Assembly: GCA_041576975.1 (NCBI GenBank)
Contig: JBFGJY010000002.1
Span: 32,187 to 96,186, forward strand
Source: Gammaproteobacteria bacterium
Lineage (GTDB): Bacteria > Pseudomonadota > Gammaproteobacteria > UBA4575
Direction of reading: 5' to 3'
Length of the DNA: 64,000 bases
Under the pieces are notes generated by a model. That model had not been told where the DNA came from. It ran no database searches and saw nothing but the letters and a program-made list of their open reading frames with translations. Position 1 is the first letter of the stretch, and every line of letters begins with the position of its first letter. The position numbers were made by a program, and so were the translations under genes. Below are positions 1 to 64,000 of the stretch, one piece after another.

Positions 1-108
1 AGTTTTATTAACTGTAAAAGGTCGAGATCACTTAGCACGAATTATGCGTGCTATACGCAAGACACCAAATATATACAAAGTTAAACGTATTTAATTAAGG
101 ATAAAGAA

Positions 109-492
109 ATGGCGCGGGAGATAATCGCAACTGAACATGCACCTCAAGCTATAGGTACATATTCACAAGCCGTGAAAGTGGGCACAACTGTATATTTATC
201 CGGCCAAATCCCGCTCGAGCCAAAATCTATGCAAGTGGTTGCTGAAGATATACGTGAACAAATTCATCAAGTATTTAAAAACTTGCAGGCCGTTGCTCAA
301 GCCGCAGGCGGGTCATTGGATAAATTTGCAAAACTAAATATCTTTCTAACCGATCTTGGTCATTTTCCGTTAGTTAATGAAGTAATGTCTGAATATTTTG
401 CTCAACCATATCCTGCGCGTGCTGCAATAGGAGTTGCTTCTTTACCAAAAGAAGTAGGTGTGGAGATGGATGCCATCATGGAACTTGAGTGA
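109..492 (+). CDS. ridA: RidA/YjgF-family reactive-intermediate deaminase (127 aa)
   Basis: Full-length 127-aa ORF with a YjgF/RidA fold signature. AAGGA ribosome-binding site about 8 nt upstream of the ATG. Lies next to recG as in Pseudomonas. Confidence 0.85.
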
Positions 493-552
493 AAACGATC
501 TTAAAATTCATTTAATACGCAGATATTGCGTGACAGATCTATTACGATTGTG

Positions 553-774
553 GAAATCTTTTCTTTGGAAGCTCTTCGCCTTGTCTTATGTACAGGATGT
601 ACTATATGCCGGTTTTGCAGGAACAAAATCTGACTTACTATGCAAGAAGTATTAAATATAAGTCTTGTAGGAACAATATCGCTTTTGCTACGCAAGAAGT
701 ATTGAGTGTAAGTTTTGTAGGAATCAAAAAAACCGGTGAGCGCACTATCTACTATCTTGAGATATGTTTTAGTT
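553..774 (+). repeat. Dispersed intergenic repeat family 1, copy A, with an internal ~50-bp tandem triplication
   Basis: Shares the blocks ...cgccttgtcttatgtacagga...ggttttgcaggaacaaaa...aaaaaaccggtgagcgcactatctactatcttgagatatgtttt with copy B at 41499-41612. The three internal units (609-639, 639-688, 689-738) repeat tgcaagaagtatt..gt..ttgtaggaa. Sits immediately downstream of the ridA stop. Confidence 0.6.
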
Positions 775-804
775 TAGACTTGAGAAAACTTAACAAATTT
801 ACTA

Positions 805-2889
805 TTGAAAAATAAAACGTTTCCATCAGTAAATACTCTCAAAGGTGTTGGCCCGCGTATTGCCGAACGTTTAAAACGTTTACAGATCTACACAATACAA
901 GATCTTCTTTTTCATCTACCTATTCGCTATCAAGATCGAACACGCATTCGCTCGATTGCTGCCTTACGTCCTGGTGATGAATGTGTAGTCATTGGTACTG
1001 TAGAGCATAGTGAAGTAGCTTATCGAAAACGGCGTATGTTTTTGGTAAGTGTAGACGATGGAACAGGCAGGATGCTATTACGGTTTTTTTATTTTAATAA
1101 TGCCCAGCGTAACAATCTTTCACGTGGAGTCAGTGTTCGTTGCTTTGGAGAAATTAGGCAAGGTATAAAAGGACCTGAGATGGTCCATCCAGAGTATGAG
1201 GTTCAGCATCCGGATGAGCCAGCAAAAGTAGAAGATCATTTAACTCCGATATACTCAACAACTGAGGGACTACATCAACTAAGTTTGCGCCGCTTAACTT
1301 CACAGGCTTTACAGTACATAGGCAGTGAAGACATACCTGATCTTGATCTTCTACCATATCCACCAGTAATCGATGGACAGCAGGTATCCATCAAAGACGC
1401 TTTAAAATTTGTCCATCGCCCACCTCCTGATGCCGATACTGAGGCATTATCTTTAGGCAATCATGCAATGCAACGCCGACTAGCTTTTGAAGAATTGCTG
1501 GCGCAACAGTTAAGTCTCTCAAAATTAAGATTACAGATGCAAAAACAGTTTGCAATCGCCATTAAATCCGATGGGATACTCTATAAAAAACTCGTCAACA
1601 ATTTAGAGTTTGATCTTACAAGTGCCCAAAAGCGTGTTATCAAAACTGTATTTGCGGACTTAAAAAATGATTACCCCATGCTACGATTAGTTCAAGGCGA
1701 TGTAGGCAGTGGTAAGACAATAATTGCAATTGCTGCATGTTTACAAGTGATAGAGGCCGGTTATCAAGCGGTTATGATGGCGCCTACTGAGATATTAGCT
1801 GAACAGCATTTACGAAATTTTTCCAACTGGCTAGAGCCCATAGGGATTCGTCTTGCTTGGCTATCAGGGAAGCTGACTGTAAGCAAGAGTAATGAAATGA
1901 AGGAACTTATCGCAACAGGAACTGCAAATGCCATAATTGGTACACATGCATTATTTCAACAAGGTGTAAATTTTAAAAATTTAGCTCTGGTAATAGTTGA
2001 TGAACAACATCGTTTTGGTGTGCATCAACGTCTGGCTTTGCGGGGAAAAGGCATTCAAGCTGATGCGCACCCGCATCAGCTGATTATGACTGCTACGCCC
2101 ATACCTCGCACCTTAGCGATGACGGCCTACGCTGATCTTGATTATTCAGTAATTGATGAGTTACCTCCTGGCCGCAAACCAATTAGTACCATCGCGATAC
2201 CACAGGAAAGGCGTCAAGAAGTTGTTGAGCGTGTGGCCAATGCATGTCGCAATGGCCAACAAGCCTATTGGGTATGCACGTTGGTTGAAGAATCGGATGT
2301 GATGCAATGTCAGGCCGCTGAAGAAGTATATCGAGAGCTCAGCCAATTATTGCGTGGCGTAAATGTCGGACTTGTACATGGTCGTATGAAAGGCAAAAAA
2401 AAGGATGCAGTGATGCAAGCTTTTGCAAAACGCACAATTGATTTATTGGTCGCTACAACGGTAATAGAAGTTGGTGTTGATGTACAAAATGCAAGTTTAA
2501 TGATCATTGAAAATGCAGAACGCTTGGGACTTGCACAATTGCATCAATTACGTGGCCGTGTGGGCCGTGGATGTGAAGAAAGTAGTTGTGTACTCTTATT
2601 TAATGCACCTCTGACGAATAATGCCAAACTGCGTATTGATACTATGCGAAATACCAACGATGGATTTAAAATCGCTCAGGTTGATCTTGAAATTCGTGGT
2701 CCAGGAGAAGTTTTAGGTACGCGTCAAACCGGTATGCTAGAGCTAAGAATTGCAAATATTATGCGCGATCAAGACCTAATCCCTAAAGTTCAAGAAACTG
2801 CAAAATCATTATTATCAGAACACCCACAAAAAGTGGATGCATTGATTCACAGGTGGTTAGGAAAGTCGATTGAATTCGGACAAGTGTAA
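805..2889 (+). CDS. recG: ATP-dependent DNA helicase RecG
   Basis: 694 aa. Walker A GDVGSGKT, DEQH box VDEQHRFG, and a wedge-domain N-terminus aligned to E. coli RecG. The probable start is TTG at 805; no ATG is present upstream of the conserved N-terminus. Confidence 0.9.
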   Translation: MKNKTFPSVNTLKGVGPRIAERLKRLQIYTIQDLLFHLPIRYQDRTRIRSIAALRPGDECVVIGTVEHSEVAYRKRRMFLVSVDDGTGRMLLRFFYFNNAQRNNLSRGVSVRCFGEIRQGIKGPEMVHPEYEVQHPDEPAKVEDHLTPIYSTTEGLHQLSLRRLTSQALQYIGSEDIPDLDLLPYPPVIDGQQVSIKDALKFVHRPPPDADTEALSLGNHAMQRRLAFEELLAQQLSLSKLRLQMQKQFAIAIKSDGILYKKLVNNLEFDLTSAQKRVIKTVFADLKNDYPMLRLVQGDVGSGKTIIAIAACLQVIEAGYQAVMMAPTEILAEQHLRNFSNWLEPIGIRLAWLSGKLTVSKSNEMKELIATGTANAIIGTHALFQQGVNFKNLALVIVDEQHRFGVHQRLALRGKGIQADAHPHQLIMTATPIPRTLAMTAYADLDYSVIDELPPGRKPISTIAIPQERRQEVVERVANACRNGQQAYWVCTLVEESDVMQCQAAEEVYRELSQLLRGVNVGLVHGRMKGKKKDAVMQAFAKRTIDLLVATTVIEVGVDVQNASLMIIENAERLGLAQLHQLRGRVGRGCEESSCVLLFNAPLTNNAKLRIDTMRNTNDGFKIAQVDLEIRGPGEVLGTRQTGMLELRIANIMRDQDLIPKVQETAKSLLSEHPQKVDALIHRWLGKSIEFGQV

Positions 2890-2986
2890 ACCCGCATACT
2901 GCACCAGACTGCCTCTATATGTTAGCGAATGGTTAATTTAATTAAAGCTAGGTAATAATCAAAAAAAACTATTTGTATCAATATAC

Positions 2987-3186
2987 GGCTGCCCGGATTT
3001 TGACTGGATCTAACTTTGCCTAGCTTGCAGTTCCTGCAAGTATTGCACTTCTGCCTTCATTAATTCTGTACGGGTTGGTTCTTTGAAGCCATAGCTACAG
3101 CTATCTATGCCATTTGTCCAGAGCGGCGCCAAATATAGCGATCTCTCACCCAAAATCTCGGACTCAGGTACAACATGCAGGTTAAA
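2987..3186 (-). repeat. Diverged paralogous element family 2, copy 1 (candidate small-peptide gene or sRNA)
   Basis: About 70% nucleotide identity to 61191-61337 (+). Shared blocks are tttaacc..gagtccga..ttgggtgagagatcgct..gcgcc..ctatggctt.aa.gaa..cagtcaaaa(t)ccgggcagcc. The reading frame is conserved across indels (ESEILGERSLYLAP..YGFKE versus ESECLGERSLCIAP..YGLKE). Confidence 0.5.
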
Positions 3187-3203
3187 AATCTTAAAAGTAA
3201 TCC

Positions 3204-3497
3204 TTAGATACCGAAGGTGCCTATCAACATCGTAGTAATATAAATTCCACACAAGCCCACTAGTGCAAGCAAAGATAATGTTTTGACCCAACTCGAATTA
3301 CCAACTGAGATGCCACCAACACTAAAAAGTAAACCAATTATCGCAATTGCAAATGACATCCAAAACAATATGTTCACGCAGGTAGTTTGGCATATGCGCC
3401 CATCAAATGTCCCAGATAATAATTGTGTACCTAAAAAAATAGCTAAAGCCCAGCTTATTACGGCGCTAAAAAATGAAATGGATGTATTTAATGCCAT
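3204..3497 (-). CDS. Small hydrophobic membrane protein (97 aa, about 3 TM)
   Basis: Uniformly hydrophobic ORF 18 bp downstream of the BASS transporter gene on the same strand. No family recognised. Confidence 0.4.
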   Translation of the reverse strand: MALNTSISFFSAVISWALAIFLGTQLLSGTFDGRICQTTCVNILFWMSFAIAIIGLLFSVGGISVGNSSWVKTLSLLALVGLCGIYITTMLIGTFGI

Positions 3498-3515
3498 AAA
3501 AATCCCGTTGTAAGT

Positions 3516-4430
3516 TTAGCTTCTTTTTTCCTGTTTCGACCAAATCGCCGCTAATAAAGATCCTGATAGATTATGCCATATTGAAAAAACTGCACCAGGT
3601 AAAGCAGCAATAGGTTTGAAATATTCTGTGGCCAGTGCGACGGCTAAGCCAGAGTTTTGCATACCCACTTCAATTGCGATGGTTTTTCGTATTTTTTCAT
3701 TGTAGCCAAGCCAATAACTAAAAATATAGCCTATTACTAACCCCATTAAATTATGCAGAATAACTGCAATCATGACTATACTGACAATAGCATGAAGTTT
3801 TGGCTGATTGTTGGCAATAATTATAGCAATTATTATACATATGGCTAATACCGAGATACTAGGAAAAATGCGAATAATTAGTGCAAGTCGCTGACCAAAT
3901 GAATAATTAATTAATACTCCTAAACTCACAGGAAGCACAATAACTTTGAGCACTGTAGACATCATATTAAAGACAGGGACATCAATACTGTGGCCAAGGT
4001 AAATCCAAGTCAGTATAGGCGTGGCAACTACTGCTAATAATGTAGAGATACTTGTAAGCGCAATGGAAAGTGCGACATTACCGCGCGCTAAATAACAAAT
4101 TACATTAGATGCTGTACCTCCAGGACATGCACCTACAAGAACCATTCCTGTTAGCAACGGGATTGAAAGACTAAAAGACTTACTTATCAGCCATGCGACA
4201 AGAGGCATGATCGAATATTGTAAGATTAAACCAACAACAATGATTGATTTTAAATAAATAAGTTGGCTAAAGTCGGCAGGTTTGAGCGTTATTCCCATAC
4301 CCAGCATAACAATAGCTAATAGGTAAATGATGCTAGATTTCAATGAAATAAAAATTTGCGGAGCTAAATAAGCAATAATCGAAAGCAATACTGCCCATAA
4401 TGGGAATAAGAAATTAAAGCGTTCAAGCAT
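3516..4430 (-). CDS. Bile acid:sodium symporter (BASS/SBF) family transporter
   Basis: 304 aa with about 9-10 TM segments and SBF-like core repeats (GxxxGxxxP-rich helices). Confidence 0.7.
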   Translation of the reverse strand: MLERFNFLFPLWAVLLSIIAYLAPQIFISLKSSIIYLLAIVMLGMGITLKPADFSQLIYLKSIIVVGLILQYSIMPLVAWLISKSFSLSIPLLTGMVLVGACPGGTASNVICYLARGNVALSIALTSISTLLAVVATPILTWIYLGHSIDVPVFNMMSTVLKVIVLPVSLGVLINYSFGQRLALIIRIFPSISVLAICIIIAIIIANNQPKLHAIVSIVMIAVILHNLMGLVIGYIFSYWLGYNEKIRKTIAIEVGMQNSGLAVALATEYFKPIAALPGAVFSIWHNLSGSLLAAIWSKQEKRS

Positions 4431-4442
4431 GAAAAAAAGTAA

Positions 4443-4784
4443 TTAAATTAAAAGATAGATTTCATCATTTTTTATGACACATGGCAGTGCACGAAGGCTT
4501 TGTTTTTTACATGGACCGTAAACACATAGCCCATCTTCAATTTGAAATAGTGCGCCATGATTAGCACACATAATGTATTTATTGTCTTCGTCTAAAAAAC
4601 AATCGGGAGTCCAGTCTAAAGGCCCTAATGTATGTGGGCATGAATTTTCATAGATAAAAATTTGTTTATCTTTTTTGATAACAAAAAGGTTTAATTGTGT
4701 GTCGTTAATAGTGATAATCAGTCCTCTACTTCCAGGATCTTGTAATTCATCATAATTAAATAATTTTTTATGTATCGTGCTCAT
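4443..4784 (-). CDS. Rieske [2Fe-2S] domain protein
   Basis: 113 aa carrying the CPH...(16)...CANHGALF Rieske cluster-binding boxes. Confidence 0.75.
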   Translation of the reverse strand: MSTIHKKLFNYDELQDPGSRGLIITINDTQLNLFVIKKDKQIFIYENSCPHTLGPLDWTPDCFLDEDNKYIMCANHGALFQIEDGLCVYGPCKKQSLRALPCVIKNDEIYLLI

Positions 4785-4845
4785 AGTGTCTATATTACTT
4801 AAATGTACTTTATGTAATTAACTCCATAAAACGTACCATCCTACT

Positions 4846-5286
4846 ATGCAAAATTCTAATTGCTACTCCACATCTGAACAGGCTGAAGAGGCATTTTACT
4901 TAGCATTTCAACAAGGGGACATTGAAATGATGATGTCTGTTTGGTCAATTGATAAAGATACAACCTGTGTCCACCCAGGAGGACCTCGACTAGAAGGCAG
5001 GAAAGATATTCGTGAAAGTTGGGAGCAAATTTTTGCTCATGAGCGCGGTATTAAGTTTGAAATTAACCACAAAAGAGTTCTGGTAGAAAATGACATCGCA
5101 ATTCATCATGTAATTGAGGCTATTTCTGTGAATAACGAATTACAGTCCGAGATAGTTGCTACTAACGTCTATTGCAAGACTAAAAATGGTTGGCATATGA
5201 TTCTACATCATGCATCACCGGAACTACTTTCTAGTATCAATCAACCATATTTTGAAGATACAGATAACATACAGACTATACACTAG
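4846..5286 (+). CDS. SnoaL/NTF2-like (DUF4440-type) protein
   Basis: 146 aa with an NTF2-like fold pattern. Divergent from the Rieske/BASS genes. Confidence 0.55.
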   Translation: MQNSNCYSTSEQAEEAFYLAFQQGDIEMMMSVWSIDKDTTCVHPGGPRLEGRKDIRESWEQIFAHERGIKFEINHKRVLVENDIAIHHVIEAISVNNELQSEIVATNVYCKTKNGWHMILHHASPELLSSINQPYFEDTDNIQTIH

Positions 5287-5301
5287 CTCTTAAAATAAAC
5301 A

Positions 5302-6999
5302 TTAATCTAAATAATAAAAAATCAAATATGCACCAAGCAGGAAAGCGATCCACATCACCATGCTACCCGTTGGCCAAGTCTTTGATAGTATACCTTGTGG
5401 ACCATGATGTTGATGTAGACGTGATCCTGTAATAAACAAAACTTTTTTCAGAGCACTAAGTATATTTATTTCACCTGTTGCAATTAACATGGCGAACTGT
5501 TTTGCAAGATAAGCACCTGGTTTACGATAAAACCAATCAAAATCTAAATTCAGCGCAGGAATTTCCGCTGGATAGAGTTTGGCTCGATACAAAATTACAA
5601 ATGCTAATGCAGAAAACAACAGCAATTGTAATTGGGTTATTACATGTGTGTTTGTATAAGGAACAAACTCTACGGTGTAAGGTAATAGAGCATATAAAAA
5701 GTTAGGGTAAATACCAATAGCAATACACAGTGCGGCAGTAATGCCCATTGCTAACAACATGTTAAGCGGGGCTTCTCTACAACGTTTACCACTATCATGG
5801 GCAAAAAATGTGAAGAAAGGAATCTTAATACCCGAATGATCCAGCACACCAGCGGAAGCAAATAATAATATTAGCCAGATAAGCCAATGACCTTCAGCCG
5901 CAGTAGCGGTAAGTATCATCGACTTAGATACAAAACCACTAAATAATGGAAACGCGGAAATCGATAAGGAGCCTACAATACAAAATCCTGCCGTCCATGG
6001 CATGGATTTATATAAGCCACCAAGCTCTGATGCCTTAATTGTACCAACGCGATGTAAAACCGCCCCCATGCTCATGAATAGCAAAGCCTTATACAGAATA
6101 TGCGCGAAGGAATGTGCTGCAGTACCATTCAGTGCCAATTGAGTGCCCACACCTATCCCTACTACCATGAAACCAAGCTGATTATTTAAGCTATAGGACA
6201 ACACTCGACGCATGTCATTTTCGATAACTGCAAAAAAGATCGGGAAAGCTGTCATAATTGCGCCAATCCAGATCAGTATCTCGGTTCCCGCGTAACCACG
6301 GGCCAAGGCGTAGACAGCTAATTTCGTGGTATAGACCGATAAAGCTACTGTGCCAATCACACTGGCTTCAGGATATGCATCTTGTAGCCAGTTATGTAAT
6401 AGAGGGAAAGCACATTTAATTCCAAAGGCAATGAATATTAACCATCCGGCAAGCGTGTCTATCCCTAAATGATTAAAAACTAATGAACCTGTTTGCTGAA
6501 ATTGAATAATACTTCCGGCCAACAAAAATAAGCCCGAACTTACATGAATAATAAAATAACGCTGCCCGGCACGAATTGCGCGTTCTGTTTTGTTTGCCCA
6601 TATCAGCAAAGCGGATGAAATCGCAGTGATTTCCCAAAAGACAAATAACGTGATTAGATCGCCTGCCAGTACTGCACCACAGGCCGCTCCAGCATATATA
6701 AAGATACTAGAAAGTTGTAGTCGATCTTTTTCATGCCAGGCGTATAGTGCAACGATGAACAATGCGCATTGGAAAATTAGGGTAAATATAAAACTTAAAT
6801 CATCGAGCCTTAGCAAAGTAAGTTGATATGAAAAAACTTGCCAATGTCCATATTGGCCAGGCTCGATAGTCAGTAAGGCGCACACGCCCAGTAATGGTAT
6901 GATCAGGAGAAAGGCCTTGCGCAACGATGTTGGCAGGCAAGGCAATACCAGACCACCTAAAATCAATACGACAGCAGGATGCAATAGCATACTAATCAT
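5302..6999 (-). CDS. NuoL/MrpA N-terminal-like proton-translocating antiporter subunit (565 aa), lacking the MrpB-like C-terminal domain
   Basis: Multi-TM protein with Proton_antipo_M-type core (WEITAISSALL, GxxxF helices). Last gene of the Mrp-like operon. Confidence 0.8.
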   Translation of the reverse strand: MISMLLHPAVVLILGGLVLPCLPTSLRKAFLLIIPLLGVCALLTIEPGQYGHWQVFSYQLTLLRLDDLSFIFTLIFQCALFIVALYAWHEKDRLQLSSIFIYAGAACGAVLAGDLITLFVFWEITAISSALLIWANKTERAIRAGQRYFIIHVSSGLFLLAGSIIQFQQTGSLVFNHLGIDTLAGWLIFIAFGIKCAFPLLHNWLQDAYPEASVIGTVALSVYTTKLAVYALARGYAGTEILIWIGAIMTAFPIFFAVIENDMRRVLSYSLNNQLGFMVVGIGVGTQLALNGTAAHSFAHILYKALLFMSMGAVLHRVGTIKASELGGLYKSMPWTAGFCIVGSLSISAFPLFSGFVSKSMILTATAAEGHWLIWLILLFASAGVLDHSGIKIPFFTFFAHDSGKRCREAPLNMLLAMGITAALCIAIGIYPNFLYALLPYTVEFVPYTNTHVITQLQLLLFSALAFVILYRAKLYPAEIPALNLDFDWFYRKPGAYLAKQFAMLIATGEINILSALKKVLFITGSRLHQHHGPQGILSKTWPTGSMVMWIAFLLGAYLIFYYLD

Positions 7000-7243
7000 A
7001 GTAATTTTCTTGTCGTTTTATGATTTTGCGCAGTAGCTTTGCACTCATCACAATACTCATATAAGCAAGGAAGCCAAACCAAGCATAAAAACCAAACCAA
7101 TGCTCGAACTGGAAATAAGCATGTCTGTGATAAATAAAATCGAGCAGTAGTAAACCTACACAAGTCGCATATAAAACGTAGACAATTTTGTTAATGTTGC
7201 ATGGCTTATCTAGCCAATATTTTTTGTCTTTTTGTGGTGTCAT
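6992..7243 (-). CDS. Small 2-TM membrane protein within the Mrp-like operon (83 aa)
   Basis: Short hydrophobic ORF whose ends overlap both flanking antiporter-subunit genes by 4 nt, implying translational coupling. Confidence 0.5.
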   Translation of the reverse strand: MTPQKDKKYWLDKPCNINKIVYVLYATCVGLLLLDFIYHRHAYFQFEHWFGFYAWFGFLAYMSIVMSAKLLRKIIKRQENYYD

Positions 7244-8709
7244 GGATTAAATACCGGATACAGAAAATCATAAATAGGTTGCATATAAAAAAATAGCAGG
7301 AATGTGGCCAAAGCCGTAATACATAAAGGCATAACACATGCAATTGGGGCCTCTTGTATTCCTTTTGTTAAATTATCTGAGCGTGAGTCAAGTGGTTTAA
7401 AGAAAGCCCGCAAAGCAACCGGCAACAAATAAGCGCAATTAAGTAACGTACTTAGGGCGAAACCAAGTAGCACAATATAATTTTGTTTATTAAGACTTCC
7501 TTCAATTAAAAACCATTTGCTCCAGCTTCCAACTAAAGGCGGTAGTCCAATGACACTTAAGGTTGCAATTAAATAGGCTGTAAACGTAAACGGCATGCAG
7601 CGTCCTAATCCATTCAATTGACTAATTTGGGTAAACTTGGTTGCGGTATAGACCGCACCTGCACAAAAGAATAAGGTGATTTTTCCAACTGCGTGCGTGA
7701 AGATATGTATCGCACCGCCCAAAGCTGCAACTGGACTTGCCAATGCCGCACCAATAACAATGTAGGAAAGTTGACTGATCGTAGAATAGGCTAAACGGGC
7801 TTTGAAATTATCTTTTGTGAGGGCAATAACAGAGGCAGTGAGCATGGTTGCTACTGCGACCCATAAGATCCAATCTGCAGCATGTTGAGTCGCCATAAAA
7901 TCAATGCCAAAAATATAGACTGAAATCTTCAATACCGAAAATACACCTGCTTTGACCACAGCCACTGCATGTAGTAATGCACTAACTGGCGTAGGCGCGA
8001 CCATAGCAGCTGGCAACCAGCGGTGAAATGGCATCAGGGCAGCCTTGCCTAATCCGAACATATATAAGGTAAAAAGCAAAATGGCGCCAAAACGGTCCAA
8101 GTTGCCAATGAGAATTCCACCAGGTATGAAATTTAATGTACCTGCTTGAAACCAAGTAACCACTATAGCAGTTAGGAAAAATAATATGGATGTGCTGAGT
8201 AAGATGCCAAGATAGGTACGGCCTGCACTTTGGGCATCTGCAGTTTGCTTATGTGTAACCAGTGGAAATGTGCACAAAGTTAGCGACTCATAAAAGATAA
8301 ATAAGGTAATCAAGTTTGCTGCAAATGCGATGCCCATAGTGGATGCGATAGAAAAGGCGAAAAAAAGGTAAAATCGTGTTTGATTTTTTTCATTATTACC
8401 TCGCATATAGCCAATCGAATAAACCGTGGTAATAATCCAAAGGCTGGATGCGAGTAATGCAAACATAAGCCCCAGTGGTTCAATGTGAAAGGCTATGGAG
8501 AGACCTGGAGTGATGTTTAATAAAGTATGTGTTACAGATTCTTCATGGACAAATGTTAATAGTTGAGTGACATACAAAAACAAAATAACACCAAAAATTA
8601 TCGAACTCGCTTCTCGTAGCTGTGCATGATTATGAAATAGTAGAATTGGTAGCCCACCGAATAGAGGAATTAATACCGCAAGTTCATAATGCTGTAAGAA
8701 CTGAATCAT
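7240..8709 (-). CDS. MrpD/NuoN-like antiporter subunit, second paralogue (489 aa)
   Basis: Proton_antipo_M family. Overlaps the upstream gene by 4 nt. Confidence 0.8.
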   Translation of the reverse strand: MIQFLQHYELAVLIPLFGGLPILLFHNHAQLREASSIIFGVILFLYVTQLLTFVHEESVTHTLLNITPGLSIAFHIEPLGLMFALLASSLWIITTVYSIGYMRGNNEKNQTRFYLFFAFSIASTMGIAFAANLITLFIFYESLTLCTFPLVTHKQTADAQSAGRTYLGILLSTSILFFLTAIVVTWFQAGTLNFIPGGILIGNLDRFGAILLFTLYMFGLGKAALMPFHRWLPAAMVAPTPVSALLHAVAVVKAGVFSVLKISVYIFGIDFMATQHAADWILWVAVATMLTASVIALTKDNFKARLAYSTISQLSYIVIGAALASPVAALGGAIHIFTHAVGKITLFFCAGAVYTATKFTQISQLNGLGRCMPFTFTAYLIATLSVIGLPPLVGSWSKWFLIEGSLNKQNYIVLLGFALSTLLNCAYLLPVALRAFFKPLDSRSDNLTKGIQEAPIACVMPLCITALATFLLFFYMQPIYDFLYPVFNP

Positions 8710-8712
8710 TAT

Positions 8713-10197
8713 CTAGTGGAATAATGCATTGATAGCAGTATTTGCAAACCCAAAACTAAAAGAGGTTTCCAAACCAAAGTAAATGTTTGCGATGACCAAT
8801 ACCCAAAGTGGAATGAGCATTTGCAGGGGAGCTTCAAAAGTTACTTTTGTATCGTTATCAAAGCTATCTGCAGGACTTTTAAAGTAGGCGTATTCTACAA
8901 TTTTCCAGATGTAGACGATGGCGAGTAATGAACCGCCGACAATTATAATTGCGGCAAGCCAATGACTTTGTTCTATTGCGGCCGCTAATAAATACCATTT
9001 ACTAATGAATCCAGAGGTAAATGGAATACCTATAAGGCCAAGACCTAATAATACAATTGCAGCCATTGTCCATGGCATGCGTTTTCCTAGGCCGGCGAAA
9101 CTTTCCAATTGCACTGAGTGAATACGGAACACAATGCATGCCATCGCTAGAAACAATCCGCCTTTTATAATCGCGTGATTAAATAAATGCACCATGCCGG
9201 CAATGCTGCCACTTTTAGATGCAAGACCGATGCCTAATGTCATATAACCAATTTGTGCAACGCTTGAATAAGCAAACATACGTTTTATGTTGTCTTGAAA
9301 TATGGCAACAAAAGATGCTACGAAGATTGCAATTGCAGAAAGCGGTAATAGAATTTTTTCTAAATGAAAGTGTTGGAAAGAAATCTCATTTGAAAATAGT
9401 CCAAAAAAGAATCTAAATAACACATACAAGGAAACTTTTGTTGCTGTTGCAGATAGAAATACTGTTATCATCGATGGTGCATAAGCATAAGCATTGGGCA
9501 ACCAAAGATGTAATGGAAATAAAGCGAGTTTTAATGAAATCCCAACCGTGAAAAATGCAAATGCTGCATGTAATGCCCGTGAAGTAAGAAGCGCAGGTAT
9601 TTTTTGTTGTAGGTCAATAATATTTAATGTACCGGTTAGCATGTACAACAAGCCGACTCCTATTAATATGAAGGTAGCGCCAATAGTTCCCATGATTAAA
9701 TATTGATATGATGCAGTTAATGCCTTGCGATCTCGTCCCATCGCAATTAACACATAGGACGACAGTGAGCTAATTTCTAAAAATACGAAAAGATTAAACG
9801 CGTCACCTGTAGCAACAATGCCTAACAAGCCAGTTAGACAAAGTAAATATGCTGAGTAAAATAAACTAATTTTTTCTGGTGCAATTTCTTGTTCTATACT
9901 TTTGCGTGCAGCTAACATCGTTATACTGGCGGTTGCAGAAACGATGACTAAGACGTAGGAACTTAAGTGATCTATGCGATATTCAATTCCCCAAGGAGGT
10001 GCCCAGCCTCCAAGTTCATAAGACAGTACTCCATGTAAAGAAACTTCGCGTATTAGTAATAATGAAATGAAAAAAGTGAAAATACTTATAAAGGTTGCCA
10101 ATAACCAAGCCAGGCTGGCGCGTGTGAGCAACGAACAAAATGGCGCAGCGATTAAAGGGATGATCACTTGCATTACGGGGAGATGGAGAATGAACAC
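8713..10197 (-). CDS. MrpD/NuoM-like antiporter subunit (494 aa)
   Basis: Proton_antipo_M family membrane protein. Confidence 0.8.
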   Translation of the reverse strand: MFILHLPVMQVIIPLIAAPFCSLLTRASLAWLLATFISIFTFFISLLLIREVSLHGVLSYELGGWAPPWGIEYRIDHLSSYVLVIVSATASITMLAARKSIEQEIAPEKISLFYSAYLLCLTGLLGIVATGDAFNLFVFLEISSLSSYVLIAMGRDRKALTASYQYLIMGTIGATFILIGVGLLYMLTGTLNIIDLQQKIPALLTSRALHAAFAFFTVGISLKLALFPLHLWLPNAYAYAPSMITVFLSATATKVSLYVLFRFFFGLFSNEISFQHFHLEKILLPLSAIAIFVASFVAIFQDNIKRMFAYSSVAQIGYMTLGIGLASKSGSIAGMVHLFNHAIIKGGLFLAMACIVFRIHSVQLESFAGLGKRMPWTMAAIVLLGLGLIGIPFTSGFISKWYLLAAAIEQSHWLAAIIIVGGSLLAIVYIWKIVEYAYFKSPADSFDNDTKVTFEAPLQMLIPLWVLVIANIYFGLETSFSFGFANTAINALFH

Positions 10198-10559
10198 TAA
10201 GTTTCGTCCTGTTCTTCATCCTGCATGTGAATAATATTTTCATCCACTGTGCCGTATGCTCGATGAATCCTTGCAACGATTGCAAGGCCTAATGCAGTCG
10301 TGGCAACTCCAACCACAATAGCTGTCAAAATCAATACATGCGGTAAAGGATTAGAATAAATAGTAAAAGTATCCGTTAATATAGGTGCGGTTCCGTCATC
10401 TATTTTGCTCATAGAAATAAAGAAGATAAATACTGAAGTTTGAAAAATCGCTAAACCAATAATTTTTTTAATTAGATTTGAATCTGAAATGACGATATAA
10501 AAACCGATCATCATCAATATGATTGCTACCCAGTAATTGTAATAATCTGCAATCATCAA
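10197..10559 (-). CDS. MrpC/NuoK-like subunit (120 aa)
   Basis: Three TM helices with a NuoK-like pattern and an acidic C-terminal tail. Confidence 0.75.
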   Translation of the reverse strand: MMIADYYNYWVAIILMMIGFYIVISDSNLIKKIIGLAIFQTSVFIFFISMSKIDDGTAPILTDTFTIYSNPLPHVLILTAIVVGVATTALGLAIVARIHRAYGTVDENIIHMQDEEQDET

Positions 10560-10976
10560 TTACTCGGTGAATTCATCCAGCGTATAAAAAATCATGATCA
10601 TAACCGCGGCTACTGTAATGCCCACCCCCAACTCTATAAGGAAAATGCCAAGATGTTGTGCATGTTGATTTGTGTGTAGAAACACATTGTAGTCAAGGTA
10701 GTTTCCGCCCATTAGCATGGCAGCAACACCTACTCCCGCAAAAAGAAGCAAACCCAATGCAACGAATATGCGGATGACTGTCGATGGGAAAATTTGTTGA
10801 GCCTTGTCTCTACCGTATACTAATGCATAGAGTATTACTGCAGCTGCAAAGATTACCCCTGCTTGAAAACCTCCCCCTGGGCCGTAATCACCATGAAATT
10901 GTACATACAAGGCAAATAGCAGCACTGCAGGGATAATGAGCTTGCAAACCTCACGTAAAATCAAACTTCTTTTCAC
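10560..10976 (-). CDS. MrpB-like subunit (138 aa)
   Basis: Carries the GPGGGFQAG motif typical of MrpB. Confidence 0.7.
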   Translation of the reverse strand: MKRSLILREVCKLIIPAVLLFALYVQFHGDYGPGGGFQAGVIFAAAVILYALVYGRDKAQQIFPSTVIRIFVALGLLLFAGVGVAAMLMGGNYLDYNVFLHTNQHAQHLGIFLIELGVGITVAAVMIMIFYTLDEFTE

Positions 10977-11530
10977 GTTCTTTTATTTTTTTGACTACTT
11001 TTATCTTTAGGTTTGCCAATGAGTAATAACACACCTATTGCCGCGGTAAAGACGACGGTAACTTCGCCTAAGGTGTCGTAGCCACGATAGCTAGCTAACA
11101 CCGAGGTTACAACATTCGGGATACCAATTTCCTCACCGCTTTGCTTTAAGTAACGTGGTGCAACATGTGCATGGATAGGCGCGTCGGGATCGCCAAATAG
11201 TGGCATATCTAAAGTGCCATAAATTAATGCTGTTGCAGTGATGGATATGACGAGCAAGGGTAACAACTTGCCATGTCGACTTACACTTTGCTCTCTACCC
11301 GTGATTGCAATAGCACCAAGTAGTAGCACGGTTGTTAAGCCTGCACCTACAGCTGCCTCAGTAAAGGCAACATCTACAGCATCTAGGCTTACAAATAAGC
11401 CAGCTGATAATAAGCTATAAATCCCACTTAGCATTACTACTGCTAACAAGTTTTGTAGGCGCATCAATATGATTGCAGTAAGTGCTAATAATGTCAGTAA
11501 TGATATGTTGACGATAGTTTCTATATCCAT
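10973..11530 (-). CDS. MrpA C-terminal-like subunit (DUF4040 + MnhB domain, 185 aa)
   Basis: SVLASYRGYDTLGE, the signature of the MnhB domain. Confidence 0.7.
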   Translation of the reverse strand: MDIETIVNISLLTLLALTAIILMRLQNLLAVVMLSGIYSLLSAGLFVSLDAVDVAFTEAAVGAGLTTVLLLGAIAITGREQSVSRHGKLLPLLVISITATALIYGTLDMPLFGDPDAPIHAHVAPRYLKQSGEEIGIPNVVTSVLASYRGYDTLGEVTVVFTAAIGVLLLIGKPKDKSSQKNKRT

Positions 11531-11549
11531 AGGGCTGTAACCATCGTTG

Positions 11550-11852
11550 CTATTGATCAGTGTAATTTGAGCTTGTTATTTTTTCAGTGATTTTTGCCGC
11601 TCTAGCCAATGCATGTACTGCAGTTGGACCCGTTATCATCATAAAGAGCAAAATTAATAACAGTTTTATGATTACTAAAATTTCCTGAGTTTGTGTAATA
11701 AGGCCTAATAATATTAGGATCGCACCTAGGCTATCGATAATGCTTGCAGCGTGCACTCTAGAAAAAAATTCTGGCAAGCGCATTAAACCGAATGCACCGA
11801 CTAAACAAAAAGCGCTTCCAAACAGTAGCAGAATCCAGCCAATTATAATCAT
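11550..11852 (-). CDS. MrpG-like subunit (100 aa)
   Basis: GAFGLMRLPEFFSRVHAAS, the PhaG/MnhG signature. Confidence 0.7.
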   Translation of the reverse strand: MIIIGWILLLFGSAFCLVGAFGLMRLPEFFSRVHAASIIDSLGAILILLGLITQTQEILVIIKLLLILLFMMITGPTAVHALARAAKITEKITSSNYTDQ

Positions 11853-11861
11853 GTGTATACT

Positions 11862-12137
11862 TTAATCACGTTCATCTAAACTTTTGCCAAGACTGCCATA
11901 TCTAAATAGCTTTAATACTGCAATCGTCGAAATAAAATTTATCAGTACATATAGCAGGGCAATATCCATAAAGTCAGGGCGACTAGTTAAAAACCCAAAT
12001 AAAGCGATTAATAATACTGTTGCAGTCCCAAAAGTATTTATTGCCAGTATTCGATCAAATAGTGTTGGCCCGAGTGCAGCGCGTAGTAACAGAAAAAACA
12101 TTACTACTAAGATTGCAATGGTAGCGGCTATAAACAT
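11862..12137 (-). CDS. MrpF-like subunit (91 aa)
   Basis: ALGPTLFDRILA, an MrpF/PhaF motif. Confidence 0.7.
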   Translation of the reverse strand: MFIAATIAILVVMFFLLLRAALGPTLFDRILAINTFGTATVLLIALFGFLTSRPDFMDIALLYVLINFISTIAVLKLFRYGSLGKSLDERD

Positions 12138-12146
12138 CGAGTTATA

Positions 12147-12647
12147 TTAATCAATATTCGCTGGTTTTGTGGACTTGACTTCAAGGGCTAAAATTCGCTT
12201 ACTCATATCACCTTGTTGCAAATTATCTGCCAATTCTTTGGTAAGCGAGTGCACTTCAATAACATCAGTGTCTATATTCAAGCTATATGTACCAGGCGTT
12301 AAAGTGATGCAGTTTGCGTATACGGATTTACCCACATCACTATGCTGAGTAATGGGTACGGTGCTGATGTTTGGATCGATTGGTAATTTAGGTTGTAAAA
12401 TTCGCCAACTTACGTCAAGATTGGATTTAACTACTTCAATAAAAAACCAAGGCAAGAATCTTGGTAAATTGAGACTAAAGCGTAAGGTATGAGACTCAGG
12501 GTCAAGCAGAGCAAGCTTATGCGATAACCAAGCAACAAATAGACAACTTATTATTCCTAGGCAGAGCAACAAGCTGTCTAAATGGCCGGATAACAATAAC
12601 CAAGTGACAAATAATAGGAATGTTGTTATTAGTGCACGAATCAGCAT
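12147..12647 (-). CDS. MrpE-like subunit (166 aa), first gene of the operon
   Basis: ITLTPGT motif of MnhE. An AT-rich 200-bp putative promoter region lies upstream (12648-12846). Confidence 0.7.
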   Translation of the reverse strand: MLIRALITTFLLFVTWLLLSGHLDSLLLCLGIISCLFVAWLSHKLALLDPESHTLRFSLNLPRFLPWFFIEVVKSNLDVSWRILQPKLPIDPNISTVPITQHSDVGKSVYANCITLTPGTYSLNIDTDVIEVHSLTKELADNLQQGDMSKRILALEVKSTKPANID

Positions 12648-12846
12648 TGTTGGGCTGTCAGCTCGTCAGCAATTGGCGGCTAAAAATACTTAAGACTGAG
12701 ATATTATTCAAGCTGATAATACACACGTCAATATTGTTAATGTCATTATATTAACTCTATATATAAATATATTTATTGAGCTTGAATTGTTATTGAAATA
12801 TGTCAACTATACGTCATATTTAATTAAATCATTGCCTAAGGCAAAC

Positions 12847-14037
12847 TCACACTGTTTGTGTCGCAAGCTTAAGGCCTTTTTTTGCGCACCGATGTGCATC
12901 ATCGAGTTCATCTAGATGTTCATGTAATGCAGCTAGCTCGGCGTAGGTTTCTGGCAAAGGTTTACGGCTCAGACTAGATTCATAATAAGACTTGGCTTTG
13001 CCCCAGAGTTGTGCGCGCTTACATAATCGACCTAAAGTTAGAAACACGTTCGCATCATCGTCATGCTGTTGGGCCCATTGCTCAGCTTTATTAAGTGCAT
13101 GGTTAGGATCGTCTAGCTGTAATAATCCGTATTGATGAACAAGCTCAGTATTCCAGTTACTGTCTAAAGCATTAGCAATTAGAGTTTCTGCGGTTTGATG
13201 TTTTCCTTGGGCACGCAGCAACTCTATATAGGTAACAGCGAGTTCACTATTAGCAAGTATCACGTCTTTAAACTGTGAGCCGATATTTTCAACATTTTCT
13301 GAATTGCGCTTGTCTTTGCAAATGCGCAATAGACCACGCACTGTTTGTTTTTGTATTTCAGTTAGCACTTGCTTATTTAACCCTTTGTTCTTCTTCAAAT
13401 TTGGAATAATTTCAGATAATTTTTTCCAGTCATTTAATTGCACATACGCATTGACAAACAAATTAGCTATTTTTGAATTTGAGCGAATTTCATTGCTTTG
13501 TTGATTAAGGCATGCTAGAGCTCGCTCGGGTAAGCCTTGATCCAAAAAATGTTCTGCCTGTAAGACGTTGAGTGCTGAATGCGCTTCTGGAGTACACTTT
13601 TTTGCTATACCAAGGTAATGATCACGTGTTTCATATTCGCCGGCTTGATGTGCTGCGCGTGCGGCCCAAATATAGTTGATGCATGCAGTGTCTGTGTTGT
13701 CTGCTCCTCGTAACAAGAGTTTCTCAGATTGTTCCCAGTCACCGAGAATAAACTTTGTTAATCCTTCTTTTGTATCCCTTATCGCTTTATGTTGTTTACG
13801 ACGTAATGCTGCAACTTGAATACGTTTCGGCGCACTAAACAAATGGCTAATTACACGTAGCGATAAGTAAAAAACTACAAAAACAATAAATAGACCAATT
13901 GCAAATTTCACTAAAGGTAATTCAATAGTCAAATCACCATAATTAAAACTAGCGTAGCCGGGCGCTTGTATTAAAAATAATACAATACCCGCAAATACTA
14001 TAAGAAAAAATATAAAAATTAATAGTGTTCGTAGCAT
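12847..14037 (-). CDS. hemY: HemY-family protein (TPR; heme biosynthesis-associated)
   Basis: 396 aa with 2 N-terminal TM helices and C-terminal TPR repeats. Synteny hemC-hemD-hemX-hemY. Confidence 0.8.
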   Translation of the reverse strand: MLRTLLIFIFFLIVFAGIVLFLIQAPGYASFNYGDLTIELPLVKFAIGLFIVFVVFYLSLRVISHLFSAPKRIQVAALRRKQHKAIRDTKEGLTKFILGDWEQSEKLLLRGADNTDTACINYIWAARAAHQAGEYETRDHYLGIAKKCTPEAHSALNVLQAEHFLDQGLPERALACLNQQSNEIRSNSKIANLFVNAYVQLNDWKKLSEIIPNLKKNKGLNKQVLTEIQKQTVRGLLRICKDKRNSENVENIGSQFKDVILANSELAVTYIELLRAQGKHQTAETLIANALDSNWNTELVHQYGLLQLDDPNHALNKAEQWAQQHDDDANVFLTLGRLCKRAQLWGKAKSYYESSLSRKPLPETYAELAALHEHLDELDDAHRCAKKGLKLATQTV

Positions 14038-15183
14038 TTAACTATTCTCAATAGCTTCCATGGTCTCAAGTAGCAAAGTACTTGCTTCTGTGATATCCGG
14101 TAATTTCGGTTCAAGGTTGATGGTAGTTAACTCTCGAAGCTCATCAATTAGATCGCTGCTATTGTTAATTGAGTCGGTACTCTCAAGCCATGCAATAGCC
14201 GCTTCGAGTTCGCGATGGTAGCTTTCATCATCGCGGCTAGTTACCGCATATTTAGCACCTAGTAACTTCATACGCAAGAATTCATAAGCGCGCTGTTTTT
14301 CTTGTTGGCTAATGAATAGCTTTATTTTTTGTTCTTCACGAGTAATTTTGACAGAATTTCTTATTGAGTTTTTGATATTTTCCATAAGTTTTGTCCAGCC
14401 AGAATTTTGTTCATCATCATTAGCAGTATTAGTGTGATCTTTTTGTAGTTCATTGTGCTGGTGTTTTACATCTTTGATGAGTTTTTGTCTAAGCCCAGCA
14501 AGCACATTATCTAGCTGTAAACTAATTCCTACCCAGTCAGGATAGGGAAAGTTTTTTAGCTTTCCTACTTGTTTGGATATAGATTCGCGTACCGGCAATA
14601 GACGAGGATCATTGAGTTCATGCAAACGTAAACTTGCCGCATTTAATGCTGTGATTGCACCTGCGATATCGCGTTCAATATGCAAACGATGATTCGCCAT
14701 GCGCAGGACATGTTCAGCTTCTTTTACACCCCAGCCTAATCGACTGCGGTTTACATGGGCAAAAGTTTCTTGTGTTGATTCACTAATTCTTTCTAGCAAG
14801 TTTGCTTGTTGTTCAATTTTTTTCGATAGTTCAACCATTTGTTGGTCAATATTCTTAACATTTTCTTGCATTTGCTTTTTAAAACTTTGTAGCCTGGTGT
14901 TTTCGTCTATAGTTGCCACATCATGCGCAATAGATTGACGATCGACAGCGGCTTGATCAAGGCGTTTATTTAATTCAAGCCACGCGTAGTAACCTAAAGC
15001 AATGCCTGCAACGGCCATCAATAAGGCCAAAAATGCAATTAGGGCAATGAAAAAATGGCCACCACCAGCTTTCTTCTTGGTTTGTGCTGATTTTGGGGAA
15101 GGACTATTTTGATTATTCTTGTCATCCGGCATCGTTATATCTCTGCTTCTATATTTATTTGAACTACTTTTTAGCCCAGTCAT
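14038..15183 (-). CDS. hemX: HemX-family membrane protein
   Basis: 381 aa with an N-terminal charged region, one TM helix and a coiled-coil periplasmic domain. An alternative start at 15132 (MPDDKN) would avoid the 20-bp overlap with hemD. Confidence 0.75.
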   Translation of the reverse strand: MTGLKSSSNKYRSRDITMPDDKNNQNSPSPKSAQTKKKAGGGHFFIALIAFLALLMAVAGIALGYYAWLELNKRLDQAAVDRQSIAHDVATIDENTRLQSFKKQMQENVKNIDQQMVELSKKIEQQANLLERISESTQETFAHVNRSRLGWGVKEAEHVLRMANHRLHIERDIAGAITALNAASLRLHELNDPRLLPVRESISKQVGKLKNFPYPDWVGISLQLDNVLAGLRQKLIKDVKHQHNELQKDHTNTANDDEQNSGWTKLMENIKNSIRNSVKITREEQKIKLFISQQEKQRAYEFLRMKLLGAKYAVTSRDDESYHRELEAAIAWLESTDSINNSSDLIDELRELTTINLEPKLPDITEASTLLLETMEAIENS

Positions 15184-15940
15184 GTAAAGCTTTTAGCATA
15201 GCCTCGTCACTGGGATTTTCCGCTATTATAGGATTTTTTGCGAACCCAACCGAGCTTGCTTCTTTAGCAATGCGCTCACCTCCAACAATAAACGTTGCAT
15301 TAGTTAACCATTGTTGTTCATTTTTACTACAAAGTGACCATAAATTTTGTACAGACTCTACACTGTTAATCAAAATAGCAGTATCTTCCTTAGACAGTTC
15401 ACTGAGATCTTTCGTGTTACGTTGTACCGGAAGCCGTCGCTGGTAGACTTCAGCATAGCTTACCTCAGCGCCTCGCGACTCCAGTTCTTGACGTAAACGT
15501 TCACGTCCACCATGGCCACGAATGATCAGAATTTTTTGCCCCACTATTTTTTGCAAAGAATCATGATTGAGTAAGGCTTCACTGGTAAATCCAGTCATAG
15601 GAACAATGCTTACACTATGTCCATAACTCTCTAATGCCATTTTTGTTGCAGGACCCACTGCGGCTAATTGTTTATCCTTGAAGCTTAAGCTTAATTGTTG
15701 CACCAAATCCATTGCGTAATGTACGGCATTTGCGCTTATGAAAATTATTACGTCGTAAGTCCTTAGTTTTTTTAGAGCATTTTTGGCAGGCTTTATTTTT
15801 TTTACAGCCGTTATACTTATCACAGGGAAGTGCACAACAGTTGCTTGATTACGTTCCAATGACTCACACATATTTTTAGCTTGAGCAAGTGGACGTGTGA
15901 CGATAATCGTTTTACCGCTAAGTAGTTCGTGAGTATGCAT
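15164..15940 (-). CDS. hemD: Uroporphyrinogen-III synthase
   Basis: 258 aa, HemD family, between hemC and hemX. Confidence 0.8.
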   Translation of the reverse strand: MHTHELLSGKTIIVTRPLAQAKNMCESLERNQATVVHFPVISITAVKKIKPAKNALKKLRTYDVIIFISANAVHYAMDLVQQLSLSFKDKQLAAVGPATKMALESYGHSVSIVPMTGFTSEALLNHDSLQKIVGQKILIIRGHGGRERLRQELESRGAEVSYAEVYQRRLPVQRNTKDLSELSKEDTAILINSVESVQNLWSLCSKNEQQWLTNATFIVGGERIAKEASSVGFAKNPIIAENPSDEAMLKALHDWAKK

Positions 15941-15991
15941 TAATTAGATAGCGACTCGCGCCATATGAAGTAATTTATTAGTTAAATAAAC

Positions 15992-16906
15992 TTATGAGAT
16001 TGTGGCTAGAATTTTATCGGCACCTTGCGCTCTTAAATCTGCAGCTACAAATTGGCCTAATTGCAGAGGATTTTCTTTTGTGCCATGCTTTTCACTGCGA
16101 CATACTTTACTGCCATCAGGGTAACCAACTAGTGCTCGTAGCTTAAGTTGATCATTGTTTAACTCGGCAAATCCGGCAATAGGTAATTGGCAGCCTCCTT
16201 GTAGAGTTTGGCTTACTGCACGTTCCGCAGTTACACATATTTGGGTGTCAGCATGATTTAATGGCTGAATTAAAGACTCTATGACATCATCGTGTTGTCT
16301 ACATTCGATACCAATTGCACCTTGCCCAATTGCAGGAAGAGATTGTTCCGTAGTTAAATAGCAACGAATACGATTTTTGAAACCTAAACGCTTGAGCCCA
16401 GCGACTGCTAGGATAACTGCATCAAATTGTTCATCATCTAATTTCGCAAGACGCGTATTAACGTTACCACGTAACAATTTTATCTCTAACTGTGGATATG
16501 CAGCTTTAATTTGACATGCGCGACGTGAGCTAGATGTGCCTACTACTGCATGATCCGGAAGTGTATCAAGTCTATCATACCGATTAGAGACAAACGCATC
16601 ACATGGGTTCTCGCGCTCAAGAATTACGGGTAGGTGTAATGCAGCTGGTAATTCAATCGGTACATCTTTCATGGAGTGCACCGCAATGTCAGCTTGGTTT
16701 TCTAGTAAACCGCGTTCTAACTCTTTAACAAATAAGCCTTTGCCTCCATGTGTCGCGAGAGAATCTTGTAATAAACGATCACCAGTAGTGGTCATTTTGA
16801 TCAATTCAATAGATAAGTCACGGTGAATTTCTCGTAACAATCGAGATACTTCTTCAGCCTGCCACAAAGCCAGTGCACTTTTACGGGTGGCGATTTTTAT
16901 GTGCAC
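15992..16906 (-). CDS. hemC: Porphobilinogen deaminase (hydroxymethylbilane synthase)
   Basis: 304 aa. Cofactor-binding Cys in GGCQLPIA and a conserved N-terminal IATRKSALALWQA. Confidence 0.9.
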   Translation of the reverse strand: MHIKIATRKSALALWQAEEVSRLLREIHRDLSIELIKMTTTGDRLLQDSLATHGGKGLFVKELERGLLENQADIAVHSMKDVPIELPAALHLPVILERENPCDAFVSNRYDRLDTLPDHAVVGTSSSRRACQIKAAYPQLEIKLLRGNVNTRLAKLDDEQFDAVILAVAGLKRLGFKNRIRCYLTTEQSLPAIGQGAIGIECRQHDDVIESLIQPLNHADTQICVTAERAVSQTLQGGCQLPIAGFAELNNDQLKLRALVGYPDGSKVCRSEKHGTKENPLQLGQFVAADLRAQGADKILATIS

Positions 16907-16974
16907 AGAGTATTGTTGAATTTCCCCTTATTCTGAATAAAATAAGGGTGTAACACTCTTAAAACAAAATTGAT

Positions 16975-17706
16975 TTAGCGAGATTTTAAAAATTTACGCA
17001 CTTCCGCAACATGTCGGCGACTAATCTCTAGCCGGTCGTCGATTTCTCGGAAGGTAACTACAAAACGACCATCTTGGTTTTTTTCCATACCACTGATGTA
17101 GTGTGTACTAACTAAGGCATTGCGATGTATACGAATCAGTCTGCCTTCAAATTCATTTTCTAAATTTTTCAAAGCGTCTTCGATTAAAACTTCACCACCT
17201 AGGTGACGTACAGTGATGTATTTTTGGTCTGCTTGAAAATAAAGAACTTCATCGACCGGAATTAATTCAAGATTGCCGCGAATTCGCGCACAGATGTGGC
17301 TGCGTCCAGTGCTATCGGTTTCTTGATTGAGGGTGGCAATCTGCGCCTTAGTAAGTTTTTTGGCGCGTGCAATTGAATTTTCTAGCTTTTCTTGTCGCAC
17401 AGGTTTGACCAAATAGCCGACAGCTGAAGTATCAAATGCCTCCAACGCATGTTCGCTGTAAGCGGTTGTAAAAATGATCGCAGGTGGTTCATCCATTTCA
17501 GTGAGATGCCTTGCCGCCTCTAGGCCATCCATTCCTGGCATGCGTATATCCATTAGCACTACATCGGGGCGTGTGGATTGCACCATTTCCACGGCCTCAA
17601 TGCCATTGGTGGCCTCACCGGCATTTTGGATGTCATCAATGCTGCTTAGCATATGTGCTAGCCGGTCACGTGCTGGTGCTTCGTCATCTACGATTAATAC
17701 TTTCAT
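16975..17706 (-). CDS. algR: LytTR-family two-component response regulator (AlgR-like)
   Basis: REC domain (DDE..D phospho-acceptor region) plus a C-terminal LytTR DNA-binding domain. Sits between algZ and hemC as in Pseudomonas. Confidence 0.8.
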   Translation of the reverse strand: MKVLIVDDEAPARDRLAHMLSSIDDIQNAGEATNGIEAVEMVQSTRPDVVLMDIRMPGMDGLEAARHLTEMDEPPAIIFTTAYSEHALEAFDTSAVGYLVKPVRQEKLENSIARAKKLTKAQIATLNQETDSTGRSHICARIRGNLELIPVDEVLYFQADQKYITVRHLGGEVLIEDALKNLENEFEGRLIRIHRNALVSTHYISGMEKNQDGRFVVTFREIDDRLEISRRHVAEVRKFLKSR

Positions 17707-18788
17707 GTATCTGCCTCAATAGGAATATTAAATGATACCGTATAAAAGCCTTGTGCGTGGCGTATATCCATTTTACTGAAATCACCATAGGCCAATTGTA
17801 GTCGTTGCTTAATATTTTCTTGTGCCATTTTATTACCAGGACGCTTTTGGTCAATATTAATATCGCCGACTGGATTACTGATACTAAAGTGTAAATCGTG
17901 GGTTGTAGAGCTTATGTCAATATTTACCGTACCACCTTGTGTGAGAGGCTCTACCCCATGGTATATGGCATTTTCAACAATTGGTTGCAAGATTAACGCT
18001 GGCACCTTGGTGTTTAAGCTTATACCTTTTTCTATTTTTAATACAACATCAAGTCGTTTTCCGAGCCGTAGTCTCTCCATATTTATATAGCGGCGTGTGA
18101 AATTTAGCTCCTCTTGCAATGGCACCTGATCTTGGTGCCCAAGCGAGGCTCGAAATAAATCCGCTAAATCTTCCACTGCTTTTTCGGCCAATTCGGGATT
18201 CGAGTGAGTCAGGCTGGCAATGGTATTCATACTATTGAACAGGAAATGTGGCCGAATGCGTGCTTGTAGGGCCTGAATTCGAGACCGAGCCTCAACTTGA
18301 ATATTTGATTTCCACTGATGTTGGATATAAAAATAGCGTAGTGCGATCGCAGAGACTATAGCGCTGATTGTCATATTGCGAATTAAAAAATTGCTGCTTA
18401 GTAAAGCTGGTGACATTACGGGTTGTACATTTTCAGATGGTGTAAACCACATCGCAACTAGCGTCACAATTAAAGTCACGCTAAGACTAAGTGCATAATA
18501 ACTTATAGAAGCAATTGCTGGATGGAGATTCTTTAAAAAGCGGCGGCTCACACATAAGACTAAGATGTTGCCTAGTGCAATCCATTGTACAAATAAAGAA
18601 ACTAGAGATAGATATACCCAAAAATCTGTACGCAAAGTTCCGCCGGCTAGCGTTAAGATAAACGCCAGTAGTTGAGCAATCAGAATTACTAGTAAGATTA
18701 CACGCGTATTGCAGAAATCTGGCAAAAATGTTCGTTCAGTAGAAACAGATTCTGACTTAGTATTTTGATTGGGTTCAGTCTTGGCCAC
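17703..18788 (-). CDS. algZ: LytS/AlgZ(FimS)-type sensor histidine kinase
   Basis: Multi-TM N-terminus (5TMR-LYT-like), His_kinase domain and HATPase_c. Overlaps algR by 4 nt. Confidence 0.75.
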   Translation of the reverse strand: MAKTEPNQNTKSESVSTERTFLPDFCNTRVILLVILIAQLLAFILTLAGGTLRTDFWVYLSLVSLFVQWIALGNILVLCVSRRFLKNLHPAIASISYYALSLSVTLIVTLVAMWFTPSENVQPVMSPALLSSNFLIRNMTISAIVSAIALRYFYIQHQWKSNIQVEARSRIQALQARIRPHFLFNSMNTIASLTHSNPELAEKAVEDLADLFRASLGHQDQVPLQEELNFTRRYINMERLRLGKRLDVVLKIEKGISLNTKVPALILQPIVENAIYHGVEPLTQGGTVNIDISSTTHDLHFSISNPVGDINIDQKRPGNKMAQENIKQRLQLAYGDFSKMDIRHAQGFYTVSFNIPIEADT

Positions 18789-18872
18789 AATAGATAAATT
18801 AAAACAATATGTGTCGGTCGAGTCTGTTAAGCCTAATGTTATACTGTCGCTTTGTCTTGAGAAATTATTCCG

Positions 18873-20273
18873 ATGGAAGATAAAAGCTCAAAACTATGGG
18901 GTGGTCGGTTTACAGAAGCCACAGATGAATTTGTCGAACAATTTAACGCATCTGTAGGATTTGATAAACGACTTTATAAGCAAGATATCCTTGGTTCTAA
19001 AGTGCATGCTCAAATGCTTGCACGTATTGGCGTCCTCAATAGTAAGGATAGTGACAAATTACTAAAGGCTCTAGATTCAATTGAGGCAGAAATTGAAGCA
19101 GGTTCTTTCCGTTGGGATACCGGTTTAGAAGATGTGCATATGAATATTGAGGCGCGCCTTATCGAGTTGGTGGGCGATGCCGGTAAACGTATTCATACTG
19201 GACGTTCGCGCAATGATCAAGTGTCTACAGATGTGCGTCTGTATCTGCGCGATGCCATCGATGAAATAGATCAGCAACTAGAGAAATTACAGGCAGCAAT
19301 TTTATCGGTTGCTGAACAAGAAACCGATACCATCATGCCAGGTTTTACGCACTTGCAAGTCGCACAAGTCATCACCTTTGGACACCATATGTTGGCATGG
19401 TTTGAAATGATTCATCGCGACCGTGTGCGTTTACAACAATGTAGAGTGAGTGTAAATTTTTTACCTCTTGGTGCCGCTGCGCTCGCCGGTAGCAGTTTTG
19501 CATTAGATCGTGATTATGTCGCTAAGCAACTACAATTTACTGCACCCTGTCACAATAGCTTAGATGCAGTAAGTGATAGAGATTTTGCCATCGAATTTTG
19601 CGCTTTTGGGGCGATTTTATTTGCACATCTATCACGTATAGCAGAAGAAATCGTGCTGTGGACTTCTGCACAATTTAATTTTATCGAATTGCCGGATCGC
19701 TTCTGCACCGGTTCGTCCATCATGCCGCAAAAAAAGAATCCCGATGTGCCTGAACTGGTTCGTGGTAAGAGTGCACGGGTATATGCAAATTTATTTGCCT
19801 TGTTAACATTGATGAAAAGTCAGCCATTAGCCTACAACAAAGATAATCAAGAAGATAAAGAACCGTTATTTGATACCGTTGATACCGTGCACGACTGTGT
19901 TGTGGTATTTGCCAATATGCTGCCGCATATAAAAGTTAATCGTGAACGCTTGCTAGGGGCTGCTCAGCAAGGATATGCGACTGCAACCGATTTGGCCGAT
20001 TATTTAGTACAGAAGAAAGTACCGTTTCGAGATGCACATGAGGTGGTCGGCAAGACAGTGAAATATGCGATCGCCCAAAATAAGCAACTTGATGAGCTTA
20101 ATTTACATGAGCTGCGAAAATTTAGCCCATCCATCGGGGAAGATGTATTTGATATTCTTTCCTTAAAGGGTTCTGTATCCTCAAAGAATACCTATGGTGG
20201 TACGTCACCTGCACAAGTTACTATACAGCTTAAACTCGCACATCGCCGCTTGAAAGATTTCAAATCTAAATAA
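18873..20273 (+). CDS. argH: Argininosuccinate lyase
   Basis: 466 aa with the fumarate-lyase signature [12 protein letters not shown]. Confidence 0.92.
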
Positions 20274-20290
20274 CTAAGCTGAAAATGTTA

Positions 20291-20950
20291 TTACCAACAT
20301 TGGAGCAACCAGTTTCGAATGTCGGCGATTTCTTCTGAACAAACGGTGTGTGCACAAGGATATTCTTTCCAGTAAATGTTAAAGCCCTGTTGTTCAAGGA
20401 GTTCACGCGCAAGCTTCCCAAAAGCAAGCGGCACAATCTCATCATATGCACCATGTGCTAAATATATTGGCAAAGATTGATCGGCGTGCGCGGAATATTC
20501 ATGTAACTCTTGCCGTAATGGTAGGTAACAAGACATTGCTAGCAGTCCAGCAAGTCGACGAGAATAGCGTAAACCGGCGTAAAGCGTTAATGCGCCACCT
20601 TGTGAAAATCCCGCTAATACTATCCGTTGTGGTGCAATGCCTAGATTCACTTGTTGATCGATGAGTGCATTGATTTCTGATTTGATGCGCTTAATACCTT
20701 CGCAATCTTCTTTGCTATGCATATCAAGACCATAAATGTTATACCAGGCAGGCATGCGCATATCGTTATTGAGACTAACTGCTTGTACGGGCGCATGTGG
20801 AAATATAAAACGCGCTCGGATCGAGTTGGGTAGATTTAACTGTTCAACCATAGGCTCAAAGTCATGGCCATTTGCGCCAAGGCCATGTAACCAGATGATG
20901 GCGCAGTCAGGATCGCCCTGAGTGTCAATTTGGATTGTAGCTAGTGCCAA
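20291..20950 (-). CDS. Carboxylesterase/phospholipase family alpha/beta-hydrolase
   Basis: 219 aa. GFSQGG nucleophile elbow and an Asp/His catalytic-triad pattern. Convergent with argH. Confidence 0.8.
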   Translation of the reverse strand: MALATIQIDTQGDPDCAIIWLHGLGANGHDFEPMVEQLNLPNSIRARFIFPHAPVQAVSLNNDMRMPAWYNIYGLDMHSKEDCEGIKRIKSEINALIDQQVNLGIAPQRIVLAGFSQGGALTLYAGLRYSRRLAGLLAMSCYLPLRQELHEYSAHADQSLPIYLAHGAYDEIVPLAFGKLARELLEQQGFNIYWKEYPCAHTVCSEEIADIRNWLLQCW

Positions 20951-21019
20951 GGCTATGGTGGTTTCTTGTTAATTAAAGGGTCTATACAATGGCGCCGAAT
21001 AGAATCAAAGAGTACAACG

Positions 21020-21157
21020 ATGACGCAACTCAGACTATATTTTCTTGCTTTTATGATTTCTCTTATGGCTACGGTTCTAGGCTGCGGCCAGACTGGTGAT
21101 TTATATCTACCGGAAGATGATCCAAAACGAAAGTCTAAAGATCAATCCACTAGTTGA
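21020..21157 (+). CDS. lptM: LptM (YifL)-like small lipoprotein
   Basis: Signal peptide plus lipobox VLGCG, followed by the GDLYLP motif. Conserved position upstream of lysA/dapF. The ORF-track start at 20966 is probably too far upstream. Confidence 0.6.
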   Translation: MTQLRLYFLAFMISLMATVLGCGQTGDLYLPEDDPKRKSKDQSTS

Positions 21158-21223
21158 GCAAACTAATAATTTGTAAAAGTTAAGCACTTTGGCCTTATTT
21201 ATAGGCTCAATACTTTATCTACT

Positions 21224-22474
21224 ATGAATCCTTTCCAATACCGTGACAACAACCTGCTTCATGCAGAAGATGTAAATTTGCTAGAGCTAGCAAATGCCTA
21301 TGGCACGCCTTGCTATGTCTATTCCAAGTCGGCTATTCAAAATAATTACCAAGCCTTTGCCAATTCACTCCAAAATTGGCGAACGCGTATATGTTATGCG
21401 GTAAAAGCCAATTCAAATCTGGCTATATTAAACTTATTAGTCAAACTAGGCGCAGGCTTCGATATCGTCTCAATCGGTGAGCTTGAACGAGTTTTACATG
21501 CAGGAGGAGATGTTAACAAAGTAGTATTTTCTGGTGTAGCAAAGCGTACCGATGAAATACGTCGTGCGCTTGTTAAGGGGATACATTGTTTTAATATTGA
21601 GTCGACTGCAGAGCTAAAGCGTCTAGACGCCATTACGCGTGAAATGGATTTACATGCCAATGTGTCACTGCGTGTAAACCCTGATGTAGATTCTAGTACG
21701 CACCCATATATCTCTACGGGCTTAAAAGAAAATAAGTTTGGTGTTGATATCGAACAGTCTTTAGATATTTATCAGAAGATTGCAAAGTGTAGTCATCTAC
21801 ATGCTATTGGAGTAGATTGCCATATCGGTTCACAGCTTTTGGAATTGGCGCCATTTCAAACGTGCTTTGAGAAAATATTTGAATTAATAGATCGATTATG
21901 TGAATCCGGAATTCAACTTCGGCATGTCGATGTAGGGGGAGGTTTAGGCATCCCCTATGAAGAAAACGATAAAGCTCCAAGCCCTGCTGAATATGCGCAG
22001 GTATTAGCACCCTTTATGCAAGACAGAGAACTTGAATTGTTAATTGAGCCAGGTCGCGCAATCATAGGTAAAGCCGGAATTTTACTTACTCGTGTTGAAC
22101 ATATTAAACATACCCCTAAAAAAAACTTCGCATTAGTAGATGCCGCGATGAATGATTTCATTCGTCCATCTTTGTATTCAGCATGGCATGAAATATCTGC
22201 TGTACAAGCCAATAATATAGATGAGGCAATTTATGATGTAGTTGGTCCAGTGTGCGAGACCGGGGATTTTTTAGGTAAGGATCGACGCTTACGAATCCAA
22301 GAGGGCTGTGTATTGGCTATACACGCGGTTGGAGCTTACGGTTTTGTGATGGCCAGTAACTATAACTCACGTGTTCGAGCCGCAGAAGTGTTGGTTGATG
22401 GTGATCAGGCTTGGTTAATACGTCGACGCGAGACTATTGATCAATTGTTTGCCAATGAAATCATTCCAAGTTAA
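21224..22474 (+). CDS. lysA: Diaminopimelate decarboxylase
   Basis: 416 aa. PLP-lysine motif YAVKAN and an Orn/DAP/Arg decarboxylase fold. Confidence 0.92.
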   Translation: MNPFQYRDNNLLHAEDVNLLELANAYGTPCYVYSKSAIQNNYQAFANSLQNWRTRICYAVKANSNLAILNLLVKLGAGFDIVSIGELERVLHAGGDVNKVVFSGVAKRTDEIRRALVKGIHCFNIESTAELKRLDAITREMDLHANVSLRVNPDVDSSTHPYISTGLKENKFGVDIEQSLDIYQKIAKCSHLHAIGVDCHIGSQLLELAPFQTCFEKIFELIDRLCESGIQLRHVDVGGGLGIPYEENDKAPSPAEYAQVLAPFMQDRELELLIEPGRAIIGKAGILLTRVEHIKHTPKKNFALVDAAMNDFIRPSLYSAWHEISAVQANNIDEAIYDVVGPVCETGDFLGKDRRLRIQEGCVLAIHAVGAYGFVMASNYNSRVRAAEVLVDGDQAWLIRRRETIDQLFANEIIPS

Positions 22475-23139
22475 TGCAACGCTTGCTTGAATCAGAGTTA
22501 ATGGATGATGCTACACAGGCAGTTGCCTATGCGAATGCTGATTTTGAGGCTGCGCATAGCTCGATAGTAGGGCACTTTCGACGCGTATTCCCACATATTG
22601 AATCTCTGCATACTGTATTGGATCTTGGTTGTGGATCAGCTGATATCGCTATCCGATTCGCACGCTTGTATCCAGATTGCAAAATAGATGCTGTCGATGG
22701 TGCACAAGCGATGTTAAAGCAAGCGCAGCTTGTTATTGACCGTGAGTCCTTGGAGGATAGAATCGCTGTTCATCTATACCGCTTACCAAACTGTAAGTTA
22801 CCGAGTAAAAGTTACGATGCTATTGTGTCAAATAGCCTCTTACACCATCTACACGAGCCTCAGCATTTATGGTCAAGTCTACGTAAATTTGCCACAGCTA
22901 AAACCGCTATCTTTATTTGTGACCTACTTCGACCTGATTCATTGCTATCTGCAAGCCACCTCGTCGAACAGTACGCAAGTGGTGAGCCCGATATTTTACG
23001 CCGTGATTTTTATAACTCACTATTAGCTGCATTTACCCTCGATGAGGTGCATGACCAATTAAGTGCTGCAAATTTACATGGTTTACATGTGGAACAAATA
23101 AGTGATCGACATCTGCTTATTTATGGTCATCTGCAATGA
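22474..23139 (+). CDS. Class I SAM-dependent methyltransferase
   Basis: 221 aa with LDLGCGSADIA (SAM motif I). Inserted between lysA and dapF. Confidence 0.7.
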   Translation: MQRLLESELMDDATQAVAYANADFEAAHSSIVGHFRRVFPHIESLHTVLDLGCGSADIAIRFARLYPDCKIDAVDGAQAMLKQAQLVIDRESLEDRIAVHLYRLPNCKLPSKSYDAIVSNSLLHHLHEPQHLWSSLRKFATAKTAIFICDLLRPDSLLSASHLVEQYASGEPDILRRDFYNSLLAAFTLDEVHDQLSAANLHGLHVEQISDRHLLIYGHLQ

Positions 23140-23570
23140 ATACAAATCTAAACAATACATACGGTTTACCAAGTGACTCAGAGATTATTGATTTATTTAA
23201 GAGTATTCATAGTATTGCAGTGATAGGTTTATCCCCAAAGCCGAATAGACCAAGTCATCGAGTAGCCAAGAATATGCAAGAGTTTGGTTTCGATATTATT
23301 CCTGTGCGCCCCGCGGTAACAGAAATATTAGGGGAGAAGGCCTATAGTTCATTGCAAGAAATCCCATTTCTAGTTGATTTGGTTAATATATTTCGCGCAC
23401 CAAAGTATGTAGCAGATATTACTGATCAATGTATAGACAAAAAAATTAAAGCAATGTGGTTGCAAGAAGGTGTTGTAGATGTAGGAAGTGCAAGCAAAGC
23501 CTACAATGCAAATGTTTTCACGGTAATGGATAAGTGTGTTTACAAAGAGTATATGCGTTTAATGAAGTAG
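23136..23570 (+). CDS. CoA-binding domain protein (YccU/YneT-like)
   Basis: 144 aa with IAVIGLSPKPNRPSH, a CoA_binding_2 signature. Confidence 0.7.
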   Translation: MNTNLNNTYGLPSDSEIIDLFKSIHSIAVIGLSPKPNRPSHRVAKNMQEFGFDIIPVRPAVTEILGEKAYSSLQEIPFLVDLVNIFRAPKYVADITDQCIDKKIKAMWLQEGVVDVGSASKAYNANVFTVMDKCVYKEYMRLMK

Positions 23571-23650
23571 CATTTGCAGTGCTCTAATGAATATTCCTAA
23601 TCTAAAGGATTAATTTACACTTTGTAACTTTTCACAAGCTTATAATTGTT

Positions 23651-24481
23651 ATGCAATTACAATTTGCAAAAATGCACGGATTAGGTAATGATTTCGTTAT
23701 CTTTGATGCTGTTCATCAAGATGTGCAACTTTCTAAAGATCAGTTATGTTGGATTGCAGATCGAAGATTAGGTGTAGGATGTGATCAAATTTTAGTCGTT
23801 AGACCCGCAAACGATGTCGATGTCGACTTTAATTATCAGATCTTCAACAGCAATGGAGAGGAAGTTGAGCATTGTGGAAATGGTGCGCGTTGCATTGGTA
23901 AATTTCTATTGCTCAATGGATTAATAAGTAAGAGTTCAATCAATATTAAAACAATTAGTGGTGTATATAGTATCTATCTTCGTGATAACGGTCTTGTTAC
24001 TGTTGATATGGGTGCGCCTATATTTGAACCAAAAGAAATCCCGTTTACAGCTGCAACAACTTCACCAAGCTATACGCTTGATGTCGAAGGACAGCAGGTT
24101 GAAATAGGCGCAGTTTCTATGGGTAACCCACATGCAGTAATTCGAGTTGATGATATTAACAATGCACCCGTCACCACCTTAGGCCCCAAAATAGAAACAC
24201 ACTCAATGTTTCCTAATAAAACCAATGTTGGTTTTATGCAGATACTGGATTCGCAGCATATTTCTTTGCGCGTTTTCGAGCGGGATGTGGGCGAAACTAG
24301 CGCATGTGGTACTGGAGCATGTGCCGCTGTTGCAGTTGGACAGGCTCAGAACCTACTCGATGCTGAGGTAACCGTAAAGTTACCTGGCGGCAGCTTGCAA
24401 ATTGAGTGTAAACACTCAAGTGGATCAGTATTTATGACTGGTCCTGCGCAATTAAGTTTTGAGGGGAGCCTAACTCTATGA
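23651..24481 (+). CDS. dapF: Diaminopimelate epimerase
   Basis: 276 aa. Catalytic cysteines in NSNGEEVEHCGNGARC and SACGTGACA. Confidence 0.92.
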   Translation: MQLQFAKMHGLGNDFVIFDAVHQDVQLSKDQLCWIADRRLGVGCDQILVVRPANDVDVDFNYQIFNSNGEEVEHCGNGARCIGKFLLLNGLISKSSINIKTISGVYSIYLRDNGLVTVDMGAPIFEPKEIPFTAATTSPSYTLDVEGQQVEIGAVSMGNPHAVIRVDDINNAPVTTLGPKIETHSMFPNKTNVGFMQILDSQHISLRVFERDVGETSACGTGACAAVAVGQAQNLLDAEVTVKLPGGSLQIECKHSSGSVFMTGPAQLSFEGSLTL

Positions 24482-25209
24482 CCACACAGACGAAACCAGA
24501 TATAGCTGCACGTGATGACTTAACAGAATCTAAATCTAAGCTCAGTCGCGAAAATGTGGCCCGCTATTTACGCACACATAGTGACTTCTTTATGCATCAT
24601 TCTGAGCTAATTGAAACACTTGCTATTCCACACGAGACAGGTGAGGCCGTTTCCTTGGTTGAGCGTCAGGTGGAGTTACTTCGTAATAAAAATAAAGAAT
24701 TAGATCGTAAGCTGCACCAACTCATCACTGTAGCTAAAGATAATGAGCGAGTAAATCGTCGGTTACACACATTGGCATTAGCTATTGTCTCAGTTAAAGG
24801 ATTTGATGAAACATTAAATAGTATCCAGGAGTTACTGCATACCGATTTTCCAGGTACTAAAGTTCATATTCGCTTGTTTGATGTGTTACCTAGTACAAAT
24901 GCTCAAGAGTGTGTGCGTATCGAAACCTCTTTATTGAAAACCAAGTTAGTACAAGACCTGTTTTCGAGTCGTCGTCGAGGAGTGGCATTTTTAACTAAAC
25001 GCCAAATTGAAAATGTATTTATGCTGGAAGAAGGTAGGAAGCCAATACGATCTGCTGCGGCAGTAGCTCTAAAGAAACATCAACATCTCGGTGTGTTGTT
25101 ATTAGGTAGCACAGATGCAAATCGTTTTCAAAGTGGTATGGGTACATTATTCTTAGGAAACTTAGGCGAAATCATCGGCGCAAAGCTACAACAATTTACC
25201 ACTGCTTAG
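24478..25209 (+). CDS. DUF484 (YigA) family protein
   Basis: 243 aa. Overlaps the dapF stop by 4 nt and precedes xerC, as in the enterobacterial and Pseudomonas dapF-yigA-xerC arrangement. Confidence 0.75.
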   Translation: MTTQTKPDIAARDDLTESKSKLSRENVARYLRTHSDFFMHHSELIETLAIPHETGEAVSLVERQVELLRNKNKELDRKLHQLITVAKDNERVNRRLHTLALAIVSVKGFDETLNSIQELLHTDFPGTKVHIRLFDVLPSTNAQECVRIETSLLKTKLVQDLFSSRRRGVAFLTKRQIENVFMLEEGRKPIRSAAAVALKKHQHLGVLLLGSTDANRFQSGMGTLFLGNLGEIIGAKLQQFTTA

Positions 25210-25405
25210 TCCTATTTACGATCGTTGGTACACGTTGCAGCATTTCGTTACAACCAAAACCAAATAATAGTTCTTGGAATCAATCTATAGCAATTTATAA
25301 CCAGTTAGCCAGAATTACACTAGTATCATCATAATTACATATGTATACATTTCCATCTATAAGGAATTAATGTTAACGTAGTTATTATTCAATTCTCATA
25401 TAAGT

Positions 25406-26359
25406 GTGGTTATGGCAATCGTAATTAGCCCAACAAGCACTCAAGAACTCATCCACCGGTATTTACGCTATCTCCATGACGAGCGCAGATATTCCGCTGC
25501 GACTATAGAAAACTATCAGCGCGATATTCTTCAATTCATAGAGTTTATAAATGCTATTAATGTAACAGATTGTTGTGAAGTAGATAGTTTGCATGTACGA
25601 AACTTTGCTGGTTCGCGTCGACGCCGAGGCATTTCGGCGCGCAGTTTGCATCGCTCACTTAGTGCCATTAGAGGCTTTTATAATTTTTTGCAGCGCGAAC
25701 AGCTTATTGAAAATAATCCGGTTGCAGATGTGAGTGCGCCACGCATGGAGAAAAAACTACCTGATCTATTAGATGTAGACGAAATCAATCGCTTACTCAC
25801 CGAGGGTCCGCAAAATCCTCTTAGGCTACGAGACCATGCCATGATGGAGTTAATGTACTCATCAGGTTTACGACTGGCTGAATTAGTCAATCTAAATATC
25901 GGTGCTATTGACCTATCTCAAGGTCAAGTCCATGTGTTGGGGAAAGGTAATAAATCTCGGTACTTACCCATAGGCGCAGCAGCATGCAAAGTGCTTAGAC
26001 GTTGGTTAGATGCACGACCCAATATCGCTGCAGAAAATGAACTGGCCGTGTTTGTAAATAATCGTGGTAAGCGATTATCACCACGTGCCGTACAACAACG
26101 TTTGGCACAATTGGGTAGAGAACAAGGTCTGGATAAACATGTACATCCACACATGTTACGGCATTCATTTGCAAGTCACTTGCTAGAGTCCAGTGGCGAT
26201 CTTCGTGCTGTGCAAGAATTGTTGGGACATGCCGATATAAGCACTACGCAAATCTATACTCATTTAGACTTTCAGCATCTTGCACAAGTTTATGACCGCA
26301 CTCACCCGCGCGCCAAAAAGACACATCAAACTGAAGAATCAACGTCTCAAGATAAATAA
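25406..26359 (+). CDS. xerC: Tyrosine recombinase XerC
   Basis: 317 aa. Catalytic R..HxxR..Y residues (HMLRHSFASHLL, TQIYTHL). Housekeeping synteny with dapF, so not a phage integrase. Confidence 0.85.
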   Translation: MVMAIVISPTSTQELIHRYLRYLHDERRYSAATIENYQRDILQFIEFINAINVTDCCEVDSLHVRNFAGSRRRRGISARSLHRSLSAIRGFYNFLQREQLIENNPVADVSAPRMEKKLPDLLDVDEINRLLTEGPQNPLRLRDHAMMELMYSSGLRLAELVNLNIGAIDLSQGQVHVLGKGNKSRYLPIGAAACKVLRRWLDARPNIAAENELAVFVNNRGKRLSPRAVQQRLAQLGREQGLDKHVHPHMLRHSFASHLLESSGDLRAVQELLGHADISTTQIYTHLDFQHLAQVYDRTHPRAKKTHQTEESTSQDK

Positions 26360-26406
26360 GCCACACTTTTGATCTAGTATTTACTTTTAGTGATTTTTAA
26401 TCTGAC

Positions 26407-26436
26407 CTTGAAAAAGATCAGTCGTATCCTCATGTA
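26407..26436 (+). promoter_or_regulatory. Sigma-32 (RpoH) heat-shock promoter-like element upstream of hslVU
   Basis: CCTTGAAAA-N14-CCTCATGTA compared with the consensus CTTGAAA-N11-16-CCCCATnT. Positioned about 40 nt upstream of the hslV start. Confidence 0.45.
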
Positions 26437-26477
26437 CAATGTTCGCATTTAAATTTAACTAACTCACCACATAAAAC

Positions 26478-27011
26478 ATGGAACAATTCAAAGGTACTAC
26501 GATCATCTCTGTACGACGAGATGGCAAAGTGGCACTGGGTGGAGATGGCCAGGTTTCACTTGGCAACACCATCATGAAGGGCAATGCGTGTAAAATTCGT
26601 CGCCTTTATGAAAATAAAGTAATCGCAGGTTTTGCTGGTGGCACGGCAGATGCATTTACTTTATTTGAGCGATTTGAAGCTAAGCTTGAACAACATAATG
26701 GTCAACTTGCACGTGCTGCAGTAGAACTTGCCAAAGATTGGCGCACCGATCGCATGTTGCGCAGATTGGAAGCATTGCTGGCAGTAGCTAATGAATCGAC
26801 TTCGCTTATTATTTCAGGCAACGGCGACGTTATTGAACCCGAAGACGCCCTGGTTGCCATTGGCTCAGGCGGGCCTTACGCACAAGCTGCTGCAAGAGCC
26901 ATGTTGGAAAATACTGAATTAAGTGCCAAAGAGATTGTGGAAAAGGCTTTAATTATTGCAGCTAGCATCTGCATTTATACGAATACAAATATTGCAATCG
27001 AAGAATTATAG
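26478..27011 (+). CDS. hslV: ATP-dependent protease subunit HslV
   Basis: 177 aa with the [11 protein letters not shown] active-site region. Thr-Thr is preceded by the 6-aa extension MEQFKG. Confidence 0.9.
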
Positions 27012-27056
27012 TTCTCATATTTACAAAGCTGTTAACAGAAAAAGTAAAAATACCTC

Positions 27057-28385
27057 ATGTCAAACATGACCCCACGAGAAATCGTTCAGGAGCTCGATAA
27101 GCATATCGTTGGACAAGATGAAGCCAAACGCGCAGTAGCCATTGCATTGCGTAACCGATGGCGTCGCCAACAATTACCAGAAGAGCTACGTATGGAAGTT
27201 ACCCCAAAAAATATTTTAATGATGGGCCCTACGGGCGTCGGTAAAACTGAAATTGCACGCCGTTTGGCACGCCTTGCAAATGCACCTTTTATTAAAGTTG
27301 AAGCGACTAAATTTACTGAGGTTGGCTATGTAGGAAAAGAAGTCGATTCCATCATTCGGGATCTTGTGGATACTTCAGTCAAAATGACGCGTGAAATTGA
27401 AATGGATAAAGTGCGTTTTCGCGCGGAAGAAGCTGCAGAAGAGCGCATATTGGATGTGCTAGTGCCACCTAGAGTTGATCCCAATGCGGATAGGACACCC
27501 GAATTTGCTAGTGAAACACGGCAGAAGTTTCGCAAAAAATTACGTGAGGGTAATTTAAACGATACTGAAATAGAGATTGACGTGGCTGCAACTCCAGTGG
27601 GGGTAGAAATTATGACACCTCCAGGCATGGAGGAAATGGCGAGTCAACTGCAAGGTATGTTTCAAAATTTAAGTACTGGTAGAAAGAAGACGCGCAAAAT
27701 GCGCATCGAAGATGCCATGAAGGCGCTAACTGATGAAGAGGCGCATAAATTAATTAATGAAGAAGAACTAAAAGCAACGGCGCTAGAAAATGTTGAACAA
27801 AATGGTATCGTGTTTCTAGATGAAATCGATAAAGTTGCCAAACGCGGTGAAACCAGCGGCGCAGATGTCTCGCGTGAAGGTGTACAACGTGATTTATTGC
27901 CTTTAGTAGAAGGCTGTACCATCAATACTAAATACGGCATGGTGAAATCAGACCATATTTTGTTTATTGCTTCCGGTGCATTTAATGTAGCCAAACCATC
28001 CGATCTCATCCCAGAATTGCAAGGTCGTTTGCCGATCCGGGTAGAACTTAAAGCGCTGACTACGGATGATTTCGTGCGAATTTTGACTGAGCCGGATGCC
28101 TCATTGACTGAGCAATACTCAGCCTTATTGGCAACTGAAGGAGTGACACTAAATTTTGCTGAAGATGGCGTACGTAAAGTCGCGCAAATTGCACATGATG
28201 TGAACGAGTCTACTGAAAACATTGGTGCGCGAAGATTGCATACCGTTATGGAGCGATTATTAGAAAAAATTTCGTTTTCAGCACCCGATGAAAGCGGAGA
28301 AAAAGTAATTGTGGATGCAGAGTATGTGGATGAGAATATTGGCGAGTTAGTTAAGGATGTAGATCTGAGTAGATACATACTATAG
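27057..28385 (+). CDS. hslU: ATP-dependent protease ATPase subunit HslU
   Basis: 442 aa. Walker [16 protein letters not shown] and an AAA+ ClpX-like architecture. Confidence 0.93.
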
Positions 28386-28410
28386 ATAAAAATATAAAGG
28401 CTTTAATATT

Positions 28411-28779
28411 TTGGCAAAACAAAATCCAACCGAAATTCAATTACATCAAAAATCGCGCATATTAGAGATCACGTTTGATGACGGCAAACAGTTTAAGTTT
28501 CCTTGTGAGTACCTGCGCGTGTATTCGCCCTCTGCAGAAGTTGCAGGTCATGGTCCGGGTCAAGAAGTGTTACAAATAGGCAAAGAAGATGTGTCAATTA
28601 ATGCCATTGAGTCAGTGGGGAATTATGCCGTACAACTAGTATTTGACGATAATCATGATACTGGTATCTATACTTGGGATTATTTGTACGAGTTAGGCGT
28701 AAACCATGAAGATAAGTGGCAAAAATACCTAGATCGCCTCAAAGAAGCCGGCTACGAACGTAAAGCTAGCAGCGAATAA
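28411..28779 (+). CDS. DUF971 (gamma-butyrobetaine hydroxylase-like N-terminal domain) protein
   Basis: 122 aa small conserved protein of the type commonly found downstream of hslU in gammaproteobacteria. Confidence 0.6.
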   Translation: MAKQNPTEIQLHQKSRILEITFDDGKQFKFPCEYLRVYSPSAEVAGHGPGQEVLQIGKEDVSINAIESVGNYAVQLVFDDNHDTGIYTWDYLYELGVNHEDKWQKYLDRLKEAGYERKASSE

Positions 28780-28885
28780 ACCGCATCATCTTGTATTAGA
28801 ATCACTTAGAATAGTCTCTCTAAGCCAGCGCATTGATGAGCGCTAACACTATAAATCACAGTCTAGAATAGCAAACACGCACGCC

Positions 28886-29635
28886 ATGGAAGAAAAACGT
28901 ACCCATTTCGGTTATCAAGACGTTACACCTGAAGAAAAAACTCAAAAAGTCGATGCGGTGTTTGATTCTGTGGCAGGTAAATACGATGTCATGAATGATG
29001 TCATGTCATTCGGTCTACATCGTGTATGGAAGCGTTATTTTGTCCACATAGCAAATATACGCCCAGATCACCAAATTCTAGATTTAGCTGCCGGCACGGG
29101 GGACATCACCGCACTGCTTGCTCCAAAATTGAGCGGAAAAGGTGCAATCATCATGTGTGACGCAAATATAGCTATGTTAGAACATGGGCGTCAGCGTTTA
29201 ATTGATCGCGGCTTGTTTAAAAATATCCACTATATTCAAGCTAAAGCCGAAGACTTGCCTTTTATGGAAAATTATTTTGATCGTGTGACACTAGCCTTTG
29301 GATTGCGTAATTTTACTAATAAAGACCAAGCGCTGCGTTCAATGTTTAGTTTAGTAAAACCAGGTGGACAATTATTAATTTTAGAATTTTCTCAACCGCA
29401 ACAATGGATGCGTGGAATATACGACATATACTCGTTTAAATTTTTACCTCGTATAGGGCAAATTATTGCCAAGGATGCCAAAAGTTATCAGTACTTGGCT
29501 GAGTCAATACGTAAGCATCCCGATCAAAAAACGCTACAGTCCATGTTAGAAGCAGCTGGTTTTGAGCAATGTGATTTTCTCAATCTTAATGGGGGGATCG
29601 TTTGTATACATCGTGGTTATAAGCTTACGGCATAA
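28886..29635 (+). CDS. ubiE: Ubiquinone/menaquinone C-methyltransferase UbiE
   Basis: 249 aa. SAM motif LDLAAGTGD and a conserved N-terminal THFGYQ. Confidence 0.9.
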   Translation: MEEKRTHFGYQDVTPEEKTQKVDAVFDSVAGKYDVMNDVMSFGLHRVWKRYFVHIANIRPDHQILDLAAGTGDITALLAPKLSGKGAIIMCDANIAMLEHGRQRLIDRGLFKNIHYIQAKAEDLPFMENYFDRVTLAFGLRNFTNKDQALRSMFSLVKPGGQLLILEFSQPQQWMRGIYDIYSFKFLPRIGQIIAKDAKSYQYLAESIRKHPDQKTLQSMLEAAGFEQCDFLNLNGGIVCIHRGYKLTA

Positions 29636-29643
29636 ATTATAAT

Positions 29644-30255
29644 ATGCTACTTAAGTTCATTAACAATTCGATTAAAAAATACTTTGATAGTGATCCTGAA
29701 GTTTCTGCCCAGCTTCATGAGCTAGAAGGCCAACAATTATTGCTTGAAGTAACTGATCTAAAAAAAGAATTTCTTATTACTCCAGTAAACTCCTCAATCA
29801 TCGTAACGAATTATCAAGATGATGAAGCTGTAAAAGAGGTCGCCACAACTATTCATGCCAATGTAATTACACTGTTACGTTTAGCAATAGGCGCGGATTA
29901 TCAATCCATGTTGAATAATGACACATTAAAAATTGATGGCGATGTGGAATTAGCAAATCGGTTGCGCACAATTTTTATGAAGGTTGATATTGATTGGGAA
30001 GAAGTGGCTTCTAAATATGTTGGTGATGCGCTAGCGTATAAATTAGGTGTACTTGCGCGACGCACAAAAAGCTATAAGCAACGATCCATTGAAAATTTTC
30101 GTTTAGATGTAAGGGAGTACATGCAAGAAGAATCTCGTATTGTTCCCACAAGAATAGAAATCGAACGATTTCTAAATGATGTAGATGCGCTTGATGCAGA
30201 TATTGATCGTCTTGAAGCACGTCTGCGCCGCCTTGCCCAGGCGTGTAGCCAGTAA
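29644..30255 (+). CDS. ubiJ: Ubiquinone biosynthesis accessory factor UbiJ (SCP2 domain)
   Basis: 203 aa, between ubiE and ubiB. Confidence 0.7.
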   Translation: MLLKFINNSIKKYFDSDPEVSAQLHELEGQQLLLEVTDLKKEFLITPVNSSIIVTNYQDDEAVKEVATTIHANVITLLRLAIGADYQSMLNNDTLKIDGDVELANRLRTIFMKVDIDWEEVASKYVGDALAYKLGVLARRTKSYKQRSIENFRLDVREYMQEESRIVPTRIEIERFLNDVDALDADIDRLEARLRRLAQACSQ

Positions 30256-30261
30256 AAAGCT

Positions 30262-31824
30262 ATGCGCTATATACGGTTATTCTTTCGAATCTTACACATT
30301 AATGTCGTATTGGTTCGGCATGGTTTAGAAGAGGTGCTGTTGGCAGTACCTCTGTTTCGTCCCATCCGCTTTTTACTTTTTTTGTTGCCCTGGCACTGGT
30401 TTCGTAAAGTTGAGATCTCCCATGGTGCTCGCATACGTCGTGCCCTAGAAGACTTGGGGCCAATCTTCGTAAAGTTTGGTCAAGCTTTGTCCACGCGCCG
30501 CGATTTACTCTCTGAAGATATCGCGAATGAACTCGCCAAGCTACAAGATCAGGTGCCACCGTTTTCTGGTGAAGTGGCAAGAGAAATAGTAGAAAAAGCA
30601 CTTAAAGAACCTGTGCAAAAAACGTTTGCCGGTTTTAGTATAGAGCCTTTGGCATCAGCTTCGATAGCTCAAGTGCATGCTGCGAAACTTCATAATGGTA
30701 AGGAGGTGGTAGTTAAGGTCTTGCGTCCTGGAATCGAAAGGCAGGTGCGTAGAGATTTAGAGCTGATGCATGCACTTGCATCTATTGCGCATCGTTATTG
30801 GGAAGATGGGCGCAGGCTTCGACCCAAAGAAGTGGTACAAGAATACGAGCAAATTGTCATGGATGAATTGGATTTAATGCGCGAAGCAGCAAATGCTAGT
30901 CAGTTGCGCAGAAATTTTGAAAATTCTTCTGATCTCTATGTGCCAGAGGTTTATTTTGACTTATGCCGGCGTAATGTAATGGTACTTGAACGTATTCGAG
31001 GTATTCCAGTTAATGATATTGAAGCATTGCGTAAACATGGAATAAACCTTAAAAAATTATCAGATCGTGGTAGTCATATCTTTTTTACTCAAGTTTTTAG
31101 ACACAATTTTTTTCATGCAGATATGCATCCCGGCAACATTTTTGTTTCATATGAAAATCCAGAAGATCCAAAATATGTAGGTGTTGATTTTGGCATCATG
31201 GGCACTTTGTCACCATCGGATCAGCGCTATTTAGCAGAAAATCTTCTGGCTTTTTTAAATCGTGATTACCGTAGGGTCGCGGAACTGCATTTAGAATCAG
31301 GGTGGGTGCCATCGGATACACGTGTAGATCAATTTGAATCTGCTATTCGCACCGTATCTGAACCAATTTTCCAACGACCTTTAAGTGAAATTTCATTTGG
31401 AAATTTATTAGTGCGACTGTTTCAAACGGCACGACGTTTTAATATGGAAGTACAACCTCAATTAGTACTGCTACAAAAGACGCTCTTAAATATTGAGGGT
31501 TTGGGTAGACAATTAGATCCCGATCTGGATCTCTGGAAAACGGCTAAACCATTTCTTGATCGTTGGATGAGTGAGCAAGTGGGTGTTCGTGCACTGGCAG
31601 CAGGAATACGCAAACAGTTACCACGGATGGCAGAGCGATTACCCGAAATACCAGACTTGGTTTATTCAACCATGAAAAAGTTTGAACAAGGACAAGCAGA
31701 GCTAGAATGGCATAGTCAAGAGTTGGAATCTATTCGAAAAGAAATAAAAAAATCCAACCAAAATTTAATAGCGTTTTTGATCATTGTTCTTGTCACCCTG
31801 TTATTTGGTATGTGGTATTTCTGA
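30262..31824 (+). CDS. ubiB: Ubiquinone biosynthesis protein kinase-like UbiB
   Basis: 520 aa ABC1/ADCK atypical kinase-like protein with C-terminal TM helices. Confidence 0.9.
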   Translation: MRYIRLFFRILHINVVLVRHGLEEVLLAVPLFRPIRFLLFLLPWHWFRKVEISHGARIRRALEDLGPIFVKFGQALSTRRDLLSEDIANELAKLQDQVPPFSGEVAREIVEKALKEPVQKTFAGFSIEPLASASIAQVHAAKLHNGKEVVVKVLRPGIERQVRRDLELMHALASIAHRYWEDGRRLRPKEVVQEYEQIVMDELDLMREAANASQLRRNFENSSDLYVPEVYFDLCRRNVMVLERIRGIPVNDIEALRKHGINLKKLSDRGSHIFFTQVFRHNFFHADMHPGNIFVSYENPEDPKYVGVDFGIMGTLSPSDQRYLAENLLAFLNRDYRRVAELHLESGWVPSDTRVDQFESAIRTVSEPIFQRPLSEISFGNLLVRLFQTARRFNMEVQPQLVLLQKTLLNIEGLGRQLDPDLDLWKTAKPFLDRWMSEQVGVRALAAGIRKQLPRMAERLPEIPDLVYSTMKKFEQGQAELEWHSQELESIRKEIKKSNQNLIAFLIIVLVTLLFGMWYF

Positions 31825-31862
31825 TTTTTTCCCCAAGTGTTTCTAAAATTAATAATTGAAGT

Positions 31863-34031
31863 ATGGATGTCTCACCAATCTTAGACCCGTTAAATGAAGC
31901 TCAGCGTGAAGCTGTAACTTCTGAAATGTTGCCTGCATTGGTTATTGCTGGTGCTGGAAGCGGAAAGACGCGTGTACTAGTACATCGCATTGCTTGGTTG
32001 TGTGAAGTTGAATCTGTCTCACCATTTAGCATTCTTGCAGTTACTTTTACCAACAAAGCTGCCGCTGAGATGCGTGCACGTGTAGAAAGCTTATTGAAAT
32101 ATAGGCTTGGTGGTATGTGGGTAGGTACCTTTCATGGTATTTCACATCGGCTATTAAGATCACATTGGCAAGAGGCAGGCCTAAAGCAAAGCTTTCAAAT
32201 TCTCGATAGCGACGATCAGTTGCGCTTGGTGAAACGTGTGGTTCTTGGATTGGGTTTAGATGATTCTAGGTGGCCACCTAAGCATGCACGTTGGTACATT
32301 AACAATCGTAAAGAAGAGGGGCTGCGCCCGCAACATTTGCAGGATCATGGCGACACCACAGAGCGTCAGCTCATTCGTATTTACAGTACATACCAAGAGG
32401 CTTGTGAACAAACTGGTTTAGTAGATTTCGCTGAACTGTTATTGCGCAGTTTAGAGCTGTTACAGCAACAGCATGAAATTCTTGTTCACTATCAAGCCAA
32501 GTTTCGTCACATATTAGTGGATGAATTTCAAGACACCAATTCAATTCAATATCAATGGTTAAAAACTTTTGCAGGTGAAAAAAATCCTATCTTTGCTGTT
32601 GGAGATGATGATCAATCAATTTATGGATGGCGTGGTGCGCGCATAGAGAATATTCACAGTTTTGAAAATGATTATAAACAGACTCAAGTATATAGATTAG
32701 AGCAAAACTATCGCTCCACTAATAATATTTTGTCGGCTGCAAATTCATTAATAAACAATAATCAAAGTAGAATGGGGAAGAAGCTATGGACGGATGGTGA
32801 TGATGGCGAACCAATATACTTATATGCCTCATTTAATGAACAAGATGAGGCGCGTTTTGTTACAGATAAAATCAAACACTGGGTCGAAACCTGTAATGGT
32901 CGTCGTGATGAAGTCGCCATACTTTATCGATCTAATGCACAATCACGTATTTTTGAGGAAGTATTTATTTCCCAAAGTATTCCGTATCGCGTGTATGGGG
33001 GTTTGCGATTCTTCGAACGCGCAGAAATTAAAGATGCCTTAGCTTATTTGCGTTTAGCTAAGAATTCAGCTGATGATCCATCATTTGAGCGCATTGTAAA
33101 TGTGCCCCCGCGTGGTATTGGTCAACGCACGGTTGCCAAAGTGCGTGATTTTGCTAAGCAACATCAACTCACACTTTGGCAAGCAACTGAAAAAATACTT
33201 CAATCTAGCTTACTAGCTGCACGTGCGGCAAATGCACTGCAGGATTATTTACGTCTTATGCATAAACTTGGTAAAGATATAGAAGGCTTAGAGTTAGCAG
33301 AACAGGTCGAACACATCATTCAAGCATCAGGGTTAGTTAAGCACCATGGTCGTGAAGGCAGTGAGAAATCAAAATCACGAGTAGAAAACTTAGAAGAACT
33401 TGTGGTGGCAGCGAGAGGGTTTCACATGGATAACGAGTTATATGAAGGTATGCAACCACTCGAGGCCTTTTTGACTCATGCCGCTTTAGAGGCTGGTGAA
33501 GGTCAGGGTGCACAATGGGATGATTGTGTACAGCTTATGACTTTGCATGCAGCCAAAGGGTTAGAGTTTCCATTAGTATTTATCGTAGGTTTGGAAGAAG
33601 GGCTTTTCCCTTCTAGTATGTCTATGGAAGAGCCCGGGCGATTAGAGGAAGAGCGCCGTCTATGTTACGTTGGCATCACGCGTGCACGCCAACAATTAGT
33701 ACTCACTTATGCAGAATCAAGGCGCCAATACGGGTCGGATAGTTATAACCCTCCCTCACGATTTATTAGTGAAATACCGGTTGAATTAATAGCGGAGATA
33801 CGACCTCGTGCCATGATTACTCAACCCGTGCGCACGTTTTCGCAGAGCAATAGCTTAGAAGAAAACACGGGAATTAAAATTGGTGCACGTGTTACACATA
33901 TGAAATTTGGTGAGGGTGTGATATTAGATTGCGAAGGTAAAGGCAGTAGTGCACGTGTGCAAGTCCATTTTGAAGAGGTAGGAAGTAAGTGGCTCGTTTT
34001 GGCATATGCTAACTTAGATATACTGGCTTAA
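31863..34031 (+). CDS. uvrD: DNA helicase II (UvrD-type superfamily 1 helicase)
   Basis: 722 aa. Walker A AGAGSGKTRVL, DEFQDTN and a C-terminal Tudor-like tail. Confidence 0.85.
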   Translation: MDVSPILDPLNEAQREAVTSEMLPALVIAGAGSGKTRVLVHRIAWLCEVESVSPFSILAVTFTNKAAAEMRARVESLLKYRLGGMWVGTFHGISHRLLRSHWQEAGLKQSFQILDSDDQLRLVKRVVLGLGLDDSRWPPKHARWYINNRKEEGLRPQHLQDHGDTTERQLIRIYSTYQEACEQTGLVDFAELLLRSLELLQQQHEILVHYQAKFRHILVDEFQDTNSIQYQWLKTFAGEKNPIFAVGDDDQSIYGWRGARIENIHSFENDYKQTQVYRLEQNYRSTNNILSAANSLINNNQSRMGKKLWTDGDDGEPIYLYASFNEQDEARFVTDKIKHWVETCNGRRDEVAILYRSNAQSRIFEEVFISQSIPYRVYGGLRFFERAEIKDALAYLRLAKNSADDPSFERIVNVPPRGIGQRTVAKVRDFAKQHQLTLWQATEKILQSSLLAARAANALQDYLRLMHKLGKDIEGLELAEQVEHIIQASGLVKHHGREGSEKSKSRVENLEELVVAARGFHMDNELYEGMQPLEAFLTHAALEAGEGQGAQWDDCVQLMTLHAAKGLEFPLVFIVGLEEGLFPSSMSMEEPGRLEEERRLCYVGITRARQQLVLTYAESRRQYGSDSYNPPSRFISEIPVELIAEIRPRAMITQPVRTFSQSNSLEENTGIKIGARVTHMKFGEGVILDCEGKGSSARVQVHFEEVGSKWLVLAYANLDILA

Positions 34032-34092
34032 AAGACTAACAAGTAATTTTATAAATAACCCCTAACAAAGCTATGAATCGGTCAAAGTAATT

Positions 34093-35202
34093 ATGCAAAG
34101 AAGAAAGTTTTTACAGTATGCAGGGATAAGTGCAGCACTTGGTAGTGGTTTGTCAAATTGTAAGGGTGATAGTGAATCTGAATCGACACAATCCACCCCT
34201 GCTGCAACTAAAACATGGGAGTGGAAAATGGTCACTACTTGGCCGAAGAATTTTCCAGGCTTGGGAACTAGCGCGGAGTTTTTGGCAGATTTGATCAATA
34301 GCATGTCGAACGGACGAATCAAGGTAAAAGTATTTGGTGCCGGCGAACTCGTGCCTGCCTTTGAAATTTTTGATGCAGTAGTAAATGGTTCTGCACAAAT
34401 GGGCCATGGTTCGGCGTATTACTGGAAAGGAAAATACCCAGCCTTACAATTTTTCTCTACCACTCCATTTGGTATGACTGCGATGGAAATGAATAGTTGG
34501 ATATATCACGGTGGTGGCATCGAGTTGTGGCAAGAGGCCTATGGTCAATTTGGTTTAGTGCCAACGGCTGCCGGAAATACCGGCGTACAAATGGCAGGTT
34601 GGTTTAATAAGGAGATAAATACTTTAGAAGATTTAAAAGGGCTTAAAATGCGTATCCCTGGATTGGGTGGCGAAGTATTAAAGCGTGCGGGGGGAACACC
34701 CGTAAATTTACCAGGTGGTGAATTGTTTACTTCTTTGCAATCAGGAGCAATTGATGCTACTGAATGGGTGGGGCCTTATAATGATCTTGCCTTTGGTTTT
34801 CATAAGATCGCAAAATACTATTACTACCCAGGTTGGCATGAACCGGGTACGACATTGGAATGTTTTATTAATAGATCTGCCTTTGAGGAACTACCGAAAG
34901 AATTACAAAGTATTGTAATTAATGCCTGTCGGGTTGCGAATCAAGATATGCTTACTGAATACATTGCGCGTAATAAAGATGCTCTGGATACTCTGGTTAA
35001 TGAGCATAAGGTCGAGTTACGTGAACTCCCTGCAGAGGTGATCAAAAAGCTCGCCCAATTATCCGAAGAAGTCACGGCTGAATTGGGATATGCAGACCCG
35101 CTAACACGCAAAATATATGATTCTTATACCAATTTTTACAAAAAATCTCGTGCCTGGCTGGATATTTCTGAACGTGCATACTTGAACTTACGCATGGGAT
35201 AG
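34093..35202 (+). CDS. dctP: TRAP transporter substrate-binding protein (DctP family) with twin-arginine signal
   Basis: 369 aa. N-terminal RRKFLQ Tat-type motif and a DctP-type SBP fold. Confidence 0.8.
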   Translation: MQRRKFLQYAGISAALGSGLSNCKGDSESESTQSTPAATKTWEWKMVTTWPKNFPGLGTSAEFLADLINSMSNGRIKVKVFGAGELVPAFEIFDAVVNGSAQMGHGSAYYWKGKYPALQFFSTTPFGMTAMEMNSWIYHGGGIELWQEAYGQFGLVPTAAGNTGVQMAGWFNKEINTLEDLKGLKMRIPGLGGEVLKRAGGTPVNLPGGELFTSLQSGAIDATEWVGPYNDLAFGFHKIAKYYYYPGWHEPGTTLECFINRSAFEELPKELQSIVINACRVANQDMLTEYIARNKDALDTLVNEHKVELRELPAEVIKKLAQLSEEVTAELGYADPLTRKIYDSYTNFYKKSRAWLDISERAYLNLRMG

Positions 35203-35266
35203 AATACAACACCATATCAATCCGAGATAAATACCATAATAATAATCCAGGAAAGGAGGCAGTGTA

Positions 35267-35506
35267 GTGGAAGAACTCTTTGTTAAATGGCGCACCATGT
35301 GGGATGCTAAAGAATATACCACCCAGTTATTTTTTCTATTTAATTTAATTTTCGCGTTTTATATCACATGGCTTCCGTTTCGCGCATCTGGTAAAGACAT
35401 AACTGCGTTCAATCGAGGGATCATGATTGTATTTGGTATCGGTTATGCCCTTCTAACGATTGTTGCATATTTACAACTCGTTCCAACTTACTCTCCATAC
35501 GGATAA
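35267..35506 (+). CDS. Small 2-TM membrane protein (79 aa)
   Basis: GTG start 7 nt after a strong AGGAGG ribosome-binding site. Hydrophobic. Confidence 0.45.
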   Translation: MEELFVKWRTMWDAKEYTTQLFFLFNLIFAFYITWLPFRASGKDITAFNRGIMIVFGIGYALLTIVAYLQLVPTYSPYG

Positions 35507-35551
35507 GTTTAAGGCGCACAACCTCAATTTATAAGAAAACATTTTTATAAA

Positions 35552-35586
35552 GCAAAGCGGTATTAAACACCGCTTTGTTTATTTGT
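35552..35586. terminator. Rho-independent terminator between the small ORF and the dctM 3' end
   Basis: aaagcggt-attaaac-accgcttt hairpin (8-bp stem) followed by gtttattt. Confidence 0.6.
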
Positions 35587-35592
35587 CTATTA

Positions 35593-37014
35593 TTATGAGT
35601 AAATGATATCTGGAAGCCAGGTTGCCAATTCTGGAAAGTATGCGATTAATAGTAATGCAAAAACCTGTATTGCAATAAAGGGAGCAACACCACGATAGAT
35701 TTGTTTGGTTTGAATTTCCTGTGGCGCGACTCCACGTAGATAAAATAAGGCAAATCCAAAAGGTGGAGTTAAAAAGGAAGTTTGTAAATTGATTGCAATC
35801 ATTACACCAAGCCAAATTGGATCAACACCCAGACTTAATAATACTGGTCCTACAATAGGCACCACTACAAAGGTAATTTCAATAAAATCTAGAATAAACC
35901 CAAGTAAAAACATCAATAGCATTACAATTGAGATTGCAGCAACTGCGCCGCCTGGTAGTTGAGTCAGAAGTGCATGCACAGCAGCATCGCCTTCATAACC
36001 ACGAAACACCAAAGAGAAGATCGAGGCTCCAATAAAAATCATAAATACCATACAGGTAACACGTACTGATCTTTGCATTACTTCCCGCAAGCACTTGAGA
36101 TCAAGTCGACGATTAAGTAAGGCTAATAAAACTGCGCCGACTGCACCTACCGATGCTGCTTCAGTGGGAGTGGCGATGCCTTTAATGATAGATCCAAGAA
36201 CCGCGACAATAAGTACAATGGGTGGTACCAATGCACGTAGTATACGTTTGACCCATGCAGATATATCAATGTCAGCATGCTTATTCATAACAGGCATGGC
36301 CTCGGGTTTAGTCCATGCTATAAACACTAAATACATTAAATATAGAACTACCAACAACAAACCAGGAATAATTGCACCAACAAACAAATCACCTACTGAA
36401 ACTGTATCGGGTGAAAAAATGCCTTGACTGAGTTGTGCCTGTTGATAGGCAGATGACAGCACATCACCTAGCAACACCAATATGATTGACGGTGGAATGA
36501 TTTGGCCAAGTGTTCCAGAAGCACAAATCACCCCAGTAGAGATTTCCGCTTGATAGCCTTTTTTAAGCATTGTTGGTAGTGATAGCAAGCCCATGGTTAC
36601 TACCGTGGCACCTACAATACCTGTGCTGGCAGCAAGTAGCATGCCCACTAATACTACTGAAATTCCTAAACCGCCGTGCAAAGAACCGAATAAAGAGGCC
36701 ATCGTATCGAGTAACTCGTCAGCGATTTTTGAGCGCTCTAACATAACACCCATAAACACAAATAGAGGAACTGCAATCAGTGTTTCATTTGTCATAATGC
36801 CAAACAAACGACTGGGGAAGGCTTGTAATATGGCGGGATCAAACACACCTGTAGCTATTCCCGCTACAGCAAAAAGCAGTGAAACGCCAGCAAGAGTAAA
36901 TGCTACTGGGTAACCGAACAGCAATACAAAAATCACTGCAAGAAATAATAAAAACGCAATGATCGCCATAATTGTTATTCTGTTACTTACGCCATGATAA
37001 CCATGCATGTCCAC
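35593..37014 (-). CDS. dctM: TRAP transporter large permease DctM
   Basis: 473 aa, about 12 TM, DctM family. An alternative start at 36969 (MAIIAFLL) would remove the overlap with dctQ. Confidence 0.85.
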   Translation of the reverse strand: MDMHGYHGVSNRITIMAIIAFLLFLAVIFVLLFGYPVAFTLAGVSLLFAVAGIATGVFDPAILQAFPSRLFGIMTNETLIAVPLFVFMGVMLERSKIADELLDTMASLFGSLHGGLGISVVLVGMLLAASTGIVGATVVTMGLLSLPTMLKKGYQAEISTGVICASGTLGQIIPPSIILVLLGDVLSSAYQQAQLSQGIFSPDTVSVGDLFVGAIIPGLLLVVLYLMYLVFIAWTKPEAMPVMNKHADIDISAWVKRILRALVPPIVLIVAVLGSIIKGIATPTEAASVGAVGAVLLALLNRRLDLKCLREVMQRSVRVTCMVFMIFIGASIFSLVFRGYEGDAAVHALLTQLPGGAVAAISIVMLLMFLLGFILDFIEITFVVVPIVGPVLLSLGVDPIWLGVMIAINLQTSFLTPPFGFALFYLRGVAPQEIQTKQIYRGVAPFIAIQVFALLLIAYFPELATWLPDIIYS

Positions 37015-37489
37015 ATAGCGATAGGGCTTGCAGGAATAAAAGTATCGCCATGGCTGGCATAAGGGTTTTTAAGATATAAACGAGCGGTAAGCCGCCTGCT
37101 TCACGAGACTTTTCTAATAATCCCCAGGAATCCATTACGTAATCGAAACTGATCCATGCAATGAATCCTGCAAAAGGTAATAACAAAAATACACTACCAA
37201 AGAAATCAATTTTAGCTTTGTTCTGTAATGACATATCCTGGTAAAAGATATCAACGCGTACATGTTCATTATGTTTTAATGTATATGCACCTGCGATCAT
37301 AAACACAAAAGCATGTAAATAAGTAATCGATTCCTGTAAAGCAATGCGACCAAAATCGAAACCGTAACGCATGACCACAACTAAAAACGTTATTCCAACC
37401 ATAGCCAGCACAAGCCAAGCTGTAAATTGGCCGATACGCTCATTTATTGTATCGATGCCAGTGCATAATTTTTCTATATTAATTTTCAA
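36983..37489 (-). CDS. dctQ: TRAP transporter small permease DctQ
   Basis: 168 aa, 4 TM, DctQ family, upstream of dctM. Confidence 0.8.
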   Translation of the reverse strand: MKINIEKLCTGIDTINERIGQFTAWLVLAMVGITFLVVVMRYGFDFGRIALQESITYLHAFVFMIAGAYTLKHNEHVRVDIFYQDMSLQNKAKIDFFGSVFLLLPFAGFIAWISFDYVMDSWGLLEKSREAGGLPLVYILKTLMPAMAILLFLQALSLCGHAWLSWRK

Positions 37490-37509
37490 GTATTATTTTT
37501 GTGTTAATT

Positions 37510-38451
37510 TTAATGATCTAGGCTTGGTGTATTATTGATACGTGACTGCAAAATATTTTTAAATACATCAGGGTCTTTGATGTGAGTAATTTCTCCATCT
37601 TTTGGAAAGATTAGGTCTTGTAGGCGCGACAACCAAAATCTAAGTGCCGCTGCACGCAACATATATTCCCAGCTATTGAATTCTTGTTGCTGAAATTCGC
37701 GCTTTGTTCGGTAAGCATCAATAAGTACGTTATATAATTCAATATTTAGATCACCATTTTCGAGACTACACCAATCATTTACAGTTACTGCTAAGTCATA
37801 TAGTAGGTAATCGTTGCAGGCATAGTAAAAGTCGATAATGCCGGTGAGTGCATGGCCTTTAAACATTACATTGTCACGAAATAAATCAGCATGGATTACA
37901 CCATGAGGCAAATTCGAGGGTAATAGTTGCTTACGGTGATTTATTTCATGTTTGAGTAATTGTTGGTCACCTTTTGATAGTTGGTCCAGGACACGACCTG
38001 CAGTCTGTTCTGACCAAGCAATACCACGTGGGTTAGCTTGTACGCCATTAAATGATTCTCCAACAACATGCATCTGCGCTAAAGTATGCCCCACAGCAGC
38101 ACAATGGGTGGTGGTTGGAGTAAGCACATTATGCCCCTCTAAACGTCGTACTATTGCAGCGGGCTTATCTTTTAACATGCGAACATAGTCGCCGTGCAAG
38201 TCGGCTATTGGATGCGCTGTTGGCATGCCATGGTCTGACAAGTGTGCCATTAAGGTTAAATAATAGGGGAGTGCGTCAAATCCAAGCTCTTCGAAAATGG
38301 TTAACACAAATTCACCATTTTCAGTTGTCACAAAATAATTTGTGTTTTCAATACCCGCATTGATTCCTTCATAGCTTAATAAAGCACCTAAAGAATATTG
38401 CTTGAGAAAAACTTCAAGCTCTTGTTTCTCGATGTTTGTATAGACAGACAT
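37510..38451 (-). CDS. thrB: Homoserine kinase type II (ThrB, APH-fold)
   Basis: 313 aa. Phosphotransferase-fold motifs (HADLFRDNVMF) and the Pseudomonas-type thrB-polA linkage. Confidence 0.75.
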   Translation of the reverse strand: MSVYTNIEKQELEVFLKQYSLGALLSYEGINAGIENTNYFVTTENGEFVLTIFEELGFDALPYYLTLMAHLSDHGMPTAHPIADLHGDYVRMLKDKPAAIVRRLEGHNVLTPTTTHCAAVGHTLAQMHVVGESFNGVQANPRGIAWSEQTAGRVLDQLSKGDQQLLKHEINHRKQLLPSNLPHGVIHADLFRDNVMFKGHALTGIIDFYYACNDYLLYDLAVTVNDWCSLENGDLNIELYNVLIDAYRTKREFQQQEFNSWEYMLRAAALRFWLSRLQDLIFPKDGEITHIKDPDVFKNILQSRINNTPSLDH

Positions 38452-38692
38452 ATTGCGTGATTATTGTTCTTGTTATTTCTGTCGTAGTACTAAAAAGTTT
38501 AAAATCTCGGAATTAGCTATAATTAAATTTCGCATGCATGACTTATTAGTCCCATCATGAAATTAAGTGAATAATTGAGATACCTGATCTAAGGTGTGGG
38601 AGTTCTCTACTACAATCCATGATAAAAATAGGTGTAATGATAACGTTCTACCCTAGCAACCACTAGTAATAGCTCCAAGTTGATTAAGCGTC

Positions 38693-41422
38693 ATGCCTAA
38701 AAAAAATTCACCTCCACTCATTTTGGTCGATGGTTCTTCGTATTTATATCGAGCTTTCCATGTACGAAATTTACAAGAACTTGCTACTTCATCCGGACAA
38801 CCCACGGGTGTGGTATTTGGTGTCGTGAATATGCTCAAAAAGTTGCTCAGCGATGAGGCACCAAGTCATATCGCCGTAGTGTTTGATGCCAAAGGGAAGA
38901 CCTTTAGGCATGAGCTTTACAAAGAGTACAAGGCCAATCGCCCACCCATGCCAGATGAATTGCAGGCACAAATCGAGCCGTTACATAAAATCATTCGTGC
39001 CTTGGGGTTGCCACTTATATCAGAACCGGGAGTTGAGGCGGATGATGTAATCGGAACGTTGGCAAAACAAGCAGTTAAAAAAGGATATGAGGTGTTGGTA
39101 TCTACAAGCGATAAGGATATGGCGCAATTAGTCAATGATCACATTACTTTAGTCAATACCATGACCAATACAACTATGGATGAATCCGGGGTCAATAAGA
39201 AATTCGGCGTCGCACCTTATCAAATTATCGATTATTTAGCGTTGATGGGAGATAAATCAGACAACATCCCTGGAGTGCCTAGTGTAGGACCTAAGACCGC
39301 TGCAAAATGGTTAAATGAATACGGTTCATTAGATGGATTAGTTAAAAATGCAGATGCAATTAGAGGCAAGGTAGGTGAAAAGCTACGCGAGCACCTTGAA
39401 CAATTGCCTCTTGCCTCTGAGCTTACCACCATACGTTGTGATTTAAAACTTGATCACACCATCGATGATTTAAAAATTCTATCATCTGATCCACAGCAAT
39501 TAAAACAACTTTATACTGAGTTGGAATTTAAATCCTGGTTGAAAACACTTGATGTGGAAGAAGTCAAAGAGGAACAGAAAGAGTCTCTTGTAAGCACTAA
39601 TAAGATTGAAAAGAAAAGTAACTACGAAGCCATACTTACTAAAAAAGATTTTAATCGTTGGTTAAAACGGCTTCAGCAAACCGAGTTGGTAGCCTTTGAT
39701 ACCGAAACAGATAGTCTTGATTATATGCAGGCAAATGTTGTGGGGTTGTCATTTGCAGTCACACCAGGTGAAGCTGCGTATGTACCTTTTGCACATTGTT
39801 ATCCTGGTGCCCCAAAGCAATTAGATCGTGCTGAGATACTGGCGAAACTTGAACCAATATTGAATGCAAAACAGGCAAAGATTATTGGGCATAATTTAAA
39901 ATATGATCGCAGTGTCTTGTTAAATCACAATATTCACTTAGATGGCATACAGCATGACACCATGTTGCAATCCTATGTCTGCAACTCAGTAGCGAGTCGG
40001 CACGACCTTGATACCTTGTGTGAAAAATATTTGAACCATACCAATATACATTTTGAAGATGTTGCAGGTAAAGGCGCTAATCAAATTACCTTTGATCAAG
40101 TAGAGTTGGAAAAAGCCGTTGAATACGCTGCCGAAGACGCAGATATGGTGTTACGACTACACCAAATCTTTTGGGCTGAGTTAGAGCAAAAAGCCAAGCA
40201 AAAAGAATTATATTTAAGTATTGAGTTGCCAATGTTGAAAGTGCTTTCGAACATTGAACGCAATGGTGTATTGGTTGATGCCGAGCAATTAGGCAAACAA
40301 AGCAAGCAACTTAGTGAAAGAGTACGGGAGGTAGAAAAACAAGCATTTGAACTTGCCGGTGAGAGTTTTAATTTGGGTTCTCCCAAACAAATACAAGAAA
40401 TTTTATTTGAAAAACAAGGTTTACCAATAATCCGTAAAACACCAAAGGGCCAACCCTCAACCGCCGAAGATGTACTACAGGAATTAGCTGTAGATTACCC
40501 CCTGCCTAAATTGTTACTTGAACATCGCACGCTGAGTAAACTTAAATCAACCTATACGGATAAGCTGCCTACATTAATCAATACCAAAACCAAACGCATA
40601 CATACCTCCTATCATCAAGCGGTTGCTTCCACAGGGCGCTTGTCCTCTTCCGATCCAAATTTGCAAAATATTCCGATTCGCACAGATGAAGGTAGGCGTA
40701 TACGTCAGGCATTTGTTGCGCCAACAGGTTACCAAATACTAGCAGCAGATTATTCTCAAATTGAATTACGCATCATGGCGCACTTATCGCAAGATGAGAG
40801 ACTTTGTGATGCCTTTGCACAAGGTGAGGACATACATCGAGCCACGGCAGCAGAAGTCTTTGCTCTACAACTCGATAAAGTTGAAGCAGAGCAACGCCGT
40901 GCAGCAAAAGCTATAAACTTTGGTTTGATCTATGGCATGTCGGCATTTGGTTTGGCACGCCAGTTGGGGATCACACGTACCGAGGCACAACAGTATGTAA
41001 GTCTATACTTTGAACGCTATCCTGGTGTAAAAAAATATATGGATAGCATACGCGAACAAGCGCGCGCTCAAGGCTATGTCGAAACATTATTTGGTAGACG
41101 ACTTTATTTGCCAGATATTAATGATAAGAATGTACAACGTCGACAATATGCTGAGCGCACTGCGATTAATGCGCCCATGCAAGGTACTGCTGCCGATATT
41201 ATTAAACGCGCCATGATCCAAATAGATGATTGGATACAACCTGAACAACTGGATTGTAAAATGATTATGCAAGTCCATGATGAGCTAGTTTTTGAGGTGC
41301 GCAGTGACAGTGCCGATTTAATTAAGCAAGCGGTTATTCAACGCATGGTAGCCGCTGTAGAGTTGACTGTGCCATTGGTCGTCGATGCAGCGGTTGGCAG
41401 TAACTGGGATGAGGCTCATTAG
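38693..41422 (+). CDS. polA: DNA polymerase I
   Basis: 909 aa. 5'-3' exonuclease N-terminus, a 3'-5' exonuclease domain, Pol A motifs RRAAKAINFGLIYG and QVHDELVFE. Confidence 0.95.
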   Translation: MPKKNSPPLILVDGSSYLYRAFHVRNLQELATSSGQPTGVVFGVVNMLKKLLSDEAPSHIAVVFDAKGKTFRHELYKEYKANRPPMPDELQAQIEPLHKIIRALGLPLISEPGVEADDVIGTLAKQAVKKGYEVLVSTSDKDMAQLVNDHITLVNTMTNTTMDESGVNKKFGVAPYQIIDYLALMGDKSDNIPGVPSVGPKTAAKWLNEYGSLDGLVKNADAIRGKVGEKLREHLEQLPLASELTTIRCDLKLDHTIDDLKILSSDPQQLKQLYTELEFKSWLKTLDVEEVKEEQKESLVSTNKIEKKSNYEAILTKKDFNRWLKRLQQTELVAFDTETDSLDYMQANVVGLSFAVTPGEAAYVPFAHCYPGAPKQLDRAEILAKLEPILNAKQAKIIGHNLKYDRSVLLNHNIHLDGIQHDTMLQSYVCNSVASRHDLDTLCEKYLNHTNIHFEDVAGKGANQITFDQVELEKAVEYAAEDADMVLRLHQIFWAELEQKAKQKELYLSIELPMLKVLSNIERNGVLVDAEQLGKQSKQLSERVREVEKQAFELAGESFNLGSPKQIQEILFEKQGLPIIRKTPKGQPSTAEDVLQELAVDYPLPKLLLEHRTLSKLKSTYTDKLPTLINTKTKRIHTSYHQAVASTGRLSSSDPNLQNIPIRTDEGRRIRQAFVAPTGYQILAADYSQIELRIMAHLSQDERLCDAFAQGEDIHRATAAEVFALQLDKVEAEQRRAAKAINFGLIYGMSAFGLARQLGITRTEAQQYVSLYFERYPGVKKYMDSIREQARAQGYVETLFGRRLYLPDINDKNVQRRQYAERTAINAPMQGTAADIIKRAMIQIDDWIQPEQLDCKMIMQVHDELVFEVRSDSADLIKQAVIQRMVAAVELTVPLVVDAAVGSNWDEAH

Positions 41423-41498
41423 CACCTCTCCTAAATTGCATCTAGTGCGCTGATACTGTGTTGCTAACTTTTCTAAATGCTTATTTACTAACAAGTAA

Positions 41499-41612
41499 AC
41501 TTCCCTTCTCGGAAAGTCTGCGCCTGGTCTTATGTGCAGAATCTATTGTATATCGGTTTTGAGAAGCAAAAACCGGCGAGCGCACGATCTATTATTTCGA
41601 GATGTGTTCTAT
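41499..41612 (+). repeat. Dispersed intergenic repeat family 1, copy B
   Basis: cgcctggtcttatgtgcagaatctattgtatatcggttttgagaagcaaaaaccggcgagcgcacgatctattatttcgagatgtgttct matches copy A at 553-774. About 75 nt downstream of the polA stop. Confidence 0.6.
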
Positions 41613-41650
41613 TTCTCCCACTTATCTTTATAGTCAGGCCTTCTATCACG

Positions 41651-41732
41651 CCTCATGCGCATGAGGTAGTTGCATAAATATAATTGTTTATTGAGTTGGA
41701 ACATACAAGTTGGGCACATCTTGGACGTGCCC
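41651..41732. promoter_or_regulatory. Two inverted repeats upstream of a secreted-protein gene (candidate operator sites)
   Basis: Perfect 16-bp palindrome CCTCATGCGCATGAGG at 41651-41666, plus GGGCAC-N9-GTGCCC at 41712-41732. An AAGGGA ribosome-binding site and the ATG (41751) follow. Confidence 0.35.
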
Positions 41733-41750
41733 ACGATTTAAGGGATTAAA

Positions 41751-42119
41751 ATGATAAGGAATATCATTAAAGCGGTTCTGTTTTTTGCTGTTGTAGTTTC
41801 TGCGAGCTCAGTTGCACATGTAGCCACAGCATTGGATTTAAGCCTAGAAAACAATTCATCTGACGACCCCTATCACCCATTTGCATGGACACCAGAGACG
41901 GTGCAACAGCCAAGCCGTCAAAATTCTAGATCCATGATAATGCAGCGTAGTAAAGGAAATTCACAAATGTCAGATACCGCACAAAAAAAGTTCTCGCTAA
42001 AAGTATTCCAGGGCGACGGACTAGATGATTTACGTCGAAACCCAGATATCCACAATATGGTTATTTTGCCGGAAGAAGACACGGAAGCTTATGGGATATG
42101 GCTAAAACAGAGATTCTAA
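41751..42119 (+). CDS. Hypothetical secreted protein (122 aa, N-terminal signal peptide)
   Basis: Signal peptide MIRNIIKAVLFFAVVVSASSVAHVA. No recognisable domain. Confidence 0.5.
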   Translation: MIRNIIKAVLFFAVVVSASSVAHVATALDLSLENNSSDDPYHPFAWTPETVQQPSRQNSRSMIMQRSKGNSQMSDTAQKKFSLKVFQGDGLDDLRRNPDIHNMVILPEEDTEAYGIWLKQRF

Positions 42120-42165
42120 GCCTGCATAAAGTTAATTCATTTGAGCGAACTTTCAGGCTTTTTGG
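42119..42165 (+). terminator. Rho-independent terminator of the secreted-protein gene
   Basis: Nested stem agcctg/caggct enclosing aaagtt/aacttt, followed by ttttt. Confidence 0.55.
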
Positions 42166-42290
42166 TCATCTAATTATTAGCGCAACAGCGCTACCCGCTT
42201 CCCTCCCTTAGCGGGCATTTTTAGACTCGGGCTCCCCAACCGAGTCATTCTTAGCCCCGGTTTTTCCCATTTAACCGGGGCGCTTTTTTT
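42166..42290 (+). ncRNA. Candidate small RNA in the polA-engB spacer: three tandem GC-rich hairpins ending in a strong intrinsic terminator
   Basis: Hairpins cccgct/agcggg (+TTTTT), gactcgg/ccgagtc and ccccggtt/aaccgggg (+TTTTTTT). They are terminator-like only on the + strand. Confidence 0.3.
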
Positions 42291-42298
42291 GAACGCAA

Positions 42299-42913
42299 TC
42301 AATCATTCTCAATTAACGCTTCGGTTAGCCATGCAGATATCTTTTCTTGCGCCTGGGCAATACCAATTTGTTTGGTGCCTGAGAATACTTGGACACCACA
42401 ATTGAAGCCCTGTTGCTCTAAACTCGATGTCACTTTAGTTAGAGTCTTCACCATATTGTTTCTATTTACTTTATCGACCTTGGTTAACAAGATATAGAGG
42501 GGCAGCTGATAATGTTCACTCCAGCGAATCATCGTCCAGTCAATTTCTGTGAGTGGATGCCGAATATCCATTAATAAAATCAAACCACATAATGCATGGC
42601 GATGAATCAAATATGTTTCCATTAAGCTCTGCCATTGTTGCTGCACTTTGGCAGGGGCTTTGGCATAGCCATAGCCAGGCAAATCTACGAGGCGAGAGTC
42701 GCCATCAAGCTTAAAAAAATTAATCATCTGTGTGCGTCCTGGTGCCTTGCTGGTGCGCGCGAGATTTTTTTGTCGGCAAAGTGCGTTGATCGCACTTGAT
42801 TTGCCTGAATTTGAACGACCGCAAAAAGCTACTTCAGCACCACTGTCTGTAGGGAAGTCGATTACGGATGCGGCACTTTTTAAAAATCGCGCCTGTGAGA
42901 GTGAGATTTTCAT
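42299..42913 (-). CDS. engB: Ribosome biogenesis GTPase EngB/YihA
   Basis: 204 aa. G1 GRSNSGKSSAIN and a G3 DLPGYG motif. Confidence 0.9.
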   Translation of the reverse strand: MKISLSQARFLKSAASVIDFPTDSGAEVAFCGRSNSGKSSAINALCRQKNLARTSKAPGRTQMINFFKLDGDSRLVDLPGYGYAKAPAKVQQQWQSLMETYLIHRHALCGLILLMDIRHPLTEIDWTMIRWSEHYQLPLYILLTKVDKVNRNNMVKTLTKVTSSLEQQGFNCGVQVFSGTKQIGIAQAQEKISAWLTEALIEND

Positions 42914-43149
42914 TGAATAAATTGCAATTCACAGTAGGTAGATATTGCTGTAATAAAGTAGGTATTAATATATAAGCCTATACGCATTGATCAAACAATA
43001 CTCGCGATTATTATTTTATAGGCATGATCTTTTGCGACGGCATGGGCTTTGTGGTATACAAACAGCCCCTTTTGCTAGGCCATCACCGTATCGAAGCTAG
43101 GCTTTAATTATGTCGTATAAAACCTATTTTGTTGTAAGGAATTAGACGT

Positions 43150-43779
43150 ATGCTGAAACTGTGTAGTTGGTTAGTCGTTAGCTGTTTGTTAATTACTTGT
43201 GCTTACGCAGGCGGTGATCCGGAAGCTGGCAAACAGATATCTACTCCATGTGCGGCATGTCATGGTGCTGATGGAAACAGTGTTAATCCCGCCTGGCCAA
43301 AATTGGCAGGTCAGGGTGAGAAATATCTCGTCAATCAGCTGCAGTTGTTTAAAGAAAAAATTCGAGTAAATACACTGATGAACCCACAAGCGGTAAACTT
43401 ATCTGAGCAAGAAATGCAAGACTTGGCGGCATTTTATGCTAGCCAATCTCCTAGTATGGGTACTGCCGATCCTGAAAAAGAGTTTCAAGGCGAACAGTTA
43501 TATGTCATTGGGGAAAAAATTTATCGTGGCGGGAATTCTGCAACCGGTGTACCTGCCTGCATGTCTTGCCATGCTCCCAATGGTGTCGGTAATTCGGCAG
43601 CTAAATTTCCGCGTCTTGCAGGTCAGCATGCGATATATGTTGCAGCACAGTTGAGGGCATATCGCAGTGGAGCTAGATATCAAACCGATGATAATTTGAA
43701 CATGATGAAAGATATCGCAAGCTATATGACAGAGACTGAAATAGACGCTGTTGCGGAGTATATCGCTGGACTACATTAG
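43150..43779 (+). CDS. Cytochrome c4 (dihaem)
   Basis: 209 aa. Signal peptide and two CxxCH motifs (CAACHG, CMSCHA). Next to engB as in Pseudomonas. Confidence 0.85.
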   Translation: MLKLCSWLVVSCLLITCAYAGGDPEAGKQISTPCAACHGADGNSVNPAWPKLAGQGEKYLVNQLQLFKEKIRVNTLMNPQAVNLSEQEMQDLAAFYASQSPSMGTADPEKEFQGEQLYVIGEKIYRGGNSATGVPACMSCHAPNGVGNSAAKFPRLAGQHAIYVAAQLRAYRSGARYQTDDNLNMMKDIASYMTETEIDAVAEYIAGLH

Positions 43780-43888
43780 AATCAGAGCAATTTAGCCTGA
43801 TAAACGGCATCAGCACTTGATACACCTGGCAGAACCATAGATACCATCTCGGGTCTAATAATCCATCACAAAACTTCGTGCTTTAAAA

Positions 43889-44620
43889 ATGACAACTCAA
43901 AACCCAATTCGTGTTTTCACCATTTTAATATTTGCTTTGGCAGTTTCTGTCTATCTGGTTACAACCCGAGCTTATGGGGGTGAACATGATCACTCGCATG
44001 CAGGAGGTCATGACTCCACGATCGAATTTCAAGAGGGGCAGCACTATTACAGAATTTCACCAGCCGTGCCAACCGATGTTAAATCAGGCGATGTTGAAGT
44101 TTTGGAACTATTTTGGTACGGATGTCCGCATTGTTATGAGTTTGAGAAGTACTTAAAAAGCTGGGAACAAGAAAAACCAGCATATATCGAGTTTGCACGT
44201 ATGCCAGCAGTTTTGAATCGCGGTTGGATTCCACATGCCCGCGCCTACTATGCTTTAGAAACCATGGGAGAGCTTGAGAGGATACATCCAATATTCTTTG
44301 AGGGCATTCATGAGCAAGGTAGACGGCTTCGGGATATGGACTCTATGGCGCGCTTTTTAACTCAATACGGAATTGATGCCGATCAGTTTAAGAAAGCATA
44401 TGATTCATTTTATGTAGAGACAAAAATAAAACGCTCTAATCAATTAATACGTCAATATGGCTCAAGTTCAGTGCCTACTGTGATCATAAATGGTAAATTT
44501 CGAAGCACGGCACGTGATGCCGGTAGCTATGACCGATTATTGCAACTGGTGAATCAGTTAGCTCAACAAGAAGCTAATCTAATTGCACAGCCTGTTAGCG
44601 TAGAAGAAAAAACTAATTAG
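43889..44620 (+). CDS. dsbA: Thiol:disulfide interchange protein DsbA
   Basis: 243 aa. Signal peptide and the CPHC active site (WYGCPHCYEFE). Confidence 0.85.
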   Translation: MTTQNPIRVFTILIFALAVSVYLVTTRAYGGEHDHSHAGGHDSTIEFQEGQHYYRISPAVPTDVKSGDVEVLELFWYGCPHCYEFEKYLKSWEQEKPAYIEFARMPAVLNRGWIPHARAYYALETMGELERIHPIFFEGIHEQGRRLRDMDSMARFLTQYGIDADQFKKAYDSFYVETKIKRSNQLIRQYGSSSVPTVIINGKFRSTARDAGSYDRLLQLVNQLAQQEANLIAQPVSVEEKTN

Positions 44621-44939
44621 TTTTTTTTACTTGTAGAATTTTTGTTGCGGCTCGAATTTCTCTCATGAAATTCATTTAAGATTTGATCAACATTGACACG
44701 ATCAGTCTTTCTTGATCGCGTCTGTGATTGACGTTTTCTTAGATCTTCAAAAATTTTTCTCACAGCAAGCTTGACTTCCGTGTCCACTTTTCCCTCTTAC
44801 ATCCATGTTTTAGGGCATGTGTATCATAGGCGACATAAAATGACCCCTATGAGCAATCGCGATTAGCGGTTAGGAAAGAGGGACAAGCGGAGGCCGAGTT
44901 ATTGTTAAACTTGATGAACCTCAAAGATTAAATTAGCTA

Positions 44940-45449
44940 TCAGTATAAGCGTCCACCCCCAACTATACGAGTTTTCCAAAATGGATCGCTTAATTTATTG
45001 GTAGACACTTTTCTACCAGTATTCGGCGCATGCACGAATTGACCTTTGCCAATATATATACCTACATGAGAAATTTTTTTGTTGCCGAGGTTAAAGAACA
45101 CCACATCACCAGACTCAAGTTGAACGAGCCTAATAGGCCGTGCGATGCTGTATTGTTGATGTGAAGTGCGCGGAGTATGTATCCCTAGTTTTCCATGGGT
45201 GTAATACACCAAGCCACTACAATCAAAGCCTTTTGGTGAAGCACCACCATAAAGATAAGGGTTACCGACCTGCGATTTTGCAAGGTTTGCAATTTTTTTG
45301 CCTATATTTAAATGTTTATTGTCGAGGTTTTGTGCTGCAATACCTTTAACACTGGGTTGAGTGATAGTTTGTTGGCGTGTCTGAGAACATGCAGATAATA
45401 GTAATAGACCACAGCTGCAGACAATTAGAAATAGAATATCCTTATTCAT
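44940..45449 (-). CDS. NlpC/P60 (C40) family peptidoglycan endopeptidase lipoprotein
   Basis: 169 aa. Lipobox LLSAC, catalytic Cys in FDCSGLV and a His in the C-terminal region. Confidence 0.8.
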   Translation of the reverse strand: MNKDILFLIVCSCGLLLLSACSQTRQQTITQPSVKGIAAQNLDNKHLNIGKKIANLAKSQVGNPYLYGGASPKGFDCSGLVYYTHGKLGIHTPRTSHQQYSIARPIRLVQLESGDVVFFNLGNKKISHVGIYIGKGQFVHAPNTGRKVSTNKLSDPFWKTRIVGGGRLY

Positions 45450-45540
45450 AGCCTATATAGCTTTATCGTCAAAAGTTGATTGCGCTATATCAACTATAGT
45501 TGAAAGCATGACAGTAGGTCATGTATTACATACTGAATGC

Positions 45541-47370
45541 TTACAGATTATAGATGATTGGCAATAGCCATGAATAAGTTAACCACATAATAATAGTAAG
45601 CGGTGTTCCTACCTTCACAAAATCAATAAATTTATAACCTCCGGCATTCATAACTAATAGATTTGTTTTGTACGCCATCGGCGTTATGTAACTCATGTTT
45701 GCGCCGAATAACACAGCCAATATAAAAGGTGCAGCAGGTTGCGCCAATTGTTCGGCGATACTTACTGCAACTGGTGTTCCAATTACGGCGGCCGCATTAT
45801 TAGAAACCACATTAGTAAGTAAAGCCATCAACAACATTAAGCCACTTAATATGATAGGTGCATTGGCACCCGCGGTGAGATAAACAAATATACTAGCTAA
45901 GTATTCTGTACCACCGGTTATAACTAATGCCGAACCTATTGCAAGGCTCGCGACAACAATCAATATAATTGGTGCACTTAAAGCTTGAGTGGCATCGCGC
46001 CAATTTAAGCAATTACTGATAACCATTAACAGCACTCCGCAAACTGCACTAATCGCGATGGGTAAAATCCCTAAAGCCGCAATCAATACAATACCAATCA
46101 TGATCCACAGTGCTAGCGGTGCTTTAGACGTGTGTGGTAAGTCTTCTGTGGAATCTAATACTAATAATTCACCACCCCTTTTTAGTTCCGCGATAATGGT
46201 AGATTTGCCCTGTACTAAAATAATATCACCCGCACGTAGTCGAAGATCGCGTATCTCTGAATACAAATTTTCAATAGTTTTACCAGCGCGATGTAACGCA
46301 AGTGGAATTAAATGATAACGATCGTCGAACCGCGAACGTGAAAGAGATATATTTTCTATAGGTGAGCCTTGCGAAACAACAATTTCTGCGAGTTGCTGTT
46401 GTGACGTCGAGCGTAAATCTTGTTCACTGATTGGCTCATTGTTTGAATACAACGTAGCTTCTAAAACTTCTTCAAATTCTTTTAAGGATTTAGGAGTATC
46501 ACGAACAAATAATCGATCCCCAGCCCTGATTTCAACATCTGGTAACAATGATAAATAGGTATCTTCGCCTCGCTGAATGCGCTCTACTTTCATTGCTCCA
46601 CTGGTTGATTTAAGGAGTTCAGCAAGCGTTTTTCCAACAGAACGACTCTCCTCAGAAATGTATAACTGCGCTAGAAATAGTCGAGGCGAGGTATCCGCTA
46701 ATGGTGTTTCCCGTTCGGTAACTATACGTGGCGCGATCAGCCACAAATAGGTAATACCTACTATAGATGCAATACTTGCTGGCAATAAAAAGTCAAACAT
46801 TGAAAATTTTTGCACACCCAGATCTGCTGCCACAGACACTACCAATAAATTTGTGGAGGTGCCTATGGTCGTACACATGCCTCCAACTAAAGTTGCAAAT
46901 CCCATAGGCATAAGAACACCTGCGGGAGACCGATTGGTGCGCAGCGATACGCTAATTAAAATAGGTAACAGTAATACCACCACTGGGGTGTTATTAATAA
47001 ATGCACTAAGCGCTGCGCCTATAAGTAATGTAAATAATAGCGATATCAGTGGGCTAATGCGCCACAGCTTTGCTAACGAGCGACCAATGGGTTCTAGTGC
47101 CCCAGTACGCACAAGGCCTTGACCGGCAATCATTAACGCACAGACTGCGATTAATGCCTCGTGTCCAAAACCGGAAAAAAGTTCGATTGAATGTAATACA
47201 CGCCCATCGTAGTGATAAGGAAATAACTCAAAGCCAATTGTTAGTGCCGCAATAACAAATAAGCTAGATGTCTCTAAAGGGATACGCTCACGTGTAAAGA
47301 GAATTAAGGCAAGAATAGTAAGTATTAATATTGCTATTGCATGCTGGTCTGGCGCAGAGGGGAAAACCAT
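45541..47370 (-). CDS. SLC13/DASS-family permease with two central TrkA-C domains
   Basis: 609 aa. N- and C-terminal CitMHS/DASS-type TM bundles flank two RCK_C-like soluble domains. Confidence 0.75.
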   Translation of the reverse strand: MVFPSAPDQHAIAILILTILALILFTRERIPLETSSLFVIAALTIGFELFPYHYDGRVLHSIELFSGFGHEALIAVCALMIAGQGLVRTGALEPIGRSLAKLWRISPLISLLFTLLIGAALSAFINNTPVVVLLLPILISVSLRTNRSPAGVLMPMGFATLVGGMCTTIGTSTNLLVVSVAADLGVQKFSMFDFLLPASIASIVGITYLWLIAPRIVTERETPLADTSPRLFLAQLYISEESRSVGKTLAELLKSTSGAMKVERIQRGEDTYLSLLPDVEIRAGDRLFVRDTPKSLKEFEEVLEATLYSNNEPISEQDLRSTSQQQLAEIVVSQGSPIENISLSRSRFDDRYHLIPLALHRAGKTIENLYSEIRDLRLRAGDIILVQGKSTIIAELKRGGELLVLDSTEDLPHTSKAPLALWIMIGIVLIAALGILPIAISAVCGVLLMVISNCLNWRDATQALSAPIILIVVASLAIGSALVITGGTEYLASIFVYLTAGANAPIILSGLMLLMALLTNVVSNNAAAVIGTPVAVSIAEQLAQPAAPFILAVLFGANMSYITPMAYKTNLLVMNAGGYKFIDFVKVGTPLTIIMWLTYSWLLPIIYNL

Positions 47371-47527
47371 ACTTAATTGCTTATCCCTAGATTATGAAAA
47401 TCAATATTAAATCGTTTCACCAGAAAAGCTCTTAGACCACTACGTACGGGCTATTTGGTTTTGTATCGATCATTCACTATAATTCGCTGCGCGCATAAAG
47501 TTAAGTGAACAGGATATAGGAGTTTGT

Positions 47528-48028
47528 GTGAAGGACAATCAGTTTGCAACGCAATTGATGATCATAATTGGAATATTGGTGGGGCTTACAGTATTTATTT
47601 TAGCCCTTGCCAATGTACTCATTTCTGATGAGGATTTTTCTGAAGATACAGTAATTCAAGGAAACATAGAGGACCGTGTCAAACCAGTTGGTAATGTGAA
47701 TATAGCTGGCAGTACTACTGTCGCTGCTAAGACTGCAGAATCTTCGCCAATTGAGGCCGGTGATTCCACACAAGCTGCGGCGGACTCAGGTCTCTCCGCT
47801 GAGAAGATTTACGAAGCCTGTAGCGCATGTCATGCCAGCGGTGTACTGAATGCTCCGAAGTTTGCTGATAAGGCAAGTTGGGAGCCCCGTATTGCAAAAG
47901 GTGTTGAACAACTCTATGCAAGTGCCATTAATGGAATTGGTACGATGCCCCCAAAAGGTGGTCGAGTTGATTATTCAGATGATGACATCAAAAAAGCAGT
48001 TGATTACATGTTGGAGGCCGTCCAATAA
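47528..48028 (+). CDS. Cytochrome c5-type monohaem cytochrome
   Basis: 166 aa. N-terminal TM anchor and the CSACH haem-binding motif. GTG start after an AGGAG ribosome-binding site. Confidence 0.75.
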   Translation: MKDNQFATQLMIIIGILVGLTVFILALANVLISDEDFSEDTVIQGNIEDRVKPVGNVNIAGSTTVAAKTAESSPIEAGDSTQAAADSGLSAEKIYEACSACHASGVLNAPKFADKASWEPRIAKGVEQLYASAINGIGTMPPKGGRVDYSDDDIKKAVDYMLEAVQ

Positions 48029-48061
48029 ATAATCTTATCTTAAACTCATTAAGTTGATTCC

Positions 48062-49573
48062 CTAGCTCAGTAAACGATCGTAGTGTCGATAACTTATCGC
48101 TTCACTAAGATGTTTAATTTGGATCGTTTCTGAATGTTCTAAATCTGCGATAGTGCGCGCAAGTTTAAGGGTTCGATGATAGCCACGTGCGGATAGGCCA
48201 AGTTGCTCATAGGCGCTATCCATTAGTTTTTCACTCTCGTGATTGAGTAAACAAAATTGTTCAATTTCTTTATTGCTCATAAATGCGTTAGGTTTTTGCT
48301 GTCGATCTAGTTGACGCCGTCGAGCTTCACATACGCGCTGTTGCACATCATTACTTGTTTCAGTCTCGCTTGTCACTTGTTGACGTAACTGCTCTTTGGG
48401 CACACGTGGTACATCAATATGAATATCGATTCGATCTAATAATGGTGCAGAGATCCGCGTGCGATAACGTCTTATTTGTTCGGGTGTACAGGCGCAATTG
48501 CCATTGACATCGATATCGCAACCTTGCGGACAAGGATTCATTGCAGCAATGAGTTGAAAGCGCGCGGGGAATTGTACTTGCCGAGCCGCACGTGAAATTG
48601 CGATATGACCCGTTTCTAAAGGCTCGCGCAGTACTTCTAACACGCGACGGTCAAACTCCGTTAGTTCATCTAAAAATAACACTCCGTGATGCGCTAGTGA
48701 AATTTCGCCTGGCATCGGATACGAGCCACCCCCGACTAAGGCCACACCCGAAGCCGTATGATGCGGAGCACGAAATGGGCGAATACCCCATTGTTGATGA
48801 TCAAAGCCGCCATGGCTGATCGAATAGATCGTAGCAGATTCAATCGCTTCTTGTTCGCTGAGGGCTGGTAGTATGCTGGGCAGTCGGCTTGCGAGCATGG
48901 TTTTACCACTCCCAGGTGAACCTACCATTAGCATATTATGTCCGCCGGCGGCAGCAACCTCTAAAGCGCGTTTGCCACGACGCTGACCGCGCACATCGCT
49001 AAGGTCAAACATGTTAACGCAGTGATTAACTTCGATGGCATCGTTATAAGGTGCAATGGATTCTTGACCTGACAGATGTGTACAGATTTCTAATAGACTA
49101 TTCGATGCCAGTACCGTTGTTTGCTTGGCTAACAAGGCTTCACCACCATTATTGATGGGCACAACAATCGTGCGAGTATTCCTACCACTTGCTACCGCAG
49201 TGGGTAATACACCATGCACACTGCGTATTTGTCCGCTTAAACTAAGTTCACCAATGAATTCAAACTCATGCAGATGTTCTTGTGGTACTTGATTGGAGGC
49301 TGCCAAAATTCCTAGTGCAATTGGCAGATCAAATCTTCCACCTTCTTTAGGCAGATCAGCAGGAGCAAGATTTATTGTGATGCGACGTGTTGGAAATTGA
49401 TAGCCGGAATTTAGTAGAGCTGCGCGTACACGATCTTTACTTTCTTTTACCGCTGTTTCTGGTAGTCCAACAATCGATAAACCAGGTAAGCCATTCGAGA
49501 GATGCACTTCTACAGTAACTAAGGGTGCATCCATGCCTGTTTGTGCACGGGAAAAGACAGTAGCCAGATTCAT
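48062..49573 (-). CDS. comM: YifB/ComM-family Mg-chelatase-like AAA+ ATPase
   Basis: 503 aa. Lon-like N-terminal domain, Walker A GSPGSGKT and a ChlI-type C-terminal domain. Confidence 0.88.
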   Translation of the reverse strand: MNLATVFSRAQTGMDAPLVTVEVHLSNGLPGLSIVGLPETAVKESKDRVRAALLNSGYQFPTRRITINLAPADLPKEGGRFDLPIALGILAASNQVPQEHLHEFEFIGELSLSGQIRSVHGVLPTAVASGRNTRTIVVPINNGGEALLAKQTTVLASNSLLEICTHLSGQESIAPYNDAIEVNHCVNMFDLSDVRGQRRGKRALEVAAAGGHNMLMVGSPGSGKTMLASRLPSILPALSEQEAIESATIYSISHGGFDHQQWGIRPFRAPHHTASGVALVGGGSYPMPGEISLAHHGVLFLDELTEFDRRVLEVLREPLETGHIAISRAARQVQFPARFQLIAAMNPCPQGCDIDVNGNCACTPEQIRRYRTRISAPLLDRIDIHIDVPRVPKEQLRQQVTSETETSNDVQQRVCEARRRQLDRQQKPNAFMSNKEIEQFCLLNHESEKLMDSAYEQLGLSARGYHRTLKLARTIADLEHSETIQIKHLSEAISYRHYDRLLS

Positions 49574-49600
49574 GCAAACTTTATAGGACTTAATTAATTG

Positions 49601-49855
49601 TTATTTATTTAATATTTTTTGTTCAAGTTCTTGTATACGTTGTTCTAGTTTCTTCACCCGTTGTTGGCTTTCCGATAACATTTTAGCCTGCACATCAAAT
49701 TCTTCGCGAGTGACGAGATCAAGGCGCTGAAACACCCCTTCTGCAGCTACACGAACATTTTTTTCGAGATTTTGCTTGGCTGTTTTTAAATCATCGGGTA
49801 TTGCGGCACTAATTTTACGCACAATTTCATCAAGAGCTTGAGTATCAATTTTCAT
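49601..49855 (-). CDS. ubiK: UbiK/YqiC (BMFP) accessory factor
   Basis: About 85 aa coiled-coil protein. The likely start is MKIDTQ (49855) rather than the ORF-track start at 49870. Confidence 0.6.
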   Translation of the reverse strand: MKIDTQALDEIVRKISAAIPDDLKTAKQNLEKNVRVAAEGVFQRLDLVTREEFDVQAKMLSESQQRVKKLEQRIQELEQKILNK

Positions 49856-50024
49856 GTCATGGCACTCCATTGATTCTGAGTTCTAGTGTAACTGAATCGT
49901 TACAGATCACAGCGCACCAACTAAGCGCAGATACGGTTTAAATGAGTGCATTATTTTAGTGCAGGGAGCAATAGCGCCTCTGAAATATCTATAACACATT
50001 GTTTTTTTTATGACATAAAAGTAT

Positions 50025-50040
50025 TGGCATGCCCTGTGCA
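50025..50040 (+). promoter_or_regulatory. Sigma-54 (RpoN) promoter, -24/-12 element
   Basis: TGGCATGCCCTGTGCA compared with the consensus TGGCACG-N4-TTGCA. GG and GC are at the canonical 10-nt spacing. Lies about 50 nt upstream of the beta-barrel-glnK-amtB unit. Confidence 0.6.
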
Positions 50041-50109
50041 TTAATACAGTTTAAATATAAACAACGCGATTAATCAAGGGTGTATGTAATGAATAAGAAA
50101 CTATAGCAC

Positions 50110-50847
50110 TTGGCACTGATAATCATATTAATAGGCAGTAGTGCAGTGTTTACACAACAGGCATCAGCCTATGAGGCGACGCTTTCCGGCAATGCGGGAA
50201 TATTATCTGAATATGTTTTTAGAGGTATTACACAGGATACTGCTTCGGGTAATGGCGGTCTTGATTTAGAAGTCGGTGGCTTTTATTTGGGCAGCTGGGT
50301 TGCCGAAGTTGATACGGGTGTCGAATATGACGTCTATGCAGGTTATGTGCATGAATTTGCCAATGGATTTTACTTGGGTGCCGGTGCGACCACCTATCAA
50401 TTTTCAGATAGCTTTGCCAATGAATTCAACGAGGGCAACCTCTATGCGGGCTGGTCTAATGATATTTGGTCACTAGATTTGGAGTACACCATGGGTGACT
50501 ACAACGGAAAATTTCTGAGTGACACCCCAGATGGTATGGGGGGTTTCTTACCCGAGGGTGATGACTATACCTACTTTGCCGCTACTGGAGGTTGGAACGG
50601 TGTGTATCTAACCTATGGTGAATTCGGCGACGATGCTAAGGATGCGTTTGGTTGGCATGTTGAAGGTGGTTACACGTTCGAAGTTGGTGGATTTGAAATC
50701 ACAGGTGCCATATTACATACGGATTTAGATGATGATCCCCAAGTTTTACTGAGTGATGGTGGTTCAATATCTGATAATGATGAGACAACGGCTTATGTAA
50801 GCATTCACACCAGCTTCGACATCATGAAATGGGGAAGTGGTGGTTAA
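50110..50847 (+). CDS. Gcw_chp/TIGR02001-like outer-membrane beta-barrel protein
   Basis: Alternating aromatic/Gly beta-strand pattern with a C-terminal aromatic residue. The ATG at 50089, which has an AAGGG ribosome-binding site, is in frame but is followed by TAG at 50104-50106. The ORF as called starts at TTG 50110. Confidence 0.6.
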   Translation: MALIIILIGSSAVFTQQASAYEATLSGNAGILSEYVFRGITQDTASGNGGLDLEVGGFYLGSWVAEVDTGVEYDVYAGYVHEFANGFYLGAGATTYQFSDSFANEFNEGNLYAGWSNDIWSLDLEYTMGDYNGKFLSDTPDGMGGFLPEGDDYTYFAATGGWNGVYLTYGEFGDDAKDAFGWHVEGGYTFEVGGFEITGAILHTDLDDDPQVLLSDGGSISDNDETTAYVSIHTSFDIMKWGSGG

Positions 50848-50947
50848 TACCTAAAGCAAAAAACCATGCCAATTTATGTGGCACGGTCATTTCGCAACAT
50901 TAAATAAAATATGAGTTTAGAAAAATCAAACAGTTCTAATTTCATAA

Positions 50948-51328
<381 letters not shown>

Positions 51329-51360
51329 TAATAAATAAATTCCTTTAGGAGGGTAATAAA

Positions 51361-52608
51361 GTGGAATCGCAAGTTACAGAACTCGCCTACGCAGTTGATA
51401 CGTTTTACTTCTTAGTGATGGGCGCATTCGTCATGTGGATGGCTGCGGGATTTTCCATGCTAGAAGCTGGTTTAGTACGTTCAAAGAGTACAGTGGAAAT
51501 TTTAACCAAGAATATCGCTTTGTATTCTGTCGCCAGCATTATGTATATGCTTGTCGGTTACAACATCATGTATCCCGGTGTTGGCGTTAGTGCGTTTTGG
51601 CCAGGCATAAGTTTCTTTTTGGGAGGCGACAACACCGCTGAGGGTGTAATTGCCAGTGGTGGTGACACCTATTATTCGAATCTTTCAGATTTCTTTTTTC
51701 AGGTTGTATTCGTAGCTACTGCGATGTCCATTGTTTCTGGCGCAGTGGCTGAACGCATGAAATTGTGGTCATTCTTGCTGTTTGCAGTCGTAATGTGTGG
51801 CTTCATTTATCCCATGCAGGGCTATTGGAAATGGGGTGGTGGATTTTTGGATCAAAATGGATTCTTAGATTTCGCTGGGTCCGGGGTTGTGCACTTAACT
51901 GGTGCTTGCGCGGCAATTGCTGGAGTAATTTTACTTGGAGCACGCAAAGGGAAATATACGTCGGATGGAAAAGTGGTCGCAATTCCCGGAGCCAATTTAC
52001 CTTTGGCGACCTTGGGCACCTTCATTCTATGGTTAGGGTGGTTTGGCTTTAATGGTGGTTCCGAACTAAAAGTCTCCGATGTGGGAGAGGCCAATGCCGT
52101 GGCCATGATATTCGTCAATACCAATGCTGCAGCTGCAGGTGGTGTGATTGCAGCATTGATCGCCGCGCGTCTGGCATTCGGCAAAGCTGATTTGTCTATG
52201 GCATTAAATGGTGCAATCGCAGGCTTAGTGGCGATCACTGCTGAACCGCTTACCCCAACTCCAGGGTGGGCAACCATGATTGGTGCAGTCGGTGGTGTGC
52301 TGGTTGTATTTAGTGTTGTGTTGTTAGACAAGATGAAGATTGACGACCCAGTCGGTGCGATCTCTGCACATGGTACCGTCGGCATTTGGGGTCTTCTTGC
52401 CGTTTGCATCACAAATGAAGAAGCAGCCCTCACTGCACAATTACTTGGGATTGTAGTGATCTTTATGTGGGTGTTTGTGGTCAGTTTAATCGCCTGGGGA
52501 ATTATTAAAGTCATTATGGGAATCCGTATTAGTGAAGAAGATGAAGAATTGGGTGCGGATTATTCCGAGTGTGGCATGGAGGCTTATCCAGAGTTTGTGA
52601 TTAAGTAG
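51361..52608 (+). CDS. amtB: Ammonium transporter AmtB
   Basis: 415 aa, 11 TM, Amt family. GTG start after an AGGAGG ribosome-binding site. Confidence 0.9.
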   Translation: MESQVTELAYAVDTFYFLVMGAFVMWMAAGFSMLEAGLVRSKSTVEILTKNIALYSVASIMYMLVGYNIMYPGVGVSAFWPGISFFLGGDNTAEGVIASGGDTYYSNLSDFFFQVVFVATAMSIVSGAVAERMKLWSFLLFAVVMCGFIYPMQGYWKWGGGFLDQNGFLDFAGSGVVHLTGACAAIAGVILLGARKGKYTSDGKVVAIPGANLPLATLGTFILWLGWFGFNGGSELKVSDVGEANAVAMIFVNTNAAAAGGVIAALIAARLAFGKADLSMALNGAIAGLVAITAEPLTPTPGWATMIGAVGGVLVVFSVVLLDKMKIDDPVGAISAHGTVGIWGLLAVCITNEEAALTAQLLGIVVIFMWVFVVSLIAWGIIKVIMGIRISEEDEELGADYSECGMEAYPEFVIK

Positions 52609-52687
52609 ATATTCCTCCTCAACTCAATTTTGAGCATGCACGCGAATGCAAGTTTAAAATAAGGGTTATATACTTAACACAGTGCTT

Positions 52688-52718
52688 GAGCGCCTTCTTT
52701 GTGGAGGCGCTTTTTTTA
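52688..52718. terminator. Rho-independent terminator after amtB (shared with the convergent speE)
   Basis: agcgcc-ttctttgtgg-aggcgct hairpin followed by TTTTTTT. Confidence 0.65.
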
Positions 52719-52723
52719 TGCAA

Positions 52724-53569
52724 CTATTTTATAAATTGTGGTGTTGCAAAACTGGCCAGATGCATAGCATGGTTGTAATAACGTGTAGCAAACGTTAGTG
52801 GTTTAGCATCCTTTGCACGTGTAAATGATATTTGATTATCTTTACTAGCTATTGTTGCTGACCACCAACCCGTCGGATAACTTGGTTGCGGGAAAAAGAT
52901 GAGCTTAGCGCTTATAAACCCAGCCTCTCGCATACTTGCCTGCATAGGTTTTATGATACGGTCAAAGTGAACTAATGGAGATTCACTTTGCTGAACAAGT
53001 AAGCCATTCGACTTTAGTGCACGTAAACAGTTTTGATAAAAAGGTGTCGAAAATAAACCTTTGGCTGGACCAATTGGGTCTGTGCTATCTACAATAATGA
53101 CGTCAATTGAATCATTTTCAGCTTTGCACATCCACTCTATTGCATCTTCAAAAACCAATTCGACGCGCGGGTCATCATTGGCCTCACATAAAACTGGAAA
53201 ATATTTCTCTGCAAGCTTAGTTACACGCTCATCAATTTCTACCTGAGTAATTTTTTGCAAACATGTATGCTTCGCAACTTCACGGAGTGTGCCGCAGTCG
53301 CCGCCTCCTACAATGATTACATTGGAGGGGTTAGCATGGCTGAATAAGGCGGGGTGTGCCATCATTTCATGGTATATAAAGTTATCACGTTCCGTTAACA
53401 TCACAAATCCATCAATTACCATTAAGTTACCAAAGCCTTTAGTTGAGTAGATCTCTATTTTCTGAAAAAAGGTTTGTTCTTCGTGAAGTTTTTCGTAAAT
53501 TTCCATTGAGAATGCAGTTCCACATTCTGTACATTCTTCAGTAAACCATTTTTTATTTGTATTCAGCAT
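52724..53569 (-). CDS. speE: Spermidine synthase
   Basis: 281 aa. VIVGGGDCG motif and Asp-rich active-site region. Confidence 0.88.
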   Translation of the reverse strand: MLNTNKKWFTEECTECGTAFSMEIYEKLHEEQTFFQKIEIYSTKGFGNLMVIDGFVMLTERDNFIYHEMMAHPALFSHANPSNVIIVGGGDCGTLREVAKHTCLQKITQVEIDERVTKLAEKYFPVLCEANDDPRVELVFEDAIEWMCKAENDSIDVIIVDSTDPIGPAKGLFSTPFYQNCLRALKSNGLLVQQSESPLVHFDRIIKPMQASMREAGFISAKLIFFPQPSYPTGWWSATIASKDNQISFTRAKDAKPLTFATRYYNHAMHLASFATPQFIK

Positions 53570-53648
53570 TTCAATTCCTGTTAAATTGTCGATTCCATTG
53601 TGCGCCTGATAATTATTGTAAGTAAAAAAAGATTAAGAGAATAAGATT

Positions 53649-55562
53649 ATGAGTGCTCATAAGTCATGGAATATTGAATCAGCCAAATTGCATTATCGTA
53701 TCGCCAATTGGGGTATGGGTCTTTTTGATATCAATACTATGGGGCATATCACCGTAAAGGCAGGATTTGCCCAATTAGATTTATATGAGTTGTGGAAGCA
53801 GCTAAGGGGGCAAGGTATTGGATTGCCAGTATTAGTACGCTTTCCACATATTCTGCAACAGCTACTAAGTAATTTATACAACGCGTTTGAACAAGCAATT
53901 TTATCTTATAAATACGCAGGGGACTATATTGCTGCCTATCCTATAAAAGTTAATCAGCAAGCCTCTGTAATTCGACATTTTCATAATCAAACTCAATGGC
54001 CCATTGCATTTGAGGTTGGTAGTAAGGCCGAACTTATAGGCTGTCTCGGAATAGTACAAAAACAAAATCAAATCATAATTTGTAATGGTTATAAAGATGA
54101 AGCATATATTCGCTTGGCTTTTATTGGTGGTTTGTTGGGCCATGAAGTAGTTATTGTTTTAGAGAGCTTAGTTGAATTTCAACATGTCTTAAAGCTATCT
54201 GCTGAGCTCAATATTAACCCAACTCTTGGAATGCGTGTTCGCTTATCATCTATTGCGGATGGTAACTGGCAAAATACAGGTGGGAAGCGTTCAAAATTTG
54301 GATTGACCTCAGCTGAAGTATTACGACTACTCAAAGAGTTAAAAGACAATAATGCGATTGAATGGATGCGCATGCTACATTTTCATATGGGCTCACAAAT
54401 CCCTTCCTTGCAACATATTCGTGCCGGAGTTCAGGAAGGCATGCGATATTTCACAGAACTTACTAAGCTTGGGATTAAATTTTCTAAACTAAATATTGGT
54501 GGGGGTTTGGCAGTTGATTACGAAGGCAGCTACTCAAATTCATATTTCTCAATGAACTATTCAATTAATGATTACGCGAATACAATTATTAACGTTGTAA
54601 ATTCTATATGCCAAGAAAAAGGAATCCAGGCACCAACTATTTTGAGTGAAAATGGGCGTGCAATGACTGCTTATCATGCGGTTTTATTAACTAATGTAAT
54701 TGATGCTGAATACCAACAAGAAAATGCATTTATTAATGATACATGCACATCTCAAAATCGGAATTTTACTAATCCAAACTTAAAGTTGCTTGTTGATTTA
54801 AAGGCCCATATTGCGTTAGATACTCAGGATATAGAAAGTTATCTGGGCTGTTCGAAAAGTTATGACAAGTTGATAAAAATTATGCAAGAGATAGAAGAAA
54901 ATTTTTCTAGTGGTACCATTTCACTGGCTGATAAAGCGCATGCAGAAAAACTAACCAATATGATTTATAGGCAGCTGTTAAAATTTCACGACTATCTACC
55001 AGAGGAGTACCAACGCGAGCTTGAGGAGAAGTTTATAGATAAATATTTCTGTAATTTTTCATTATTTCAATCGACTCCAGATGTTTGGGGGTTGAATCAA
55101 ATTTTTCCAATTTTACCGTTGCATCGTTTAAAAGAAGACCCGCAGCGAAAGGTGCGGCTACATGACCTAACCTGCGACTCGGATGGGCGGATAGATACCT
55201 ATGTAGAAAATGGCTCTATTAAATCTTATCTGTCTTTACATGAATTTCGCCCCGATCAAGATTATATTTTAGGCCTGTTTCTAGTAGGGGCTTATCAAGA
55301 GATACTTGGTGATTTACATAACCTCTTTGGGGATACTCATGCGGTTAATATAGAGCTGAATTCCGATGGAGGCTATAAAATACGTGAGGAAGAGCCTGGC
55401 GATACCATCGAGGAAATACTATCTTATGTACACATTGATACCACTAACATGCGTCATATCTGGTTGGAAAGGCTTACTCAAATGAAAGCATCTGCTAGAA
55501 CTAAAAAGTTTGTGTTACAAGAACTGGAAGCTTCCTTGCAAGCAAACAGCTATTTAAACTAA
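53649..55562 (+). CDS. speA: Biosynthetic arginine decarboxylase
   Basis: 637 aa with SpeA-family architecture (PLP-dependent Orn/Arg decarboxylase fold and a C-terminal domain). Confidence 0.9.
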   Translation: MSAHKSWNIESAKLHYRIANWGMGLFDINTMGHITVKAGFAQLDLYELWKQLRGQGIGLPVLVRFPHILQQLLSNLYNAFEQAILSYKYAGDYIAAYPIKVNQQASVIRHFHNQTQWPIAFEVGSKAELIGCLGIVQKQNQIIICNGYKDEAYIRLAFIGGLLGHEVVIVLESLVEFQHVLKLSAELNINPTLGMRVRLSSIADGNWQNTGGKRSKFGLTSAEVLRLLKELKDNNAIEWMRMLHFHMGSQIPSLQHIRAGVQEGMRYFTELTKLGIKFSKLNIGGGLAVDYEGSYSNSYFSMNYSINDYANTIINVVNSICQEKGIQAPTILSENGRAMTAYHAVLLTNVIDAEYQQENAFINDTCTSQNRNFTNPNLKLLVDLKAHIALDTQDIESYLGCSKSYDKLIKIMQEIEENFSSGTISLADKAHAEKLTNMIYRQLLKFHDYLPEEYQRELEEKFIDKYFCNFSLFQSTPDVWGLNQIFPILPLHRLKEDPQRKVRLHDLTCDSDGRIDTYVENGSIKSYLSLHEFRPDQDYILGLFLVGAYQEILGDLHNLFGDTHAVNIELNSDGGYKIREEEPGDTIEEILSYVHIDTTNMRHIWLERLTQMKASARTKKFVLQELEASLQANSYLN

Positions 55563-55594
55563 TTTACACTTCAAGAATCCCAGAATCGATAAAA

Positions 55595-56452
55595 ATGCTA
55601 GCCCAAATTGTTTTAATACTTGCACTATTATTAATTTTAGTTGGCATGATCATGGTGTTGTTAGATGCCTTTTCGGAGAGTTTTATTTGGGGTTTATTGG
55701 TTTTATTGCTGGTGCCGATTTTTGGCCCAATATATTCTTTTGTTAAGTGGCATAAAGACCAAGCGCGCAATGGTTTTGCGATGAGTTTAGTAGGTGTCGT
55801 GTTGGTAGTTGCTGGTATCTATGGTGGTGGTGTACATAGTATACCTGGCTTAGGTAATCAAGAAATTGTAAAAAACCTGCCTAGCGCATTGCCACCCGCT
55901 GAACCGTTATCCAATGAAGAAGCTGCTGCAAAGATTGAAATAGAAGATGATGGTGAGTATGACCCTATTCTAAGTACTAACAAAGATAGATATTCGACTA
56001 AAGAAATTGAACCCTTAGCTCCAAAAGAAGATAAAACTGTAAAACACGCTGTTCGCACGAAGGTCCGCAAAATTCCATTGAGTATTGAAGATGTAGATTT
56101 ATCTATTGGTTCTAATGTTGAAGTTGTATTTGTAGATGGTGCAACAAAACGTGGGCGGTTAATTGCTAGCGCAGAGGATTCGATTTCGTTAGAGGAACAA
56201 AAAAGTGGAGGTATGGTTTCATTCGAACATAAATTTGAAAAAATAAAATCAATTGTATTACTAATCGACCCCAGTGCAGCCCCACCGCCACCAGTAGTTA
56301 AAAAACAAGATCCGGTGTCAAAGCCAGGCGCAAGTGTTGAAACTACTGTATCCAAAGAACTGGTTACACCCGAGCACGAGACTAGCCTTACTCCTCCGAC
56401 ACTTGAACAACAAGCACCGAATAAGCCTCGTTCTGAAACAAATTCTTATTAG
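55595..56452 (+). CDS. Hypothetical membrane protein (285 aa): 3 N-terminal TM, central beta-rich domain, Pro-rich C-terminus
   Basis: Starts 33 nt after the speA stop and is probably co-transcribed. No recognised family. Confidence 0.5.
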   Translation: MLAQIVLILALLLILVGMIMVLLDAFSESFIWGLLVLLLVPIFGPIYSFVKWHKDQARNGFAMSLVGVVLVVAGIYGGGVHSIPGLGNQEIVKNLPSALPPAEPLSNEEAAAKIEIEDDGEYDPILSTNKDRYSTKEIEPLAPKEDKTVKHAVRTKVRKIPLSIEDVDLSIGSNVEVVFVDGATKRGRLIASAEDSISLEEQKSGGMVSFEHKFEKIKSIVLLIDPSAAPPPPVVKKQDPVSKPGASVETTVSKELVTPEHETSLTPPTLEQQAPNKPRSETNSY

Positions 56453-56499
56453 TTAACATTGACTACATCCTAAGCTTCTATAGGTAATTTATAGAACAG

Positions 56500-56754
56500 G
56501 TGTTAGCAATGAAATGTTTTGTCTATAGAAGTTCAAAAAAAGTAGATACCTATATCTACTTAGATCAAAAGGATAACTTTGGGAAAATTCCAAATCAACT
56601 ATTAAAGCTTTTTGGTAAACCAAAGTTTGCATTAGAGTTTGATCTGACAGAAAATCGTAAACTTGCAATTGGGGATGCCAAACAAGTAATGGCCAAACTA
56701 AAAGAACAAGGCTATTTTTTACAAATGCCGCCAGAAAATAATTTGCCAGCCTAA
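56500..56754 (+). CDS. ycgL: YcgL-domain (DUF709) protein
   Basis: CFVYRSSKKVDTYIYLDQKDNF....QGYFLQMPP aligns with E. coli YcgL. The likely start is ATG at 56509. Confidence 0.8.
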   Translation: MLAMKCFVYRSSKKVDTYIYLDQKDNFGKIPNQLLKLFGKPKFALEFDLTENRKLAIGDAKQVMAKLKEQGYFLQMPPENNLPA

Positions 56755-56781
56755 GACTATTTTATTATTAATCATGGAACC

Positions 56782-57180
56782 ATGACGCAACGCTTCATAT
56801 TTCATATTATTCTTTGTATTTTCTTTGCCGCAATAGGTTGGTGGCTATTTTTACAATTAGGAAATAATGGAAATAAATTAATTACCTCTTTATCTGTAGC
56901 TAGTTACTGGTTTGTATTTTTAATTTTTGTATTTTTTAGCTGGATTTTCTACTGGTTTTTACATAAACGTTCAACTAAAGCATGGACTGTTGCGCAATTC
57001 ATTGCATTGTCAATTGCGATTGTCGCTACAGTCTCAATATTATTTATCTCTCATGAACATGAAAATCGACGTAAGGCAGAAGAGGAAGCTTTAATACAAA
57101 AACAGGAATCGAGTGGCTTGAAATCTGAAGATGATGATGAGGATTCATCAATATTAGAAGAAGATTTAGAGCCTCTGTAA
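56782..57180 (+). CDS. Hypothetical 4-TM membrane protein with an acidic C-terminal tail (132 aa)
   Basis: Hydrophobic core followed by EDDDEDSSILEEDLEPL. Confidence 0.5.
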   Translation: MTQRFIFHIILCIFFAAIGWWLFLQLGNNGNKLITSLSVASYWFVFLIFVFFSWIFYWFLHKRSTKAWTVAQFIALSIAIVATVSILFISHEHENRRKAEEEALIQKQESSGLKSEDDDEDSSILEEDLEPL

Positions 57181-57194
57181 TTAAATAGCAAACT

Positions 57195-58391
57195 CTAGAG
57201 TTTGAACATCGACTTACTAGCTCGTCGTAACTCAATTAGAATATCTTTTTGTAGTTGATCAAGTTCAGCAATTTTAGATTCAGCTGCACCACTTAACCAA
57301 GCTGTTGCAGTGTTTTTCTTCTTGGTAAAGTAATTTAAGATAAATTGTTCTGACATTAATACAAATTTAATAGCTTTTTCTGGATCGACTTGTATAAATG
57401 GATTTTGTGCAATTTGTAAAGCAGAAGCTTCTTGTGCTGCGCAGAACTTATTTAATAAATAGTATAGAGATATTCGAGCATGTCGTAATGAGTTGATAAC
57501 GCGTTGTTTTGATTCCTCATTTAAACTTGCTTCAACGATGGCATCAAGCCATAAGATTAGATCGTTCTCTGAAATAACTACTTCACTAGCTTTGATTTCA
57601 TTGACTAAATCATAAATTCGTTGTTGCACTTCTTTAGTTTCATCTTTAGTTTGCTTGCGCTTCATGGTGCGTTTCCACAACGTTTGCGCTTCTTGCAGAT
57701 CTGCTCGCAAAATATCAAGCTCTTGCTGTTTTTGTTGAATAGTTTCTTCACGTGTTTCAATAAGCTTGCGCTTTTGGTGAATGGCACGTGCTAATACTTT
57801 CAGGCGTAAAATATAATATTCAGATAAAATTTTACCTATAGAAGCCGTTTGTTTGCGCAGTAGCCCTATAGAGGTTTTAAATCGTTTAGTATCGTCGTCA
57901 TTTATAGGCTTGACATTTTCAAGATTCGCCAGGCTTTCATGTAGATGAATTGTTTCACTTCTCACATCTATTAATAAATTATTAATTGCATTGATGTGTT
58001 TAACAAACGTTGTATTTCCTACTTTTCTTGTTCCGCGCTGTGCGGATTGCAACATGTCTACTAGTAAAAGGATTTTGTTTTTAAAGACCCGTAAATTAGC
58101 TGATCCTGTGGTTGTTTTGGCTTTATCCAATGCAACAACAAGCTGATCGCCATAGGTATCTTGATCCCGCATGCGGCGTTTTAGATGAAAAGAGTTTGCC
58201 GCCATAATTAGATCATCGACTGCACTGCGTGAAGCCATCGGTATTTTTTCACTGATATCAGCAGGAATATTGTTAGGCAGTTGTTCAATAGGCAGTTCAG
58301 AGATGCGAGCAGGCGGAAGCGTCTGCAACAGTTTTAGAAACTGCTGCAACGATAATGGTGCTTGAATTTCCGTATTGGTTTGTGCATTCAT
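57195..58391 (-). CDS. Hypothetical coiled-coil protein (398 aa), no recognisable catalytic motif
   Basis: Long heptad-rich, charged, alpha-helical sequence. Convergent with the speA-linked operon. Confidence 0.55.
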   Translation of the reverse strand: MNAQTNTEIQAPLSLQQFLKLLQTLPPARISELPIEQLPNNIPADISEKIPMASRSAVDDLIMAANSFHLKRRMRDQDTYGDQLVVALDKAKTTTGSANLRVFKNKILLLVDMLQSAQRGTRKVGNTTFVKHINAINNLLIDVRSETIHLHESLANLENVKPINDDDTKRFKTSIGLLRKQTASIGKILSEYYILRLKVLARAIHQKRKLIETREETIQQKQQELDILRADLQEAQTLWKRTMKRKQTKDETKEVQQRIYDLVNEIKASEVVISENDLILWLDAIVEASLNEESKQRVINSLRHARISLYYLLNKFCAAQEASALQIAQNPFIQVDPEKAIKFVLMSEQFILNYFTKKKNTATAWLSGAAESKIAELDQLQKDILIELRRASKSMFKL

Positions 58392-58543
58392 AATTTTTTA
58401 TTCGGGCAGGTAAATATCAGCCCTGCCAGCCTTAGTCTCTGATCTTGCGTGAATTTAAGGTGAAAGTTTAGGGCGGAGTGCACAAATGGCACGAGAGGGC
58501 GACGAAACCAATGGTTCTCTCGTTTAAAGGGTATGTAATGGGT

Positions 58544-59593
58544 TTAATGGGCGACGAAATCTAGCATTCGGCTGGTCGATCGATAGGCCTTTTGGCGAAT
58601 ATCTTCATCAACAAAAATTTCGTTTTCACCTGACGCGAGTACCGCTTCTAGGTTGTGTAAGCCATTCATCGCCATCCATGGGCAGTGTGCACAACTTTTA
58701 CAAGTTGCGCCTTCCCCTGCTGTGGGAGCTTCGATAAAAATCTTATTTGGGGCCTCTTGTTTCATTTTGTAGAAAATACGGTTATCCGTCGCAACAATAA
58801 ATTTTTTATGAGGCAGTTCTTTTGCCGCTTTAATAAGTGTAGTCGTGGAGCCTACTACATCTGCAACGTCGATAACGGCAGCGGGGGATTCAGGATGTAC
58901 TAGAATACCGGCCTCAGGGTGTTGTTCCATTAATTCTCCTAGTGCACGCGCCTTAAATTCCTCATGTACAATACATGCGCCTTGCCATATAACCATATCC
59001 GCACCAGTTACTCTTTCAATATAATGACCCAGGTGTTTATCTGGAGCCCAAAGAATTTTCTTATCTTGATCCATCAGATGCGAAACAACTTTAACAGCAA
59101 TGCTAGATGTCACCACCCAATCAGCGCGGGCTTTAACTTCGGCGCTGGTATTGGCATAAACCACTACTTCATGATCTGGGTATCGATCGCAAAACTCACT
59201 AAATTCTTTTGCTGGACAGCCTAAATCAAGTGAACAAGTAGCTTCTAAAGTGGGCATGAGTACGCGTTTTTCTGGGTTTAATATCTTTGCGGTTTCACCC
59301 ATGAAACGAACTCCCGCGACGATAAGTGTAGTTGCAGGATGTCGATTGCCAAAACGTGCCATTTCTAATGAGTCGGATACATAGCCCCCTGTGTCTTCGG
59401 CGATCATTTGCAAATCTTCATTAGTGTAGTAATGAGCAACTAACACAGCATTTTCTTGCTTAAGTAATCGCTTTATGTTTGCAATTTTTTCTTCTCTTTG
59501 GTGCGATGTGTAAACAGGTAAATTTGATTGAATAACCGCAGTTTCAGGAATGCCTTTTAACGGCACCGCAAATTCGATTGATGTGTCTGACAT
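58544..59593 (-). CDS. nadA: Quinolinate synthase A
   Basis: 349 aa with conserved cluster-ligand cysteines (CxxC...C, NadA type I). Confidence 0.9.
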
Positions 59594-60121
59594 ACTAAAA
59601 GTCGCAGTAATACCTATGTTTTTTTATATATAAGGGCAGACAAGGTTTAAATCAACCCCCCAAACACGAGACTCAGTGTAATTTACTAGATATAGAATGA
59701 GTACTATAAATAAAAGTAATAGTAGAATTTGTTTTTATATGGACTAAGTTTGCTATGCATTGTTCACTTGCTTTAAATTAATAAAATGGATTAGATTGCT
59801 CCAGACAGTGCGCAAACTTTACCAGGTTTGATTAATCAGCGCGCTTCATGTTTATCTCTATCGGAAGCTTACGGCTATTATGATGATGAGAACCAAGTCT
59901 GCAGCAGAATAAGCTGGCAGCAATTTACATTTGAAGCGGCAAGGATTCAAGCAGTATTAAAAAAATGAGCAAATTTTAAATAGATGATTGAAAAAGAGTT
60001 GCTTGCACTGACATTAAAAATTAAATGAGCTAAACATTTAAAAATAATTTGTAAAAAAATATAGACACTATGTATCAATCTTTGCCAGTAGAAAAAAACC
60101 TAAATATCGTGACTAATAACT

Positions 60122-60611
60122 ATGTCAATAAAATTTAAACAATATTTATTACCAACTCTACTCTTGATACTTGTTGCTTGTGGTACAACTCATAGTCCTA
60201 CCTATGGGCCTATCAACGAAGACGTTTTTCAGGATGTGTTTTTAACGAGTATTGGAGATCAGCAACAGCAAATTTTGTTTTACAGTCGCGCAATCTGGTA
60301 TCCAAATAAAAACGGATTTAAATTTTTACCAGCAGGGAAAAAAATCACATAAAGGAATAATTGTGTGTACTGATCAAGGCGTTTATTTCACTGAATGGAA
60401 TACTAGTGGCAGTTATAGTACCGAATTTTTAGCAAAATATGATCAAATTGAAATGTTGCGACATGCAGCGAATAATCTTTTTGGGCGTGTGGTCATAAAA
60501 AAAGACCATTTTAATAGTTTTGAAATTCTAGGTATTGATGGAGCAGATTTACCAAATAAAGAACAAACGGAAATTGCTTATAAAATCATTCAACAACAAG
60601 CTGAAAGTTAA
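60122..60611 (+). pseudogene. Lipoprotein gene (about 163 aa) interrupted by a +1/-1 frameshift at an A7 tract (60338-60344)
   Basis: ORF 60122-60352 (signal peptide plus lipobox LVAC) and ORF 60252-60611 are in adjacent frames and fuse if one A is removed from the homopolymer. Confidence 0.5.
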
Positions 60612-60642
60612 TAACAGACGTAGCTCTTCGGTATTTACAGGA

Positions 60643-61185
60643 TTAATGTTTGGCCTGCATTAAAATTGTATCAATGTGATTTGTGCGCAAGCGATTGCGT
60701 AATTGCTCTAAAGTTTGCCGGTCATTTGAAGGCCCAATACGCACTCGATGCCATTTTGAGTTATTTACCACTACCGATTGAATGTGGGCTTCTACCCCTA
60801 GCAATGCTAAGCGCGCTTTTAGGCTGTCGGCTTCATTAAATTTTTGGAACGAACCAGCCTGTAACAAATACCCTCCTGTATGGGTTGTGCCTTCGATGCT
60901 GGTAGATTTCTGCTGTGGGGCACGCGTCTCATTATGTGGAATTACAATTTCTAGCTCTGGCAGTAGAGTGTAAAAGTCAAATTTACGTTTTGTAGATTGT
61001 TCAGTTGTTTGTGCATTTTGCTGGTGTTGAGTTGTTGTGTTTGTTTGAGTTTCATCCGCATAACGTCCATTAATACGTGTCAACATCGCAATACCAAGAC
61101 CTATGAGAATACCTAAAGTCAGCCAGATCCAAGCTGGTAAGATATTTAAAGATTGCGCCGAAGGGCGCCTTTTTCTACGAGCCAT
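60643..61185 (-). CDS. SPOR-domain cell-division protein (FtsN/DedD-like)
   Basis: 180 aa. N-terminal basic segment, one TM helix, a Gln-rich linker and a C-terminal SPOR domain. Confidence 0.7.
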   Translation of the reverse strand: MARRKRRPSAQSLNILPAWIWLTLGILIGLGIAMLTRINGRYADETQTNTTTQHQQNAQTTEQSTKRKFDFYTLLPELEIVIPHNETRAPQQKSTSIEGTTHTGGYLLQAGSFQKFNEADSLKARLALLGVEAHIQSVVVNNSKWHRVRIGPSNDRQTLEQLRNRLRTNHIDTILMQAKH

Positions 61186-61190
61186 ATTAT

Positions 61191-61351
61191 TTAACCCTCA
61201 AAGTGCATCAGAGTCCGAATGTTTGGGTGAGAGATCGCTTTGCATAGCGCCTGCTCAGACTGAATGGTATAGTCGCCACTATGGCTTGAAGGAAGAGCAA
61301 GCCATGCAAAGAGAGATTCAGTCAAAACCGGGCAGCCCAGGTCAAATATAA
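61191..61351 (+). repeat. Diverged paralogous element family 2, copy 2 (candidate small-peptide gene or sRNA)
   Basis: Homologous to 2987-3186 (-). The reading frame is kept to the TAA at 61349. The 5' part of ORF 61103-61351 is antisense to the start of the SPOR gene and is probably not translated. Confidence 0.45.
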
Positions 61352-61398
61352 AATGTATTTCTTGAAGTTTTGCATATTATTTATTTAATCAATCGTTA

Positions 61399-61415
61399 AC
61401 GTCCATTTATGGACG
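61399..61415 (-). terminator. Putative argS terminator hairpin
   Basis: cgtcca-ttta-tggacg stem-loop 25 nt after the argS stop, followed by a moderately T-rich tract on the minus strand. Confidence 0.35.
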
Positions 61416-61439
61416 GTCTGGTGCACTATAAGGGTTTAC

Positions 61440-63233
61440 TTACATATGTTGGGGTGCACTGACATCAAGTAGTGTTAGGCCATTTTTCAATACAATTTGA
61501 GTTGCACGAATTAATTTAAGTCGTGCATTTCGAAGGGCCAAATCATCGACTAAAACCTGATGAGCGTTATAAAAGCTATGGAAAGTATTTGCAAGATCGC
61601 GCAAATAATTAACCACGATATGTGGAGAAAATTGGTCAGCCGCTGATATGACTTTTTCAGGGAATTGATCCAAGATGTTTATTAATCCCTTTTCTTGTGT
61701 TTGGTCTAACAGCGATGAATCTGCATCGATAAGTTCATTATCTTCTAGCTGATTACCGGCTTGTTCAAAAATGCTACAAATCCTTGCATGTGCATATTGC
61801 ACATAGTAAACAGGATTATCTTGCGATTGAGAAGTAGCTAAATCCAAATCGAAGTCTAAATGTTGCTCACATTTTCGCATTACATAAAAAAAGCGAGCAG
61901 CATCTTTGCCTACCTGTTTACGTAATTGACGCAGGGTAACAAATTCACCTGAGCGTGTAGACATTGTCAGTTTCTTGCCGCCTTCGTAAAGGTTAGCAAA
62001 CTGTACTAGTAAAATTCTTAAACGCTCAGGATCTTGCCCAAGTGCCTCAATTGCCGCTTTCACTCGAGCGATATAGCCATGATGATCGGCACCCCAAATA
62101 TCTATCAATAGGTCATATTCACGTTCATACTTGTCTAGGTGATAGGCGACATCTGATGCAAAATAAGTGGGCTGACCATTCTCCCGCACCAATACCCGAT
62201 CTTTTTCATCACCAAAATCGGTGCTTCGAAACCAAATTGCACCGTCTTTTGTATAAGTATGACCATTGCTTGTTAGTGTATCGAGTGCGGTTTGAACTTT
62301 ATTACTTTTAACCAATGATTTTTCTGAATACCATTGATTGAAATGTACATCGAATTTTTCTAAATCATCTTTAATATCATTGAGAATCGTATTCAAAGCA
62401 CGATCAGCAAAGATTTCGTAGTCTTTATCTCCTAGCAATTCTTTGCTTTTATTTATAATGGCATCGATATGGATTTCTTTATCGCCACCATTAGGTTCGT
62501 CGGGGGGTATTGCCTGCATCCATAATTGAGTGGAATGATAAAATTGGTTTTCATATTCACGGTGCAGTGATGCGGCAATATCCCAAATGTAATCACCTTG
62601 ATAAGCATTACATGGAAAGTCAAAACTATCGCCACATAATTCCAAGTATCTCAACCATACGGATACGGTGAGGATATCCATCTGTCGACCGGCATCATTT
62701 ACATAATATTCACGATATACCTCGTAACCAACAGCTTCGAGTAAATTGGCAATAGTTGCACCATATGCAGCACCGCGCCCATGGCCCACATGCAATGGCC
62801 CAGTTGGGTTTGCGGAGACAAATTCAATTTTTACTTTTTTACCTGTGAATTTTTTTGAATGACCAAACAGGTTTTGTTTATCGAGTATTTGATTTAATAT
62901 TTCAGCCTGATGATCTGAGCGTAAATAGAAATTAAGGAATCCTGGGCCTGCGATTTCGATTCTAATTTTAGGATCAACTTCATGAATCTTGTCGACAAGC
63001 TTCTGTGCTAAGTCGCGCGGGTTTATTCCATAATCATTTCCGTATTGCAAGGCGAAGTTCGTAGACCAGTCCCCATGGTCTTTATTTTTTGGACGCTGGA
63101 ATTGTGGCTCGTCGAATAGTGGCTCGAATAGTGTAATCCAAGCACCTCCATGATTTAATACTCTTTCACCTTTCAGTTCTTCTGCTGCATTTATTAGGAG
63201 TTTCCGTGCATATTCACTCATAAGTTTTGCCAA
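61440..63233 (-). CDS. argS: Arginine--tRNA ligase
   Basis: 597 aa. HIGH motif HVGHGR and a DALR anticodon-binding C-terminus. The start may instead be the M at 63221. Confidence 0.93.
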   Translation of the reverse strand: MAKLMSEYARKLLINAAEELKGERVLNHGGAWITLFEPLFDEPQFQRPKNKDHGDWSTNFALQYGNDYGINPRDLAQKLVDKIHEVDPKIRIEIAGPGFLNFYLRSDHQAEILNQILDKQNLFGHSKKFTGKKVKIEFVSANPTGPLHVGHGRGAAYGATIANLLEAVGYEVYREYYVNDAGRQMDILTVSVWLRYLELCGDSFDFPCNAYQGDYIWDIAASLHREYENQFYHSTQLWMQAIPPDEPNGGDKEIHIDAIINKSKELLGDKDYEIFADRALNTILNDIKDDLEKFDVHFNQWYSEKSLVKSNKVQTALDTLTSNGHTYTKDGAIWFRSTDFGDEKDRVLVRENGQPTYFASDVAYHLDKYEREYDLLIDIWGADHHGYIARVKAAIEALGQDPERLRILLVQFANLYEGGKKLTMSTRSGEFVTLRQLRKQVGKDAARFFYVMRKCEQHLDFDLDLATSQSQDNPVYYVQYAHARICSIFEQAGNQLEDNELIDADSSLLDQTQEKGLINILDQFPEKVISAADQFSPHIVVNYLRDLANTFHSFYNAHQVLVDDLALRNARLKLIRATQIVLKNGLTLLDVSAPQHM

Positions 63234-63296
63234 TCGATATCAGGACAGCATTGTACTCAAATATTTAGTATCTGCATTAAATTTAGAAAAGTAATG

Positions 63297-64000
63297 TTAT
63301 TCCATCTCAAGTGGGTCTACTTCAATGTTCCAACGTACACGCTTCGCTAATGTCAATTGTTGAATTTTCTGTGTCCAATTATCTAGATATTTATGAATAG
63401 TTTTACGATTGCTAGAGATGATAATTAGCTGACTTTGATACATGCCAGCCTTGCGTTCTAACATAGCTGGAATTGGACCCATGACATTTAACTTGGATGA
63501 ATTTTTTATGATTACGTAAGTTTTAATGTCTTGTAAAAATTGCTGTGTTAAATATTGTTGCGGTGCACGTGCACGTACCAAGACCATGAAGGTATAGGGT
63601 GGTAGTGCACAGCTTTTGCGAATCTTAAGGGATTCTTTAGAAAAGGCTTCGTAACCACGAGCCAATAAACAGCTAAGTAGTGGATGCTGGGGTTGATAGG
63701 TTTGCAGCAGCACTTTCCCTGTATCTGTGCTGCGGCCGGCTCTACCAGAGACTTGCACAATTAATTGGGCAAGCCGTTCGGTGGCACGGAAATCCGTACT
63801 AAATAAACCGTGATCGACATTTAAAATGCCTACCAGAGCAACATTAGGAAAATCATGGCCCTTGGAAAGCATTTGAGTGCCAATGATTATCTGATACTTA
63901 CCATTACGAATATCATTCAACTTGGTTTGCAATGCGTTCTTTTTACGGGTGCTATCACGATCAATTCGAGTAATTGCTACCTTAGGAAATATCTCCAGGA
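63297..64000 (-). CDS. priA: Primosomal protein N' (PriA), C-terminal part; gene continues beyond the window end
   Basis: Helicase motif VI QVSGRAGR plus the PriA C-terminal domain. The reading frame is open to the window edge. Confidence 0.8.
   Translation of the reverse strand, partial: LEIFPKVAITRIDRDSTRKKNALQTKLNDIRNGKYQIIIGTQMLSKGHDFPNVALVGILNVDHGLFSTDFRATERLAQLIVQVSGRAGRSTDTGKVLLQTYQPQHPLLSCLLARGYEAFSKESLKIRKSCALPPYTFMVLVRARAPQQYLTQQFLQDIKTYVIIKNSSKLNVMGPIPAMLERKAGMYQSQLIIISSNRKTIHKYLDNWTQKIQQLTLAKRVRWNIEVDPLEME

Follow-up and report, generated by a model that had tools for sequence, protein, structure and literature searches.

One established setting of a bacterial arginine decarboxylase gene is the speA-speB arrangement of E. 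coli. The regulation and compartmentation of the enzyme itself remain, to our knowledge, poorly understood. For YcgL (DUF709), the structure of which has been available for years, we know of no function and no partner; the literature consulted on YcgL, DUF709, speA and Sm-like proteins gave nothing on function. In the window (the whole 64,000-nt stretch of gammaproteobacterial DNA that was analysed), the ycgL gene stands in the same string of genes as speA, separated from it by a gene for a 285-residue protein, hereafter X, and followed by a gene for a 132-residue membrane protein. The speA-X-ycgL neighbourhood is a conserved gene module, and with it YcgL gains its first consistent genomic partner.

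The locus and its genes

The features of the locus are as follows.

52724-53569, minus strand: speE, spermidine synthase, divergent from speA (NCBIfam NF002010, 351 bits, cut-off 260)
53586-53613, plus strand: sigma-70-like promoter candidate for speA, TTGTCG-16-GATAAT (consensus scan)
53649-55562, plus strand: speA, biosynthetic arginine decarboxylase (NF003763, 723 bits, cut-off 369; TIGR01273, 705 bits, cut-off 624)
55595-56452, plus strand: X, 285-aa ORF
55595-55834, plus strand: X residues 1-80, membrane part with three hydrophobic helices (hydropathy; AF2)
55835-56059, plus strand: X residues 81-155, acidic linker, mostly unstructured (pLDDT 55-75)
56060-56272, plus strand: X residues 156-226, Sm/LSm-like small beta-barrel
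56273-56452, plus strand: X residues 227-285 and stop codon, Pro/Thr/Glu-rich disordered tail, lineage-specific (pLDDT 32-39)
56453-56481, plus strand: conserved non-coding block, candidate ycgL promoter, TTAACA-17 nt-TTCTAT with CTAAGCT in the spacer
56509-56754 (GTG alternative at 56500), plus strand: ycgL (DUF709/PF05166), small soluble protein (Pfam, 104.7 bits; PDB 2H7A, E=3e-19)
56782-57180, plus strand: gene for the 132-aa membrane protein, clade-restricted and fast-evolving (ORF; three helices by AF2)
57189-57204, no strand: 16-nt perfect palindrome CAAACTCTAGAGTTTG between convergent stop codons (read from sequence)

The three plus-strand genes that an earlier note on this DNA had placed behind speA are all present, with intergenic gaps of 32, 56 and 27 nt from speA onwards. 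Of the spacings given in that note (33, 47 and 27 nt) only the last stands, the 47-nt figure having arisen because the GTG at 56500 was taken as the ycgL start; YcgL homologues all begin with MKCF or MQCF, which corresponds here to the ATG at 56509. The three ORFs are real genes and not chance ORFs, since close homologues of X number 91, its family makes up 388 representative clusters when grouped at 50% identity, and the 132-aa protein has homologues too. That they could be chance or mis-called frames draws on the absence of family annotation and on nothing else, and this idea, to which we give practically no weight, is refuted by hundreds of homologues, conservation at the protein level, a kept gene order and a confident barrel fold.

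SpeA reaches an equivalog-level HMM match (NCBIfam), and speE is divergent from speA at every locus which extends that far. Within the 64-kb window no other polyamine gene was found, speB, aguA/B, speD and the pot genes being absent from it. Scanned for tRNAs and Rfam families, the window likewise gave nothing, and a profile search of the neighbouring 398-aa protein against the PDB was without a match.

The identification of the second gene as ycgL is clear, with the PF05166 match (cut-off 25 bits) running over profile positions 1-73 of 73, and with residues 1-76 matching the NMR structure of E. coli YcgL (2H7A) at E=3e-19; identity to E. coli YcgL is approximately 45%. The 132-aa protein is, as had been described, polytopic with an Asp/Glu-rich end, in that the AF2 model places helices at residues 2-28, 36-60 and 66-116, all three predicted to be transmembrane, followed by an acidic disordered tail. 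Eight word-search matches and syntenic homologues were found for this protein, which had no Pfam match and, in a search with the AF2 model, no significant fold match. It also holds that the three proteins are without an assigned function, insofar as Pfam/NCBIfam and family-wide profile searches gave none; profile searches for polyamine-binding, transporter or enzyme signatures in the three proteins found none either.

Conservation and transcription of the neighbourhood

The arrangement of a divergent speE followed by speA, X, ycgL and the 132-aa gene is found in 16 of 16 species-level marine MAGs of the clade ("Thiotrichales"/Gammaproteobacteria), as well as in four metagenomic loci (L001-L004). 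The genome-contig scan with X alignment A1 returned the close clade only, and a metagenome-contig scan with a three-sequence alignment returned one locus. Beyond these, speA-X-ycgL occurs in four more distant lineages (L006, L007-9, L012 and L031), with GC contents of 39-67%, in which X is only 23-29% identical while SpeA is 40-43% identical. Among these, L006 (52% GC) has different flanking genes around speA-X-ycgL, L012 (62% GC) carries the same three genes and in L031 (67% GC) they are flanked by UPF0014 and thioredoxin-like genes; a further locus, L013 (68% GC), has speA-X without ycgL. The link to the speA/speE pair that had been remarked upon is, therefore, not an accident of this genome, and X can be regarded on good evidence as linked to speA. 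As regards the set of three genes, however, what is conserved at the core is speA-X, in most cases together with ycgL, whereas the 132-aa gene is found in the closest clades only: a homologue (162 aa) is present in L006 and none was found at L007-9, while identity across clade 1 is 37-54%. In published work, an Acidihalobacter urease-cluster neighbourhood contains ycgL and hypothetical genes according to the legend of Figure 5, and adiA (arginine decarboxylase) and speE according to the text (PMC9062700). Acidihalobacter, which can be cultivated, would on this basis appear to carry the module.

It is appropriate at this point to consider that the three genes might have no polyamine specificity, being instead concerned with general envelope or cell-cycle housekeeping, with their place behind speA inherited and kept for convenience of co-expression. 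YcgL is widespread in Gammaproteobacteria, and E. coli keeps its ycgL with ycgM and ycgN near minCDE, away from speA. Moreover, the most distant members of the X family lie in unrelated contexts, with neither speA nor ycgL adjoining, and on the contig carrying P0128 there is, by gene calls only, an apparent X-ycgL pair with a CBS-domain gene, and not speA, immediately upstream. The wider region from glnK-amtB to nadA shows extensive synteny in clades 1 and 3, from which it is seen that these genomes tend to keep their gene order, and every example comes from the Gammaproteobacteria, such that inheritance may account for part of the conservation. Set against this, speA-X has outlasted the replacement of its remaining flanking genes at L006, L031 and L013, and persists across 37-68% GC and at X identities of 23-29%; moreover, the gaps leave too little space for the genes to be expressed independently. 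Overall, we judge a housekeeping role of this kind to be unlikely.

The gaps between the genes bear on how they are transcribed. Between speA and X they measure 18-38 nt in the window and 20 loci of clade 1, narrowing to 3-4 nt at L007-9; between X and ycgL they fall to 2 nt, with a 4-nt overlap by gene calls at L012; and between ycgL and the 132-aa gene they are 8-32 nt. In the window, the 32-nt speA-X gap leaves no room for an independent promoter. A pattern scan of 55563-57180, and of the equivalent stretches of L001 and L002, found no terminator-like sites. The palindrome at 57189-57204, which was not flagged as an intrinsic terminator, may mark where the transcription unit ends, although as a candidate it is weak. 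As for initiation, the candidate speA promoter lies in the 79-nt speE/speA intergenic region, where such sites are no commoner than in shuffled sequence. The block upstream of ycgL has a single occurrence in the window, where chance alone would give 0.01, and aligns with TTGAC(T/A)-17-T(C/T)TTAT in 12 clade-1 loci, whereas the intergenic DNA around it shows no conservation. With this candidate promoter, which is also in keeping with the housekeeping role considered above, ycgL and the 132-aa gene may be transcribed alone as well, and the picture of a single operon is thereby weakened. A single operon from speA to the 132-aa gene is nevertheless likely. We have fair confidence that speA and X are co-transcribed, and similar confidence that ycgL and the 132-aa gene are reached by read-through from the speA-X transcript, probably with a promoter of their own in addition in this clade.

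Architecture, fold and orientation of X

X is an inner-membrane protein of a large undescribed family, members of which combine three transmembrane helices, an acidic, motif-bearing linker and a C-terminal Sm/LSm-like barrel. The three helices that had been proposed are found both by hydropathy and in the AF2 model (residues 2-28, 30-50, which is kinked, and 55-76; pLDDT 81-92), and the membrane module has loop motifs AF(R/K)xxxxWG and WxxxxARNGF and ends in YGG, features which are kept in more than 140 representatives. In the linker, the short motifs PxxEPLPNEExAA, YDPxLS and IEPLAPKEDKTV form invariant or near-invariant columns in close-homologue alignment A1. The linker profile is detected in the nearer X subfamily only (P0100-P0134), and the PN(E/Q)-type motif is present in the speA-linked X members and not in the unlinked members at L010 and L011. 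The beta-rich part, which the earlier note had put in the middle of the protein, sits instead near the C-terminus (residues 158-224). The tail with its PPPP and TPP runs is present here (residues 227-285 or thereabouts, pLDDT below 40), but it is not a feature of the family; homologues lack it, or have a shorter or unrelated one. With X, none of the curated family models scores above threshold: searches of 33 and 51 members against Pfam and NCBIfam gave sub-threshold matches only, for example to ABZJ_00895 and Cyt_bd_oxida_II, and these reflect transmembrane composition. The membrane module was also considered as a paralogue of the 132-aa protein, which was rejected at an hhalign probability of 0.2%.

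Structure prediction, proposed at the outset as a check on X, gives a confident Sm/LSm-like fold for the barrel. In the predicted model, residues 158-224 form a five-stranded bent beta-barrel which superposes on Sm, Hfq and RimP C-terminal structures. At the profile level, 10 of 33 close members match SM-ATX (best E=1.7e-5) and 7 of 33 match RimP_C, with the window protein itself without a match; LSM is matched by one of 51 members, and a match to Edc3 LSm stands at E about 0.1. X is not the RimP ribosome maturation factor, as its N-terminus is the three-helix membrane module and there is no RimP_N Pfam match. MscS channels and NfeD proteins have a few transmembrane helices and then a small cytoplasmic Sm- or OB-like barrel, a resemblance to X which is superficial. 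For MscS there is no MS_channel Pfam match, nor does MscS appear among the 50-60 best structural matches; moreover, its beta-domain follows directly after the pore helix, whereas X has a 75-residue disordered linker between its membrane part and barrel. NfeD was rejected in the same way, with no NfeD Pfam match, none among the top 50-60 structural matches and no SPFH partner gene.

The superposition on Hfq raises the idea that X is a membrane-tethered RNA binder, assembling Sm rings and acting post-transcriptionally, for example on speA mRNA or in polyamine-responsive translation. We regard this as very improbable. This class of small beta-barrel is structurally promiscuous, X shares only 12-22% identity with Hfq, the profile matches are to RimP-C and to LSm types that bind proteins and do not form rings, and the barrel is acidic, with 10 K/R against 12 D/E. 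The charge and cysteine evidence that favours a periplasmic location argues against it also.

With regard to that location, a periplasmic barrel is slightly favoured. The preference follows from the loop charges in the window protein (three K/R, net +2, plus His in loop 49-61, with loop 23-31 acidic), from the depletion of cysteine in X barrels (7 in 8,950 residues over 157 members, against approximately 1% in cytoplasmic proteins of the window), from a pair of cysteines exactly 73 residues apart which flanks the barrel and is conserved in four X members, and from the 132-aa protein, which is predicted to be N-in/C-out, as is X. Counting against it, Sm/LSm and RimP-C domains, SpeA and YcgL are all normally cytoplasmic. 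Across 143 X members both short loops are net positive, such that the topology is ambiguous family-wide.

Were the barrel to face the cytoplasm, X could be a membrane tether or regulator, with the barrel and linker motifs binding SpeA and/or YcgL and thereby localising or controlling arginine decarboxylase. The family-wide N-tail without K/R and the positive loop 1 (AFR/K), taken with three true transmembrane helices, fit such an N-out/C-in arrangement, while loop 2 is the richest in K/R, and loop 1 of the window protein is acidic. The gene junctions with two cytoplasmic proteins resemble those of translational coupling (speA-X at 3-4 nt, X-ycgL at 2 nt or overlapping). Furthermore, the linker motifs are conserved in the manner of short linear binding motifs, and the nearest profile matches (SM-ATX and Edc3 LSm) are to protein-binding LSm domains; eukaryotic domains of the Edc3/ataxin-2 type bind partner peptides. 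The extreme cysteine depletion of the barrel and the cysteine pair of one subfamily speak against a cytoplasmic barrel, and a tether of this type seems to us improbable.

A possible membrane accessory to polyamine synthesis

A polyamine-related envelope function for the three genes, as the earlier note had suggested, is something that we infer from gene neighbourhood. X may be a non-enzyme accessory to arginine decarboxylase and polyamine synthesis which acts at the membrane. The periplasm is the most likely location of its acidic linker and barrel, as it is of the acidic tail which ends the 132-aa protein. These acidic parts could bind, retain, sense or help to export agmatine, putrescine and spermidine, and YcgL might then be the cytoplasmic partner in the module; each of these steps is put forward with low confidence. 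Taken as a whole, the picture of a conserved module in which X is a periplasm-facing membrane accessory to polyamine synthesis, with YcgL as its cytoplasmic partner, is a tentative one, plausible but short of probable. The related proposal that X and YcgL together constitute a new membrane-associated accessory of polyamine biosynthesis, in which X either senses or handles the products or tethers and regulates SpeA, with YcgL as the soluble partner, is possible but must be considered doubtful.

If X and YcgL do act as polyamine accessories, this would provide the first functional context for DUF709/YcgL together with a new family of 388 clusters, and a dedicated membrane partner of SpeA, if confirmed, would be a useful addition. 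Even if the link to speA is merely positional, the analysis still defines a new family of membrane-anchored Sm-like proteins, X being without any family model though hundreds of sequence clusters have the same architecture. A neighbourhood kept at 37-68% GC and 23-29% X identity makes this uncharacterised family testable.

In comparison with known systems, speA and speE are canonical here, and speA heads a co-directional string of genes as it does in the speA-speB arrangement of E. coli and in divergent speE/speA pairs. The difference lies in the genes downstream, which encode X, YcgL and the small 132-aa membrane protein, and not agmatinase or any other enzyme of the pathway. The YcgL of the window is, like that of E. 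coli, a full-length member of its family (81 aa; the RefSeq name is still 'PF05166 family protein YcgL'), lacking the C-terminal extension which is present in E. coli; the E. coli ycgL locus has no speA and no X-like neighbour, whereas ycgL here stands behind both. Finally, in contrast to Hfq, the RimP C-terminal domain and the LSm domains of Edc3 and ataxin-2, the barrel of X is anchored to the membrane through three transmembrane helices and an acidic linker of some 75 residues and is possibly periplasmic.

Gene order and setting of the locus

The gene for a 285-aa protein, here called X, lies directly 3' of speA and is followed by ycgL and by the gene for a 132-aa membrane protein, TM132, all on the same strand.

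Features of the locus (window positions; genes from ORF list and sequence)
52688-52712, plus strand: strong intrinsic-terminator-like hairpin (10 bp, 6 G-C pairs, then a T-run), 3' of amtB
52724-53569, minus strand: speE, divergent from speA; equivalog-level match
53649-55562, plus strand: speA; equivalog-level match
55595-56452, plus strand: X, 285-aa ORF
56453-56481, plus strand: promoter-like block TTAACA-17-TTCTAT, beginning at the first base past the X stop codon
56509-56754, plus strand: ycgL; full-length YcgL domain
56782-57180, plus strand: TM132, 132-aa ORF
57195-58391, minus strand: 398-aa gene, convergent on the module

The intergenic gaps from speA to TM132 are 32, 56 and 27 nt; the 47 nt given for the second in the earlier note was measured from an upstream GTG, whereas ycgL homologues all start at the ATG. 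The same note proposed a speA-linked operon and, in this regard, a pattern scan from speA to the end of TM132, in the window and in two relatives, found no terminator-like site parting these genes from speA. The YcgL product matches the YcgL domain over its full length (104.7 bits) and E. coli YcgL, PDB 2H7A, with E=3e-19.

The upstream hairpin ends a Gcw_chp-glnK-amtB unit that precedes speE. Downstream, a perfect 16-nt palindrome, CAAACTCTAGAGTTTG (57189-57204), lies past the TM132 stop codon and overlaps the stop codon of the 398-aa gene that converges on it; it does not have the form of a canonical intrinsic terminator. The 398-aa protein appears to be all-helical, has no match in Pfam, NCBIfam or PDB, and shows stronger conservation than either speA or X (80-90% identity across the MAGs of clade 1, the closest relatives, and 52-56% in clade 3, the lineage of loci L007-L009); its gene is also present in locus L006, ~6 kb downstream.

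Elsewhere the window carries ordinary chromosomal genes (recG, mrp, hemCDXY, argH, lysA, dapF, xerC, hslVU, ubiE/ubiB, uvrD, a TRAP transporter, polA, nadA, argS). Within its 64 kb there are no further polyamine genes besides speA and speE, and scans for RNA families and tRNAs gave no matches. Relatives have a ~600-aa AMP-binding (fadD-like) gene between nadA and the SPOR-domain gene; in the window only 63 N-terminal codons of it (41% identity) remain, at 59777-59965 (plus strand), and ~1.6 kb appears to be deleted. A lipoprotein gene at 60122-60611 (plus strand) is split by a frameshift into overlapping ORFs, 60122-60352 and 60252-60611, and is intact in L001 (158 aa); a pseudogene or else an error in the assembly would account for the split.

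Conservation and transcription

As the earlier note suggested checking in relatives, the linkage of speA and X recurs across distant lineages.

Arrangement in related loci (L-numbers), with X identity
Clade 1, 16 species-level MAGs and L001-L004 (GC ~37-39% in L001, L002): speE (minus strand), then speA-X-ycgL-TM132; 56-70%
L007-L009 (GC 39%): speE, speA-X-ycgL, junctions 2-47 nt, without the 132-aa gene; 23-27%
L006 (GC 52%): speE, speA-X-ycgL and a 162-aa TM132 homologue, other neighbours differing; 29%
L012 (GC 62%): speA (3' end)-X-ycgL, X and ycgL overlapping by 4 nt in gene calls; 25%
L031 (GC 67%): speE, speA-X-ycgL amid unrelated UPF0014 and thioredoxin-like genes; 23%
L013 (GC 68%): speA-X, then a hemerythrin gene, without ycgL; 26%
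Contig of X-family member P0128 (gene calls only): X-ycgL 2 nt apart, a CBS-domain gene immediately upstream instead of speA
L010, L011 (GC 60%, 68%): most distant, without the linker motif, no speA or ycgL neighbour visible (the L010 contig stops right after X); 28%

The clade-1 MAGs are labelled 'Gammaproteobacteria bacterium' or 'uncultured Thiotrichales', and their gene string is kept even where insertions part it from downstream genes. Where a distant lineage has a full-length speA (L006, L007-9, L031), its product shares 40-43% identity with SpeA of the window. From these lineage-by-lineage arrangements, the conserved core is speA-X; ycgL usually follows it, and TM132 counts as an addition at clade level. 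One locus, L016 (CAXMUG010000117.1), deposited as an 'uncultured Mycobacterium sp.' MAG, holds the complete string including speE and TM132, with an X ~62% identical to that of the window; most likely the contig was wrongly binned or wrongly labelled.

In clade 1, 18-38 nt separate speA from X, and in L007-9 3-4 nt; between ycgL and TM132 lie 8-32 nt. The X-ycgL gap varies from 2 to 154 nt and reaches 487 nt at one locus. It contains, in 12 clade-1 loci, a conserved block with a -35-like TTGAC(T/A), a 17-nt spacer that includes CTAAGCT, and a -10-like T(C/T)TTAT. Chance alone would give 0.01 copies of the promoter-like block in the window, where a single copy is present. For ycgL of five related species, the ATG follows the -10-like hexamer by 6-7 nt, which may point to a leaderless transcript there. 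A long hairpin, which may be a terminator or attenuator, lies between X and the block in L018 (16-bp stem), L019, L023 and L004; the window's 56-nt gap is without one. We read speA and X as sharing one transcript from which ycgL and TM132 are read through, the latter two probably being also under their own promoter in clade 1.

Architecture and topology of X

No Pfam or NCBIfam model matches X, and a word-based search returned 91 homologues, every one from an uncultured gammaproteobacterium and at least 48% identical.

Parts of X, read from the homologue alignment and an AlphaFold2 model
Residues 1-80: membrane module of three hydrophobic helices; pLDDT 81-92
Residues 81-155: acidic linker, low-confidence model; strikingly conserved short motifs (EPLPNEExAA, YDPxLS, IEPLAPKEDKTV)
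Residues 158-224: beta-barrel; pLDDT ~90
C-terminal of the barrel: Pro-rich tail, disordered (pLDDT <40), variable or missing in homologues

As modelled, the barrel is a small barrel of Sm/LSm type, with Foldseek matches to RimP, Sm, Hfq and Edc3. Pfam SM-ATX matches 10 of 33 members and RimP_C seven, the window protein itself falling below significance. Such a fold could be that of a membrane-tethered Hfq-like RNA binder, which we consider unlikely; X does not belong to any of the families RimP, Hfq, MscS and NfeD. An exhaustive profile search gave 388 representative clusters at E<=1e-3; the membrane module and C-terminal barrel are common to most of the 149 clusters examined, the linker motifs being confined to the nearer subfamily, and among 51 diverse members none falls within a curated family. 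On this basis X is one of a sizeable family, so far undescribed, of Sm-like barrel proteins anchored in the membrane.

TM132 has three predicted transmembrane helices, the third extending as a long helix into a disordered Asp/Glu-rich tail; it matches no family or fold, evolves fast (37-54% identity within the clade) and was rejected as a paralogue of the X membrane module.

With moderate probability for the barrel, X would be N-in/C-out, its linker and barrel periplasmic. In favour is the charge pattern of the window protein, whose first loop is acidic and whose second (KWHKDQAR) has three K/R, net +2, plus His, a pattern matched by TM132. The barrels are also nearly free of Cys (7 in 8,950 residues from 157 members, vs ~1% in the window's cytoplasmic proteins), and four divergent members (P0124, P0125, P0130, P0137) have exactly two, 73 residues apart and flanking the barrel, which suggests a disulfide and an extracytoplasmic domain. 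Against it, both loops are net positive and the N-tail lacks K/R across 143 members; moreover, SpeA and YcgL, the gene partners of X, are cytoplasmic, as are the relatives of its fold. The chief other reading makes X an adaptor of LSm type in the cytoplasm, which would tether or regulate SpeA and/or YcgL through the conserved linker motifs.

Proposed function and known systems

On the polyamine-related envelope function that the earlier note raised as possible, speA-X(-ycgL) proves to be deeply conserved and tightly spaced; from this we infer that X may be functionally coupled to arginine decarboxylase and polyamine synthesis, a coupling that stays hypothetical. A more cautious rival is that the module has some general function in the envelope and is simply carried along on the speA transcript; the recurrence of speA-X in distant lineages speaks for coupling. 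X carries no signature of catalysis, so its most plausible role would be an accessory one at the membrane. In the favoured, periplasmic reading, the acidic linker and barrel of X and the acidic tail of TM132 would lie at the periplasmic face, where they might bind, retain, sense or help export polycationic products.

In E. coli, ycgL lies beside ycgM and ycgN near minCDE, without an X partner. For an Acidihalobacter (Chromatiales) genome, a published figure legend (Figure 5) lists ycgL and hypothetical genes in a neighbourhood that, per the text, holds the arginine decarboxylase gene adiA and speE (PMC9062700). Neither the speA-X-ycgL module nor the X family was found described in the searchable literature. 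What appears to be new is an Sm-like barrel protein, anchored in the membrane, whose gene would be an accessory to a polyamine locus, its function being hypothetical; as comparative genomics the finding is solid, and YcgL, in the window a bona fide DUF709 member, gains its first consistent partner. X shares the Sm/LSm fold in its barrel, and the probable speA-X-ycgL operon differs from a pathway operon of the speAB type.
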